64,000 nt of DNA from Blepharisma stoltei ATCC 30299 (taxonomy: Eukaryota; Protista; Ciliophora), in the NCBI GenBank assembly GCA_965603825.1, contig CBFDEM010000040.1, positions 776,864 to 840,863 on the forward strand. The letters run 5' to 3'. Below, one piece after another: positions 1 to 64,000 of the stretch. The notes beneath the pieces were generated by a model that did not search any database, had not been told where the DNA came from, and saw only the letters and a list, made by a program, of their open reading frames with translations. The translations under genes were made by a program, and so were the position numbers. Positions within the stretch are counted from its first letter, which is position 1. Every line of letters starts with the position of its first letter.

Positions 1-471
1 GATTCCACTAGACTCACTTGAAGTAAGTAGGACTAAATCAGTTGGAAAATACTCGTTTTTCTTGACTTTTACAATATCTCCTACATGCAGTTTTTTTCAC
101 GCAATTAATTTCCATCCATCATTAGTCCAATATTCCACAATCCTACTATTTTCTTCTTTATCTGCCCTTCTTCGTTTGAGGTCTTCTAAAAGATCTTTAA
201 TTGCACTTAATGTAAGAACAAACAGTAAAGGAAGCAAAATGTTAGGTATGCCTCCTGAGACTGAAATTTGAGGGATAACTTGTAATACAGCAATGGCTAA
301 GAAATAAACATTTGCTAATTTTTGAAATTGAAGCCAAAGATTTTTAGGGATGAATGTAAGGAGGTTGTATTTGCAAGTGCTGATCCCGTTGGGCTTAAAA
401 TTGCTAGGCTCTTCTCTAGGGACTTTAACTATTCGGTTTTCTTGCACTGCTAAGGTTTGGGTTCTTTCCAT
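1..471 (-). CDS. P4-type ATPase (phospholipid flippase), N-terminal part; runs off the window start
   Basis: N-terminal motif [31 protein letters not shown]. Reading TGA (97-99) as Trp continues into [25 protein letters not shown] (actuator domain). Confidence 0.92.
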
Positions 472-1052
472 TTACTATAGCCGTTTGAAAGCAGAAATAG
501 TAACTCTATTGCATTAAAAAATCCCTACAAGGTTTATATTAAATTTCTAATAAAATAAGCAGTCTCGCTTTATTTTTTATATATATGATAAAGATATAGA
601 AGAGTTTATGCTATTCTAGGCTTGCAAATATCAGCATTTAGACTAATAAGAACAATTGATGAAAGTAAAAGAGGCAGAGTCTTGTTAAGCTCAACAGGAA
701 ATTTTAGAAATAAATAAGAAAATAGAAAATGCCATGAATAGGATCTTTTAAAATAGAAAGTTTATATGCTCATTTAATATTATTTATGCATTTTGGGATG
801 CAAATTTCAATTTCATTAGTATTTTGTTTATAGAAAATAGTATCAGGCTAATTCTATTTTGTTTTATCCAGCTCGCATAATAATACATAAATTATATAGT
901 TTTTTGAACAAATTGTGTAGGACTCCCGCATATGGAATTTTTTAATTGTGATTTTAAATTCCGAAGAAGACATATATTAAAAATATAAAATCTCTACTAA
1001 AATTAGTGCATTCACTTGATTTTACAATTATAATAAAAATATAGAAGGATTT

Positions 1053-2261
1053 ATGCAAGGCAACTTTCAAAGTACTGCGCAGGCCGACTCAACAGCTCAA
1101 GGCTTCATAAATAACGACACTGACTGTTTTATTATATCAGCCCTACAGCTTTGTATCCGAAGTGGGCTATTAAGAACTATTTGCAATCAAAAATGAAAAA
1201 CTGACTTCTTAGACTCAGTAAATCCAATAGTTGATGCATTAATAGATTTGAGAAACGAATATAATGCAAAAAGAGGCAGCGAAAATAGGCCCTTAAAAGT
1301 GCAGCGTTTAAGAATGGCTCTTGCTGATCAAAAAACTATTTACCAATGTGGGAACTTAGGGGATGCCTGGGATGCTATAAATTTTATGTTCGAAACTATT
1401 CACAATTATTATTCTCCATTTTTTGCTAATAGGATAGAAGCTTGCTGTCCTGTACACGAAATTTTTGGAAAAGTAGGAAAACAAGTAGAATCGTGCACCA
1501 ACCCGGCATGCGATGTTCCTAAAAATCCAAAGATTTATGATATAGATAAACGAGCTTATATTATTCAGCACACCGTGCAGATTATAAATCAAGAAAATAT
1601 GCTAGTTCCTCTCGGTATCATAAATAAAGGAGAAAATGAAGATCTTATCTCTTTTATGCTTTCCGAAATGGAAAATAATGCCCCAAGGCGGTGCTTAATT
1701 TGTCATGAAACGTCATACAAAAAAGCTTATTTTTTCAGTGAATTTCCAAAATATTTACTATTATACTTGGATTTTAATAATTCCATTCCAAACTTGCCAG
1801 ATGCTATATACTCAAATTTTGAGAAGCTTCAGTCAATTCCATGTGGTGCATTTTGGTATAATGCAGTCGGCTTTATTTTGTATGTAAAAAACATTCATTA
1901 TACAGCCATGATTTATTCAAGAGCAAAGAAAGTGTGACAAGTCATTGATGACCAAAAAAAAATTCTGCTAGAAGATTATAGTGATTTAAGGGAAAGTGTG
2001 CCATCTATTGCATTATATAGGCTAAGCAATAAGCAATCTAACTATCATTTCCCTATATTGTTTAGATATGCTGACTTGCCAATCGAGCCAAATTATATTA
2101 GCCCGCCTGACTCTGTCAATTTAGAACAAAAGTCCATATATGTTCCTACAAAGCAGCTTGTAGATCACAAAATTTGCCTAGCCTGCAACATGCCAAATCC
2201 CATTTATAACTCAGTATGCATTTCCTGTAAGGTAAATTTAAATAACCCAATATCTTCATAA
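1053..2261 (+). CDS. USP-family (C19) deubiquitinase-like protein with a C-terminal CxxC..CxxC zinc finger
   Basis: ATG 1053. Cys box GFINNDTDCFIISALQ; His box IHYTAMIYSRAKKV-W(TGA 1935-37)-QVIDD. Joins ORFs 1248..1937 and 1998..2261. Confidence 0.75.
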
Positions 2262-2315
2262 TAAGTTTATATAAAAATTTCTCAACAATTTATGAAGGTG
2301 GATATTTATAAGAAA

Positions 2316-3527
2316 ATGTCCAAATCTAAGACTAATCAAAGACTTGGCAGAGGCCCTCCTAAGCTTTCTAACGATTTTGGCATAAAGCTGCTTGAAAAAG
2401 AGCTGGAACTCGAAAAAAACTGAAGTATAGAAATAATAAATGAACTCGTGCTGATGTATACAGAAATTATTGAATATTATGAATATAATAAAGATCCGCG
2501 ATACTTGGATTTCCAAGACCGCATGCATAAAATGCTTGTCAAGCCTCAAGCAATCAGCACGATGAGGGAGGAAAACTTGTCTCCAATCAGAAACCGGCGA
2601 GAATCCATAAAATCACCATCTCCTCAAAAAGAGAGAAAAGATGAGGGAGAAGGCAAAAAAGAGGTAAACTCAGTACATAAAACACCAGTTCAGTATGTAA
2701 TACCAGAAGTTGAAAATTCAGGGTCTGAAGGAGAAAATGAGGGAGAAAACTTAAAAAATCAGCCAGAAGAAGAAATTGAAATAAAAATTGTCCCTGATAG
2801 CACAATAAGAAGAAATTCTCAGAGGAGGCATACTTTTTCAACACCTCAGCCAAAGCGGCCTGAGCATAAGTTAGAAGATAGCATAGAGCAGCGTAAAAAA
2901 GAATCAGAAAGGAACAAATCACTTTTGTCAGCTCAGCTTAACCAAGCTCTTGCAGAGCCTTCTTATAAATTTTCCAAAAATTTGGAAAGAATTATCCATC
3001 TTCATCAAACCAATTCCAAGGTAATTACCCAGAAATGTGCCTCAGATTTTAAATTTCAGGACTCAGATCTACAACGAAGGCTTGATTCTAGAAAAAAAGC
3101 AATGATAGACCGATCTACTGGGGATACCAGCGTTTTTGATTCCCCGCTCAACAAATCGTGTATTGATATTCTTCCTAGTGAAATAGAATACTCCCCTCCA
3201 GAAATCCATTTATTTGGCGATACTATGGATGAAGTAAATTTGTCATTTGGTCCAAGCCTAGATGAATCTAAACATATAGAGAACATTGAAAATCAATTAG
3301 AAGATTTAATGGAAGCGTCTTTTTCAGAAAAAGCTTCAAAAATCAGTGAAATAAAACTGAATTATGAAGTGCAAATAAAAGAGCTGGAAGGACAAGGAGG
3401 GTTTATGAACTTAATAATTGATCAAATGAAGGAAAACATGAAGCAGGAGATACAAGACGTGTCTAAGGAATTGGACACTCGACGAAAAGAAAAAATCAAT
3501 TTATTAAAGAGGAGCTTTATGATGTAG
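2316..3527 (+). CDS. Hypothetical protein, acidic/coiled-coil
   Basis: ATG 2316 is in frame with ORF 2448..3527 through one TGA; ends TAG. Confidence 0.75.
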
Positions 3528-4402
3528 GAATTTGATAATATAACACATTTTAAAATAATAGTGATGCTTATATGCTGATAGAGAATTGCATTAGAGCAAA
3601 GCTTTATAATGAATTGTAGCTGGGGCTATTAATTTATTAAAGATATTATTTTATTGAATAGCGCTTTCGCGTTCAAGTGTATTTCTAAGTTGCATTAAAA
3701 GTATTTCAGATAATTGGATTATTCACATCTTTTATGTCAATAAATTTATTAATCAAATATGAAATGAAAATCTTTTAGCTAATTATTATAGATGGCATAA
3801 GGAAGAGACACTTTGATGACCTGAAGATGGATTCAATAATATAAGAATTGCAAATCCAAAAGGATTTTTGCATGATCATAAAAAAATAGATAAAACCCTT
3901 CAAGAAGACAATAAGTTTCACATATAGAAAACTGTTCTTTAGGTTTCTATGGCTAAATCTTCATTTAAAAACAGTTTCTATATCTAATGATTATCAAAAA
4001 TAATAAAAGCTTTTTATCATATGAAAATTAACTCCTAAATTAATTTCACTGACAATTTTATAATTTTAGGACTTTGGACATGAAGCTGATTTTAAAGGCT
4101 ATTGCACCTAAAAAATCCTTATATATTTCAATATTTTATTAGTGGCTATACATCACCCAAGCATTCCAATTTTAGCAAAGACATTTAAACGTTGGATATG
4201 CTGAAGTCGATGTGCACTCTTAAATAGTAACAATTTTTTCATGAAGCTCAAACAAGAGGGACCCTCAATTTATGGCGCAAAAGTAAATACTTTCCATCTA
4301 TTTACCTAATAAATAATTTTAGCAAAATGCCACACTTTTGCTGGTTACTGAAAAACCATGAATTTCCGTTAGATATTTGAAATTAAAATAAATTTAAACT
4401 AT

Positions 4403-5320
4403 ATGAACCTAAGTGGTTGCTACTCTCTTGAAAATAAAGAAAACCTATACCAAGTCCTCAAGCCCGCTTCTGCTAGTACCCACAGAACGTTTGGCCAAGA
4501 CATAACAAACTTGATACTGCGCCCCCATGATTCTGATAAAATTGATTCTCAGGACCCACAACGGCTTGGCTATTACGCACATGAAATTTTCGCTTATTTG
4601 CATAAGGTCGAGAACAATTTCCAAGCAAACTTCGGATATTTGAAGGCTCAGTTCGAAATCAATGAAAGCATGAGGAGCATTTTGATTGACTGAGTCATCG
4701 AAGTCCATTTAAAGTTCAAGCTGATGCCGGAGACCTTATTTTTAACTGTAAATATCATAGACCGATTCTGTGAGGCTGCGATTGTATCAAGACACAATTA
4801 TCAGCTATTAGCTATTTCTGCATTGCTTATAGCTTGTAAATATGAAGAAATCACAGTCCCTGATATAAAATCACTATCTTTCATATCAGATCACACTTAT
4901 TCACAAAAAGAAATACTTGCTATGGAAGGAAGTATTTTAAGGGCTCTCCATTTCAACGTAACGGTGACAACTCCATTTCGATTTCTTGAAAGATATGCAA
5001 GACTTATTCATATGGACAACTTAGCCTTTAATCTTGCACACTACACAATAGAGCTATCTCTTATGGATTATAAAATGCTGAAATACTCTCCCTCACAAAT
5101 TGCTGCAAGTTCTATATATTTGACAAATAAATTATATAATAACGACTCAGCATGGCCACAGATACTTATAGAAGAAAGTCCTTATAACGATACAGATCTA
5201 AGAGCTTGTGCTAAAGAATTATGCTTAAATTTGCAAGGATCAAGACAGTCACCTTTTCAAGCATTATTCAAGAAATTTTCATTGCCACGGTTTTGTGAGG
5301 TAGCCAAAATGGTATTTTAA
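4403..5320 (+). CDS. Cyclin (A/B type), 305 aa
   Basis: Cyclin box MRSILID-W(TGA 4691-93)-VIEVHLKFKLMPETLFLTVNIIDRF, plus LLIACKYEE. Confidence 0.95.
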
Positions 5321-5335
5321 GTAAATAAATATTAA

Positions 5336-6838
5336 ATGGATTGGAAAAATAAGCTTCCTAACATCCTCAATAAATTCAGAACTCAGCTTTATTCAAGAAG
5401 ATATGATGGCATGGACAAGGTGTATGAGCTATTTCATGTATTTTTCATATAGGAATGTGATGTTGATAGCAGCGGATCACTTAACCGCTATGAATTTCAA
5501 GCTTTTTTAAGCAAGGTAGGACTATTTATGAGTTCGCAGGAGCAAGCTGAACTGTTTAGATATTATGATAAAAATCAGGATGGGAATATATCTGTCAGGG
5601 AATTCTTGAATTCTCTGCAAGAAACCATTTCAGATAGAAGACTCTCAGCAGTTAAGCACACATGGCAAATTTTGGATCAGAGAAAGCGTGGGTTTATAGA
5701 AGTAGAAGAACTCAAGCGTCTCTATAACGAAAACCGTCATCCCAGAGTCATAACCCGAGAAAAAACAAAAGAACTCGTCAGAGAAGAATTTGAAAACGCC
5801 CTAAGAAAATACTCAGAAGGCCGAGTTATGACTGAAGATGGTTTTTTAGCTTACTATGCCAACTTAAGTGCCACTTTACCATTAGAGCAAGACCACTTTT
5901 TTGAAGCCTTACTTACCAATACTTGGGACCTTAATTCTAGAAGGAATCCAGTCCCGGATGCCAGGCTAAATGAAATAGAAGATTTAATTTATGAAAAAAT
6001 CAGGCAGAGGATAAGGGGGGATGAAGATGAAGGCAGGGCTATGCAAAAGACCTTTAGACACTTTGATAAAGATAACTCAGGGACTATTACTTTTGAAGAG
6101 TTCACTAAATGTCTACAGCATTGGGGATGCGCTTTTGATAATCAAGAAGCTAGGGCACTTTTTGATAAATATGACGTTGATAAGTCAGGAACCATTGTTT
6201 ATGAGGAGTTTTCAGGGATTTTTGCAAGGAGAGGAGCTGGGGACCGACATCAGTTTAAGCCAAGAAGGGAGCTGCCAAAGGCACTTATAAGTAAGCTTAA
6301 AAATGATATCCTGAAAAGAGGCACTATAAGAGACCTTGAAACTTTATTAAGAAGAATGGACGTGAATGGCGATGACTATTTAACCCGTCACGAATTCGAA
6401 TGGGGACTGCGCGAAAACGGCCATGTTTTGAGCCCTATGGATCTCGACAGACTTTTTAGGTATTTTGACATAAATCATGATGGAAAAGTTTCCTATCAAG
6501 AATTTTTAGACGCTTTAAAAGACGATATAAGCCAGAAACGAAAAGACCTTATTGCTATGGCTTATAAGAAATTAGAAACTAATTCTGATGGACAAGTCAC
6601 TTTGAGCGGTATAAGGCAGAATTATAACGGCACTGCACACCCAGAGTTTAGATCAGGTGCAAAGACAAGAGATCAAGTTTTAGTAGAGTTTATGAATAAG
6701 TGGGGAAGCGTCAGAGCCAACCAAGCGATTTCTCTTGAAGATTTCGAGAATTTTTATAAAGATATATCCGCAAATGTCAAAAGTGATGACGACTTTGAAC
6801 AGATGATCCGAGGAGCCTGGAGCCTTGCAGAAGAGTAA
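5336..6838 (+). CDS. Multi-EF-hand calcium-binding protein, calcyphosin-like
   Basis: EF loops DKNQDGNIS, DKDNSGTIT, DVDKSGTIV, DVNGDDYLT, DINHDGKVS. 5' extension to ATG 5336 via the 15-nt intron 5438..5452. Confidence 0.88.
5438..5452 (+). other. 15-nt spliceosomal intron
   Basis: gtatttttcatatag; removal deletes an in-frame TAG and restores the first EF hand (ECDVDSSGSL). Confidence 0.85.
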
Positions 6839-6898
6839 GAATAATAATCTTCATTTCTGAACATTATGATTTTCATATTAAATCAATAATTTCAGCTT

Positions 6899-7609
6899 AT
6901 GCCACCCAAGCTAAGAAAGAAGCCAATTCAAAATAGCATAGTTGTAATAGAAAGAAAACCAATAGACCTCCAAGAAATCGCAAAAAGGCAAGCATCAAAA
7001 ATAAATCGAGAAAGTGAATCCTTAAACCGATCCAACACAGAACTGCATTTATCTAGGAAACAGTCTCATGAGCCTCGATATGTAAACAATAAATCTAATT
7101 ATGATATAGTATTATCAGATTTATCATCGACACCGACACTATCTAAATCTAGAACTTCTACGCCTGCAAAGCCACATTTTGAACAAACTTATGAATCTTC
7201 ACCTATGAAAATGAACGAAACAGCAAATCCGATCTTTAGTAACTCAAATGTTGAAATTTTGGCTCAAAATTTAGCTTTAAAATACAAGAAAAAATATAAA
7301 AAGCAAGCCAAAGAACTTGTGAATAGGCAAAATGAAATTCATAATTTTCAAATGGAGTCTATGAGGAGGCTATATGAAGAAAAATTAAAAAAATACAGGG
7401 AAATTATCATAAAGCTGCAAAAAGATAATGAAGATCTTCTAGCGAAAAATATGAATTCGGAAAAAATAATTGAAAATCCAACAGAGAAGCTTGAAGAAGA
7501 AAACTTATGACTGAAAAAAGAAATACAAAAATTAAAAGCAAAAACTTATCATAAAGGGTCTGAATTTACGCTTGGGAGAATCCCTGATAATTTGTATAGT
7601 GAAATCTAA
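6899..7609 (+). CDS. Hypothetical coiled-coil protein
   Basis: ORF 6899..7510 extended through TGA to TAA 7607-09. Confidence 0.7.
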
Positions 7610-7678
7610 GAAAATATTAATTCATGGAAACAATGAAGATAGGGAAAAAGCTTTATTAATTGATAACAATAATTAATA

Positions 7679-9103
7679 TTAAATTAAATAGCTTGCAGAT
7701 CGCAAGTTCTTCATAGGAGAAAATCTCAATGGAGGAGTATAGCATCAGTCCCTTATACTTTCTGGGGTCTTATTCAGCGATCTTTCTCTCACATGAGTCT
7801 TTTTTGATTTAACCAAACTTTCCCATATTTTTTCTATATGAGTGTTGGGGCGGATTTTCTGTGGAGAATTGCTTTCACCTCTACAATAAATCGCTTTCAT
7901 AGAAGACTTGCTTCTTCTGTCTCTTATTTCCTGCTTCAGAGGCATCAATATTATTTTTTTCGCTTTTCATATAGCAACATTTTGAGGATTTTTTATTAAA
8001 CTTTCAGAGTATGATCTATTTGGGCTTTTTTCTGTAATAAAAAACCCTGGGCTTTGGTCAGGAGTGTCTATTATTTCTTTTGCTTCTCTTCTTGAAGAAG
8101 TAGGCATTTCTCTGTTTCGAACATAAATTTCTGGGGCGAATGCAAGCCAAATTTTATTTTCGTCATCTTTCATGAACTCTGCTTTAATTTTTAATATTTG
8201 ATACTTTGTGTGCTCAAAAATAATTGAAACAATCCTTTTACACATTAGCTGGCAATATTCTTTAGGATCACTATACATCAGTTGAGTTTCGTTTTCCTGT
8301 TCTTCAATATAGTTCGACAATGTTCTATTGTCTCTATCTGAATACAGCTCAACCGTAATTATTTCACCTATCCCAAATTTACATTTAATAACTGTCTGTA
8401 TATATGAAATTGTCCTTCATATCAGACTTCCAGGCCTTTCACACATAAAATCAGTGAACTCTTTTTCGCTCATTACCCTTAACACTCCATCTTCAAATTG
8501 AGGATTTTCTTCAATTTCTGCACAGTCTTTCCCTTTCACTAAATATTTCAATAAAACTGTTTCTTTACCATATAAGTCTTGGGTAATAAAAACAGCTGAG
8601 TCATTTTCGTTATTTCCTTTTACAAGGCTTAAATCTTCTTTTTTTCTCTTTTTTACGATTTTCGTAAAAGATTTCAAAATTTTGGCTAAGTTCAGCCTTT
8701 CTGGGTTTGAGGTCATTTTTATATAACTTTCCCTTAAGGGCTGGACAATAGCAATAGGTTTTCCTCGTCGAAAAATTACAGTGTCGGGGACTGTTATTTT
8801 GATAGGTAATTTTTTGGACAACTTTCCAAGCTCAATTAAAAGCCATGTGAAGGTTTTTAATTTTCCTTGTTTATGGACTTCGTAGTCTGTATAGTCAAAA
8901 ATCTTTTTTGGCTTATTTGGAGCTCTTTTTATTTGAAAGTTGCAAATTGAGCATTGACAAAAAAATTGTGATACAATTTTGCCATACAGTCTATATTTCT
9001 TTCTTGCAGGAGAATTTGGAGATGTAGGCAATGACTCTAACTTGTTTTCAAGCAAGTCTTTCTCTGGAGTAGAAGCAATTAAGTTAGGTTGGAATTCATC
9101 CAT
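7679..9103 (-). CDS. Hypothetical protein
   Basis: ORFs 8417..9103, 7967..8320 and 7745..7948 are one frame separated only by TGA; TAA at 7679-81. Confidence 0.75.
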
Positions 9104-9142
9104 TTTACATAAAATAGTAAAAGCAAAGTTAATTTTAATGTT

Positions 9143-10565
9143 TTATAAAGGAGTTTGTAAATTATCATCTCTTTTTTCAACAACAGAGAACATTCTTGCT
9201 ATTTTCCTTTTTGGAAGAACACTTATTGAGCTATTTCTCCTTAAATTCAAAGTTTCTCTTCTTTTAAAAATATGTGAAGGCTTCTGAATAAGCTTTAAAT
9301 GCTTTAAAAGCTTGATTAGTTCTGACACTTTTTCTTTTGTATTTGTTCCTTTAAAATTATGAATCTCTTCAGCACCATTAAAATTTGGTCTCGGAGTCAA
9401 ATTTTCAGCCCCGTTTTCTGCATTTACAGTCAAATTCTCTGCTTCCTTTTCTAATAGCCTAAGCTGTGCTTCTAATGCCTTTTTTTCTTCAGCCAGTGCC
9501 CTTATCATTCTATTGCTTTTTTCAAACTCTGACCTTAAATTTGTATTTTCATGCAAAATAATGTCATGCTTATTCGTTAGATCATTTAAGCTTTCTCTTA
9601 AATGAAGCATTATTTTTTCGTTTTGAACGTTTTTTAGCTGTAATTCTCCTATCAAATTTTTATCAGCTAAAGACTCAGATCTGAGGTTACTGATTTTTTT
9701 GTGGGCTTGGGTAAGTTTTTCTTGAGTTTCACCTGCTTCTATTTTATACCTTTGGTTCTTAATATAAATTACCTGCTCTTCTAATTGCAGCATTTTCCAT
9801 TCCGCAGCTTTGACTGGTGCATTTAGAGCTTCTTCTAGATCCCATTTTAACTGCTCAATTTCTTTGTCTTTTTTCTTTATTATTCCATTAAATTCTACAT
9901 AAAATCCACCTTTATCTGACTGAATTAACAACCTATGAAGCTTATCAGCGTTTTTTTTGGAGTCTTCCCATAGCTCTTTATATGTATCTGCAATAATAAA
10001 ATAAGGAATTTCTTCATCTAATAGGGCATCTTTGTATACATTTACCTATATGCTTATCATATATTTTTTCTAGTGCTTCTTCAGGGAGCTCTTTTTTGTT
10101 CATATAAAGCGATTTTGAAATTTCTGAAGTGATCAATTGCATTTCTTTTTGGTAGGACCCAGCTTCATTTGAGCAAATATCTAAGGCTTTTGAAGCAGCT
10201 TTGGCTTTTTTTATATCAGGCTCTTGGGATGATTTTTCGAGCTCTTGAAGGACTTGGATAAGATCGTATTTATTTTTGAGTACTGATGAGGTAAATTGGA
10301 CAAGAGAGGATGGAGCTTCTTTTATCGGGGTTAAATGAAAGCTTGAGGAGTTATTAATTTGGTGATTTCGAGTAAATATTGAGTTTGGGTTGACAATTCC
10401 GAAAGAAAAAGAAGTTTCACGCTTATACTTATCGGGATGAAGTTTTAAGGAACTCATTGTATGATAATTTGGGATTTTCTTTAAAATTTTGGGAGATTTT
10501 TTGCGGAATCGCTTTCCTGGGTAGAGTGAAAGATCATCTAGGCTTTGAGATAATGATATATTCAT
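9143..10565 (-). CDS. Hypothetical coiled-coil protein
   Basis: ORFs 10014..10565 and 9143..9931 joined by the 16-nt intron 10030..10045 (KHI|DALLDEEIPYF). Confidence 0.75.
10030..10045 (-). other. 16-nt spliceosomal intron
   Basis: gtaaatgtatacaaag; restores the frame between the two ORFs. Confidence 0.8.
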
Positions 10566-10923
10566 TGCGATCTTAATTTATTATACCATTTATTTGAAAT
10601 TTTTAGGTCTTTTTTAAATTTTTGTGGCAGGCAAAGAGTTTTAGTAATTTTAAATATTCTGAAGAAGTATCACAATATTAATAAAGAAAATGAGAAATAG
10701 GAAAAAGTCACAAATCAATAAAAAAAATTTAAATGCAATAGTATATGATGAATTGATTTAAATTTCAAATTTAAAAGCCCATCAATAAGAATAAGCCTAG
10801 AAATGCATTTATTGATGGCATAAATCAATGATTTAAAAATCTATCGAAATGGCTAGAATAGTATTTCAAGGTGTATTTATATGACTTAATCAATTTACTA
10901 TAAACTTTTTGAAGATTATTAAC

Positions 10924-12243
10924 TTAATATGAAGAAATACTTCCTCTTTCCTTTTCAGAAAAATGAGCCGACAGCATCAGCATTTGGTCTTCATACATCG
11001 TGACTTTCTTTTCCAATTGCACCAAAACTCTAGTAATTAATTCCAATTGATTTTCAATCTGCATTAGCGTTCTACCTACTTCTTTTGGTAGCCCTGGTAT
11101 TAGCGGGAAATTATTCCCATTATCCTGCTTATCTGAAGCCTCTGCCTTAACACTTTCATCTTTTATTTCTCCAGATTCACTTTTATGAGGCGAAAATGTG
11201 AATTCTTTTTCTCCTTTAGCTGCACTTTTTCTCATATTTTCAGTCTCCCAAAAGCTTTTTTTCGTCGCTTTTTTCGGTAGCTCGATTTCAGTTTTTTGAT
11301 TAATTTCTATATTTGATTTCCATATCATGACTAATTTGTCCATTCCTCCAGAGGCAAAATAGTCCCCGTCAGCTGAAAAATTAGCAATATTCGCTTCACC
11401 TTGATGGCCATATAAGGTGTAAAGAATGTGCCCTTGTCTGAGATCCCAGATTTTTAGGGTGGAATCATTGGAGCTTGATAGTAAATACATCCCAGAAGGA
11501 TGGAATGATACAGAAGTCACAGAGTCCGCATGAGCATCATAGTGCTGGAGAAGTCTCTGAGACCGAATATCCCAGATTTTGATTTTTCTGTCAGAGCTGC
11601 CGCTCGCAATGCAAGTGCCATCTGGGTGAAAACGGACCTTATTTATGCCGCCTGTATGGTCACTAAATGTAGACAGGCAGATTTTTTGAGATAAATCCCA
11701 TAGTTTTACTGTGCGGTCGTCGCCTCCAGAAACTGCCATTCTTGAATCTGGGCTGAATCGAGCATCTTTTACCCAATTCAAATGCCCAGTCAAGGAAAAT
11801 TGGAATTTTCTGTCTTCAACAGTCCACACTTTGAGAGATTTGTCGTCCGATGAGGTTAATAATAAAGATCCATCAGTTGAAAAGCAGACGCTTCTTACAC
11901 TTGCAGTATGAGCTTTTAATACTACAGACTTGTTTTTGACAGTATTTTGCCACAGACGCACTGTTTCGTCCTTTGAAGCAGATGCAATTATATCACCTGT
12001 TGGAGAGTAACAAGCATCAGTCACTGCTGCACGATGGCCTGTAAATTTGTATGGGCGCATTTCGGGTTTAAAATGCCATACCATGACATTTGAATCTTCA
12101 GAACCAGATAAAACTTGTTTTAAATTGTGTTGCAGGTCAACTGCAGTGATCGGGGCACTGTGGCCTTGGAAATTTCTTTTAAGCTGAGGGTCTGAGCTGC
12201 TTGATTTCAGCCGATTTTGGTCATTCTAGATAAAATTTACCAT
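10924..12243 (-). CDS. POC1: POC1 centriolar/basal-body WD40 protein
   Basis: DPQLKRNFQGH start, seven WD40 repeats (CIASGSSDRKIKIWDIR, LLQHYDAH) and a C-terminal coiled coil (QLELITRVLVQLEKKV). ATG 12241-43 is followed directly by a 15-nt intron. Confidence 0.9.
12226..12240 (-). other. 15-nt intron immediately after the start codon
   Basis: ATG|gtaaattttatctag|AAT GAC CAA. Confidence 0.8.
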
Positions 12244-12684
12244 TCGGAAGAAAATTATTTAGAAAGAAATGAAATGAAAAAGGTGGAAATTGAGAACATT
12301 AGAGTAATTCGTAAAGGAAATAATATAAAAGAATAGAAATATAAATAAGAAAAAGTAGTCTCAAAAGAATCTTCCTGGACTCGAAGCTTATTGGGCGGTC
12401 TAAAGCTTTGCAAAAAGCAATAATTACGAAATTAAAGCGAAATAAGAAATAAGTAGAACATAAAATTGCAGCTGTCAAATGATGAGCTAGAATCGGTTAA
12501 ATGAAGAAATTACTTCAGAGAATGAAATTAGCGAAAAAGAAGTATGAAAAAAGATATGATGTCATTTCTGATTGAATAATGCGGGGAGCTTGCTAATTAG
12601 GGCAAGATGAGACAACCCCAGCCAATAAGTTATGCTACATAGAAGTTTTAAGTTTCAATTTAATTGAAGCATTTATTTAAGCGT

Positions 12685-13114
12685 TTAACTTTTATCTGGC
12701 GTATCAGGAAGCACAATATTCTTTCCAGAAATTACTTAAACCAGAATTTTTTCATAAAAATCTTCTTTTCTATTCATTCTTTCTTCAAGCCTCATCAAAA
12801 GATCCATTGTTTTGCCCTCGCTTTGAGAAATTTGTGCTTAAAGCTGGTCAAACCTTTTATCGACAGACTTAAACCTTTCCTTCGACATACTTCATCAATT
12901 TTTGAATTCATATCTTTGAGAGTACGTTTTCTTATATGAGAATCAAAGTTCCAAATACGATACCCACTATAAGCAGTCTCACACTTGGAGGCAGATGCTT
13001 ATTTAGGTTTACAGCCTTGTTGTATAAGATATTCGCTTTATTTGTCAAGAGATCTAAATTAACCAAAAAATCACTTGACAACTTCCTCTTTAAGTTCGAC
13101 AAAACACTTAGCAT
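12685..13114 (-). pseudogene. Possible degenerate gene fragment
   Basis: Protein-like stretches in different frames (MLSVLSNLK...IVFGTLILI, RKRTLKDMNSKIDEV, MDLLMRLEERMNRKEDFYEK) broken by stops and frameshifts. Confidence 0.3.
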
Positions 13115-13150
13115 TTTTATAATTATAGAGGATATTTTGCCAAAGACTCC

Positions 13151-13619
13151 ATGCAGTTATATCACTTGTTGGAGAGTAGCAAGCATCAGTCACTGCTGCA
13201 CGATGGCCTGTAAATTTTTATGGGCGCATTTCAGGTTTAAAATGCCATACCATGATATTTGAATCTAAGAACCAGATAAAACTTGTTTTAAATTTTGTTG
13301 CAGGTCAACTGCAGTGATCGGGGCACTGTGGCCTTGGAAATTTCTTTTTAGCTGAGGGTCTGAGCTGCTTGATTTCAGCCGATTTTGGTCATTCTAGATA
13401 AAATTTACCATTCGGAAGAAAGTTATTTAGAAAGAAATTAAATGAAAAAGGTGAAAATTGAGAACTCAAGAGTAATTTATAAGTAAAATAATATAAAACA
13501 CCCAAATAAAAATAAGAAAAACAACAGTCTCAAATAATCTTCTGGATTTGATGCTTGATGGCAGTCTAGGGCTTTGCAAAATTAAAGCGAAAGAAGAGTT
13601 AAGTAGAACAGAAAATTGC
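13151..13619 (-). pseudogene. Partial tandem duplicate of the POC1 5' end and upstream region (copy of ~11982..12469)
   Basis: Near-identical to the POC1 start, including the ATG (13409-11) and the intron (13394..13408). Has TAC>TAA (13218-20) and a 1-nt deletion near 13267. Confidence 0.9.
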
Positions 13620-14247
13620 TAAATATTACACACTTATAAAAAATCTCACATTTGGATGCTGATGCTTACATATGTCTACAGCTTTCAAATATATGGCATT
13701 GGCTTTCACTAGCCACAGATATAAATTAGCCCAAAATTTTCTCATCTTTGGCAAAAAACTTGGCATTTATTATCAAAATTTATTACTAAGATATGCACTA
13801 AATGGGGCTATGCGCTTGCTATTGATTACAAAATAATTCCGTTTAACATTCCTAGAATCATAGATTAGATAAGCGTGCAAAAATAATTTTATCTAATTGA
13901 GATGATAATCCAGCTGCACATGCTACTACTATATAATCTACAAGATAATTGCTTAAGCTTGCCATATAAATATTCAAAGATATCTATATCAGACATAAGA
14001 TAAGATTTATTTATTTCAAATAATGCACTTAAGCAATGAATAAACCAGTAAGCAAGAATACTCAGAATTAATTTAAATAATTAAAATTGGCTTAATTGCC
14101 TTAGTTACTCTCTTCTTTATAGATAAATGATACTACCTTCTAGCTATTTCTCCAGTCTATCAAAGACTTGAGATAAATCTCAAAAAATACCTTCTAATAC
14201 TGGCTTTCTATGAATTAATTATAATTTAATGATTTTATCATTTATAT

Positions 14248-14719
14248 TTACCCCTGAGAAGTTACTTGATTTTCAGCTTCTTCATTAAATTTTTGGAATC
14301 GCCACACTATTTCATCTTCAGGTTTTACCTTAAATTCATCATTGCAAATTTTGTTTCAGTCAAGTTTGTTTCCTTTGACGTAAGGCACCCACATATTTCC
14401 GCTCATTGGATCTTTGAGATTTTCAACTTCAATTCCCAGGAGTCTTTGAACAACGTAATCAAATTTATCATTTTCTTTATCATAGATTGACATAAAATTC
14501 GCATCAATGCTATCGCCAGTATCCTTGTCAAACGAAATTATGTTCATAAGTGTTGGCAGTGGTATCTCATCAAATTCAGAAGTTACAGAAAAATCTAATG
14601 GCTCGTCATTCAAAGTTCTGTAAACTTTTATCGAATATTTCTTTTTGACCTAGATAAAAAGTCACGATGACAGCTTGAAACCCTGGAGTTGTCCTTGTAC
14701 TGCTTGCGCCACAGCCCAT
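14248..14719 (-). CDS. Small N-acylated protein (MGCGAS) with a DUF4430/transcobalamin beta-domain-like region, 151 aa
   Basis: ATG 14717-19, 16-nt intron 14650..14665, TGA 14356 read as Trp, TAA 14248-50. Pattern YVVQRLLGIEVEN..NMWVPYVKG..VKPEDEIVWRF. Confidence 0.65.
14650..14665 (-). other. 16-nt intron, GTG donor
   Basis: gtgactttttatctag; links the MGCGAS exon to ORF 14356..14613. Confidence 0.75.
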
Positions 14720-14905
14720 ATTTAATTTGTCTAACCGAACTTATATTGCTGACGAATTTATAATAAATTTTGTATTTCTACAGACTATCTGCAAGTAACT
14801 CAGAATATTAAACCTTCTTAATTAATTTTTATTGAGTAAAGCTATTTTTATACATATAAATCAGGATAAATTGCAAATGAAAAATGAAATTATGATTAAT
14901 TTGAC

Positions 14906-17131
14906 ATGCATGACCCAAGCTTCCCAAATTTAAATAAAAAAAGAGCTGCAGCCAGGTCAATTACTGCTACCAATAGAAGGAATTCAAAGAAATCGAACAG
15001 CATATTCCTCAATTTAAACGAAATTTCAGCAGAAATTGTAAACACTGACCCATCTATAGAGATGAGTCCAGTTGCGTTTTCAAGTTCTCCATATAAAAAA
15101 TATTCTGAATTATTTTGTAATTCAGAGCTTACCAGACTTGATAAGGATCTTGATAAGTTCGAAATTGATTTAGAAAGTTTTAAAGCAGCTGATATTAGGG
15201 ATTTTAAGCTGATCAGTCAAGTTTTTGAGAAATATCAGGAGTATATGGAAAATCTTGCAATTTGTGCTAAACAAAAAGATAATACGCTTGGAAATTGTAT
15301 TATAAGAGGAGTTATTGGTTATAAAAAAGCATATCATAATATCAAAAAACATTTAAAAAATATCGAGTCTTTTAAAAAATCAGAGAAGCATAACTCCAAA
15401 GAAGACTGAACCCAAACAGGAGCTTTACCGCTGAAAATAATCGAAAAAACAAATGGAGGAGAAACCCCTGACCTCAATTTTCTCAAAGAACTAGGCGAAA
15501 AACTGCAAAACCTCAAATTCACCACAATCACAAGCCAGCTGTGAGACCTCTATGACTCATTATGCCAAATGCATACTGATGTCCCAAGCCCCATAGAAAC
15601 CCCTGATTTTATGAAATTTGACGCCCAAGAAAAAGCTAAAGAGCTTGAAATCGGAGTTGCAAATTTAAAAAATGATTTAAAAATTAAATTTGAGAATGAA
15701 AGGATTAAAAAAGAAATTGAAGTCGCAGAAAAAGAATGCCAAGCTGATTATATTGGATTAGAGCATAGAAAAGGATCGATTTTAGAAGGTATGCTGGAGA
15801 AAAAAGAATTAGAATTTCTCAAAATTAAGCGCAAGCACGATTTTCTCCTTGAAGACAAAAAAAAGCTTGAAGAACAAATAAAGCTTAAAGACTCCAAAAT
15901 CCAAGAACTGACTGAAGCTCTCGGCCTTAATGAAATTGTTGTTCTAAAAGTAAAAATAACTGAAATTTCCAATGAATTGAGATCAGAAAAAATCATAAAT
16001 GAAATAGCCAAAGAAAAACTCGACAAAAATAAAATAGTCATAAGCAATTTAAAAAAAGAAAATGAGGGCTTAAAGATCAAACTTATAGGGAAGAGAAATA
16101 AAATTCAGCGAATAAAAGAGGATTATTTCCAAAAAAGTGTGCTATGGAGGATCGCTGAAGAAAAAAATAAGCAAATTGAAGATGCATGGTATCAACTTAA
16201 TGGGAAAAAATTCGTATATATTGGAATTGATAGCGATGAAATTATTAAAAAATATGGCCTTGAAAAAGCTAGGGAAAGCGATGAAGAAAGGATCGAAGGG
16301 TCAATTGTGAATTTTAATGAGAAAAAAGGAAGTAGAAATGGATCTTATTCTCATCAAAAGGCAATGACGAATAGGAGCAGAGGAAGATCGACTTATTTGG
16401 ATGAAAATTTAGAGGAAAATGATGATCCTAAAAGGATTAGAATGAGGCAGGCATCTAAAAATGAAAAATTGTCAAAAAATTATGAAAAAGATGATATGAA
16501 TAGAAGTTTGGACGAAAAAAATAGTTTGCTTCATGGCCATAGGACAGGAGATTGTGGGGAAATATCAAAAAAATTTTCAACTGAATTAGAGAGATTGAAT
16601 GAGCTTTTAGAAAAAGCGGAAAAAGCATTAGTAATTACACTAGATAAGGAGCAGATGATTTTATTTCAAAAATATAAAGATCTGCTGGGGTTAAAAGACA
16701 GTCATTACGATAGCTTCAGCGAAAACCTGAAAGCCATACTAATTCATGAATCACAGAATTTTGATAGCTTGCCTCATGTTGGCAAAAGTAAAAATCCTTC
16801 TACGTTAAAAAGCAAATTAAAGAAAACTTTTTTGACTTCTGAAAACCTAAATAAAACTTTGCCACATCCTCCCAAAATTAACTTAGAAGAAATTCTTGAA
16901 GAAGAGAAAGAAGGGAAAATTCCTTCTTGCTTAGTATCAATTTTTAATAATAATGCAGAATACCAAGCTCTTTCCCCCACCTCTAGAAAGTTAATAAACC
17001 AGTGCATGAAAGACCACGACTATAAAAAATGTGGCCCAGACTGTGAGCACTTAAAAAGAGCTATGGCAATAAAAATAAAAATTATTGGAAAATTGTATCC
17101 TTTAAAAAGGATGACCATTGATTTTGATTAG
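14906..17131 (+). CDS. Hypothetical long coiled-coil protein
   Basis: ORFs 14906..15409 and 15569..17131 are in one frame via TGA at 15407 and 15542. Confidence 0.8.
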
Positions 17132-17261
17132 GTCTATGCTATAAAATTATTATAATTCTTTATATATTTATAAGTCCCCGATACATGATAATATTTATAA
17201 ATAATATATTGAATCACCCTATATTAATTTCTTTAATTTATTGTTGCGAAAATTCGCAAAC

Positions 17262-17840
17262 ATGATAACCATTTTAAAAAAGCAAGAAATGATGTCAATT
17301 TGTGGTATCAAGAGAGCTATCCATTCTTTTGACCAAAAATTCTGTAGCATAGTCAACAGGCATACACAAGCCTGGGGAGTATTTCAATACATCATGGCTC
17401 TCTTTGCTAGTGCCTTCAACAATAAGCAGGCATTACTTCTATGGGGTTGTGTACTTTGGTATTTGCCTTTAAACCCAGCATCAATTTTTGCTTGCGTGGG
17501 ATTACCTGCTCTGACCCTCATTCTTACCTTGATTTCCAAAAAAGTTATTTCAAGGCCTAGGCCAGAAGCCTGCTCGAAGAGAACAGAAATCCTAAAATAC
17601 AATCTGAGAGGAATAGAAAAAAACCATTCAATGCCATCTGGAGACTCTGCACAAGCTGCTTTATTCTGGAGCTTCTTACACCTTAACTTTGAATTTCCAT
17701 TGTGGGTTTGCTTTATTATGACGGTCTCAACTATGTTTTCGAGAATTTACTATATGTGCCATTTCCCTTCAGATACAATAATTGGGGCAATTCTTGGGAC
17801 TTCGCTGGCTATAATATATACTAATCATATAATGATTTAA
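17262..17840 (+). CDS. PAP2-family membrane phosphatase
   Basis: PAP2 motifs KKVISRPRP, SMPSGDS, SRIYYMCHFPSD. Confidence 0.88.
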   Translation: MITILKKQEMMSICGIKRAIHSFDQKFCSIVNRHTQAWGVFQYIMALFASAFNNKQALLLWGCVLWYLPLNPASIFACVGLPALTLILTLISKKVISRPRPEACSKRTEILKYNLRGIEKNHSMPSGDSAQAALFWSFLHLNFEFPLWVCFIMTVSTMFSRIYYMCHFPSDTIIGAILGTSLAIIYTNHIMI

Positions 17841-17957
17841 GAAAATACCATTATTTGATAATTATTAGCCAATTAATACAATACTTGCATTTAAGATTGC
17901 TGGAAGAATCAATTATTTCTCAAACTTCCAATTGAATCAATTTGTATTAAATTAATT

Positions 17958-19040
17958 TTACTTGACTCTTGTGCACACCATTTCACTTAAACTTTCTAAA
18001 CTCTCTTTTACTTCTGAATTGGGCAGAAGTTCTTTCAAAGGGCCCCAAGCTTCATCTTTCAGTCTAATCGCCATATTTTTGGCATAATCAATTGCATCGG
18101 TGCTGTTTATTATATCAAGCGCCTCATTAACTAATCCTATATCATTTGTATGCATAGCTAAAATCTCATTAAGCCTTTCAGCTTTATTCTTAGACTGCGA
18201 AATAGCTCTTATTATTATCAGCGTTTTTTTGCCTTCTGTAATATCTTCACCCAAAAAATTTCTCCCTTCTTTATATACTGGGCTTACAAGATTTAGTATA
18301 TCATCCATAATTTGAAAAGAAACGCCTATTTTTTCAGCATAATGTATAAGTGCGCTAGAAACTGCATCATCGTGGCCGAAATAGCTTAATGCAAATTTCA
18401 CTGACATTCGGACGAGGACTGAGGTTTTATTGAAAACCATACGATAATATTGTTCTTCTGAAGGAATATAAAATTTATTATTATTTCATGATATATCAGT
18501 GCATTGTCCTAGATGCAGCTGAAGCATTTCTTCACTATAAGTTTTCAGGATTTTTTCTTTACGTGTAATATCAATTGCCAGATCATGAATTATCCTTAGA
18601 GGAAGAAAATACATAAAATTCCCACAGTTAAGTGCAATGTCAAGTCCATATATTTTATAAGTACTCGGGAGCCCTCGTCTTTTTTCGCTTTTGTCTTCAA
18701 TGTCATCACATATTAATGAAGCATTATGTATAACTTCAATAGAATGTGCCAGCGGTAAAATTTCTCTAGGATCATGCTGGAAAATGTCAGCAGTTAAAAG
18801 ACATAAAGACCCTCTCCACATTTTTCCCCTTCTATCAAGGATATTATATGAAGGCTCACATATGCTTTTTGAGATGCTGGTGATATCATAATCATTTGAA
18901 GGGAAATCAATCAGTTTTGATAATTGAGAATGGTGATTTAGGGTTCGAGGCAAGTACGCTTCTAAGAAATCAGAGCTGCTGAGCATATCTGTGTACTTTT
19001 TGAGAGCTGAGGAATAGAAGCGCTTGATATGATTAAACAT
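17958..19040 (-). CDS. Trans-polyprenyl diphosphate synthase (GGPPS-like), 360 aa, possible mitochondrial presequence
   Basis: FARM LICDDIEDKSEKRRG, GQCTDIS-W(TGA 18486), SARM FQIMDDILN, GEDITEGK; N-terminus MFNHIKRFYSS. Confidence 0.9.
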
Positions 19041-19186
19041 TTTTATATTGCGATGTATAAATATAATAGAAAAATAAGATGATATTGGTTTGGATTTTTA
19101 TTTATATAAGAAATGAGCATAATTAATTTATTTTTCTATTTAAATATATTCAAGTTTTATAAATAATTCTAAGACATTTATAAACA

Positions 19187-19657
19187 ATGTCTCAAACTGT
19201 AAAGCATTCCCATATAAAAAACTACTACAAGATCAAACCAAGGATGCAGCTTTGTTTTACTCCTTCAAATAATAGAGCGGTGGTTTCTAGTGCATCAAAT
19301 CAATCAAATGCAATCAACACTGAGAGTCACCAAACAATCTCTTCTTTTGCAAAACTTGCAAAAAATGAAAATACGATGATTTTTGAGCGAAATGAAGACG
19401 TTATGAAAAGAATTTATTTAAATCATAAAATACACAAAAAACCATTGGAGTTACTACCTAAAAAAATAAATTATAGGCTATTGACCATAGAGAAGCCACT
19501 TTTAAATCGAACAAAAATTCAAGATACCTTTGACTTGAATTTATCACAAAAAAATGAATTAAAAAAGAGATGCAGGTCGACTTCCCAAGAAAAAAGAAAT
19601 TCTTTGAAGTACAGTTTGCTGACGCCTTTGAGAAAGAATAGACTAGAAGTTTTGTAA
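19187..19657 (+). CDS. Hypothetical basic protein
   Basis: 156-aa ATG..TAA ORF between AT-rich spacers; no recognised motif. Confidence 0.55.
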   Translation: MSQTVKHSHIKNYYKIKPRMQLCFTPSNNRAVVSSASNQSNAINTESHQTISSFAKLAKNENTMIFERNEDVMKRIYLNHKIHKKPLELLPKKINYRLLTIEKPLLNRTKIQDTFDLNLSQKNELKKRCRSTSQEKRNSLKYSLLTPLRKNRLEVL

Positions 19658-19844
19658 CTTTAATTTTTATCAATTTTAATTGAAAAATCGTCGTTATTTT
19701 AATTTATTGTTAATTTATTCTATTTAGTTCTAATTTCTTATCCAGAAAAATTTTCAACAAATTCTTGTAGATGGAAAAATATGATAATATTAGTAAGAAT
19801 TATTCTATAATTTAGCCTTGTGTAAAATATTATAGGTATATATA

Positions 19845-20969
19845 TTACAGCTCTTTTTTATTTTCTATAATTTCACACTTTTCTAATTCTTGGAGCTTCA
19901 AAAACTCTTTTGCTGGGGTCTTAGCAATATGTAAGAAATTAATAATAACAGGCGTCAAGTAGCAGTGTATTACCCCGCAGCAATAATGAAGAGTGCATAT
20001 CAATAAAATTCTTCAAAAATCGTCTGTGAATTTTATTATCAAAATATCAGAAACCTTCATTGTACCCATGATGCCGACGTTGAAAAACATTGACAAAAAA
20101 ACTAACCCATAACTAAATTTCGGTTTTTCCTTTTCTTTAAGTATAAAAAGTCCCATAATCATCCCAGCTACTAAACACACCAAAGCTGCATCTGTAAAAT
20201 TTTCATATACAGCATCATTAACAGTTAGCTCATTTCCACATTGGACTTGAAAATTAATAGACCATGAATCATTTCATTTACTTTTCCTATAAAATGCTGT
20301 TATAATTGACGCTGCTATAAACCCAATCATTATTATATGACTCTTTATTACTACTGATATATCATTTGGTATCTTATATATTCAAGCATAAACTTTTGGA
20401 TGTAAGACAATACTAGCCACTAATCCAGCAAAAATATACCCTAAAATCACTTGAAAATAAAAATGAGCACCAAGAAAAATTCGATCAATTGCAGTAATCA
20501 TTAACCCGCACAGCATTATCATCACTTTTTTTGAATTTTGATTTCCTGACCTGAGCCACATTATTCCCAGTACCAATAATCCAGCTCCTGCAGATAAAGC
20601 ATGCGCAGAAGGCGTCCCAAAATCTTCAGGGCATTGGATTCCTTTTATTTCTGAATATTTCCAAAATGGTCTTGGGTGGCCGAACAAAATTTTAAGAAAT
20701 CCTGACAGTGCAACCCCGAAAAGGGACGCAATAAGTCCTATTAAGCCAGTTTCCCTATTCCCTATCAGATAAAGAGTCCCAGCTATCACAATGCAGCAAA
20801 CGCTAGTAATCTCTCCTATAATTTCAAAAAAAATATCAAAAATCGGGTTTCTAAAGGACTGCATCCATATTGTTAAATCCCTGCTTGACTCTTCCAGCCT
20901 CTCTTGTTCATAAATTTGCAAAAAAGTCAGAAAAACCGCTATAAGACTTATAAGGAAAACGCAGCCCAT
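19845..20969 (-). CDS. PAP2/glucose-6-phosphatase-like multi-TM phosphatase
   Basis: KILFGHPRPFW, GTPSAHA, DRIFLGAHF. Extends through three TGA codons to TAA 19845-47. Confidence 0.85.
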
Positions 20970-20998
20970 TTCTGCAACTAAATAATTTTACCTTAAAA

Positions 20999-21790
20999 AT
21001 GCAGCAGCATTTTTTCCATTTCGGGACTGGAGATCCTATAATCTGACTGCATGGGTTTCTAGGAAATGGGCTGAATATAAGTGGGCTGGCAAGAGGAATT
21101 CATGGGAGTCATTATTTATTGGACGCAAGAAATCATGGGAGATCTTTTCATTCTTTAGGGATGGGTTATGATTTACTGGCAAAAGATTTGTTTGAGTTTA
21201 TGGATTTGCATGAGATTAAATATGCGTCAATTGTAGGGTATTCTATGGGAGCTAAAACAGCGATATACGCAAGTGGGCTGCAGCCATGAAGATTTAATAA
21301 AGTAGTCGTAATTGATGCTGCTCCTGTAGATTACACAAATATTCTTACCAGTCACTATGAAAATCTGTATTCTTATTTGTATTTTATGAAAGACTTGAAA
21401 TTAGAAGGCAAGCATAGAAAAGAATACGAAGAAGAAATTGACAAAAAATTCAAAAATCCTATCATCACAAGCTTAATTTCGTCTAATTTGAGGATGAATG
21501 GGGCAAATAGCTTTGAGTGAAGAGTAAATGTGGACTATTTAATTGAAGGACTCAAAGAAATACCAAAATGAGAGGAAAATGACAGAAGCTTTGATGGCCC
21601 AGCTATGGCTATTGTTGGGGAAAAATCAAGGCACACATGTGAGTTCCCTGGAATTGATGTGAAAGATTTGTATTCTAAATATTTGCCTGAGTTGCAAATA
21701 GAAGTGATTTTAGGGACTGGGCATTACTTGTATATAGAAAAAAGCAAAGAAGTTCAAGAAGCATTGAGTGATTTTCTCAGTAAATTCTAA
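20999..21790 (+). CDS. Alpha/beta hydrolase (ABHD11/YbfF-like esterase)
   Basis: PII-W-LHGFLG, LLDARNHGRS, nucleophile motif GYSMG, GHYLY. Four in-frame TGA (21044, 21287, 21518, 21569) and no TAA/TAG until 21788-90. Confidence 0.9.
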
Positions 21791-21946
21791 TGAAGGCATT
21801 CCTAGGAAAAAATAAACATAACAAATTTTATCAATATAAAAACTAGCACTAAATAATTAATATGTTAGATTTTATTTATTCAAATTCTATAATTAAAAGA
21901 ATATTGATTTATTCAACTTTTAATAAACTATTTGCAACCAAAAGAC

Positions 21947-22375
21947 ATGAGCAAGTTCAGGAAGCCGATTTTTACCACAAATCTAGATCCTTATGACGCT
22001 GTCGTTCCGAAGCGTCCACAAACTACTCAGTCAAAGCAGAGAAAACACCATAGCAATTTCCAAAAAATCAAAATTCCACCTTTGAAGCTAAAAACAAGTG
22101 AATTTTGATATCCTCAGAATAAAACTAAAGACGAAATTTCTCCTACATCATTATTCGAAATTAATGGATTCGTGCTACCGATTTTGAGTATGAAAACAAA
22201 TTCTAAGGAAAATCATAAAAAGTTGCAAAAATCAAGGCCTTTCTCATCAGCACAAATAACAAGCCCGGCTCGAAAGTCAATGGAAAGGATTTGGAAAGCC
22301 TCACTTCAATCTAACAAATCCTACTTTAGGATGAAAAATAGAATTGATTCCGAAGGGTGCTTAATGGAAAAATAA
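21947..22375 (+). CDS. Hypothetical basic protein
   Basis: ATG 21947 is in frame with ORF 22172..22375 via one TGA. Confidence 0.55.
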
Positions 22376-22850
22376 ATTTGAGAATAACACTGCGATGAAT
22401 TCAATTGAATAGAATAAATAATTAATATCAATATAAAACTCCAAAATATCTTAAACTGGGAACTAAAAATTTTTGATGACAATACAAAATTTTGCAGAGT
22501 AAAAAATGGATAATGTTACACAACGTTTGCTAATATATCAATTATACGTCTATCAAATAAAATAAATACAGAAAATGAGCAATCACTACTATGCATTAAT
22601 ATGAGAATGATTTTTCAAACTCCAAAAAATAGAAGAAAAGCATACAAAAGGAGAATAAGCTTATTTTTTCTAATTGTGCAAATCAATTATTCACAGTTTA
22701 TTTTTTTAATCAAAAGCATCTATATTTAATAGAAATCTTGAAAATAATTTATTATCTAAGATTTAGCTTAAATTTTTTCATGTCTGGATTATCTATCACG
22801 TCATTATTTTACTTGCAAAATCTACCATAATTTCCATAAAAATAACTTCA

Positions 22851-24320
22851 ATGAAAGATTTAGAGAACTCTTCCAACAAACCAAAATCTTCCTTTGGAGC
22901 AATAACTGGCTTTTTATTTACTGTTAGTGTAGTAGTGGGAGCAGGAATTCTCAGTCTTCCCTATTCCTTCCGCATGAGTGGGTGACTTCTCTCAGGTCTC
23001 TATACAATATTTTGCTGCTTACTCTGCTACTACTGAGGCAGGCAGCTGGTAGAAGTCATGAGCCGCTGTGAAGCCCTGATTCAGCTGCGTGACAACAACC
23101 ATAATCTCTCAAGACCTTCATTCCAATCAGTTATTTTTGGATCAAAGTCTAAAAATGAGCTGGAGTCTCGGTTAATTTCACATGAAGAGTACCCTCCTGT
23201 TATAACAGACCGCAGAGTCGACCTATGTGAGATGATCAATATTTTATTTGGAAATTTTTGGAAAAGCGCTTATATGTTTATTTTTTGGGTTTTAGGAATT
23301 TTAAGCTTGGTAAGCTATGCAGTAATCTTTGCAAGCTCGCTGACGTCAAATCTTGATATTGGATTGATGGATCCATGCAATATTTATGAGTCAGTTGGGT
23401 TTTTTAATGATTGCAGAAGCTCCTATTGGATTTATTTAGTAGTTTTTTCAGTAATTGTGACTTATCTTACAATTATAGGTATGAGAGAGTCAAAATACAT
23501 ACAAAACGCTATGATTTGTGGAACGCTATTTAATTTATTATTATCCACAATTTTAGCTATAATTAGTCTTATTGTAGGAAAAGACATAAGCAGCGATGAA
23601 CCTTCTAGGCCTGAAGATTTTAAAGTTGCTGACTATATGAATGTAGGTGTTAGCTTCCCTATAATTTTATTTGCTGCGATTTATCACGCATTCTTGCCAA
23701 GTATTTTAGAAAATGTTGAAAAAAAGCCAAAAAGTATCCAAAATATTTTAACAAGGGTCCTGGTGGCCTCACTTATCATCTATATGATGGTAGGCCTTAT
23801 TATGCCTGCTGCAATTCCTGACGTAAAAGGCTTTTTTAACATAGATTTCAGAGAATATTCAGCTGGGTACTCCCAAAGCGAGAGACCATGGTGGACTTAT
23901 CCTATAGCATACTTTATTGTCTTATACCCTTCTATAGGAATTTTATCGAATTTCCCATTATTAGCTATTGCAGTTTCTCACAACTTAACCACCTATTTTT
24001 ATGGAGTTGTCGAGCATAAATCAGCCAGGCTAGGGGATTATGCAATAAAGCTCTCCACAGTGTTTTTACCAATTGCTATTGCATTTTATGAATACGACTT
24101 AGTAATTTTTACATAGGGAAATGTCACATCTTTTGCAGGGCTTTTCGGAATTTTAATGATCCCAGTCGCTATCCCACTTATGCATTTGGCAGCTCGTGAA
24201 ATGCTCCCAGGAAAGTCCATTTACGATTTCAAGTTTGCGACGCGGCCACTTTCATTATTTATCATAGCTTTCCATATAGTGATTTTGGTATTTCAGATAT
24301 ATAAATATATCTTCCCATAA
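22851..24320 (+). CDS. Amino-acid transporter (Aa_trans/SLC38, TMEM104-like)
   Basis: VVVGAGILSLPYSFRMSG-W in TM1 and many TM helices; two TGA codons; 15-nt intron 24102..24116; TAA 24318-20. Confidence 0.88.
24102..24116 (+). other. 15-nt intron
   Basis: gtaatttttacatag; removal extends the ORF by two more TM segments. Confidence 0.85.
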
Positions 24321-24375
24321 GTTATTTAAGTTTCACTTATTTAACTACTGGTAAATAAGGATTTATCAATATAAA

Positions 24376-26204
24376 TTATGAACCATTTTTCACCATATTA
24401 GAAAACTCTTCGCCTGTTAAGGTTTCTTTTTCAACTAAAACGCTGGCAATTCTCTGAATCAAGTCTTTCTGGGTCCGAAGCTTCTCGAGAACTCTTTTGT
24501 AGCTGTCGTCGAGGATTTCTTTGACTACATTGTCGATCATGTCTCTTTGCTTGAGCCCTTCGCTTCGGCCTCCTCATTGGTTTCTTAATGCGTTAGTGTC
24601 GACGAGGCCTGTTTTTTCGTTGAAAAGTCCTCCTCTTACGTGATAGTAAGCAATCTGTGTAGAATTTGATAAGTCGCTGGAGCAGCCTTCAGTCATTCTT
24701 TGCTTCCCGAAGAATAATTCTTCAGCTGCTCTTCCACCCATTGCGACGTCAATTTGTGCGAGGATTTTGTTTCGGCTTTCCATAAAGGTATCTTTTTTAG
24801 GCAGCTGCATGGTAACACCTAGTGCATGGCCTCTGGGGAGTATTGTAATTTTATGAAGAGGCTCAGCTCCTTCTGACAAAACAGCTACCAGTGCATGTCC
24901 TACTTCATGTAGCGCTGTATTCATTTTTTCTTCAGGTGTAAGCACCATCGTCTTTCTTTCCACTCCCATCAGAATCCTGTCTCTTGCTACATCTACATCA
25001 TGGGCTGAGCAGATTTTTCTCCCTTCCTTAATTGCATTCAGCATCGCTAAATTCACCAAATTCGCTAAATCAGCCCCCGTCATCCCTGCAGTTCCTCTTG
25101 CAATAATGCTTTTATCCACACTTTTATCGTAAAACACTTTTGCCAAATATAGTTCTAATATTTCTTCTCTTCCTTTTATATCAGGCAATGGAACATCAAT
25201 TACTTTATCAAACCTCCCAGCCCTTTTTAAAGCATCGTCTAGCTCTCCAGGCAGGTTTGTGGCAGCTATAACTAAGATGTTTTGATTCGGGTCAAAACCA
25301 TCCATTTCTACTAGTAGCTGATTCAAGCTTTGTCTGTTGTAGTTCTGGCTTCTGTTTCGGCGGCTTGAAGCTAGCGCGTCAATTTCATCGATAAAAACTA
25401 TGCAAGGAGCATTTTTTTTAGCTGTTGCAAATAATTCACGAACCCTTTTAGCGCCGAGGCCAACAAAGACTTCTTCAAAATCTGAGCCTGAGGAGTAAAA
25501 AAATTTTACCCCTGCTTCTCCAGCTATAGCTTTTGCTAGAAGAGTTTTCCCAACACCTGGCTTCCCTGTTAAAAGTAAGCCCTTAGGCATTTTTGCACCG
25601 ATTTTTTCGTATTTTTCCATATGTTTAAGGTAGTGTACGATTTCTTCTAGCTCAGCTCGGCACTCATCAATCCCTTTTACATCGTTAAAAGTATAAGGGC
25701 TGTTTTCTGCAATAATTATATGTGATTTTGCCTCAAAAATGTTAACTCCAGGATTTCCGTAAAATAAATAAATAAAGGAGCCTATGACAAGTAGCGTCAG
25801 GCCGTTACTGAACGTGAAGAGGTTCGACCATTTGGATTTTTCCCATATTTCAACGTTTTTGACTAGAAGAGGGTTTTCTTCTGTGCCGACTGCGTAGGCG
25901 CTTCTATCTCTTTCTTTTTTTGCTTCTTCTTCGCGCCAATCAGAGTCATATTCTGCATTTTCTTTGGCTTTTTTAGGCTGAGCGCTTTTTTCTGGAGGTT
26001 TATGGGAATCTATGAGATTTAATACAGACTTGGCATGGAGATATTGATTTCTTATGCTAGGGTCATCTTTGAGTTTTCCAGGCAAATCTTCATAGAGTTT
26101 GATGGTTTCTTCAAATCGCAACTCTCTATTAAGTTTCTCTAAATAAGGCATACTCTCAAAGTCTGTCAGTCAGTTCTCAGGAATCTCTGCACAAGTCTAA
26201 GCAT
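24376..26204 (-). CDS. YME1: Mitochondrial i-AAA protease YME1/FtsH (5' end uncertain)
   Basis: [10 protein letters not shown], Walker A GKPGVGKT, Walker [14 protein letters not shown] Zn site. TGA 24574 read through to TAA 24376-78. Confidence 0.9.
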
Positions 26205-26336
26205 TTATAACCATATTTTAAATTTAGTTCTAAGAAAAGCTCAGCCGATTGCATAGGCAATTATTTGGGACTGCTAAGGAATATTAATAAATGATTGTGA
26301 ATTTTAAAGTTTAGATTTTTATTAATTTTTTAGAAA

Positions 26337-27926
26337 ATGAACGCAAATTTATCATTTCAAAAACGCCAAGTTGAAAGAAAAACTGTATCTATTGTAAAAG
26401 CTTCACCTCAGGACAGGATTTTTGCTAATTCTTATGGCAAACTTCAAAAGCAGTACCAAAAACTTACTGAGAAATACGAGGAAACCCTTGAAGATCAACG
26501 AGAATTAAAATCTAAATTAGAATACCAAGAAAAAGAACTAGCTAAAAATAAAAAAGCGCTAGAAAGGGTTGTAGATGATAAATGCAGTTTAGAAGAGAAA
26601 CTAAATGAAAGCAAAGCTTATATACGAAAGCTCGAAAATAAAGTGGCAATGGGCCTAAAAGGCAATGGAGATCTCCCTAAAACTGAAAGGCTTATATATT
26701 TAAAGGACCAAAAAAGCAAGCTCGAAGAAGAAAATTATGAGCTTAATGAAACCATTGAAAAACTCAGAGATCATATCATAGTTCTCAGCAAAGCACTTGC
26801 TCTAAAATCCAACGAATTTGAATTAGCCGGGGATATGAAAACAAGCCTCCTATATGATGTTGGGCAATGCAGACTTGACATTGAAAGATCAGAAGAACGA
26901 GAAAAGAAATGACTAGAAAACAATGAAAGACTCCAAACCAGGCTAGATGCAGCATTAGCTACTATTGAAGAACTAAAAGTAATCAGAGAAAGCAACACTG
27001 AAGAGCTATCACAACTAGAAGAAAAAGTGGCTATGCTTAAAAGCGAAAAAGAAAAGCTAGTCGAGGTAATTTTTATATAGAAAAACAAAGATTTATCTGA
27101 AGAAAAGCTTTCTCTATTAGAGTATGTAGAAGAAATTAACATGGAGCGCAGAAAAACTGAATATTCAATCCCAATAGAAAAATTTAACAAAAATATTATT
27201 GATTTGGAACAAAAAATCTGCGAAAAAGAAATCCAGTGTGAAGAATTGTCATTAAAATATGACCAAGCTTTAGAAACAATAAAAGAGCTTGACAAAGAAG
27301 TAAATAGGCTTAGGAAACATTTAGATGGTCTTATAGGAGAAAATGAAGAAATTGCCCAAAATGAATTGGTAATTTTTAATTAGCGTGCCCGGCAGACTTT
27401 TAACGACTATGAAAGAGAAAACGAAGAATTGCTGAAAAAGATTGAGTCAAAAGAAGATAAAATTATGAGTTTGGATATCGAAAATAAAAAATTATTTTCT
27501 GAGCTAGAAGAAGCTCTAGAGAAGATAGAGGAATATGAAAACAAAATTGGGGAAATTAGAGATAATGGAGGAATTACAGAAAAAATGCTGAAAGAGCAGA
27601 TGGAAAAAACACTGGAAGACTTAGAAAGGCTTGCTGAAGAAAGGGACCAGCTGAAAGAAGCTATGAATGAAGCTATAAATAAGTGTGCGAATAGCTTGAT
27701 AAAACAGCAGAATATGGAAAAAGAACAACAAAAAACGCAGAGGCAGGTTGAAAACTTGATTTCTTCGAAAGGGCTGCTGCAGCAGACAATGGTTGAGCAA
27801 GTAAATTCTTTACGACAACAAATAAATAAAGTTAAAGAGGAAAAAGATGATTTATTAGAAGAAATGGAAAAGCTTGCTAAAGAAAACAAAGAGCTGAAAG
27901 AGCTATTAGATCTTGAGCAGCAATAA
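26337..27926 (+). CDS. Long coiled-coil protein
   Basis: Three ORFs joined by TGA 26910 and the 15-nt introns 27066..27080 and 27369..27383. Confidence 0.8.
27066..27080 (+). other. 15-nt intron
   Basis: gtaatttttatatag with an in-frame TAG. Confidence 0.85.
27369..27383 (+). other. 15-nt intron
   Basis: gtaatttttaattag with an in-frame TAG. Confidence 0.85.
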
Positions 27927-28000
27927 TTTAATGTGTTTTAAAACAAAAAGCATGGATAAGTCCTCTTATTTTCATATCGAATTTAATCTTATTAGCTATT

Positions 28001-30775
28001 CTACCTCATTTTAGTCAAAGTCCTTTGTTTATCTGCATGAATAACTAACTTTTCATCAGTTGCCAGTCCTTTTCTCCTCCTCACCTTATTAATGATGCTC
28101 TTCGGCAAGTTTTCCAATATCGGCTGCTCTCCGAACTCTTCCAGCTGCTCTTGTGTTTTATGGGTATAAAACGGGTCCTCCACAATCATCTGCCAATGTG
28201 AAAAAGTCAGCTGCGGCATTACAGCTCCGCTCGTCATAATCCTCAGCTCATCAGAGAACCCAAAGCTTTCCACCACAGGCAAAAATGTTTTACACACGTA
28301 CATATCAGTCCCTTCAGTCAAAATTTCCTGCACAATTTTTCCTCTTTTTCTATTAATAACAGCATAAAGGCGTCCAATGTGCTCTTGGGTGGTCTGAAAC
28401 GTGCATTCATACATCCCTTCTACAATTCGTGGAGAATTAGCTAAAACAGCTCCTCTGCATGCGTCTCTCATAGTGCAAATTACTTGGCCTTGGAAAGGTC
28501 CATATGGATCTTTTGTTTCTTCTGAATTTGAAATTTTGACTTCTTCTATAACAAAGCAGACACCTCTAAGGGGTTCGCCACATAGTGGGCCAGAGTTATT
28601 GGCAAGATCAAAGCCTGCGATAAAAGCATTAGGCAAATCAAAGTCGCAGCCTGAAAATTTTGATGCATTGGTGGAGCTTCCGTTTTCGTCTCCGCTCTCT
28701 GATTCTTCTTTGGTTTCTTCTTTAGGCTCGGACGATTCTAGTATGGATTTTTTTTCTTTGTAAATTAGCATGTTATTGCCTGCTCGGCGAGGGCCGAATG
28801 AGAAGAGATGCTCTTCAATTAAGGTTTTTAGTGGCTGTGGGCAAGTGGTTAAAAGGTTTTTGAATTCTTCAATAAATGCAGATTTTAATTCAGTAGAAGG
28901 TTTAGCAAAAACACCAAAGATTTGTTTCATTACTTCTTGCTTTTCATCCAAAAAGTTCAAAATATGCTCAGGGATCGGATAAGCAGAAACAGTCATTGAG
29001 CACAACTTATTCGGAGTAATATCTGTAAATTGCTTCCCTTCCAACACAATAGTCTCCTTAAAACTCACAAGTGGCTCACTAACAGTCACAGGGACTTTCG
29101 CGAAATTTTCTTCAAGATCTTTTATACACCTTTGTAAATGAACTTCTCCGCATACAGCAATTATATGCTCACCGTTATCTTGTACGTACACTTCTATAGA
29201 GTTATCAGATCGGTCTAACATCTGAAGCCCTTGAACCATGCTATTCATATCATACAAATTCACAGGCTGTACTGAAACTTTTACTATTGGCGACGCTTTG
29301 TGAGGAATAGGCGTAAATGTAGGACAGTCAGGAATTGACGATAAAGTCCCTGTTTTAAACACAACGTGCTCCAAAGAGCCAATCCCTACAATTGTCCCTG
29401 CAGGTGCACTATCTACAGGTATCAAATACTGCCCCATAAGTAAATACAATTTTTCAATCAAGCACTCAATCACGTCTCCTTTGTTTTCTATCACATAAAT
29501 TGGTGTATTTCTCGTCAAAGTCCCTGAAAACACTCTGCTAAAAGCTATCAAAGTTTCATTATAGTCTATTTCCTCGCCTGGTTTTCTATTAATATGGATA
29601 CTTGGATCAATTGACACCATTTTGCTCACAAAAACTGAAATCGGCCCTGCTTGGTCGCATGCAGAAACACTTGTAAATAATTCTGGGCATTTTTCTTCTA
29701 ATGCAGGTGCAATCACTTTTATTCGTTCCCCTTGCGCTTTTATAGGGCTTGGCAGGTTTCTGACGATCATCGACAATATTGATTTATCAATTGGCATCCA
29801 TGAGCTCATAACTGCTTGCAAAGTAGTTCTCGGCTCATTGTTCAAGTAGCTCATATCTCTTTGAGATACTGCAATATCGATTTTTTCTAGCATAGATGTC
29901 AGCTTTTCTGGGTTTTTGTTGATCATAATGCAGTCGTAAATTCTCCATAGTGGCTCCAGCACAAACTGTACAAACATTGGCTGGCATTTTTCGCTGAATT
30001 TTTTTTTGACGACTTTTTTGCTTTTCGGGTTATAGTAAAACTCGCCCCAAAAGCAGCTGCAAAGAGCTTTAGGGTTGAATCCCATTTTTTTCGCATAAAT
30101 ATCTGCGAATTCTCGCAATGTGAACGCCCACCTATCTAGTGCACTTGAAAAGGCCACATTTCCAAGCTCTGGCTTAAAAAAGAAGCTTTCTTCGTCGCTT
30201 TCGTCGTCTACGACTCTTCCTCTTTTTTCGTAATAAAACCCACTGACGACTGCGTTTACCTTTTCTACAATGGAATTTAAATGCTTATATGCATCTTCTG
30301 GGGTCATTCTCAGCTCGTTTATGAGCCTATCGATTTTGTTTAGAACTAAACAGACCCTTATGCCCTCGTCCCAGCTCTGTTTCAGCACAGTGTAGGTCTG
30401 TGCACAAAACCCTTCGACAACGTCTATTAGTAACAGGCCACCGTCACAGACCCTCAGAGCGGCTGCGACTTCAGATGAGAAATCGACATGTCCAGGGGAA
30501 TCAATAAGGTTGATAAGGTAGGAGGTTTCTTGCATAGGGTAAATAAGGGAAATTGAGCTTGATTTCATTGTAATGCACCTTGCTTGCTCATCGGGACGGG
30601 AATCAAGATAACGCAACTTTCCTGCGAGCTTTGGGGATATTATCTGGTTAGAAGAGATTAAGCTATCAGAAAGAGAAGTTTTACCATGGTCAACGTGAGC
30701 GAGAATAGATATATTTCGGATTAATTCAGGGTGTGAACGAAGTTCGAGAATCTCTGATTGCTTCTTCCAGTTCAT
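28001..30775 (-). CDS. EFL1: Elongation factor-like GTPase EFL1/Ria1 (60S maturation)
   Basis: IRNISILAHVDHGKTSL, LRYLDSRPDEQARCITMKSSSISL, DSPGHVDF, and the EFL1-type C-terminus RRRKGL..HADKQRTL. Confidence 0.93.
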   Translation of the reverse strand: MNWKKQSEILELRSHPELIRNISILAHVDHGKTSLSDSLISSNQIISPKLAGKLRYLDSRPDEQARCITMKSSSISLIYPMQETSYLINLIDSPGHVDFSSEVAAALRVCDGGLLLIDVVEGFCAQTYTVLKQSWDEGIRVCLVLNKIDRLINELRMTPEDAYKHLNSIVEKVNAVVSGFYYEKRGRVVDDESDEESFFFKPELGNVAFSSALDRWAFTLREFADIYAKKMGFNPKALCSCFWGEFYYNPKSKKVVKKKFSEKCQPMFVQFVLEPLWRIYDCIMINKNPEKLTSMLEKIDIAVSQRDMSYLNNEPRTTLQAVMSSWMPIDKSILSMIVRNLPSPIKAQGERIKVIAPALEEKCPELFTSVSACDQAGPISVFVSKMVSIDPSIHINRKPGEEIDYNETLIAFSRVFSGTLTRNTPIYVIENKGDVIECLIEKLYLLMGQYLIPVDSAPAGTIVGIGSLEHVVFKTGTLSSIPDCPTFTPIPHKASPIVKVSVQPVNLYDMNSMVQGLQMLDRSDNSIEVYVQDNGEHIIAVCGEVHLQRCIKDLEENFAKVPVTVSEPLVSFKETIVLEGKQFTDITPNKLCSMTVSAYPIPEHILNFLDEKQEVMKQIFGVFAKPSTELKSAFIEEFKNLLTTCPQPLKTLIEEHLFSFGPRRAGNNMLIYKEKKSILESSEPKEETKEESESGDENGSSTNASKFSGCDFDLPNAFIAGFDLANNSGPLCGEPLRGVCFVIEEVKISNSEETKDPYGPFQGQVICTMRDACRGAVLANSPRIVEGMYECTFQTTQEHIGRLYAVINRKRGKIVQEILTEGTDMYVCKTFLPVVESFGFSDELRIMTSGAVMPQLTFSHWQMIVEDPFYTHKTQEQLEEFGEQPILENLPKSIINKVRRRKGLATDEKLVIHADKQRTLTKMR

Positions 30776-30928
30776 AAGAAAAATATGTCTTGGAAATTAA
30801 TTAGGGAATATTTAAATTCTTTAGAAATTATTGAAATGATCTCAGAAAAGATAATAGAAGATTTTCAGAATAAGAAAATTTTAGAAAATAGATATTAATA
30901 TTTGTTTTTTAAAAAAGTTCTGTGAAGC

Positions 30929-31480
30929 CTAGTCGACTCGTTTCATCAGCTTTCTAAGTTCTCGGTTTTCAGACATCAATTCTGAATTTTGCCTAGCTAA
31001 AGTTTCCAATTGCTTTTGGATATCAAACGCAGGTGGAGTTTCGTCTCCATCAGATAAAATAGTCATCATCATGCGCTTATGGGTTTCTAACATATCAGTG
31101 ATCTAAATAGTTGATACGTTATTGTTTAGCTGTGATGCACAGTGAGCCAAATCAAAAACAGAGGGGTCATTTTGAACTTGTTTATTTCTCAATGGCTGGG
31201 TAGGTTTATTCCAAGTAGAAGTTCGATGGTATCGTCGAACCTGTGGCTTAAATGAAGGCGAGCTGTTAGGAGAACTCTGAAGAGTTACTGTAGAGTCTTC
31301 ACTTTGAGCATGGTGCAGACTTGCGAGGTTAATGGATCGATAAACTAAAGGGATATCTCGGCTGTCACGAGAGTTGTCAGCATTTCCGTCATCACAAAGA
31401 CTACTCACTGCAAATCTGCCTTTAGTTACTGCCACTCTTGCCATGGCTTTTGTATTAATAAACTGAGGGTAAAGCAACAT
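30929..31480 (-). CDS. Hypothetical protein with a C-terminal coiled coil
   Basis: ORF 31103..31480 extended by the 15-nt intron 31103..31117 to TAG 30929-31. Confidence 0.65.
31103..31117 (-). other. 15-nt intron
   Basis: gtatcaactatttag. Confidence 0.75.
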
Positions 31481-31733
31481 TTTATTCAGCGCTGGTTTAA
31501 TATTAGATAATTTTAAAATGTTATTTCACCTAAAAATTCTCCTTGTATAGAAGGTGGGCTAAGGATATTTTTATGGATTTATTTTTTGCTATTTTGAGCC
31601 AGAGATCTGGGATTGGTTCTTATTTCAGAATTTTAACCATAAAGATATGGTGAATTTTTATCAATATTATAATAGAAAATCTGTCTGAAAATCTATATAT
31701 TTTTATTTTCACTGATTTTTAAATTTTATTAGC

Positions 31734-32780
31734 TTAATATAACGTAGTTCTTCCGCCTCTTAAATCGCTATGAGCTTTCTTCAAGTCAGTCTTAAGTCTA
31801 CTGATTTCAGTCTCTGATTGCACTTGAGAATATGATGGCCTTGTTGCTAATTTTCTCCTCAGAGTTTCGACTTCTCTCATGCACTTACTTCTCACAATGC
31901 TCATCAAACATTTTTCTCTTGCTCTCCAAGCCTTATTTAAATCTTCCAAAAATCTGTTCATGTGATGGGATTTAAACCCAACGTTCCCATATTTAGTCAA
32001 AAACTCGTTGGCTAATCTTGCAGTTTCAAGCGGGATCCAGTCGTCGCATTCTTCAGTTATTTTTGCTTTTACACAGTCATAATGGCTTGTAGGGTTTGTC
32101 TGAGGCAAATACCTAACGCCATTTGAGGCTTCTGCAAACTCCCCGAATTCTTTAAATTCCTTTGTGGACTTCAACAGTCTCATAAGTCTTGCGTTGTCTG
32201 CTTTAAAATGCTCGATTTCTAGCATCATTGTGCCTTCTGATCTTTTCGATAAATACAAGTTATCGATACTACTTTCATTCTCCTTTATTTTTACCTGCAG
32301 ATTTTCTAATGTTTTGGTCTTTTGAACAATTCTTTCGTCTGCATCTCTAAGCCGTTGATACTCTAAGTGGTAGCTTGCTGATACAGACTCAAGTGCTTTA
32401 TCTTTATTTTTGATGATTTCTCTGAGTTCTTTAATTTCGTCATCTCTCTTTTTCAATTCAGCTTGGAAACTTAGAACGTCAAGGTTGACATGTGGACTTT
32501 TCCTTTGCAGCTGCTCTAAGCGGAATTCATAGTCTTTTATTTGCCTATCTTTTTCATGTAAAACGTTATCACGGTCACCAATCTGTTTTTGAGTCCGCTC
32601 AAGGACATCTGCAGTTTCTTCTAATTGGTGCAAAATCAGCGCTTTTTCTTCTTTAGATTTAGCAAGCTGCAACTCTAGGTTGTTCATGCCAGAGCGGAGT
32701 TCGTCGATGTCTGAGCTTTTGGAAGAAGCATGATTTAAATCAGAGGTACTGAGGCCACGGGATGAGCCGAGGTTTTCCAT
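31734..32780 (-). CDS. Hypothetical coiled-coil protein
   Basis: 348-aa uninterrupted ORF with heptad-rich composition. Confidence 0.8.
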   Translation of the reverse strand: MENLGSSRGLSTSDLNHASSKSSDIDELRSGMNNLELQLAKSKEEKALILHQLEETADVLERTQKQIGDRDNVLHEKDRQIKDYEFRLEQLQRKSPHVNLDVLSFQAELKKRDDEIKELREIIKNKDKALESVSASYHLEYQRLRDADERIVQKTKTLENLQVKIKENESSIDNLYLSKRSEGTMMLEIEHFKADNARLMRLLKSTKEFKEFGEFAEASNGVRYLPQTNPTSHYDCVKAKITEECDDWIPLETARLANEFLTKYGNVGFKSHHMNRFLEDLNKAWRAREKCLMSIVRSKCMREVETLRRKLATRPSYSQVQSETEISRLKTDLKKAHSDLRGGRTTLY

Positions 32781-32807
32781 TTCAAATTATTTAATTTTAG
32801 GGAAATA

Positions 32808-34142
32808 TTATGAAGATTTCGGAGTTTCTAATTTTAAGGCGCTTAAATAGTCTGATAAATTGAGAGAGGAGTCCCATGTTTTCCTCTCCTCAATTATTTT
32901 CAAATTGTCTTCAATTTGGCTTTGTGTAATTATTTTTTTTAGGCAGAATAAAATATCATTTGTGTCTTCCTTGCATGATATTTTGTATAAGCTTTCAAAT
33001 GATTTTAAAATTTCTTTGATGGAATTTTCTTTTTGATGAGCAGTCCCAAATGTATTTATTGATAAAACACAATTTTCTGTCATTAGATTCTTTAGCTTTC
33101 TTAAGAAATCTTGAGAAGTAAATGGAGGTGGAGGGGTGGGAATATGTGAGTCTGCTGCACATATATCAAGGAACACCAAATCAAATTGTAAGTCTCTGCA
33201 ATTTTCGACAAAAACTAAAGCATCTTCAATGATAATTTGTTGCCTATTAGACTCTTTAGCACCAAAAAACCTTCTTCCAATATCAATAAGTGAACTATCA
33301 ATATCTACAGCAAATACTTGGATATTTTGGAAATGGCTTAATAAAAATGATGAAAAAACTCCTCCTCCAGCCCCCAAAATCAAAACATTTATCATTTCTT
33401 CATTCCCAAAAATTGTATTGGAATTGAACGCCAAAGAAAAAAGCATAACCTTCAGTCATTCACATGTCAGAGTGCTATAATCCGCTTCTAGTAAACCCCC
33501 CTGCTTCACTGCTGGCGAATTCTCAGCATGCAAAGGGCTGTCTGTGTTTAAAACTTGTTTAAGCTTGATTTCTGATTGTATTTGGTTAACATTTGTGAGA
33601 TAAATCAGCTGTCTCAAATATGTTTCCTCTTCTTTTACATCTTCTATAATCATATTCCCATTCTGAAATACCACAGCCCTCTCCCCTATATCTCCATTTG
33701 TCATGAACGCAATTCTTGATGACTTGCCCATTGGAGGGGCCAAAAATTGTGCGATTTCTGATAATTCTTGCTGAATTGCTTGCATTGTGCTAAATTCAAA
33801 GCCATGATTAAGCTTTACAAATAAGAGTCTTGAAGTGTTGACTGTTTTAAGCAAATCTCTCTGGCCTTCGATTTCGCTGAAACTTCATGAGTTTTCTTGG
33901 CCTTGAGGGATAATAAATACGCTAAAAGTCTTAAGTTTGAGCTTTTGTTTGGAAGGGGAGTCAACCAATGTGAAAGAGTATTTTGGGAAAATGGGGTTTT
34001 CTGAAGAAAAGCACGGAATTGAGATTATCTGTGAAGGCTTAAGCGGGATTGTAATTCTTGATTGGAATAGAAGAGATTTATCCACTTGTAAGTTGAATTT
34101 TCCAATCTTGAAAGAAAGATTTTCAATTGATGGCTCAACCAT
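32808..34142 (-). CDS. METTL13/eEF1A-KNMT-like methyltransferase, linker plus C-terminal domain only (444 aa)
   Basis: FIIPQGQENS-W-SFS, RLLFVKLNHG, YLRQLIY...IQSE, SAM motif VLILGAGGG, VDID, FDLVFLD, PPPPF. Joined by TGA at 33885 and 33456. Confidence 0.8.
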
Positions 34143-34274
34143 AATAATTTTCTTTATACATCATTTTATAGTAAAATATCTAGAGAATTGTTTACCAATA
34201 TTGACTTATACAAAAAAATTAAACAACTTCTGAGAATTCTCAATCTGCTTATTAATTCTAGTTTAACAATAAAA

Positions 34275-36485
34275 ATGGGCTTTCGTCGTCCGGCTTTTAC
34301 GAAGCTCTTATTCGAATCCCCTTCAGTGGTCAACGGCGAAGAAGAAGAGCTTAAACGAGAAGACTTTGATTTCGAGCGACGTCTTGGTGATGGAGCTTTT
34401 GGCCAAGTATGGAGAGTCAGGCACAAGAAAACCTCGCATTTATATGCACTGAAGCAAGTCCCAAAGGATAAAGTTACTAAAATGCTTCCACAATTTCGCC
34501 GAGAAGTCTATATTATGTATGAGCTAAACCACCCTCACATTATAAAACTTTATAATCACTTTGAAGACGAAAAGAACTTTTATCTCATCATGGAACTTGC
34601 TGAAGGTGGCAACCTATTCCACAAACTCTACAGAGAAAAACAATTCCTAGAGCGTGTGGCTGCTCAATACTTCCGTGAAGTCGGCTTGGCAGTCGAGTAT
34701 TTGCATTCGCATGTCCCAGCAATTATTCATAGAGACATAAAACCTGAAAATATTTTGCTTGACAAAGATGGAAGATTGAAACTGACTGATTTTGGATGGT
34801 CGAATTACTATTCAAAAGATAACGCAATGCCGAGATTTACCACTTGTGGGACCTTGGAGTACCTGCCTCCAGAAATGGTTGAAGAAAAAGGGCATGACAC
34901 TTCAGCTGATATTTGATGCCTGGGGATTTTATTGTATGAAATGCTGAATGGCTCGACTCCTTTTAAAGCGACGGTCAGGGACCAAATGTTGAGAAATATT
35001 GCGAATGGAAAACCAAAATTCCCTCTGACGTTTCCTGCATATGCAAAAGACTTGATAAGCAAAATGCTGGAAAAAGAGCCTGCGAGACGCTTGACGATCC
35101 AACAGGTAATAAACCACAAATGAATGCTTGACCATCCTCCTATGCGAGCCACAATCACGCAGGAGCTGCAGCCAAAGCCTCTTCCTGACTTAAATGTAGA
35201 AAACCCAAACATCCCTAAAGGCTACGTTGTGATTTCCAAACAAGAATCCAAAAATTCTACAGAAACCTCAGAGCAGCCTGAAGAAGCAAAATCGCCCACA
35301 AAAAAAGCATCCCAAAATGAGCCACTAGAAGCTATAGAAGAAATGAAATCACCACAGCCCAACTCATATCGCCAGAGCATCCAACAAATGAAGCACACTC
35401 TCTCACAAAAAGAAGAAGAAACCAAACTAGCCCGTCACAAGCTGCAAGAGCAAGCCCATGCATTACAAAAATATGAAGAAAACATAAAACTTTTAGATGA
35501 AAGAATTAATGAAAAAAGAAAAGAACTTGCCTTGCTCACTGTCTCTGAAAAAGAAATGCTGCTGAAGATTTCTGATGTAAACTTAGAATTAGAAAAACTA
35601 CAGAGTTCATGTGATGGCCATGCCACTGCAGAAAATAATGCTATTAAATCTAAAGAATTGCTAGAAAAAGCAAATGAGGTGAAGCTCTCGCAGAAAAATT
35701 TAGAAAATTTAAGAGAGGAGGTAAAAATGAAATCTATGGAAATTAATGAAAAAGAAAAAAATTTGAATTCCTTGCAGATTTATCTGAGAAAGCTGCTTGA
35801 TGAAGCACAAAATGAAGGAAATGAGAAAAAATCGAAAATAAATGAACTGGAAATAAACTCTGATGTACTGAGAACGAGGCTGGAAACCCAGAATAAAACA
35901 GCAAAAGAGTTCGGAAACGATGAAAAAGTCACTGCTAATGAAATTATGGGCTATATACAGACAAGGTATTCTGAGCTGGGAAACCCGCTCACTAGCTTAG
36001 AAGAAAAAATAATAAAATCAGAAGAAACCATCATAGAGACTGAGCAGCTTCTTAGCAACTCCAAGCTTGATTTTGAAGAAAGAAGAGCTCAAGTAGTCCA
36101 AGGCGCTCGGAAGAAAAAAGACGAAATTGCTAAAAATGCGAAAAAAATGGCAGAAGATGCACGGGAAGAGTATAAAAATAAAGTAGAGATGGATAAACAG
36201 GTGCTTAAAGAGGAATTAAATGAAGCGAGAAAGCTAGAAATTAAATTTTTTGTGGAAGATGTTGAAATTGACCATGCCAAAGAAAAAATCAATGTAAGAC
36301 AAATGTAGTCTTTGAAAAAAGATTTAGAAGAAAGAAGGAAAAAAATCGCAGCACTTCAAGCAAATAGAAAAGAAAGCCAAGCCAGACTTAACACAAAGAA
36401 GAAAGAAGTGGAGGACACTGAAATGGAGTATGGCACTTTAAAAGCTCAAATGTTCCACAACCCGCAAATTTATGATGAATTATAA
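34275..36485 (+). CDS. Aurora-like Ser/Thr kinase with a long coiled-coil tail (731 aa)
   Basis: LGDGAFGQV, HRDIKPEN, DFGWS, CGTLEYLPPEM, ADI-W(TGA 34914)-CLG, HK-W(TGA 35121). Intron 36294..36308; TAA 36483-85. Confidence 0.9.
36294..36308 (+). other. 15-nt intron
   Basis: gtaagacaaatgtag. Confidence 0.8.
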
Positions 36486-36526
36486 TTGTTTATTATTTAT
36501 ATTTATTAAGTGTAATTTTAATAAAA

Positions 36527-37171
36527 ATGACAGAAATTTTTAAAAGTTTTGAAAAGGATTTTATCGAGCTTTTAATAGAATGCAGAAAAACTATAGCAAA
36601 AAGTGACATCGATTCTTTATTAAAACTTAAAAGCGATTTGGCTCAAGCCGAAAAGTACCTAAAACAGATGGAAATAGAGGTTTCTATGATGCCAATCACC
36701 ACAAAAGGTTCTTTACTAGCAAAAACTAAGAGATATCGTAAAGAATGGCAAGAATTAGACAACAGGCTGCAATGGGAAAAGTATGGGTCCTCCAGTAAAC
36801 CAAATAAAGATTTATTAATCGAGTTTTCCAATGTAAATGATCTTGTCCATGACCAAAAACTTGCCAAAGTTCAGAACTTAGCTTTAGACCAAAGATCAAG
36901 ACTAGAAAATGGAAAAAAAGTTGCACTAGAAACAGAAGGTATCGCAATCGACACTATGACCAGCCTAAAAGCCCAAAGAGATGTAATTGCAAATTCAACT
37001 ACAGGCGCTCGAGAAATCTCTAGAGACCTAGGAAAATCCAACAACCTAATAAACACAATGCAAAGGAGGTCTATCGCTAACAAACTCATAATGTTTGGCA
37101 TCATTTTTCTGCTAATTGCTACTATTGGAGTTGTAGTCTATGAAAAATTCAACAGAGACAAATCAGTTTAA
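36527..37171 (+). CDS. VTI1: Vti1-type Qb-SNARE
   Basis: FKSFEKDF Habc start, SNARE motif RLENGKKVALETEGIA..LKAQRD, C-terminal TM. Confidence 0.88.
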   Translation: MTEIFKSFEKDFIELLIECRKTIAKSDIDSLLKLKSDLAQAEKYLKQMEIEVSMMPITTKGSLLAKTKRYRKEWQELDNRLQWEKYGSSSKPNKDLLIEFSNVNDLVHDQKLAKVQNLALDQRSRLENGKKVALETEGIAIDTMTSLKAQRDVIANSTTGAREISRDLGKSNNLINTMQRRSIANKLIMFGIIFLLIATIGVVVYEKFNRDKSV

Positions 37172-37196
37172 TGAAATTTTAATACAAAATTAATTA

Positions 37197-38333
37197 TTAG
37201 AATCGACTCGTGTTAGATCTCGGTTTGTCTCTTACTATAAGTCTGCTTAGTTTTAGAGTAGGAATTTCTCGTAATTCTTGCAGTTTGTACTTGAAGACAC
37301 TCCTGGCGCTTTCATTGGAAAAAGTTGGGCTTTTAAGACTAGGAGTTCGGAGCTTAATTCGGTTGATTTTTTCTCTGGCCGTTAAGCTAGCTAATGGAAA
37401 ATCTTCTTCAGGGTTTTGGACGTCTAGCTTGAGTTTTAAGCATGGGTGAGAAAAATCAGTGATTTTGTGTCTAGCTGTGTTTCGTATGTTATATGAGTCC
37501 CTTAGAGACTGGACTACGCTGGGAGGATAAAGGCTTTTGATATCGTCGTTACGGATTTTCGCTACTTTTACTACATCGCTCATAGCAACCGCTGCAAAAG
37601 ATGAGGGTCTATTAAACAAGGCTGTTTCATCACCTATAATTGACCCTTTTTCTAGCTGTGAAACAGTTTTCTTATAAGGGCCTAGCTGCTGAAATAATTT
37701 GCAGGACCCTTCAGTTATTATCATCATACAGTCTGTAACTGATCCTTGCTTTATCATAATATCTCCTCTCCTATGCATGTCAAAGTCAATCAAATAAGCC
37801 AGCCTTTCTTTTTGAGAAGGAGGGTATTGTGAAATCCCAATAATAAACTGGTCAATTATTTTCTTTTTAGTTTCTATTTCTGCATGAACTTCTTTTCCTA
37901 AAAACAGTTTAAATAATTTAGCCTCTAGCACTAGCACATAGGTTTCCTCAGCGGCTATTGCTGTAAGGCTTCTGGGGAAATTTTTTAAAATTCCACGTTC
38001 ACCTATTAAAGCTCCTTTTGTTTGAAAATTTACAAGTGTCATATCAGAACAATCAGGAGACTCATGATTATACATTTGAAGGGCACCTTTGAGGATTACG
38101 TAAATGCAGGCACTTGGGTCTCCTTTTTTGAAAAGACGTTTTCCAGCATCTAGCTTTTTGACTGAAAAGTTGCGCAATAAGGTCATTCTATTTGTTTGGT
38201 TGAGGGAATGCATCGCTATTTGTAATGAGCGCAAGTCAGAAAAGATGTCGTCAAGCTCTTCGAGGTCATCGAAAGTTTTGAAAGTTTTGCTGATTATGCA
38301 GAGAGCACGTGATAGCCTTTCGTCTGGTTCCAT
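37197..38333 (-). CDS. Tandem cyclic-nucleotide-binding domain protein
   Basis: LFKKGDP..IYVILKG..GALIGERG..PRSLTAIA, and a second domain MIKQGS..IGDETAL. Confidence 0.85.
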   Translation of the reverse strand: MEPDERLSRALCIISKTFKTFDDLEELDDIFSDLRSLQIAMHSLNQTNRMTLLRNFSVKKLDAGKRLFKKGDPSACIYVILKGALQMYNHESPDCSDMTLVNFQTKGALIGERGILKNFPRSLTAIAAEETYVLVLEAKLFKLFLGKEVHAEIETKKKIIDQFIIGISQYPPSQKERLAYLIDFDMHRRGDIMIKQGSVTDCMMIITEGSCKLFQQLGPYKKTVSQLEKGSIIGDETALFNRPSSFAAVAMSDVVKVAKIRNDDIKSLYPPSVVQSLRDSYNIRNTARHKITDFSHPCLKLKLDVQNPEEDFPLASLTAREKINRIKLRTPSLKSPTFSNESARSVFKYKLQELREIPTLKLSRLIVRDKPRSNTSRF

Positions 38334-39061
38334 TAATCCTTCGAATTAGTTGTATTAATGAATAATGCGATGAAGGGTATACTGATAAATTTATTAAATA
38401 TATATTGTATATTAAATGGAGAAAGAATATATAATTTCAATTGAAATTTTTAATTGCAAATACTCTTTCTGCAGCTAATTCTTATTGTTGAAGCATTTCG
38501 AAATATTATCATTGAAAATTATTTTTCAAGTATCTTGCATTCTACAATCTTTATCGCTGGATTGCAATTATTAAAGACAGTCTAGAGCATTATTGCTACC
38601 GTATTCACCAGTGATCCAGCGGGATTCGTCTCTTTGAGATGTCTTTGGTTCGGCTTAAACAGTTTAAATGACTTCGCTTAGCAAATTGCACTAAAATGCC
38701 AATTTACTTATAGCCAGTCTCAAATATACTTTCATTTTATTTTATATACGCTCAAATTACTAAACCTCTACGAGATGAATAAATATAATATTTAAAAAGC
38801 TAATTATTTATATTTGTATTTATTATCGATGTGTATTTATCAGAAACATTACATAAAGTTATTCATATTTAATTATTGAAGATAGCATGGCACGCTGTAT
38901 ATAAATTTTTCTAGCTTATTATCCAATTCTGCTAAGTTAACCAGTGCTTATTTGCATTGCTTCTGCAAAATATTTTTTATATAAAAATTGTTTTTCTTAA
39001 AATAGCGAAGACATACCATTATTTTAATTACCACATTTTATACATATCCTTAATTTTTACA

Positions 39062-39748
39062 TTAAAAACTATCATCATTAGATTTCTTTGCAAGTGGGGT
39101 TTGATTCCTTATCGGCGCAAAAAATTTACTATTCGTTCTTGTAAAAATTCCTGGCAAATCATAAGTCCCCGGTCCAGGGTTTTCATCTCTTGACTGTATC
39201 TTCCCTCTATCTCCAAACCCAAATCCAATTTTTGAAAAATTTGATCTTTCAATCACTTTAAAACTTGGATTATAAGTCCCGGGAGGAGGAACTAAATATT
39301 TTTCCTTCAATTGAATTCTCGGCCTAAATGTAAATTTCGGGCTGTTTTCTCCAATGGGAAGTGACACATTATAAGTCCCAGGTCCTGGCACAAATTTCGT
39401 TTTAATTGGAGTTCTTTCAGCAACAGTCCCAGCACTGAAATTAACTGTCCTTGAATTCATTGTAAACGAACTTGGCGGGTTATATGCTGTGGGTGGCGGC
39501 GAGTCCCTTCCTTTTTCGTTCTTAGGTTCCCATCTTCTACCAAAACCGAATGAAGTGGACCGTTTGGACAAAGATGTAGGCGGAACAATAAAATCAGGAG
39601 TTGTCGCATTTTTTCTGTGCATAAATCGGTCAGCCTTACTGAAACTTCAATGGTAAGAGTCTTTGCCAAGCGTCGTGCTTAGGGCTTCGGCGCTTGGGGA
39701 GGAATTTCGAATTGGCGAGTGAAACTTTGGTTTTAAGTTTTGCTTCAT
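39062..39748 (-). CDS. SHIPPO-1/ODF3-type PGP-repeat ciliary protein
   Basis: Repeats SPPPTAY, PGPGTY, PPPGTY, PGPGTY. ATG 39746-48 is in frame via one TGA. Confidence 0.8.
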
Positions 39749-39766
39749 ATTTAACAAATAAAAAAG

Positions 39767-40549
39767 ATGAGCCGGATAGTGACACTGACGACTGATTTTG
39801 GAAATTCTGATTGGTATGTGGGGGCAATGAAAGGTGTCTTATTAAGGATAAACCCAGCTGTGACTATAGTGGATATTACTCATGACGTTCCGCCTCAGGA
39901 TATTATTGCTGGGTCATTTATTTTATTGAATTTCTGTGATTATTATCCTGAAAATACGATTCATGTAGCTATCGTGGATCCTGGAGTTGGGTCAGACAGA
40001 AGACCTATTGCGGTAAGGCTAAGCAACTCTCAGATATTTATTCTTCCAGACAATGGACTCATAAGCTTGTTAATGCTGAGGTATCAAATCATCGAGACTT
40101 ATCTTATAAGTAATCCTGAACTAATGCTGGAAAATACTAGCTTTACTTTTCATGGCCGAGATATTTTTGCTCCTGTTGCGGCACATCTATCAAATGGCGC
40201 CTCATTAGCTAGCGTAGGACCAAATATTTATGATGCAAAAATTTCACCAATAATTAAGCCTGTATTGGCTAAAGATGAAATGACAGGGGAAATTATTTAT
40301 ATTGATCATTACGGAAATTGTGTAACAAATATAAGAGATGAGCTGAAATATCCAGTCGAAGAGATAAGCATTAAGAACCACAAATTTTCATATATAAATC
40401 AAACATATTCAGAGGTAGAGATTGGGTCTCCTTTAATTCTATTCGGAAGTCATCAATTCTTAGAAATTGCAGTTAATCAAGGCAATGCACAGCGTTTATT
40501 AGGCATAAGCAAGCATGATTTGATAACTGTCAAGCTTTTGCTTGATTAG
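39767..40549 (+). CDS. SAM hydroxide adenosyltransferase (DUF62; SAM-dependent halogenase superfamily)
   Basis: TLTTDFG, YVGAMKGV, VDITH, VDPGVGSDRR, PDNG, TFHGRDIFAPVAAHL, IDHYGN, LEIAVNQGNA. Confidence 0.93.
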   Translation: MSRIVTLTTDFGNSDWYVGAMKGVLLRINPAVTIVDITHDVPPQDIIAGSFILLNFCDYYPENTIHVAIVDPGVGSDRRPIAVRLSNSQIFILPDNGLISLLMLRYQIIETYLISNPELMLENTSFTFHGRDIFAPVAAHLSNGASLASVGPNIYDAKISPIIKPVLAKDEMTGEIIYIDHYGNCVTNIRDELKYPVEEISIKNHKFSYINQTYSEVEIGSPLILFGSHQFLEIAVNQGNAQRLLGISKHDLITVKLLLD

Positions 40550-40707
40550 TGTTTTTTAATTTAATTAAATTTTTAACAGTCTTTATGCAATTTTTTCATA
40601 ATAATTAATAAAAAATTAATGAATTAAACTTAATCAACTATATTATGGACACTATCAATTGTAGACTATAAGTTCAATAAAATTGAGGCTAAATAATTTC
40701 TAAGAAA

Positions 40708-43700
40708 ATGCTGGTTCAATTTTTTTTAGTGCTTATAAGATTTGCAGTAGGCTCAGTCCTGCCTATTGGGTTGGTTTACTCATCAAAAACAGATTCAAGT
40801 TTTCTCTCAGCCCTTATTTCAAATCTTGTAGGCCTACAGCTGGAAATTAAAAATACTTTAGAGCTCTCATTCAGCCTCGACGTCAAATTAGAAAGTATAG
40901 ACTGTTCTTTAGCTGAAAGTTCAAGCCCTTACCAAGTTCCTTCATCCTTTTCTGACGCAGGCATCGTAGTGATCATTGACGCTGCCAACTGTCTGGAGTA
41001 TTCTGAATTTTTAGAATATGTTTCAGTTTCAGCAGGCTTTGTTCATATAGTCATTCAAAGATCATATGACGCTTTAAAAGGAGAAATCCTGAATCCTTAT
41101 ACATTCTTTTTAGAAACCAATTATATCACTCAGGCATATGCATTTTTAGACATCATCAAACTTTATGGCTGGAAAAATCTTGGTTTAATCTATGATAATG
41201 CCCCAGAGTCCATGAATTTCGCCAATTCTTTCAAAAGCATCAACCAAAACTCAGGAGCTACAATTAATGATGAAATTATCGTTAACTTAGACGAGCCGAA
41301 CGTCGAATCTTTTTTTGTGTCAAGATTCCAATCCTCAACTTTAAATGCGGGTGCAAGAATTCTTTTGGTGTGCACAAACCCAAGCATTTCAGCACAAGTG
41401 CTAAGGGCTGCCGATTTAAGTGTGATGGGTGGATCAGGATATGCCTATATCTTTTGTAGCAGCGCTATGACTGATTTAGGAGATATAAGCAAAAATTCGT
41501 ATGTAGACACAGATGAAGCAACTTTTGGAGTGCTAAAATCAGGGGCTATTGGATTTCAGGCACTTGATGACCAGCTTTATGATATTAAGCCAATGGCACT
41601 GATAAGATCAATTTTGATTTTAGTTAGTCAAGGGTATCAGAGTCAAGGCTTCCCAGGGGTCAGCATTTCTGCATCGATTCTGGCGACCTACTTATCAAGC
41701 AGTCCAACAATTTCAGACTCAAAATACCAAATTAGTTTGGATAGTAACAGAATGAAGATAAGCTTATATAATATTTATAATATACAGAATTTCAAGGAAT
41801 ACTTAATTGGATCTTGGAGCTACAGCTCAAGGAAAATCAGTTTGACATCTAGCAGTATTGTTTGGCCTGGGTTTAGTTCAACGACACCTAATGATCAAAT
41901 TCCTTTAATCAAGCTTGGGTTTCTATACCCTGGCCATGACACTTCCGGATCTACTTTTACTATCGGAACGACAATAAAAAATGGCTTTGAACTTGGAGTT
42001 GCAACAGTAAATAAAGAAAAAATAATGGGTGACTATCAATTTTCCGTGAATTATGTCGATACAAATATGCTTACAACTCTAGCTGCTTCTAACGTTCAAT
42101 CCTTAACCAGCTACAGCGTAATTGCATTCGTTGGCCCTTACAATACAGACGAAACAGCTGCATATGAAGCTGCCATCTTAACAGCCTCCGACCCAAAGCC
42201 TTTAATTTCTTATGGCTGTGCGTCAGGCAATTTTTCTTCCAAATCCAGCTACCCCAACTTTTTCAGGTCAATCCAAGCTTATGACCTTGAAGGAACCGCG
42301 GTGGCTGTCCTCCTAAGCCAAATAAAATGGAAAAAGATCTGCGTCATTTACACTTTAGATGATTATGGCTCTCAAATGTATAAAAGTCTCGTGAAAAACG
42401 CCCTTTCTCTAGGCATAGAAATAAGGAATAAAGAATCTAAAAGAGGAATCAGGTACAGCGGCGCTGGATCCACAATAACCCAGAAAACCAAAGATGATGT
42501 AGATGATGCGCTTTCCGCTGTTGTAAGAAAGCAATGTAAAGTCATTGTGTATTTGGGAGACTATGGACTTACACCGTATGTAGCGAAAACTGCACATGAG
42601 AAAGAACTTTATGGATCAGACTATGCGTGGATTGGAGCGAGATGGATTAATAGTGATTTGACTGCCTTAGTCACAAAAAGCTATAGTGGCAGCTCATCTA
42701 AAATTTGGGATGTGCTTGAAGGAGCCGTGGGACTTGACTATAGAACCATAATAGGCACTGAAGGGACTGCATTTGCCGCTAATTATACAGCTGCCTACCC
42801 ATCATCAGCCTATACTGTTTACTCCATATATGCATATGATATCGCTTTTTTCCTTGCAAATGCTATAAGCTCTATTGTAGCTGTAGGAGACAACTTCAAT
42901 AGTGGAACCGATTTAATCAGAACCTTACGCGCTGCTGATTTTACAGGGGCAAGCGGGATCTTTAAAGTCATCACAGAAACAAATGACAGGTTTGGGATAG
43001 GCTACTATGTGGTTAACGTGCAGAAAGGAGTCATAAAAAACGTACAAATCTATGACCCTTCTACTTCCGCTGGGTTTATTAGTATTGATGACAATACCAT
43101 TCTGTACCATGACGGCTCTGCAAGTCCTACTGATGACACCTGGTCGACTTATTATGATTGTCCTTTTGCTGAAAAAATGGTCAGCGTTGATAATGCTGGA
43201 GTTGGAATAGTGGTTATGATCGGTGGATTCCTTTTTATAGTCACTCTCATATTAAGTTACTTTGCTTATAAGAAGTGAAAACTTCTAGAAATCCAAGAAA
43301 TCAACGAGCCAGTGCTGCAAAGCTGGAAAGATACATTGGTCTTTATTACAATTGCTATTGAGTTTTGCCAGTTTGTTGCAATTGCTCCGACTTTTCCAGC
43401 ACTGGAGTCTGTGGTCCAAGGCTTCTCTAATGTGTTTATGATTGATGCTTTAAAAGTTTCACACAGCAATAAGCAAGGATTCTGGGCCATGCTAAGCTGT
43501 GTCTGCGCATTATGCATAATTTGGTTTTTAATTATCATTTCAATTATGAGCAACGCTGAGCAATATATCCAAAACAGTGTCCTCTGCCAAAGAATATATG
43601 AACTCATGAACAATTTATATTTGCCGTTTATCGGGAATACCATGTTTTTGCCTTTTATGACCATTTTGCTTGATGTTTTTGTATGTGATCACAAAGCGCA

Positions 43701-44358
43701 AAAAAAAGCATTCGTCTGGAGAGACTGCTATATGAACTGCTGGGGAAGTGAGCATTCGCCTTATATTATAATCTCAGTTATAGCCATGATGTGCTACGAG
43801 CCTCTTGCAGCCTTTTCACGGCCCCTATGACAGCAAGCAAAAACTGGCATGAACATCATGATCACACCTTTCTTTTTACTGTTCAAAACATGCGCCCAGA
43901 TCCTTTTAATTGCTATAGGAAAGTCCTTGCAAGGCACCTCAGTAATTGCTCATGGGGTTGTTTTCTCAATTCTATTTATCGCATTCACCATTGTTACATA
44001 TAAAATGAAGCCTTTTAATTATGGGAGATGCAACTTATGGGAAATGACATCATTAATTGCAGTATGCTATATATCAGTTTTGGCGACTTTGGCAAATGCA
44101 GGGGATTCTAAACATATTGCCTGGTTCGTGACACTTGCGGCAGGATGGGCAATTATGGTAATTGTAGCGGTTTTTATTCAAAAGAGACATTTTCCGAATT
44201 ATTTGACTTCGACGGGGTCTAGGGGGAAAAGAAAAATATATGATGCGATTATTGTGAGGAAAGGAAGTCAACTGGATTCTGTGGATCTGGACAACTCCAA
44301 TGTGGTTGAAGACCAGCAAGCCCCGACTCCTATGGGAGCTTCTCAAATAAATATATAA
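40708..44358 (+). CDS. Receptor-like protein: signal peptide, two Venus-flytrap (ANF-receptor type) domains and ~9 TM helices, 1216 aa
   Basis: IAFVGPY, LISYGCAS...YPNFFRS, WKKICVIYTLDDYG, YAYD, FTGASG. ORFs joined by TGA at 43276 and 43828. Confidence 0.8.
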
Positions 44359-44375
44359 ATTATAATAAATATAGC

Positions 44376-45110
44376 TTATTTAGCATAGACAGTGATGTGA
44401 TCAATAATAGGCAGCTCTTTCGAAACAACTCCGGATGAATTCACTATTTCAAATTCTATTTTTAGCTGCGGCTTGCTATGTCTAATTGTAGCGCGGATTG
44501 GGCTTGTCCAGACTCCATCTCCCATGCTCCAATGATGAGAGTCCATCCAGGCCAGTCTTCCATCTACCTTCATCATTAATCCCTCTCCGGCCCATTGTTT
44601 ACTCTCAAAATGCACATTTGTTGTTATTTGTATATAGCTGTGCTCCTTAATTTCACTCATTTCAATCGGCAACTGATCAAAAATGCCAATTTCTTCCCAC
44701 TGTGGGACCTTGATTTCCAAAAAGCTCGAAAAATCTTCTCCTCCTTTAAGTTTTGACTGAACGATAGGCTTAGTGTCTAGGAAAGTGGAGTATTCCTCGC
44801 GCTTCGTTTCCAGGAGACTTGTAGTGTAGGTGATTTCTCCATTAATTTTAACTTTTCCTGATAATAAAATTTCTGTATTTAAGGCAATGATTTTGTCGAC
44901 TGTTAAGGTGTTCGCAGTGATTTCGTTGGCTTCAGCGTACTCTGAGACAAAGCTATCGGCTTCGGCGGTTGTGCAGGCGAATGAGGATCCGTCTGGAAGT
45001 TCTATGGAGTAAGAGTCGACTAAGTTGGTGATATTGACGTCCCCAGGAGCTGTGATTGGGTTTTTAGCTTGAACTAAGGAAAAGATGCTGAAAATTAAAC
45101 TGATGACCAT
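44376..45110 (-). CDS. Secreted protein, possible extrusome component
   Basis: Signal peptide MVISLIFSIFSLVQA and a beta-rich C-terminal domain. Confidence 0.7.
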   Translation of the reverse strand: MVISLIFSIFSLVQAKNPITAPGDVNITNLVDSYSIELPDGSSFACTTAEADSFVSEYAEANEITANTLTVDKIIALNTEILLSGKVKINGEITYTTSLLETKREEYSTFLDTKPIVQSKLKGGEDFSSFLEIKVPQWEEIGIFDQLPIEMSEIKEHSYIQITTNVHFESKQWAGEGLMMKVDGRLAWMDSHHWSMGDGVWTSPIRATIRHSKPQLKIEFEIVNSSGVVSKELPIIDHITVYAK

Positions 45111-45169
45111 TTTAATTATCCGTTTATAAATTGAGATAGTTTAAAAGGTGCGCAAGTAAATTATTTAAA

Positions 45170-48100
45170 TTAAAATGGCCTGCACCTGTCAAATAAGCCT
45201 TTATTTTGAGGCTGTGCTGGCGCATATTCAACTCTTTCATGAGCCCTCCTTCCAGGTGCTCTTTTCTTTTTCCTATTGTCAATTTTCCTTTTTTTCACCA
45301 AATTTTTCCTCTTATTTCCGACTGCTTTCGGCCTTGGCACTTTTTGCTCTTTATTCTTCATCTCCCAGTGCCTCGGATCAACCACATTTTTTTTCGGTTT
45401 TGAGTAAGGGACAAATTCTCCAGCCATTCTCCTATATTGCTTTTCTATATGTTCACTTTTTGTAGGAAACGCTTCTTTTCACTGCTCCATAGTCCCTGAC
45501 TCCATGTTATTTTTCCAGATCTTATGGAATGTCTTCTTATTTGGGGTCCACAAAGCATAGCCGTCGCCATAGTTCTTGTCCATGACCAATTTTACACCTT
45601 GATAGTGTCCGTGAGTCAGCATTTTTGCTTTTTCTAAAGCTAATGGCACGTTTTTATGCTTTAATGCATCAACAAACAGATTAAAAGTATGATGGCCTTG
45701 GCATATCCCATATAGGCACCCTGCAGCTTCTTCAAGATCTACAGTATTCTTAAAAGTTTCTGCCCTTTCTTTTCCTTCTTTTATTTGCAGCTCATATAAG
45801 ATTTTTGACTTATTTGCAGCAAGCTCACGATTTACTGTGCCTGAATAAGTTTTTTGGATAAAAACAAGACACTCATCAGGGCTAAAAACATTGGCAATCT
45901 CTCCTTTTTCAATCGAGACTTTTCTAATCTCATCTGTATGCCCAAAGCATTCAATTAAAAATGCAAGTTTCTGCTCATTTGTGATAATTCCAAGATCCTC
46001 CAAAGAGTTTACATCAATTCCAGCATAGGAAAGCTCGGATTTTAAATTGCTTGTGTGTAAGAAAGCATTGACTTTCCCCCATGACTCATCTGCAAACGGG
46101 CTTAAAACTTCAATTCGGTCTGAAAAATTGAATTTTTCGATTTCCATTGCTTTTCCTTTTTCCTTGAAATCTCTGGCAAATGAGCTATAGATTTCAGCAT
46201 ATGAAGCGTTCGGCTTATTAAGACTTTCCCCTAATGCTTTGAGCTGACTTTCAGTGCTGATTTCAAGAAGCTCTTTGCATAGTTCACTGAAATTTTTAGC
46301 GTTTCTTGAAAATTCTCGTCTGATTTCTTCTTCAACAATAAGCTTGAAGATGTCTTTATACTCAGCTAGATCGCCTGCTTCCATAGCAATTGAAATTTGG
46401 CATAAGAAAACCTTGGAATTTGGGATATTTTCAGGTAGCCTTGAGGCTGGATCACTTATATACAGTAATAGCAGTTTGCTGAAGGCTTCAAAATATGTTT
46501 CTCTATTATCAATATATATCTGAAGACAGACTTCCTTGATAAATCCTATGATTTCTCTAGGCAGGCCATCGCTTTCTCTTGTCTTTATTAGCAGCATATA
46601 AGGAATTATAGCGAGCTGTTCTGGACTGTACCCAAAAACATCAACCTGTGTTGTAAATCCTAAGGCAGATTTTATTCGATTTTTTGATATATACCAATGC
46701 TCTTCACACAAATAAAGAGGCATTAGTGCGTTAATAGGGAAATCTGACAAATTTTCACAGGCTTGAGAAGCTGGAGGAGGCATTTCTCCATGCCTATAGC
46801 CGGTGCGTCCCTGAATGATTTGTCCTGCTTTTGTGGTGAATAAATCAGACTCTATAAAAGAGTCGAAAGAAATCAGGTCAGCTGAAACTCCGGTTACTGC
46901 GATCCCATAAGGGTCTCTTGATAAATTTTGAGGCCTTTGGACACAAAAAGTGGCGCATAAGCAGTCTCCTTTGGAAATTAAATCGAAAATATTGGAGCCT
47001 GATATTTTGCATTCTAAATTAGATATCCTTTTCTTATCTCGTAAATGTTCAGTGCTGACTGTTCCTTTGGCTTTATTTATATTAGCTTCAGCAAGTTGGA
47101 ATTCGAAATAGGCGTCTTTATTCTCTTTAATTATTTTCACTTCTAAATTCTTCTTCAGCTGTATTGCATTGGCTACAGCTGAAAGATTTGCCACGTCAAG
47201 ATTTTCCAAGTCATTCCCATCACCTTCAGTTAATTCTCTGAACTTCCCAATCAATTCTACACCTGCATTATAAAACGGAGTTATCTGCATCATCCAAAGA
47301 GGCGAAAAGAACTGTGATTGTGTGTATAAATCGTTAAGTCTCCTTTCAGCCTCATCGATCAGATTCTCCATTTCTCTAAGTCTCAGTCTTGATCCTGCGG
47401 TGCCAGTCTCCAGTGTTTTTAGCACCTTTGTGCTGAGAAAAGATAATAATAAATCGATGGCTTCTTTAAGGTTAAATTCATCGCTCCTTATTGTTTCAAT
47501 TTGGAAATTTTTAACACGGCTTCCTTGATGGAGCTCTGCTGAGCATTCTCCTAAATGATTTTCTGACATATAAATCATCCCTTCAGGTTTTCCAGTACTG
47601 AGATTTTCTTGGACAAGAATTTGGTATAATTGGTCTTCTGCGTACACTTTGCCCCATATTGACAGCTCAAAAGCTAAATTATAGACATTGTTGACAGCCA
47701 CCGGGATACGTCCGCCATCAGGAACATACTGAAAAGTTCCTGGCCTTGTCCCACTATTTGACAGTCTAGTTAGCAGGTCAGCGTTATGGTACTCATCAAA
47801 CCCAATACAGTGAACCGCAATAGACACTTTTGCTTCTTCCATCTGTGCTTTAAATTCCTCCATAAGTGGGGTTAAAAACGCGAGCCCATCATCGTCGTCT
47901 CCATCAGAGAGCCACACACAAAAGACGTTTTTCATGTTTTCCTTCAAAATATGCTCTTTCATTGCTAAAATCACGTTTTTAAACTCAGTTCCTCCGCTCC
48001 CTTTTAGTTGCTCAATCTTTCTGATCATTTCATCATAGCCACTTGTAATAGAGCTCATTTCTTCGAAAACGTGACTAAAAGTGTAGATTGTAACTGGGAT

Positions 48101-48304
48101 GTCCATTTTCCGAAATTTGGATACCAAGCTGCTAGCAGCGCCTCTGGCATCTTCAATAGGGTAGCCATTCATAGATCCACTTTTATCAATAGCAAAAATT
48201 GCGTGAAGTTCTTGGTCAGAAGACTCATCTATTGCAGGAATTTGGAAACGTAAAGAAACGAATTCACTTACGATGTGGATTAGCTCAGCTTGGAGAACCT
48301 CCAT
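45170..48304 (-). CDS. VWA-domain protein, 1044 aa
   Basis: MIDAS motif IDKSGSM, GGT, LSDG, VHCIGF. TGA 45479 joins ORF 45170..45427. Confidence 0.85.
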
Positions 48305-48470
48305 TGTTTTATTTGCAGAAGATTATGGAACTATGAATTTATTTGTAAAAAATCGTCTGATAGAAGCTATTATAATTATTTTAAATTATTATTGTTATAA
48401 TATGCAAAATTTAAAATAAGCTATTAAATATAATTCAGAACGATCCAGAACAGTCTTTCAAAAAATAAAT

Positions 48471-49058
48471 ATGAGTCGACAGTGTTTAAGCCGTTTGCAT
48501 AAAGAATATGAAATGATCATGAAAGACCCAATTCCTAACGCAATTGCATGTCCAGATCCTCAAAACTGGCTCCATTGGCACTTTGTTGTGTTCGGATTGG
48601 ACAAGCCCTACACAAATGGAGTCTACCACTGTGAGCTTAGATTTCCAATTGATTACCCAATGGCTCCTCCTTCAATTATCATGCATACCCCAAGCGGACG
48701 ATTTGATCCGGGGCAAAGAATTTGTACTTCTATGTCTGACTATCATCCAGAGTCCTGAAGTCCTATATGGAGTGTGAGCACTATAATCATGGGTTTTATC
48801 AGCTTTATGCAAAGTGAAGAAAATGCTGCTGGTACAGTCTCCGCTTCCAATATTGAAAAACAAAGGCTAGCTCTACTGAGTAAAGACTTTAATATGAAAT
48901 GCCCGAAATTTATGGAACTCTTTGAGCCTTTTTTTGCGCAAATAATGCCTAAAGAGACAGTTGTAAAGCCTCCTGCTGTTAAAGAAAAAAGTGGGTCGAA
49001 TTGGTTTTTCTTAGGGATGCTATTAATGATAATAGTAGGATACTACTCTTATAGTTAA
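48471..49058 (+). CDS. UBC6: Tail-anchored E2 ubiquitin-conjugating enzyme (Ubc6/UBE2J)
   Basis: TPSGRF, ICTSMSDYHPES-W(TGA 48756)-SPIWSV, C-terminal TM. Confidence 0.93.
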
Positions 49059-49084
49059 ACGAGGTATAAATAAAATCGTTATAA

Positions 49085-50488
49085 ATGGATAGCAGAAATC
49101 TCCAATTGACAAAAGAAATTATAGGAAAGACTCTAGGGCAGTCAGGAGAAGATGTAAAAGATATATAGTCACTCAATAGTCTTGGGAAGGAACTGAGAAT
49201 ATTGCTATCTCAAAAGAAGCTCCCAAAAGAGCCGTGGACTGATTTGATGATACAAAGCGTCCTTACAGACTTAGCCATGATGGATTCTAATAATTTTACT
49301 TCAAGAGCAGGTGTGGGAGAAAGAGAAGGGAGGATTTTCTCTTCAATTGTCCAACATAGGCACTTTTATTTTTCACACGGAATTGGGAGATCAGGAGAGA
49401 TTTCAGCGATCCAGCCTAAAGCTGCAGGGTCAAGTTTAATGGCAATTCTTACAAACACCTTTGCCAAACATGCATTGAAAATCTCTGGAATAAGAAAAGT
49501 TGACTGCATGGTTGTGCCAATGGCGACTGGGATGTCTATATCATTGGCAATGCTTGCACTGAAGCCTCAAAGACCGGTATTAGTAACTTAGCAAGCTAAA
49601 TATGTTGTCTGAACAAGAATTGACCAAAAGACTTGCTTAAAATGCATCTATACGATTGGGTTGCAAGCAATTGTGGTGGAGCCAGAATTAAAAGGAGACG
49701 CAATAGTGACTGGAGATGTGCTAAATGCTATAGAGAGGGTGCCTATTGATGAAATTTTGTGCGTTTTGTCAACAACTAGCTGCTTCGCTCCAAGGGAGCC
49801 GGATGATATTGAGAGAATTTCGGCTATTTGTAAAGAAAAAGGGATTCCTCACATCGTTAATAATGCATATGGGCTTCAATGTCACAAAATCTGTGGAAAA
49901 ATATCAAACTCAATCAGAAACGGGAGAGTTGATGCCATTGTGCAGAGCACAGACAAAAATTTTATGGTCCCTGTTGGAGGAGCAGTGATTGCTTGTCCAA
50001 GCTCCGAATTCCTCAAGAGTATATCGTCAACTTATCCAGGACGCGCATCAGGTGCTCCAATTCTGGATCTTTTCGTGACCTTCTTGTCTATGGGTGAAGC
50101 TGGGTATCAAAGAATTCTCAGAGAAAGAAGATCATTAGTTCCAATATTCAAGCAAAGACTTAGTGAGTTTGCTCGTTCATTTGGTGAAAGGTTGCTGGAA
50201 TCACAGAATAATACAATTTCATATGCTATTTCTCTAGACCATTTTCCTAATCCAACTGCAATTGGCTCTTCACTGTTTTTAAGGAGAGTGTCAGGAACTC
50301 GAGTAATTACTCCTCAATCAAGTAAATCAGTGTGTGGCATTTCCTTCAATAGTTATGGGGCAAGCTATAGCAATTACCCTTTAGCTTATATAACAGCTGC
50401 TTGTGCAGTTGGATTATCACCCCAAGAAGTTGATCTATTTTTTGAGCGTTTATCTCAAGTCTTGAGAGATTCGAGAGCTGCTTACTAG
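49085..50488 (+). CDS. SEPSECS: O-phosphoseryl-tRNA(Sec) selenium transferase (selenocysteine synthase), 457 aa
   Basis: MDSNNF, GVGEREGRI, HGIGRSG, QPKAAGSS, VPMATGMS, KYVV-W(TGA 49610)-TRIDQKTC, VNNAYG, QSTDKNF. Introns 49154..49168 and 49577..49591. Confidence 0.95.
49154..49168 (+). other. 15-nt intron
   Basis: gtaaaagatatatag. Confidence 0.82.
49577..49591 (+). other. 15-nt intron
   Basis: gtattagtaacttag; removal restores RP-QAKYVVW. Confidence 0.9.
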
Positions 50489-50879
50489 CAAATATATTAA
50501 TTAAACATTGATGAAAAAATAAAGTTTTTGATGAATCGGTTTTGTTTCCATGAGAAGTTTAAAATGCAAAGGAGGTATTATCAGCTTAAAACGAAATGCT
50601 CCCAACTAAAATAAAATTGGAAAAGTTGAAAAAAAATTTAATAAATTCAGGTATAAAAATCGAAAAACGAATGAATAAAAAAAGGATTTATGTTCTTGCG
50701 ATTTCTCAAAAGACGATCGAACCTATGATAAGCCAGATAAAAGCTATATGCTTGAGTAATAACTTTGTTTATTTGGAAACTCAAAATTTGTATGAGTAAT
50801 GGCTGATTAGTTATAAATTTCTCATATATAAATGTCCAATTGGCTTTTCAGTAAATATAAAGATTGTTATAAATTAATT

Positions 50880-53411
50880 TTATTTAATACGTGGCTCTAT
50901 TATTCCATGGTGTTGATTCAAAAGTTCATAATAATGCTTATGTTTTGGTTTTGTATCTGAAGCTATTTGCTGAGTTTCATAATTGCTTGGCAATGTATTG
51001 GTCTGAAGAGTTTTTCTGGAACTTAAAAATTCTCTGACATCTATATCACTTTCATTCACTCTTATTAATGGGGGGATTTCTGTTTCCCTCAACAATGCTC
51101 AAGCATGTTGCTTTGCATTTTCCAGGTTTTTTAATATTAAATCTGAAATAATCTCTTTAGTGTTGTATGTATCCAAGAGTTTCCTCTTAGGGGATCTTTC
51201 TTGAGTTCTTTCAATTTTTATGCTATTTTCTGATGAAAATGCAGGTGGAGGCAAAGGCTTTGGCAAAGTTCTAATATAATCATTATTAGGGCTGGGCCAT
51301 TTTGGAGATGTAATAGAATTTTTTTCTTTAAAAGGAGACTTTGATCTGCCTTTGTTAGGGGTTGGGGATTTTGATGATCGCTTTGCTTTTTCGGAGTCTT
51401 GAATAAAGCAGATTCTACTAGGCTGCTCCTCATTAAATTGTTGATCATATTGCACCTCTCTCATTTTCCTCTCTAATATTTCTTCTTGGTACTTTAGAAG
51501 AGAAAGCTCATTTTTTCTTGAGTCAGTCATTTTTTTCAATAAGACATTTAAATTTGATCGCAAACGAGCAACTTCAGCTTTTTCTTGGTTTAGCAATTGC
51601 TTTGTTTTCTAAATAATTCTTACTTGAATTTGCTGAGATTGGTAGTCTTGGTATTGCTTTTCATGGTTTTCCCTCAATTTTTCTAATTTTCGCATATAGT
51701 CAATATTAAGCTCTTTTTCTCGTTTTTCAAGCTTAGATTTGACCTCTTCCATCACCAGATGATTATAATTCTCTTCAAAAGTCTGCTCTAGTTCTTGAAT
51801 TTTAAACCGGGTTTCATTTTCCTGCCTTTTTCTAGCATTTTCGTGCTCTTCCTCTATTGATTCTTGAACTTCTTTCCTTATTTCGTCTTCTTTCCTAAGC
51901 CTAACCTCCATTTCAATTCTTCTCACTAACTCAGTTCGGACTTCTTTTTGCAATTGCTCCCTAAGTTTTTCTGTAAGCCCAACTCTCAACCTAAAGTCAT
52001 GCTCTTTTTTTAGTTCTTCAAAGCATTCAGCCCTTATTTTTTCTGACATAGTTTTTTCTCGTTCTCCATCAGCTTCGTCGATTTCTTTGATTTTTGCTAC
52101 AATAGCAGCCTCGGAATCTTTTTTCACTTGGTCAATGAGCTCTTGGATTTCTACTTTTGCTTGGGTTCTTAGTTCTGAACTTTTTTTGGAAATTATTTGA
52201 TCTTGCTCCCGATTAGCAATTATCCTGCATTCTTCAATAAGAAATGGCATTATATCTTTTTTCCATGCTTCTTTTTCGCTGTATAATCTAATTTCATTTT
52301 CTGAAATGATTTCTTCATTCATGCGATCCAGCTCATCAGTTGATAGCTGCGTATCTTTATCTGTTTGCTTCTTCTTTTGAATGGCTGCAATCTTCTGCTG
52401 TGCTTTTATTTCATATTCAGCTTTAAATTTCGCAATTATTGCTTTTTGCAAAGCCTCAGACTGCTCATTAAGCTTCTGGTCCAGAAGGTTATCATAAAAT
52501 TCTTTTAAGCCTTGCTCTTCTTGACTATGATATTGAATTGCTTTGACTTCCATTGATTTTAGTTTTCTATCTAATTCCTGGACTTTTTTTTGCCAAAATT
52601 TATTAAGTGCTGTTTTGGTTTCTTCGATTCCTTGGGAAATTTGAGACTCGAATTTGGAAGCCAACGCTGATTGATCAGCCTCAAATTCTTTTTCAAGCTG
52701 GCTTCTCAATATATTTTCCTTTTCTTTAATATCCTCTTCAAATGCTGATTGCAAGATTTCTGAATATTTTTGAATTTTATTTTCTGTAATGATGGATGGG
52801 TCTTCTGCCATGATTTCACTTAAAATGCTTCTGAGTTCTTGAGGATTAACTGAGCTGCTCAAATTTGTCTGTTTATTCAAACTTTGGGTAAAAGCTTGTA
52901 GTCTGCAATTTTTCAAATGATCACTAATAGACAAACTTTCTAGGCATAAAGATTCAGGAGTCACTAGAGGAGAAGTTGAGACTTTAGTTGTTATTTCCAA
53001 CATTTCAGGGCGAGTTGCAATCAGAACTTGCAGATCTGCTTCGTTAGAAATTTGCTGAAATATTTCTCGTTCTTTTTTCAAATAATCTTTCTTAAGTTTA
53101 AGAATTGAATTTTCAGACTCAGAACGCATACGCGATATTTCATTGCAGATTTCCGCGTCGGTTAAATCAGTTGCTTCCATAAGATTTTTCATTTTATGAT
53201 CAATTTTTGAGGCTTCTTCAATAGAAATTATTGACTCAATATGTTTTTCGTTGGTATCTATGCAATTGAAGTAGCTTTCTAATGTGTCAAGGGAAGCCTT
53301 TTCTCTCATGTGTCTGAACTTTTTATAAGCAGCACTGAACTGAGGCGTTCCCAAAGGACTTTCGAAAATTCCTGTGTTTTCTAAGCTTTCAATCCATTTG
53401 TCTTTTTGCAT
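50880..53411 (-). CDS. Large coiled-coil protein
   Basis: Three ORFs joined by the intron 51609..51623 and TGA 51099. Confidence 0.8.
51609..51623 (-). other. 15-nt intron
   Basis: gtaagaattatttag. Confidence 0.82.
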
Positions 53412-53532
53412 TTAAAATTTTGAATTTTATTTATATGATAGCATTAATATTTATTCTTCGAAAACATGCCAATTCCTACAAATTGAAAAGCTCGCTTTGA
53501 AATAATTAATAAGATTGTCCTAAATAATTAAG

Positions 53533-54354
53533 CTAGATTATAAATTTATCATGCAATTGAATTACTCCTCCATAGTGAGTATTGAGTCTTAAATCTATAA
53601 ACAAACTCTCTATTTCAGATACCTTGATTGGTAAAAGCCAAGTCCAACTTTTTTCACCAAAAAATATCTGAAAATTCTCATACAATGAGGCGCTTCCATA
53701 TATGTCTTGCTTTTTCTCTAATAAATATGATATATCTGTAGCAGCCCTTATCATATCTAAGAACGCTGCCAAATTGAAAAAAGCTGCTAAGCCAGAATAT
53801 ATGCACGTGAACACAACGTCTAATCCGTAGGAAGGTGCCTTTGTGTTTTTCATGACTTCATAGTTCAATGCAAAAACAATTATTGAACCGATTGCAATAT
53901 ATAAATACAGATTTGCATGAAACTTGAAATTATAGTAGCCAATGCATTTTCTGAAGAAAAAGTTATGGTTATACCTATAAAAAACACATCTTTTGCAGCT
54001 GTAGCAATGAATAGCATGAGGAGGTCTGCATAAGTTGCAAGAAGTACATAAATGCACCTTTGCTGGTATGACATCGTTTTCATCGATACAGTCTGATGGA
54101 GTATATTTACTTTCTTCTGATAAATCCCTGATGTTAATATTGTATTTCACTTCTCCTGGCTCTATAATAAAGCAAAAAATAAAATAGATAATTACAAAAG
54201 CTGAGTCAATTAATAAAATAACGAGGCCAGCTAGCATTAGATTTGTTCTTGAATCCAGTGTAAAAACAGTGTAGATTGTATTAGCATAACAGGAGGCTAC
54301 AGCGATGTACCAACTTAAGTAAAAAAAAATCGAAGCCCAGAGTTCCTTATTCAT
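53533..54354 (-). CDS. Divergent zDHHC palmitoyltransferase-like protein
   Basis: 4 TM plus a Cys-rich domain CTSCNLCRPPHAIHCYSCKRCV..CIGYYN and NFQIFFG..WLLP; DHHC is replaced by YNHN. Confidence 0.8.
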   Translation of the reverse strand: MNKELWASIFFYLSWYIAVASCYANTIYTVFTLDSRTNLMLAGLVILLIDSAFVIIYFIFCFIIEPGEVKYNINIRDLSEESKYTPSDCIDENDVIPAKVHLCTSCNLCRPPHAIHCYSCKRCVFYRYNHNFFFRKCIGYYNFKFHANLYLYIAIGSIIVFALNYEVMKNTKAPSYGLDVVFTCIYSGLAAFFNLAAFLDMIRAATDISYLLEKKQDIYGSASLYENFQIFFGEKSWTWLLPIKVSEIESLFIDLRLNTHYGGVIQLHDKFII

Positions 54355-55275
54355 TTTTATCAGCTTTAATATCCCAATTTAGATTAATTTAAACCAAATA
54401 CCGAGTAATTGATAGCAATTAAAGACTTGCTCTAAAAAATATTTTCATTGCAAATTAATTAATGAAATAACAAATTCTAATAAAACCAACTTTTAAGTTA
54501 AAGAATAATTAACTGATTTATTGATGTAAATATTGCTAAATAAAGTTTAAAATAGCTGAAAGCTAAAATTTTTGGAAAAATAATAATCTTAGCTAATTGC
54601 CACAATAAGACTAGCTATATATCATTTCTATATAAATTTTCTCATCTGAATTAATAGCACTGGTAGTTATAAATTTAGCCTCTCAATATTATATAAAACT
54701 TTTTTATTGGAGTCTTATAATATGCCAAATACCATAAGTAGAATATTATCAAAATCGATTCAATACTTGAATGGTAAAATTAGGTAAGATTGATTTACAT
54801 TAATGAGTGTGCTAGATCACCCACAATTGATATTTTAATTTAAGATTGGCACACCAAACAAAATTTGCCAAAATTTTAATTAATGGATGCACAGTGAGCA
54901 CATCAAAGAAGCTTGCTTGAACTTGCAACTCATGTCGGGTCCTTCCTTTCCGATGCTTTCTGTGCTCGCGTGTCTCTGGTGAAGACCATTGACTTCTGCT
55001 TTGCATCATATAACTCACGAGCAAGTAAAACAACTCTCCGATCAATTTTGGAAATATTGGGGATGATGAATATGAATTTTTTATTTCATATATTTACAAA
55101 TTTGGATTTGTTAACAATTTATATATAATATTTAATATGAAATGTTATAAAAAGCGTTCCCTTATTAGCGTGAAGAAACACTTCTTGTTAGCAAACAGGG
55201 AGTTAGAAGATCTTCTCTTCCTGTGGCGCATTCAGAATAAGCCCAAAGCCATTATCACTACCTTTTCTTAGCAGA

Positions 55276-55350
55276 TAATTTTGAGATTATCATTATTAAT
55301 TATTCATCAGCAATTAATTTTGAGATTATCATTATTAATTATTCATCAGC
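55276..55350. repeat. Perfect 36-bp direct repeat, two copies, period 39
   Basis: taattttgagattatcattattaattattcatcagc at 55276..55311 and 55315..55350. Confidence 0.9.
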
Positions 55351-55355
55351 TACTT

Positions 55356-55772
55356 CTACAAACCAGATTGAGAATAGTAGTGAGAAAATCTAATCCCATG
55401 GTTTTCCAAATATGACTCAGCTCTGTCAAGATTGATATTTCTATCAATAATATTTCTTGTAACAGCCCATTGCTTTAGCCTGCTCTTATTTTTGGGTTTA
55501 TATTTCTTTTTTAACTCATAGTTTATCTCTCTGCCACTTATCATGCTCATTGGATTTCTATGAACACTTATAGGAGGTAATTTTTCGAAAATTGTTTCTT
55601 TGACTCTTGTTGGTTTTCGTTTCGGACTCAAAAGTGGAGATGAGCACTGAGAATTTGTAGGACTAAATATCGAAGCAATCTCTGACTTTGTTTTCTCTAA
55701 TTCTTCCAATACATCAAAACTTCCAATCCTACTAAGTGAACAACTAATTTTCGGATTATATTTTCTTCTCAT
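55356..55772 (-). CDS. Hypothetical basic protein
   Basis: 138-aa ATG..TAG ORF; no recognised motif. Confidence 0.55.
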   Translation of the reverse strand: MRRKYNPKISCSLSRIGSFDVLEELEKTKSEIASIFSPTNSQCSSPLLSPKRKPTRVKETIFEKLPPISVHRNPMSMISGREINYELKKKYKPKNKSRLKQWAVTRNIIDRNINLDRAESYLENHGIRFSHYYSQSGL

Positions 55773-56176
55773 ATATTTATTTATTGCAAAATTACTTTAA
55801 ATTTATGTGATCAAGCTGGCATTTTTGTGTGTTAGAACTTGAAATTTTGAATGATAGGATTAATAAAATAACCATAAACTTAATAAGCTGTTTTTAGACA
55901 GCTCAAAGCTAAGCACTGATGGAAATTGCATTAGCACAACTAAGGATAATTTTAATTAACCTTCCTAATTTAATCACAGAGAAAATGATTTAAGTGCCTC
56001 TTATTATTCAACAAATAAAGCAATTGATTAATAAGAAGTAGTCCTATCCATTTAATTAAGAATCAATAAAGATTTTTATATTTTAGATATCAAATATTTT
56101 ATTTGGGGTATTATAGAAGATATAATGTTAGCATCTTCTACATAGAAGTTTAAACACTATCAATAGCTATTTTATT

Positions 56177-57433
56177 TTAGTAAAAATCTTCATTTTGGAT
56201 CATCTGTGCGAATGTCTGCTTTCTTCTTATCAATATATTCTCTTCGTTATTTAGTAACAACTCTGCACTTTCAGGAAAGAAGTTATAATTTTTAGTGCAC
56301 ATAGAACTACAATAAGCCCCTGCATCTTTTATAATGCATAAATCGCCAATTCTAATTTCCCCGCTAATTCTCTCATCAATTTTATCACCGTTCCCATAAG
56401 AAGGCGATATCAAATCAGATGATTCACAACAGTGGCCTACAAATACATATTTTTTTTTATTTTCTCTCTTTGGTAAAGTTATGATATTATGTCAAGCTCC
56501 ATAAAGGCATGGCCTTATAATTTCAGTCATTCCTGTATTAAGCTTCACAAATTCATACTCAGAGGTTCTAGCTATATCAATTACTTTACATAAAATGATT
56601 CCTGCTCTGGCCATAAGGTATGTTCCTGGCTCTATTTCAATTTGTATTTGCCTTCCAGTTTTATTGTAAAAATCAATTATTTTTTCTTTGACACGATTTC
56701 CAATATCCAAAATATCGCACTCTGTTTCCTTTTCTCTGTATCTTGAGATTTTGAATCCCCCTCCCATATCAATAGTTTTAACATCTGGGAGATTTTCAAC
56801 CAGACCTAAAAGGGTCTCGGCTGCCAAGACTCATTTATTGGGATAATTTCCAGAGCCTATGTGGCAATGAATTTTATCAATCGTTAATGAGTGTTCTTCA
56901 CAAATAGCCTTTACTTCTCCCAGCAATTCGTATCATATTCCAAAACTTGCAGATGGCCCTCCAACAGTTGTCTTTGAGAAACTTCCTGATCCCATTCCTA
57001 TATTAATCCTAATCCCCACACTTGTTGAAGCAAAAAGCTCTGCATACATCTCCAATTGGTGAAGGCTGCTCGCAATAAATTGAACTCCACTATGAATTGT
57101 TGACATTAAATCAGTTGGCAGTTCTTGACAAACAAGTGAAATCTTTTCAGGCTCAACGCCGCAGTAGAGTAGTTTTTCAACTTCATACTCAGAGCTTGCA
57201 TCAAAATGCAGTCCTAAGTTATTAAAAATTCTTAAAATTGATAAATTTGAATTCGCTTTGACGGCATATCTTACCTTCAAGCCAAAAGCATTTGGAAACT
57301 CAAGAATTGATTTTATTGAATTTTCAATAACTTTTTGGTTATATATATATAGCGGAGTCCCGTATTCCTCTGAAATTGAATACAGTCTTGATTCAGTTAA
57401 GCATCACTCATCTATGATAGTTACTTCGTCCAT
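56177..57433 (-). CDS. lysA: Diaminopimelate decarboxylase (LysA-type, PLP fold III), 418 aa
   Basis: YGTPLYIY, RYAVKAN (PLP lysine), FDASS, HCHIGSG, DMGGGF, IEPGTY, IRPCLYGA, GHCCESSD, DAGAY, NYN. Four TGA (57404, 56933, 56831, 56492). Confidence 0.88.
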
Positions 57434-57682
57434 TATATGGACTGAGTCTCAGATCATTATTACTGTTTCATATGTATAAATAAATTATAAAAATATAAGT
57501 TGGCCTGCCTATTTGGCAGAGGAGACATTCTAATATTTATTATCTTTACTGAATTTCAGAATATATAATCTTTTTAAAGTAGAAAAAACTTGAAGCTTAA
57601 ACTTTTGTTGCTCTAAGACAGCTATGAAAAAGTTAATAAACTTAAAACTTTTATTTTTCTTTTAATAATAGCATTGGACAAT

Positions 57683-58975
57683 ATGTCATCAAGACTAGCT
57701 GTAAGGCATCATAGCATGTTTTGTTCACCTTCTCAAGATAAAACAGACAGTCTAAAGACGTTTAAAAAATTCGAATCACTCATTTTAGAAGGATGCAGTA
57801 ATTCGCATCATAAGCCAAATAAGAGCTTCTGTACTTCTGATTTAATATCAAAGCAAAAGGTCTCAATGCTAGTTAAATCGTCACAATCTAAAGCAGATTC
57901 AGCAGCTAACAGGTCATTTAAAGCACCAACTACTCAAAAATATTGTACTCTCAATTCCCCTAAGAAAATGATTCAAATTACCCCCAACCCTCTTCTAAAA
58001 GATAGTTTAGAAAAGAAGCGAAAAAATGAAACTTTAGGGCATACTATTCAATCTAGTTCTTCTTCAAATATTGTTCGAGCTTTATTTCCCAAGCCTCATA
58101 GTGCAAGAACTGCTCCTCCTATAAAATCCGAAAAATCAATAGAAAATTTCACCCAAATAACACTATGCGAGAAAATTCCAAAATCGAATAATTTTACCCG
58201 TAAAAAAACGTCAAGATCTAAAACATCAGCGACTTGTACCATAGAGGACAACATGGTTGAAGGAAAACTGCAAGAGCTCTTAATGAAAGACCACTTGCAT
58301 GAAACATATTTAGCGCTTAAAACGACGAGAGAACTCCCGGCCCCAGACATTAAACTTGTAAAAGCAAGGCAAATAAGTCTTCCAAGAAAGCCCGGATGTG
58401 AAAATAAAAAAACACTTATTTTCGATATGGACGAAACACTTATTCACTGTGAGGAATCAAAATGAATTGAAACAGATGCCCAAATCACTATAACCTTGCC
58501 AACTGGAGAGAAAGCCAATAGTGGGATTAATATAAGGCCTTATGCAGTAGAGTGTTTGAGGGAAGCAAGCAAACTCTTTGAGGTTATCGTTTTTACAGCA
58601 GCTGAAAGATATTATGCAAACGCAGTGCTGGATATCCTGGATCCAAGACATGAATTTATTCATCATAGGCTGTATAGAGAAAGCTGTATTTGTGTTGATG
58701 GAATAATGGTTAAAGATTTAAGGATTTTCCTTGACAGAAAAATCCAAGATATTGCAATTGTTGATAATTCAGTTTATAGTTTTGCTTTCCAGCTTGATAA
58801 TGGAATTCCGATAATTTCATGAACAAACCGGAAAGAAGATAAAGAGTTGTTGAATTTGATAGATTATTTGAAGCAGCTATCGGAAGCTGATGATATTAGG
58901 GCTTTCAATAGGAAAAGATTCAAGCTTCGCGCATTTTATCAGGATTATGTTGACAAATTTGTCGACAGCAATTAA
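57683..58975 (+). CDS. CTD small phosphatase-like (NIF/FCP1 domain) protein
   Basis: TLIFDMDETLIH, INIRPY, FTAA, VKDLRI, IVDNS, NGIPIIS-W. TGA at 58463 and 58820; TAA 58973-75. Confidence 0.92.
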
Positions 58976-59304
58976 TATTTGAAAATCATAGCGATAATAA
59001 CTGGTTTTAGTCATAAATTCATTTATTTAAATTAAAAGCAAGAGTCAATCTCATTTTCAATGCTGAAAAGTAGCATCTTTCAAAATTTTTTAATGATTTT
59101 GGATGATTTAAGGGTTTATTTAATTCCATAGAGATTTCTGCTGTAAGCATGCAATCAATATTAATGACAAATAGCTATCTATTTTGCTTAAGATCTTTTC
59201 AAAAATTTTATTTTGTATTTTGCTTAAAAAAACTAAAATTTTATGAAAAAATAATCTAGCTAGATTTAGCATAATCTCTTCCTCTATAAATATAAAAATA
59301 TTTT

Positions 59305-59643
59305 ATACTTTGCTGCTTAAGAATTTTAAGAAATTATAAGCAGCTATGATGCCAGTCCTTGCCTCGATCAGCGAGTATCTATTCCAGAAATAATCCCTAA
59401 GGGTTTTCCCAGCCTTTGATCTACCCATGAAGGGAATACTCCCAGATTCATCAATCTCGATGGGTATGTTGTTGTGTGTATGTTATTTCTCTCCTCCTCT
59501 CACAATTAATTATAGGGACATGAACTCTGCTGGACTCTAAATTCTGCCCGTTCTAGGAAGGTTTTATCTTCACCTCTCTGCTGAGGCCGCAACTCTCTAT
59601 TCTAGGCTAGATTTTCTGTCTAAGCATAAAATTTTATCCTCAT
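59305..59643 (-). pseudogene. Degenerate coding-like island, possible mobile-element remnant
   Basis: GC-richer than its flanks; open stretch NIPIEIDESGSIPF...YSLIEARTGIIAAYNFLKF preceded by stops. Confidence 0.25.
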
Positions 59644-59694
59644 TGCTTAAATCTAAACGATATTAATTGCAATTTAAATATTTTTTATTTTAAA

Positions 59695-60369
59695 ATGAAA
59701 AGAACTGGACGACTATCAACAAGTCAGCTCAGCCTAAAAGAAATGATTGACGCTCTAGACAGAGATGGCCTCCTAAATGAACTTCAAACCCTTTTGTCCA
59801 AAGTTCATACCAAGGTTTCAACTCTAAAAGGAAATAAAAAAGAAGCCCTAATGAATTTGCTCGATCTCCTCGTCACAAAAGAATGAAAATCAACCACAAC
59901 GGCCTCTACAGAAGCTGATGAAACCCCAGTGCGGACTCCCATCTATTCAGCCCAGCAATCTCCTATCAATTCAAGACCAGGGACCCCTTCGAACTCCAGC
60001 TTAAGCTTACTGAACCTAAAACACAGAAGAAACGCCTCCATCAGTGAACTGACTGAGACTTATGTGAATAACCACAAACTTTTTGAAGAAAATCAAAAAG
60101 AAGAGCTCGATTATTTGGTGATTTTAACATAGAGCGAATTTTCACATCCGAAAATTGCACTTTCATTTCCGAAAGCAAAAAGAGACTTAGGAGAAGTCAA
60201 AGACGTGAATCCTGGGCCTGGGTCTTACAACCCTAAAACAGTGCTCATAGAAGAATCAACCCCAGGCTCAGTTATCCCTAAAGGTGGGAAGCGCTTTGAG
60301 TTCAAAGTATCAGAAACCCCAGGACCTTGCTATTACAAGCCAAAGCGCTTTTTTACTTCAAAAAGATAA
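59695..60369 (+). CDS. Protein with C-terminal SHIPPO-type PGP repeats
   Basis: TGA 59884, intron 60118..60132, then NPGPGSYNP and TPGPCYY; TAA 60367-69. Confidence 0.78.
60118..60132 (+). other. 15-nt intron, GTG donor
   Basis: gtgattttaacatag. Confidence 0.78.
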
Positions 60370-60395
60370 ATTGTGATTTTTTAATACATATTTAT

Positions 60396-61856
60396 TTAAA
60401 TCGCAGAGGTATCGAATCTTTTTTCTTCGTTTTCGTCTTCTTCATCTGAAGAAATTGCAAGTTTCACCTCTTCGACTGAGTCACCACTTTCAGTGCCTTC
60501 TTCATCCTCATAGGAGCTATTTAGTCCGAGCTGCTTGTGCTCAAATAAAACATTGTTAGTTCTGGAGTATTCGTCGGGCTTGTGAGGGCATAAGCCAGCA
60601 CTTTCAAGAAGATCATATGGGTTGTTAACACTTAAAGGGATTCCTGTATTGTAAGGGAGTAGAGGGAGATTGCCTTCGGGTTGAGGCGTTAGATAAGAAT
60701 CAATCATAGTGCTTATAGGTCTGAAACAGGAAGGGATAATACTAAATTGTTTTTTCATAGAGAAAGTAATAATAGATCGTCCAGCTTGTATAGTAATTTT
60801 ATGAGCTAATGAGATAGGGCGCTTTATTTGTATCAAAGTCCCAAACTTTCCTCCTGAATCTTCCAAATAAAAGTGCCCAGCTGCATAATTTAGCATCGCA
60901 TGGGTCCTAGATACCGATATGTCTTGCGCCCTTAAGTCGCACTCTTGGCTTCTTCCTATTTTTATTGAACTTTTGCTGCACAAACTTACAACATGCAAAC
61001 TCTTATTAGACGTTTTATCTTTACAAAGGCCTTCCAATATAATGTATTGCCCTGGCGGCTTAGGGATATCCAAAAGCTCTATAACTTTTTGCCCCAAAAT
61101 AAATTTATATGGGTACTCTTTTTTGCATAAATCACAACAAAGTTTTTTTCATACAAATGACACTGAGCAGTCGCTATATCTGCTAGTGATTTTTGATCTC
61201 AAGCACTGTTGTAGACATTTTATATGAATATATTTCATAGTCCCATCGCACTTGCACGGAGCTATTAGAGGGTTATCGTCATCATTTGACTCACTTAAAC
61301 AGATTCTGCAAGGCAGCTTATAAATTTTGGATGGAGGAGGCTCTTCACTGTGCTCGCTGCTTTGATTTTGTGAAAGCATATCAGACATACTAAAAGTTTC
61401 AAGTCCAGGGACTGCCGTTGAGCTTATTTCTTTTACCCTAAATTTCAGTTTTCCTAGTTTTATCACATCGCCTTCGGCAAGTCTATAGCCTTTAGCAGAA
61501 TGGGAATTTTTCAATGCCCTTACAACAAGCCACGTTTTCTCGAAATGATCTCTTCGGAGTTTTTTTCCATTTACAGAGCTCACTGGGGTTATTGCAAAGT
61601 TTTCTGCTTATGAGTTACTGTCAATAAGATGGACTTTTAAAATATATTTCATTCCACTTGTCCCTGCAAGAGAGCGAAAGGTTGAAGAAAACTCAAGATC
61701 ATCTCCATTTCTAAGAAGAAAGGAAGGTGTTTCAGTTTTGATCAGGCTTTTAGAGACGCTTTTTGAGTCATAATCAAAGAGTTCATTTGAGTCTTTTTCC
61801 CATGTCAAAATGCTTGCTTGAATTCTGAGTTTTCATTACATTGCTTTAAAATTCAT
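60396..61856 (-). CDS. FHA + RINGv (MARCH-type) + FHA putative E3 ligase
   Basis: LAEGDVIKLG; CRIC..APCKCDGTMKYIHIKCL..W(TGA 61149)..CDLC; IGRSQECD..VSRTHA..KFGT. Introns 61604..61618 and 61825..61839. Confidence 0.88.
61604..61618 (-). other. 15-nt intron (phase 1)
   Basis: gtaactcataagcag; contains an in-frame TAA. Confidence 0.8.
61825..61839 (-). other. 15-nt intron (phase 2)
   Basis: gtaatgaaaactcag; links ATG 61854-56 to ORF 61608..61808. Confidence 0.75.
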
Positions 61857-62041
61857 AAATTATTTAATTATTTGATATTATTATTTTAAAGACTTTGAGT
61901 TTTAAAGTACGACTCTTTCTTTTTAGATAGGAAAGATAAAGCGTCATTATAAAGAAAGTATAATATATTTAAAAAAAAAGTTTAAAAGCCCTAAATGATC
62001 TAGATCAAATGCTAAATTATTCAGAGTATTGCCTTTTAGAT

Positions 62042-63272
62042 TTCATTTATCCAGACAATGAGAATCTGGCTTAAAATTATGTTTATTGCATCTTATTGCT
62101 TCAATCTTTTGAACTACTTTTCTAAGTGAGATATCCATCAGAAGAAGCAACTTCAATAATGATTTTTATGAAAAATAAGCTGGAAAACAATTTTTTAAGT
62201 ATAGAAAAAAAGCTTGGGGAGCATGAAATAGCTATCACTCTAAATAATTTTCAGATGAGAAACTCTCAAAACCCTTTTTCTAATAAAATAATACATGAGA
62301 ATAAAGGGGAGTTTGATTATTTATTGCAAGGAATAGAAGATAAAATTGAAACCCAGCAATTATCGATTAATTCCCAACTTCAAAATATTAGAGAAGAAAT
62401 AAGCAGCGTCTTTGCAAGTCTTGACGAGTGAAAGCGAGCTCAAACCTTATTCAAGCAAAGCGTTGAATTTAGACTATTAATTTGCCAAGAATTATGAGAT
62501 AAAAGAGCCACGATTTTAAATGGACCAAATGATCAGCAAAGGAGCAAGATTTCAGAAGCACGTGATCACTATATGAAAATAACTGAAGAGACCAACGCAA
62601 TTTTAATCCATTGCTTAATCAAGCTTACAAAGACTATATTGACGCTTATAATCAATCTACCTCTCTTTATCTCACTGAAAACATTAATAAAAAAACTAAT
62701 TTGTTTATTTATGACACTGAAAGAGAAGCACAAAATGTGGAAATTTTGGAGACTCCAGAGCCATTAGATGCTGGCACATGCATAGCTAGACTGCCATATA
62801 ACAGCTTGTTCTTTTATGGCAAGCAGTTTCCACTTTCTGGCATTACATTGGTATTAGATGAGTTTAAAAGAGTTCAATTAATGCCTTCAGGAACACCTTG
62901 CTATTATTCTTCAGCTCTTTATTTTGACAGAAGTGTCTTTTGTTTCGGAGGATCAAATGGTAATCATTTGGCTTTATCAGAGAGATTTGACTTTAATCAA
63001 AATTGCTGAATTAAATTAGCTGCCCTGCCAAAAGCTGATATTAAATGCCACTGCATTATACTTAATGGCAACATTTTAATTGCTGGGTAGCAGCTATATT
63101 TTGCGGTATTTCATTGAGAATAACGATTTTACGAGAATTAATTATAGATATTCAGATAGTGAAGAAAGTAATAAGAGAAAGATTTTGATATATGAAGAGA
63201 GATTGTATTTAATTGAATTTGATGGCAGGATATATGAAAGCAATCCTAGAGACGAAAATAGTTGGAGAAAAA
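62042..63272 (+). pseudogene. Kelch-type beta-propeller pseudogene truncated by the telomere
   Basis: Kelch-like LFFYG, SVFCFGG, ERFDFNQNC-W-IKLAALP, ILIAG. Frame switches and TAA/TAG stops (e.g. 63088-90); runs directly into the telomeric repeats. Confidence 0.7.
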
Positions 63273-64000
63273 TGTTAGGGTGTTAGGGTGTTAGGGTGTT
63301 AGGGTGTTAGGGTGTTAGGGTGTTAGGGTGTTAGGGTGTTAGGGTGTTAGGGTGTTAGGGTGTTAGGGTGTTAGGGTGTTAGGGTGTTAGGGTGTTAGGG
63401 TGTTAGGGTGTTAGGGTGTTAGGGTGTTAGGGTGTTAGGGTGTTAGGGTGTTAGGGTGTTAGGGTGTTAGGGTGTTAGGGTGTTAGGGTGTTAGGGTGTT
63501 AGGGTGTTAGGGTGTTAGGGTGTTAGGGTGTTAGGGTGTGTTAGGGTGTTAGGGTGTTAGGGTGTTAGGGTGTTAGGGTGTTAGGGTGTTAGGGTGTTAG
63601 GGTGTTAGGGTGTTAGGGTGTTAGGGTGTTAGGGTGTTAGGGTGTTAGGGTGTTAGGGTGTTAGGGTGTTAGGGTGTTAGGGTGTTAGGGTGTTAGGGTG
63701 TTAGGGTGTTAGGGTGTTAGGGTGTTAGGGTGTTAGGGTGTTAGGGTGTTAGGGTGTTAGGGTGTTAGGGTGTTAGGGTGTTAGGGTGTTAGGGTGTTAG
63801 GGTGTTAGGGTGTTAGGGTGTTAGGGTGTTAGGGTGTTAGGGTGTTAGGGTGTTAGGGTGTTAGGGTGTTAGGGTGTTAGGGTGTTAGGGTGTTAGGGTG
63901 TTAGGGTGTTAGGGTGTTAGGGTGTTAGGGTGTTAGGGTGTTAGGGTGTTAGGGTGTTAGGGTGTTAGGGTGTTAGGGTGTTAGGGTGTTAGGGTGTTAG
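63273..64000 (+). repeat. Telomere (TGTTAGGG)n = (CCCTAACA)n
   Basis: About 728 bp of octamer repeats to the window end, with one variant carrying an extra TG near 63539-40. Confidence 0.98.

Follow-up and report, generated by a model that had tools for sequence, protein, structure and literature searches.

A DUF62-type SAM hydrolase gene of probable bacterial ancestry is resident in the genome of the ciliate Blepharisma stoltei and is shared by other heterotrichs

The window (the whole stretch of B. stoltei ATCC 30299 DNA that was analysed, 64 kb in length) contains at positions 39767-40549 of the forward strand a complete open reading frame (ORF) of 260 amino acids, running from ATG to TAG in the ORF list, which was annotated after Pfam searches and start/stop checks as the intronless coding sequence of a DUF62-type SAM hydrolase (SAM hydroxide adenosyltransferase). 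A TAA stop codon is located five codons upstream of the ATG and no in-frame ATG precedes the latter, so the start codon is unambiguous. The ORF was scanned for in-frame TGA codons and for intron-like elements of 15-16 nt (GTA...TAG), and neither was found. A genome search returned this gene as single copy in B. stoltei, and the identical protein sequence is on record in NCBI, UniRef and nr, where it is a singleton at 90% identity. Two Pfam domains were identified in the order typical of the family and with near-complete coverage: SAM_HAT_N (PF01887) at residues 5-151 (39779..40219, forward strand; 187 bits vs a Pfam cut-off of 26.3, E 2.1e-55, profile positions 1-145 of 145) and SAM_HAT_C (PF20257) at residues 174-253 (40286..40525, forward strand; 88.9 bits vs a cut-off of 25.5, E 2.7e-25, profile positions 1-83 of 84). 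An earlier reading made from the sequence only (hereafter, the sequence-only reading) had described an intact 260-aa ORF with all the family motifs and had proposed a search with the SAM_HAT_N and SAM_HAT_C profiles; the coordinates proved exact, and both domains were recovered end to end, far above the curated cut-offs.

The gene lies between two eukaryotic neighbours. Upstream, and divergently transcribed, a SHIPPO (sperm-tail PG-rich) repeat protein is encoded on the reverse strand (39062..39622; PF07004, 3.6e-12), leaving a spacer of 144 bp. Downstream, after 158 bp, an ANF_receptor-domain protein is encoded on the forward strand (40708..44358; Pfam and reading-frame check), whose frame stays open to position 44358 only if the two TGA codons within it are taken to be sense codons. 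In-frame TGA codons are present in most of the long ORFs of the window. In B. stoltei, UGA is reassigned to tryptophan and introns are 15-16 bp long (PMC9942806). The window ends in about 90 tandem copies of GGGTGTTA, the telomere ((GGGTGTTA)n, 63273..64000, forward strand), which begins about 23 kb away from the SAM hydrolase gene; this unit is a permutation of the heterotrich telomere repeat CCCTAACA. The window corresponds to bases 776864-840863 of contig 40 in an assembly that comprises 41,464,486 bp in 64 contigs, and the published macronuclear (MAC) genome of B. stoltei ATCC 30299 consists of 41 Mbp in 64 telomere-to-telomere contigs with CCCTAACA telomeres (PMC9942806). The composition of the gene is that of its host: compared with 24 long host ORFs, its GC content is 0.365 (vs 0.362 +/- 0.028) and its GC3 is 0.292 (vs 0.316 +/- 0.039), and its RSCU correlation with the host ORFs is 0.78 (host mean, 0.715).

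The telomere-capped contig, the neighbour with UGA read as tryptophan and the host-like codon usage indicate that the SAM hydrolase gene is a resident ciliate gene and exclude contamination. The sequence-only reading, which had considered contamination unlikely because of the eukaryotic flanking genes and the telomere at the end of the contig, is thus borne out by the SHIPPO and ANF_receptor neighbours and by the GGGTGTTA array. The bacterial appearance of the top matches in a single-sequence search, at about 50% identity, is what would speak for bacterial contamination, for a misassembly or for a transfer that happened very recently and only into Blepharisma. This explanation is left with a negligible probability by the interior position of the gene in the telomere-capped contig and its distance of 158 bp to a gene in which UGA is read as tryptophan, by its host composition, by the orthologues that lie in eukaryotic neighbourhoods in separately made assemblies from Stentor and from uncultured heterotrichs (see below), and by the fact that all bacterial sequences are at most 52% identical to the B. 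stoltei protein.

One important question is which of the reactions of the superfamily this protein would catalyse. In the SAM hydroxide adenosyltransferases an Asp-Arg-His triad, described as absent from the halogenases, reportedly activates water (PMC4859513, PMC10491745). Residues D71 (codon at 39977..39979), R78 (39998..40000) and H129 (40151..40153, within the TFHGRD motif; all on the forward strand) of the B. stoltei protein align with D68, R75 and H127 of PH0463 (PDB 1wu8), which confirms the triad named in the sequence-only reading. The three residues are invariant in 27 homologues, in the seven ciliate copies with available DNA and in ten aligned ciliate-type proteins, and the other catalytic positions likewise do not vary in the latter two sets. 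The substrate-binding motifs described for the superfamily (the Asp of TDFG, PxNGL and ID..GN; PMC4859513) are also kept, as D10, P94-D-N-G-L98 and I179-D-H-Y-G-N184. Residues D10, P94, N96, D180, G183 and N184 are invariant in both the 27-homologue and the ciliate-clade alignments, and Tyr182 replaces the Phe that is usual among the homologues in the ID.FGN motif.

The superfamily also comprises the chlorinases and fluorinases, and a SAM-dependent halogenase feeding the secondary metabolism of the ciliate was therefore weighed against the hydrolase. Beyond the common superfamily, a halogenase is suggested by the automatic name of the Stentor orthologue in UniRef, 'SAM-dependent chlorinase/fluorinase'. 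In the solved chlorinase 7xto, however, the positions aligned with D71, R78 and H129 are occupied by Tyr, Thr and Tyr, and the position of F128 by Trp; the statement of the sequence-only reading that halogenases carry Tyr in place of the His is correct for this enzyme. Against a halogenase also stand the published halide ligands (SalL, Y70 and G131; fluorinase, T80 and S158; PMC4859513). The NCBIfam fluorinase model TIGR04507 gave 88.5 bits against a cut-off of 400. The top matches in PDB were of the hydrolase type (2zbu, 1.7e-49; PH0463, about 1e-48 to 3e-48), whereas those to halogenases were far weaker (SalL, 5.6e-33; fluorinases, ~1e-25); in terms of score, hydrolases reached 172 bits, chlorinases 118-123 and fluorinases 90-94. 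No biosynthetic genes adjoin the SAM hydrolase gene and its neighbourhoods differ among lineages. A halogenase is accordingly very improbable. The preference of the sequence-only reading for a hydrolase over a halogenase is supported by the triad, by the Tyr/Thr/Tyr of 7xto and by the fluorinase score, whereas the role in secondary metabolism that it had offered as an option found no support, there being no gene cluster and the neighbours varying from lineage to lineage.

Family membership and the triad thus argue that the B. stoltei protein is a DUF62-type SAM hydrolase and disfavour a halogenase identity; the reaction SAM + H2O -> adenosine + L-methionine would follow from the same two observations. 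The best NCBIfam matches were two models named '(R)-S-adenosyl-L-methionine hydrolase', NF058624 (201 vs a cut-off of 350) and NF053629 (188.9 vs 470). Because both equivalog scores are below their cut-offs, the function is assigned at the family level only, and (R,S) stereoselectivity is not transferable by rule from these models.

The structural predictions are in keeping with this assignment. The Atlas model of the B. stoltei protein (pTM 0.90) superposes on bacterial members of the family at a TM of 0.95. When three copies were submitted to complex prediction, an ipSAE of 0.95 was obtained (best control, 0.00), with a contact agreement of at least 97% and a pLDDT of at least 92. In a microbial calibration, the pass mark of this predictor was reached by 20 of 30 solved one-chain pairs and by 1 of 23 solved single chains, counts that apply only roughly to the trimer because it was predicted from a separately made alignment and with three copies. 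The predicted interface brings residues 72-76 and 125-131 of one chain against residues 180-182, 212-215 and 237-240 of the next. The enzyme is therefore predicted to be a homotrimer with active sites at the subunit interfaces, as expected for the family; since trimers of relatives have been solved and the model may remember them, the pass is to be read as a likeness and not as independent proof.

Homologues were searched for in named and metagenomic sequences. The single-sequence search at first suggested a gene confined to Blepharisma, with bacterial-looking matches of about 50% identity. This impression was overturned by the eukaryotic genomic contexts of P0005 and P0007, which are the tree neighbours of the B. 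stoltei protein. Their contigs carry genes for protein kinases, Kelch and zf-UBP+UCH proteins, together with sugar transporters, ANF_receptor and zf-MYND proteins, and at the end of the P0007 contig (L090) stands the heterotrich telomere repeat, (TGTTAGGG)n. P0002, P0009 and P0004 are bacterial and adjoin genes for IMPDH, an acyl-CoA dehydrogenase, a MCP and a response regulator. About ten metagenomic homologues were found by profile searches beside a Stentor coeruleus orthologue, and the five of them (four lineages) whose genomic context was examined are all located on eukaryote contigs. P0127, for example, adjoins genes for ODAD1, a kinase, a sugar transporter and a granulin. The Stentor orthologue, SteCoe_12095, lies on the 82-kb contig MPUH01000207.1 (GCA_001970955.1) between GH18 and kinase genes; it is already public in NCBI and UniRef, uncharacterised and under an automatic name. 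The N-terminal extensions of P0003, P0007 and P0123 were rejected as gene-caller artefacts, a conserved Met being present at the family start.

When a profile made from the ciliate-type sequences was run against 5.8 billion clusters, the ciliate-type members, including SteCoe_12095, scored 342-493 bits, and a bacterial plateau began at 306 bits. An exhaustive HMMER profile search of 1.84 billion representatives gave 13,743 family members, and only three representatives, P0005, P0003 and P0204, stood above the prokaryote plateau. The contig of P0204 is very compact and eukaryotic, with genes for 14-3-3, two dynein chains, DHHC, ArfGap and Bax1-I; TGA does not occur among the 19 stop codons called on it, and the best named matches of the cytidylyltransferase encoded next to P0204 are from B. 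stoltei (43%) and then S. coeruleus (36%). From these sequences, the host of P0204 is read as another heterotrich, on the Blepharisma side. P0210 has a score inside the plateau; it is probably from a ciliate too, because both of its neighbours have full-length Blepharisma homologues (E 9e-79 and 8.5e-87). The case of P0210 shows that members of the clade can sit unnoticed among plateau scores. Except for the SAM hydrolase gene itself, no synteny was found between the B. stoltei window and the other ciliate loci. No named match from Tetrahymena, Paramecium, Oxytricha or any other eukaryote appeared within the ranked match lists, and no paper on a eukaryotic DUF62 protein, or on this gene in ciliates, was found in the literature library searched. 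The picture given by the sequence-only reading has to be corrected in one respect: the gene is not confined to this ciliate, given that Stentor and uncultured heterotrichs share it.

In order to place these sequences among their prokaryotic relatives, greater weight was given to the careful trees, in which site-heterogeneous models were used. In an unrooted IQ-TREE analysis (LG+C20+F+G4 PMSF, 73 rows), the ten ciliate sequences formed one clade (UFBoot 99 / SH-aLRT 85), which grouped with one AT-rich bacterial group (98/94). In a second careful and unrooted tree (42 rows), to which P0204, P0210 and more representatives were added, all 12 sequences with a eukaryotic context formed one clade (96/85). 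This clade was divided into B. stoltei, P0204 and P0210 (96/82) on one side and nine Stentor-type sequences on the other, a split that corresponds to the expected relationship of the organisms. In these unrooted trees the ciliate clade sits within bacterial and archaeal diversity. The less careful trees with more representatives (a quick tree and a FastTree of 166 rows) were less resolved, and FastTree pulled the bacterial pair P0011/P0215 (Acidobacteriota) into the ciliate group. One nearby representative is Sulfidibacter corallicola, also of the Acidobacteriota. A compositional attraction of the AT-rich bacterial sister group to the ciliate sequences is possible, because both have an AT-rich amino-acid composition. 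The named prokaryote relatives are 39-46% identical to the B. stoltei protein and are scattered over many phyla (Bacteroidota, Latescibacterota, KSB1, Planctomycetota, Poribacteria, Bathyarchaeia and others), so that they do not point to a particular donor.

Identity among the ciliate copies, which group in one clade, is no higher than 42-53%, which indicates that the gene is old. In two unsaturated ciliate pairs, dN/dS was ~0.13, showing that the gene is under purifying selection in heterotrichs. The sharing of the gene in one clade by Stentor and uncultured heterotrichs points to an ancient transfer followed by vertical inheritance within the Heterotrichea. The data are best read as one ancient transfer from a bacterium to a heterotrich and subsequent vertical inheritance under selection, for which we infer both the direction and the date. 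Horizontal acquisition, as the sequence-only reading had proposed, and with a bacterial source, is likewise the most economical account, and the phylogeny against prokaryotic homologues that it had recommended gave the 96/85 clade amid bacteria and archaea.

The same age and monophyly would be expected if the gene had been present since early times in eukaryotes or throughout ciliates, had descended vertically and had disappeared from almost every other lineage, with no bacterial transfer. Such an origin would fit copies of only 42-53% identity in one clade, and it draws on the trees being unrooted and on other eukaryotes being covered by ranked match lists only. It is nevertheless improbable: only sequences with a heterotrich context stood above the plateau in the searches of 1.84 billion representatives and 5.8 billion clusters, the lists hold no named match from Tetrahymena, Paramecium, Oxytricha or another eukaryote, the clade is nested among prokaryotes with a specific bacterial sister group (98/94), and the literature treats the DUF62 family as bacterial and archaeal. 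The broad vertical spread in eukaryotes that the sequence-only reading had held to be contrary to horizontal acquisition was found in part, within one ciliate class only, and none was seen in other eukaryotes in the ranked lists. A single transfer from a bacterium is therefore retained as the preferred origin.

The physiological role was considered in the light of the characterised members of the family. Hydrolysis that is stereoselective for (R,S)-SAM has been demonstrated for bacterial and archaeal DUF62 enzymes, and all those whose stereochemistry was assayed prefer (R,S)-SAM. The known eukaryotic mechanism is an (R,S)-SAM-specific methylation of homocysteine, for which work on yeast Mht1/Sam4 is cited (PMC12120602). 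No stand-alone homocysteine S-methyltransferase (PF02574) was found in the Blepharisma genome, the sole PF02574 domain being part of a 1229-aa MetH-like ORF. The B. stoltei enzyme would most likely serve to clear (R,S)-SAM. A further proposal, that heterotrichs handle epimerised (R,S)-SAM in the bacterial way, with the acquired DUF62 enzyme replacing the homocysteine S-methyltransferase route, is put forward tentatively and may well prove wrong.

The role of DUF62 enzymes is itself disputed, and it has been argued that the hydrolysis of (R,S)-SAM may not be what these enzymes really serve for (PMC12120602). The B. stoltei protein could then be a true SAM hydrolase with a job other than (R,S)-SAM repair, which may be the control of the SAM pool and methylation potential, the salvage of methionine and adenosine, or the use of a related sulfonium substrate not yet known. 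Doubts about repair have been raised on the grounds that hydrolysis is wasteful and that StDUF62 is inhibited by salt, and this enzyme also used (S,S)-SAM once (R,S)-SAM was exhausted (PMC12120602). In addition, the discussion section of a preprint mentions that the deletion of an archaeal samh gene had no direct phenotype. A different job, with control of the SAM pool as a serious contender, is nonetheless rather unlikely, in view of the preference for (R,S)-SAM of every DUF62 enzyme tested for stereochemistry, of a Blepharisma genome without the stand-alone homocysteine methyltransferase that is the usual eukaryotic route for (R,S)-SAM, and of the cost that an unregulated hydrolysis of (S,S)-SAM would entail.

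Activity, stereoselectivity and physiological role, as we infer them for the B. stoltei enzyme, would combine as follows. By analogy with PH0463 and StDUF62, the protein would form a homotrimer with each active site located where the N-domain of a subunit meets the C-domain of its neighbour. There, Asp71, Arg78 and His129 would activate a water molecule for an SN2 attack on C5' of SAM, yielding adenosine and L-methionine. The gene would have entered once, from a bacterium, into the ancestor from which the Blepharisma and Stentor lineages both descend, and would have been inherited vertically under purifying selection thereafter. Its most probable job would be damage control, that is, the removal of the (R,S) epimer of SAM, which is inactive and arises spontaneously. 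This repair might be most needed in giant, slowly dividing cells lacking a stand-alone homocysteine S-methyltransferase; in such cells a product of spontaneous damage would be poorly diluted, and a hydrolase would be of use. Taken as a whole, a functional macronuclear heterotrich gene for a DUF62 SAM hydrolase, acquired by one bacterial transfer and probably serving (R,S)-SAM repair, is an explanation in which we place fairly high confidence.

The enzyme itself is not of a new kind; as a DUF62 hydrolase it is typical, and what is unusual is the clade of its hosts. In the literature DUF62 is bacterial and archaeal, and its disposal of (R,S)-SAM by hydrolysis is explicitly set against 'the eukaryotic mechanism', namely the homocysteine methyltransferases. 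A whole class of ciliates, the heterotrichs, appears to have kept a DUF62 enzyme under purifying selection since before the divergence of Blepharisma and Stentor, which contributes one clean and old case, of a single gene, to the known transfers from bacteria to ciliates. RNAi is workable in Stentor and Blepharisma, and both offer eukaryotic model cells for testing the contested in vivo role of DUF62. If (R,S)-SAM were indeed handled in the bacterial style, heterotrichs would be the first eukaryotes with this repair strategy, and they would provide a tractable giant-cell system, amenable to RNAi, for settling that role. The sequence-only reading was thus right about the type of enzyme and about where it probably came from, but made the gene look more exceptional in this organism than it is.

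Among the closest known systems is PH0463 of Pyrococcus horikoshii (PDB 1wu8, 2wr8), the SAM hydroxide adenosyltransferase that served to elucidate the mechanism of DUF62 enzymes. Its layout of two domains and its Asp-Arg-His triad are those of the B. stoltei protein, with which it aligns over the full length, and both share the PDNGL, TFHGRD and ID..GN motifs and an active site between subunits (predicted in the B. stoltei trimer). PH0463 is, however, archaeal and thermophilic and well under 50% identical, whereas B. stoltei is a mesophilic eukaryote. StDUF62 of Salinispora tropica and the SamH proteins of Sulfolobus and Haloferax, which are (R,S)-SAM-specific hydrolases, belong to the same family; the B. 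stoltei protein remains below the cut-offs of both (R)-SAM hydrolase equivalogs, and the known assays are from bacterial and archaeal members. The orthologue SteCoe_12095 belongs to the sister heterotrich lineage and is equally intronless (258 aa), with the same triad and in the same clade; it differs in being only 42-45% identical to the B. stoltei protein, in its GH18 and kinase neighbours and in the standard genetic code of the Stentor genome. SalL, the chlorinase 7xto and the fluorinase FlA share with the B. stoltei protein the superfamily, the fold and an SN2 adenosyl transfer from SAM, but they lack the triad (Y, T and Y in 7xto) and exclude water. Finally, yeast Mht1/Sam4 and the homocysteine S-methyltransferases of plants and animals would share with it the presumed job of preventing the build-up of (R,S)-SAM, although their fold (PF02574) is unrelated and they recycle the methyl group, whereas a hydrolase would split the epimer with water.

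The SAM hydrolase gene of Blepharisma is accompanied on its 5' side by a gene in the opposite orientation (window 39062-39622, minus strand), which encodes a 186-aa SHIPPO (sperm-tail PG-rich) repeat protein; the two genes are divergent and are separated by a spacer of 144 bp. Downstream of the hydrolase gene, one open reading frame of 1216 aa was read on the plus strand (window 40708-44358) with two in-frame TGA codons taken as Trp, and translation of this neighbour with Table 11 ends at 43278. Its product contains two ANF_receptor/periplasmic-binding regions.

Within the hydrolase itself, residue 182 in the ID.FGN motif is Tyr (window nt 40310-40312, plus strand), whereas Phe occupies this position in the bacterial neighbours that were checked and in all nine remaining copies of the ciliate clade in the alignment. 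This is a conservative change. Three ciliate-clade database proteins carry hydrophobic N-terminal extensions (residues 1-73 of P0003, 1-80 of P0007 and 1-14 of P0123); in each, the conserved Met at which family members begin lies downstream of the extension. These extensions look like over-called starts of a prokaryotic gene finder.

In most of the Stentor-type metagenomic contigs, one conserved ORF of 271-300 aa is located directly 3' of the hydrolase gene (L088:8784-9599, L090:9017-9859, L093:2188-3003, L003:1258-2079 and L092:9161-10063). The gap between both genes is 0-20 bp, with the exception of L092 (~380 bp), and in some contigs the hydrolase stop overlaps the start of this ORF. Weak matches to IF3_N (E 2.5e-4) and IF3_C (E 0.01) were obtained, and the ORF may encode a mitochondrial IF3-like protein. 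No counterpart adjoining the hydrolase gene was found in the Blepharisma or S. coeruleus contig. As in Blepharisma, an ANF_receptor gene occurs near the hydrolase gene in L088, at a distance of a few kb.

The closest bacterial group has a GC content of 27-40%. A conserved gene of 658-670 aa, with a weak DUF748 match, follows the hydrolase gene in three of its contigs (L002:1054-3066, L087:6026-8008 and the contig of the homologue P0008), which suggests that these bacteria are related to one another; this gene is absent 3' of the hydrolase gene in L086, the contig of the homologue P0009.

A stand-alone homocysteine S-methyltransferase was not detected in the B. stoltei genome. The only S-methyl_trans domain (PF02574) found in this genome is located outside the window (G000:C53:147417-148337), within an open frame of 1229 aa, which corresponds in size to a MetH-type methionine synthase.

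Contig L095 (ENA ERZ27241910 k141_457396, 231.8 kb), noted together with L096, is of heterotrich type. It is extremely compact, with a coding density of ~84% and many intergenic spacers of just 10-20 bp. Its stop codons were TAA (15), TAG (4) and TGA (none), which is consistent with a code that reads UGA as sense, as in Blepharisma.
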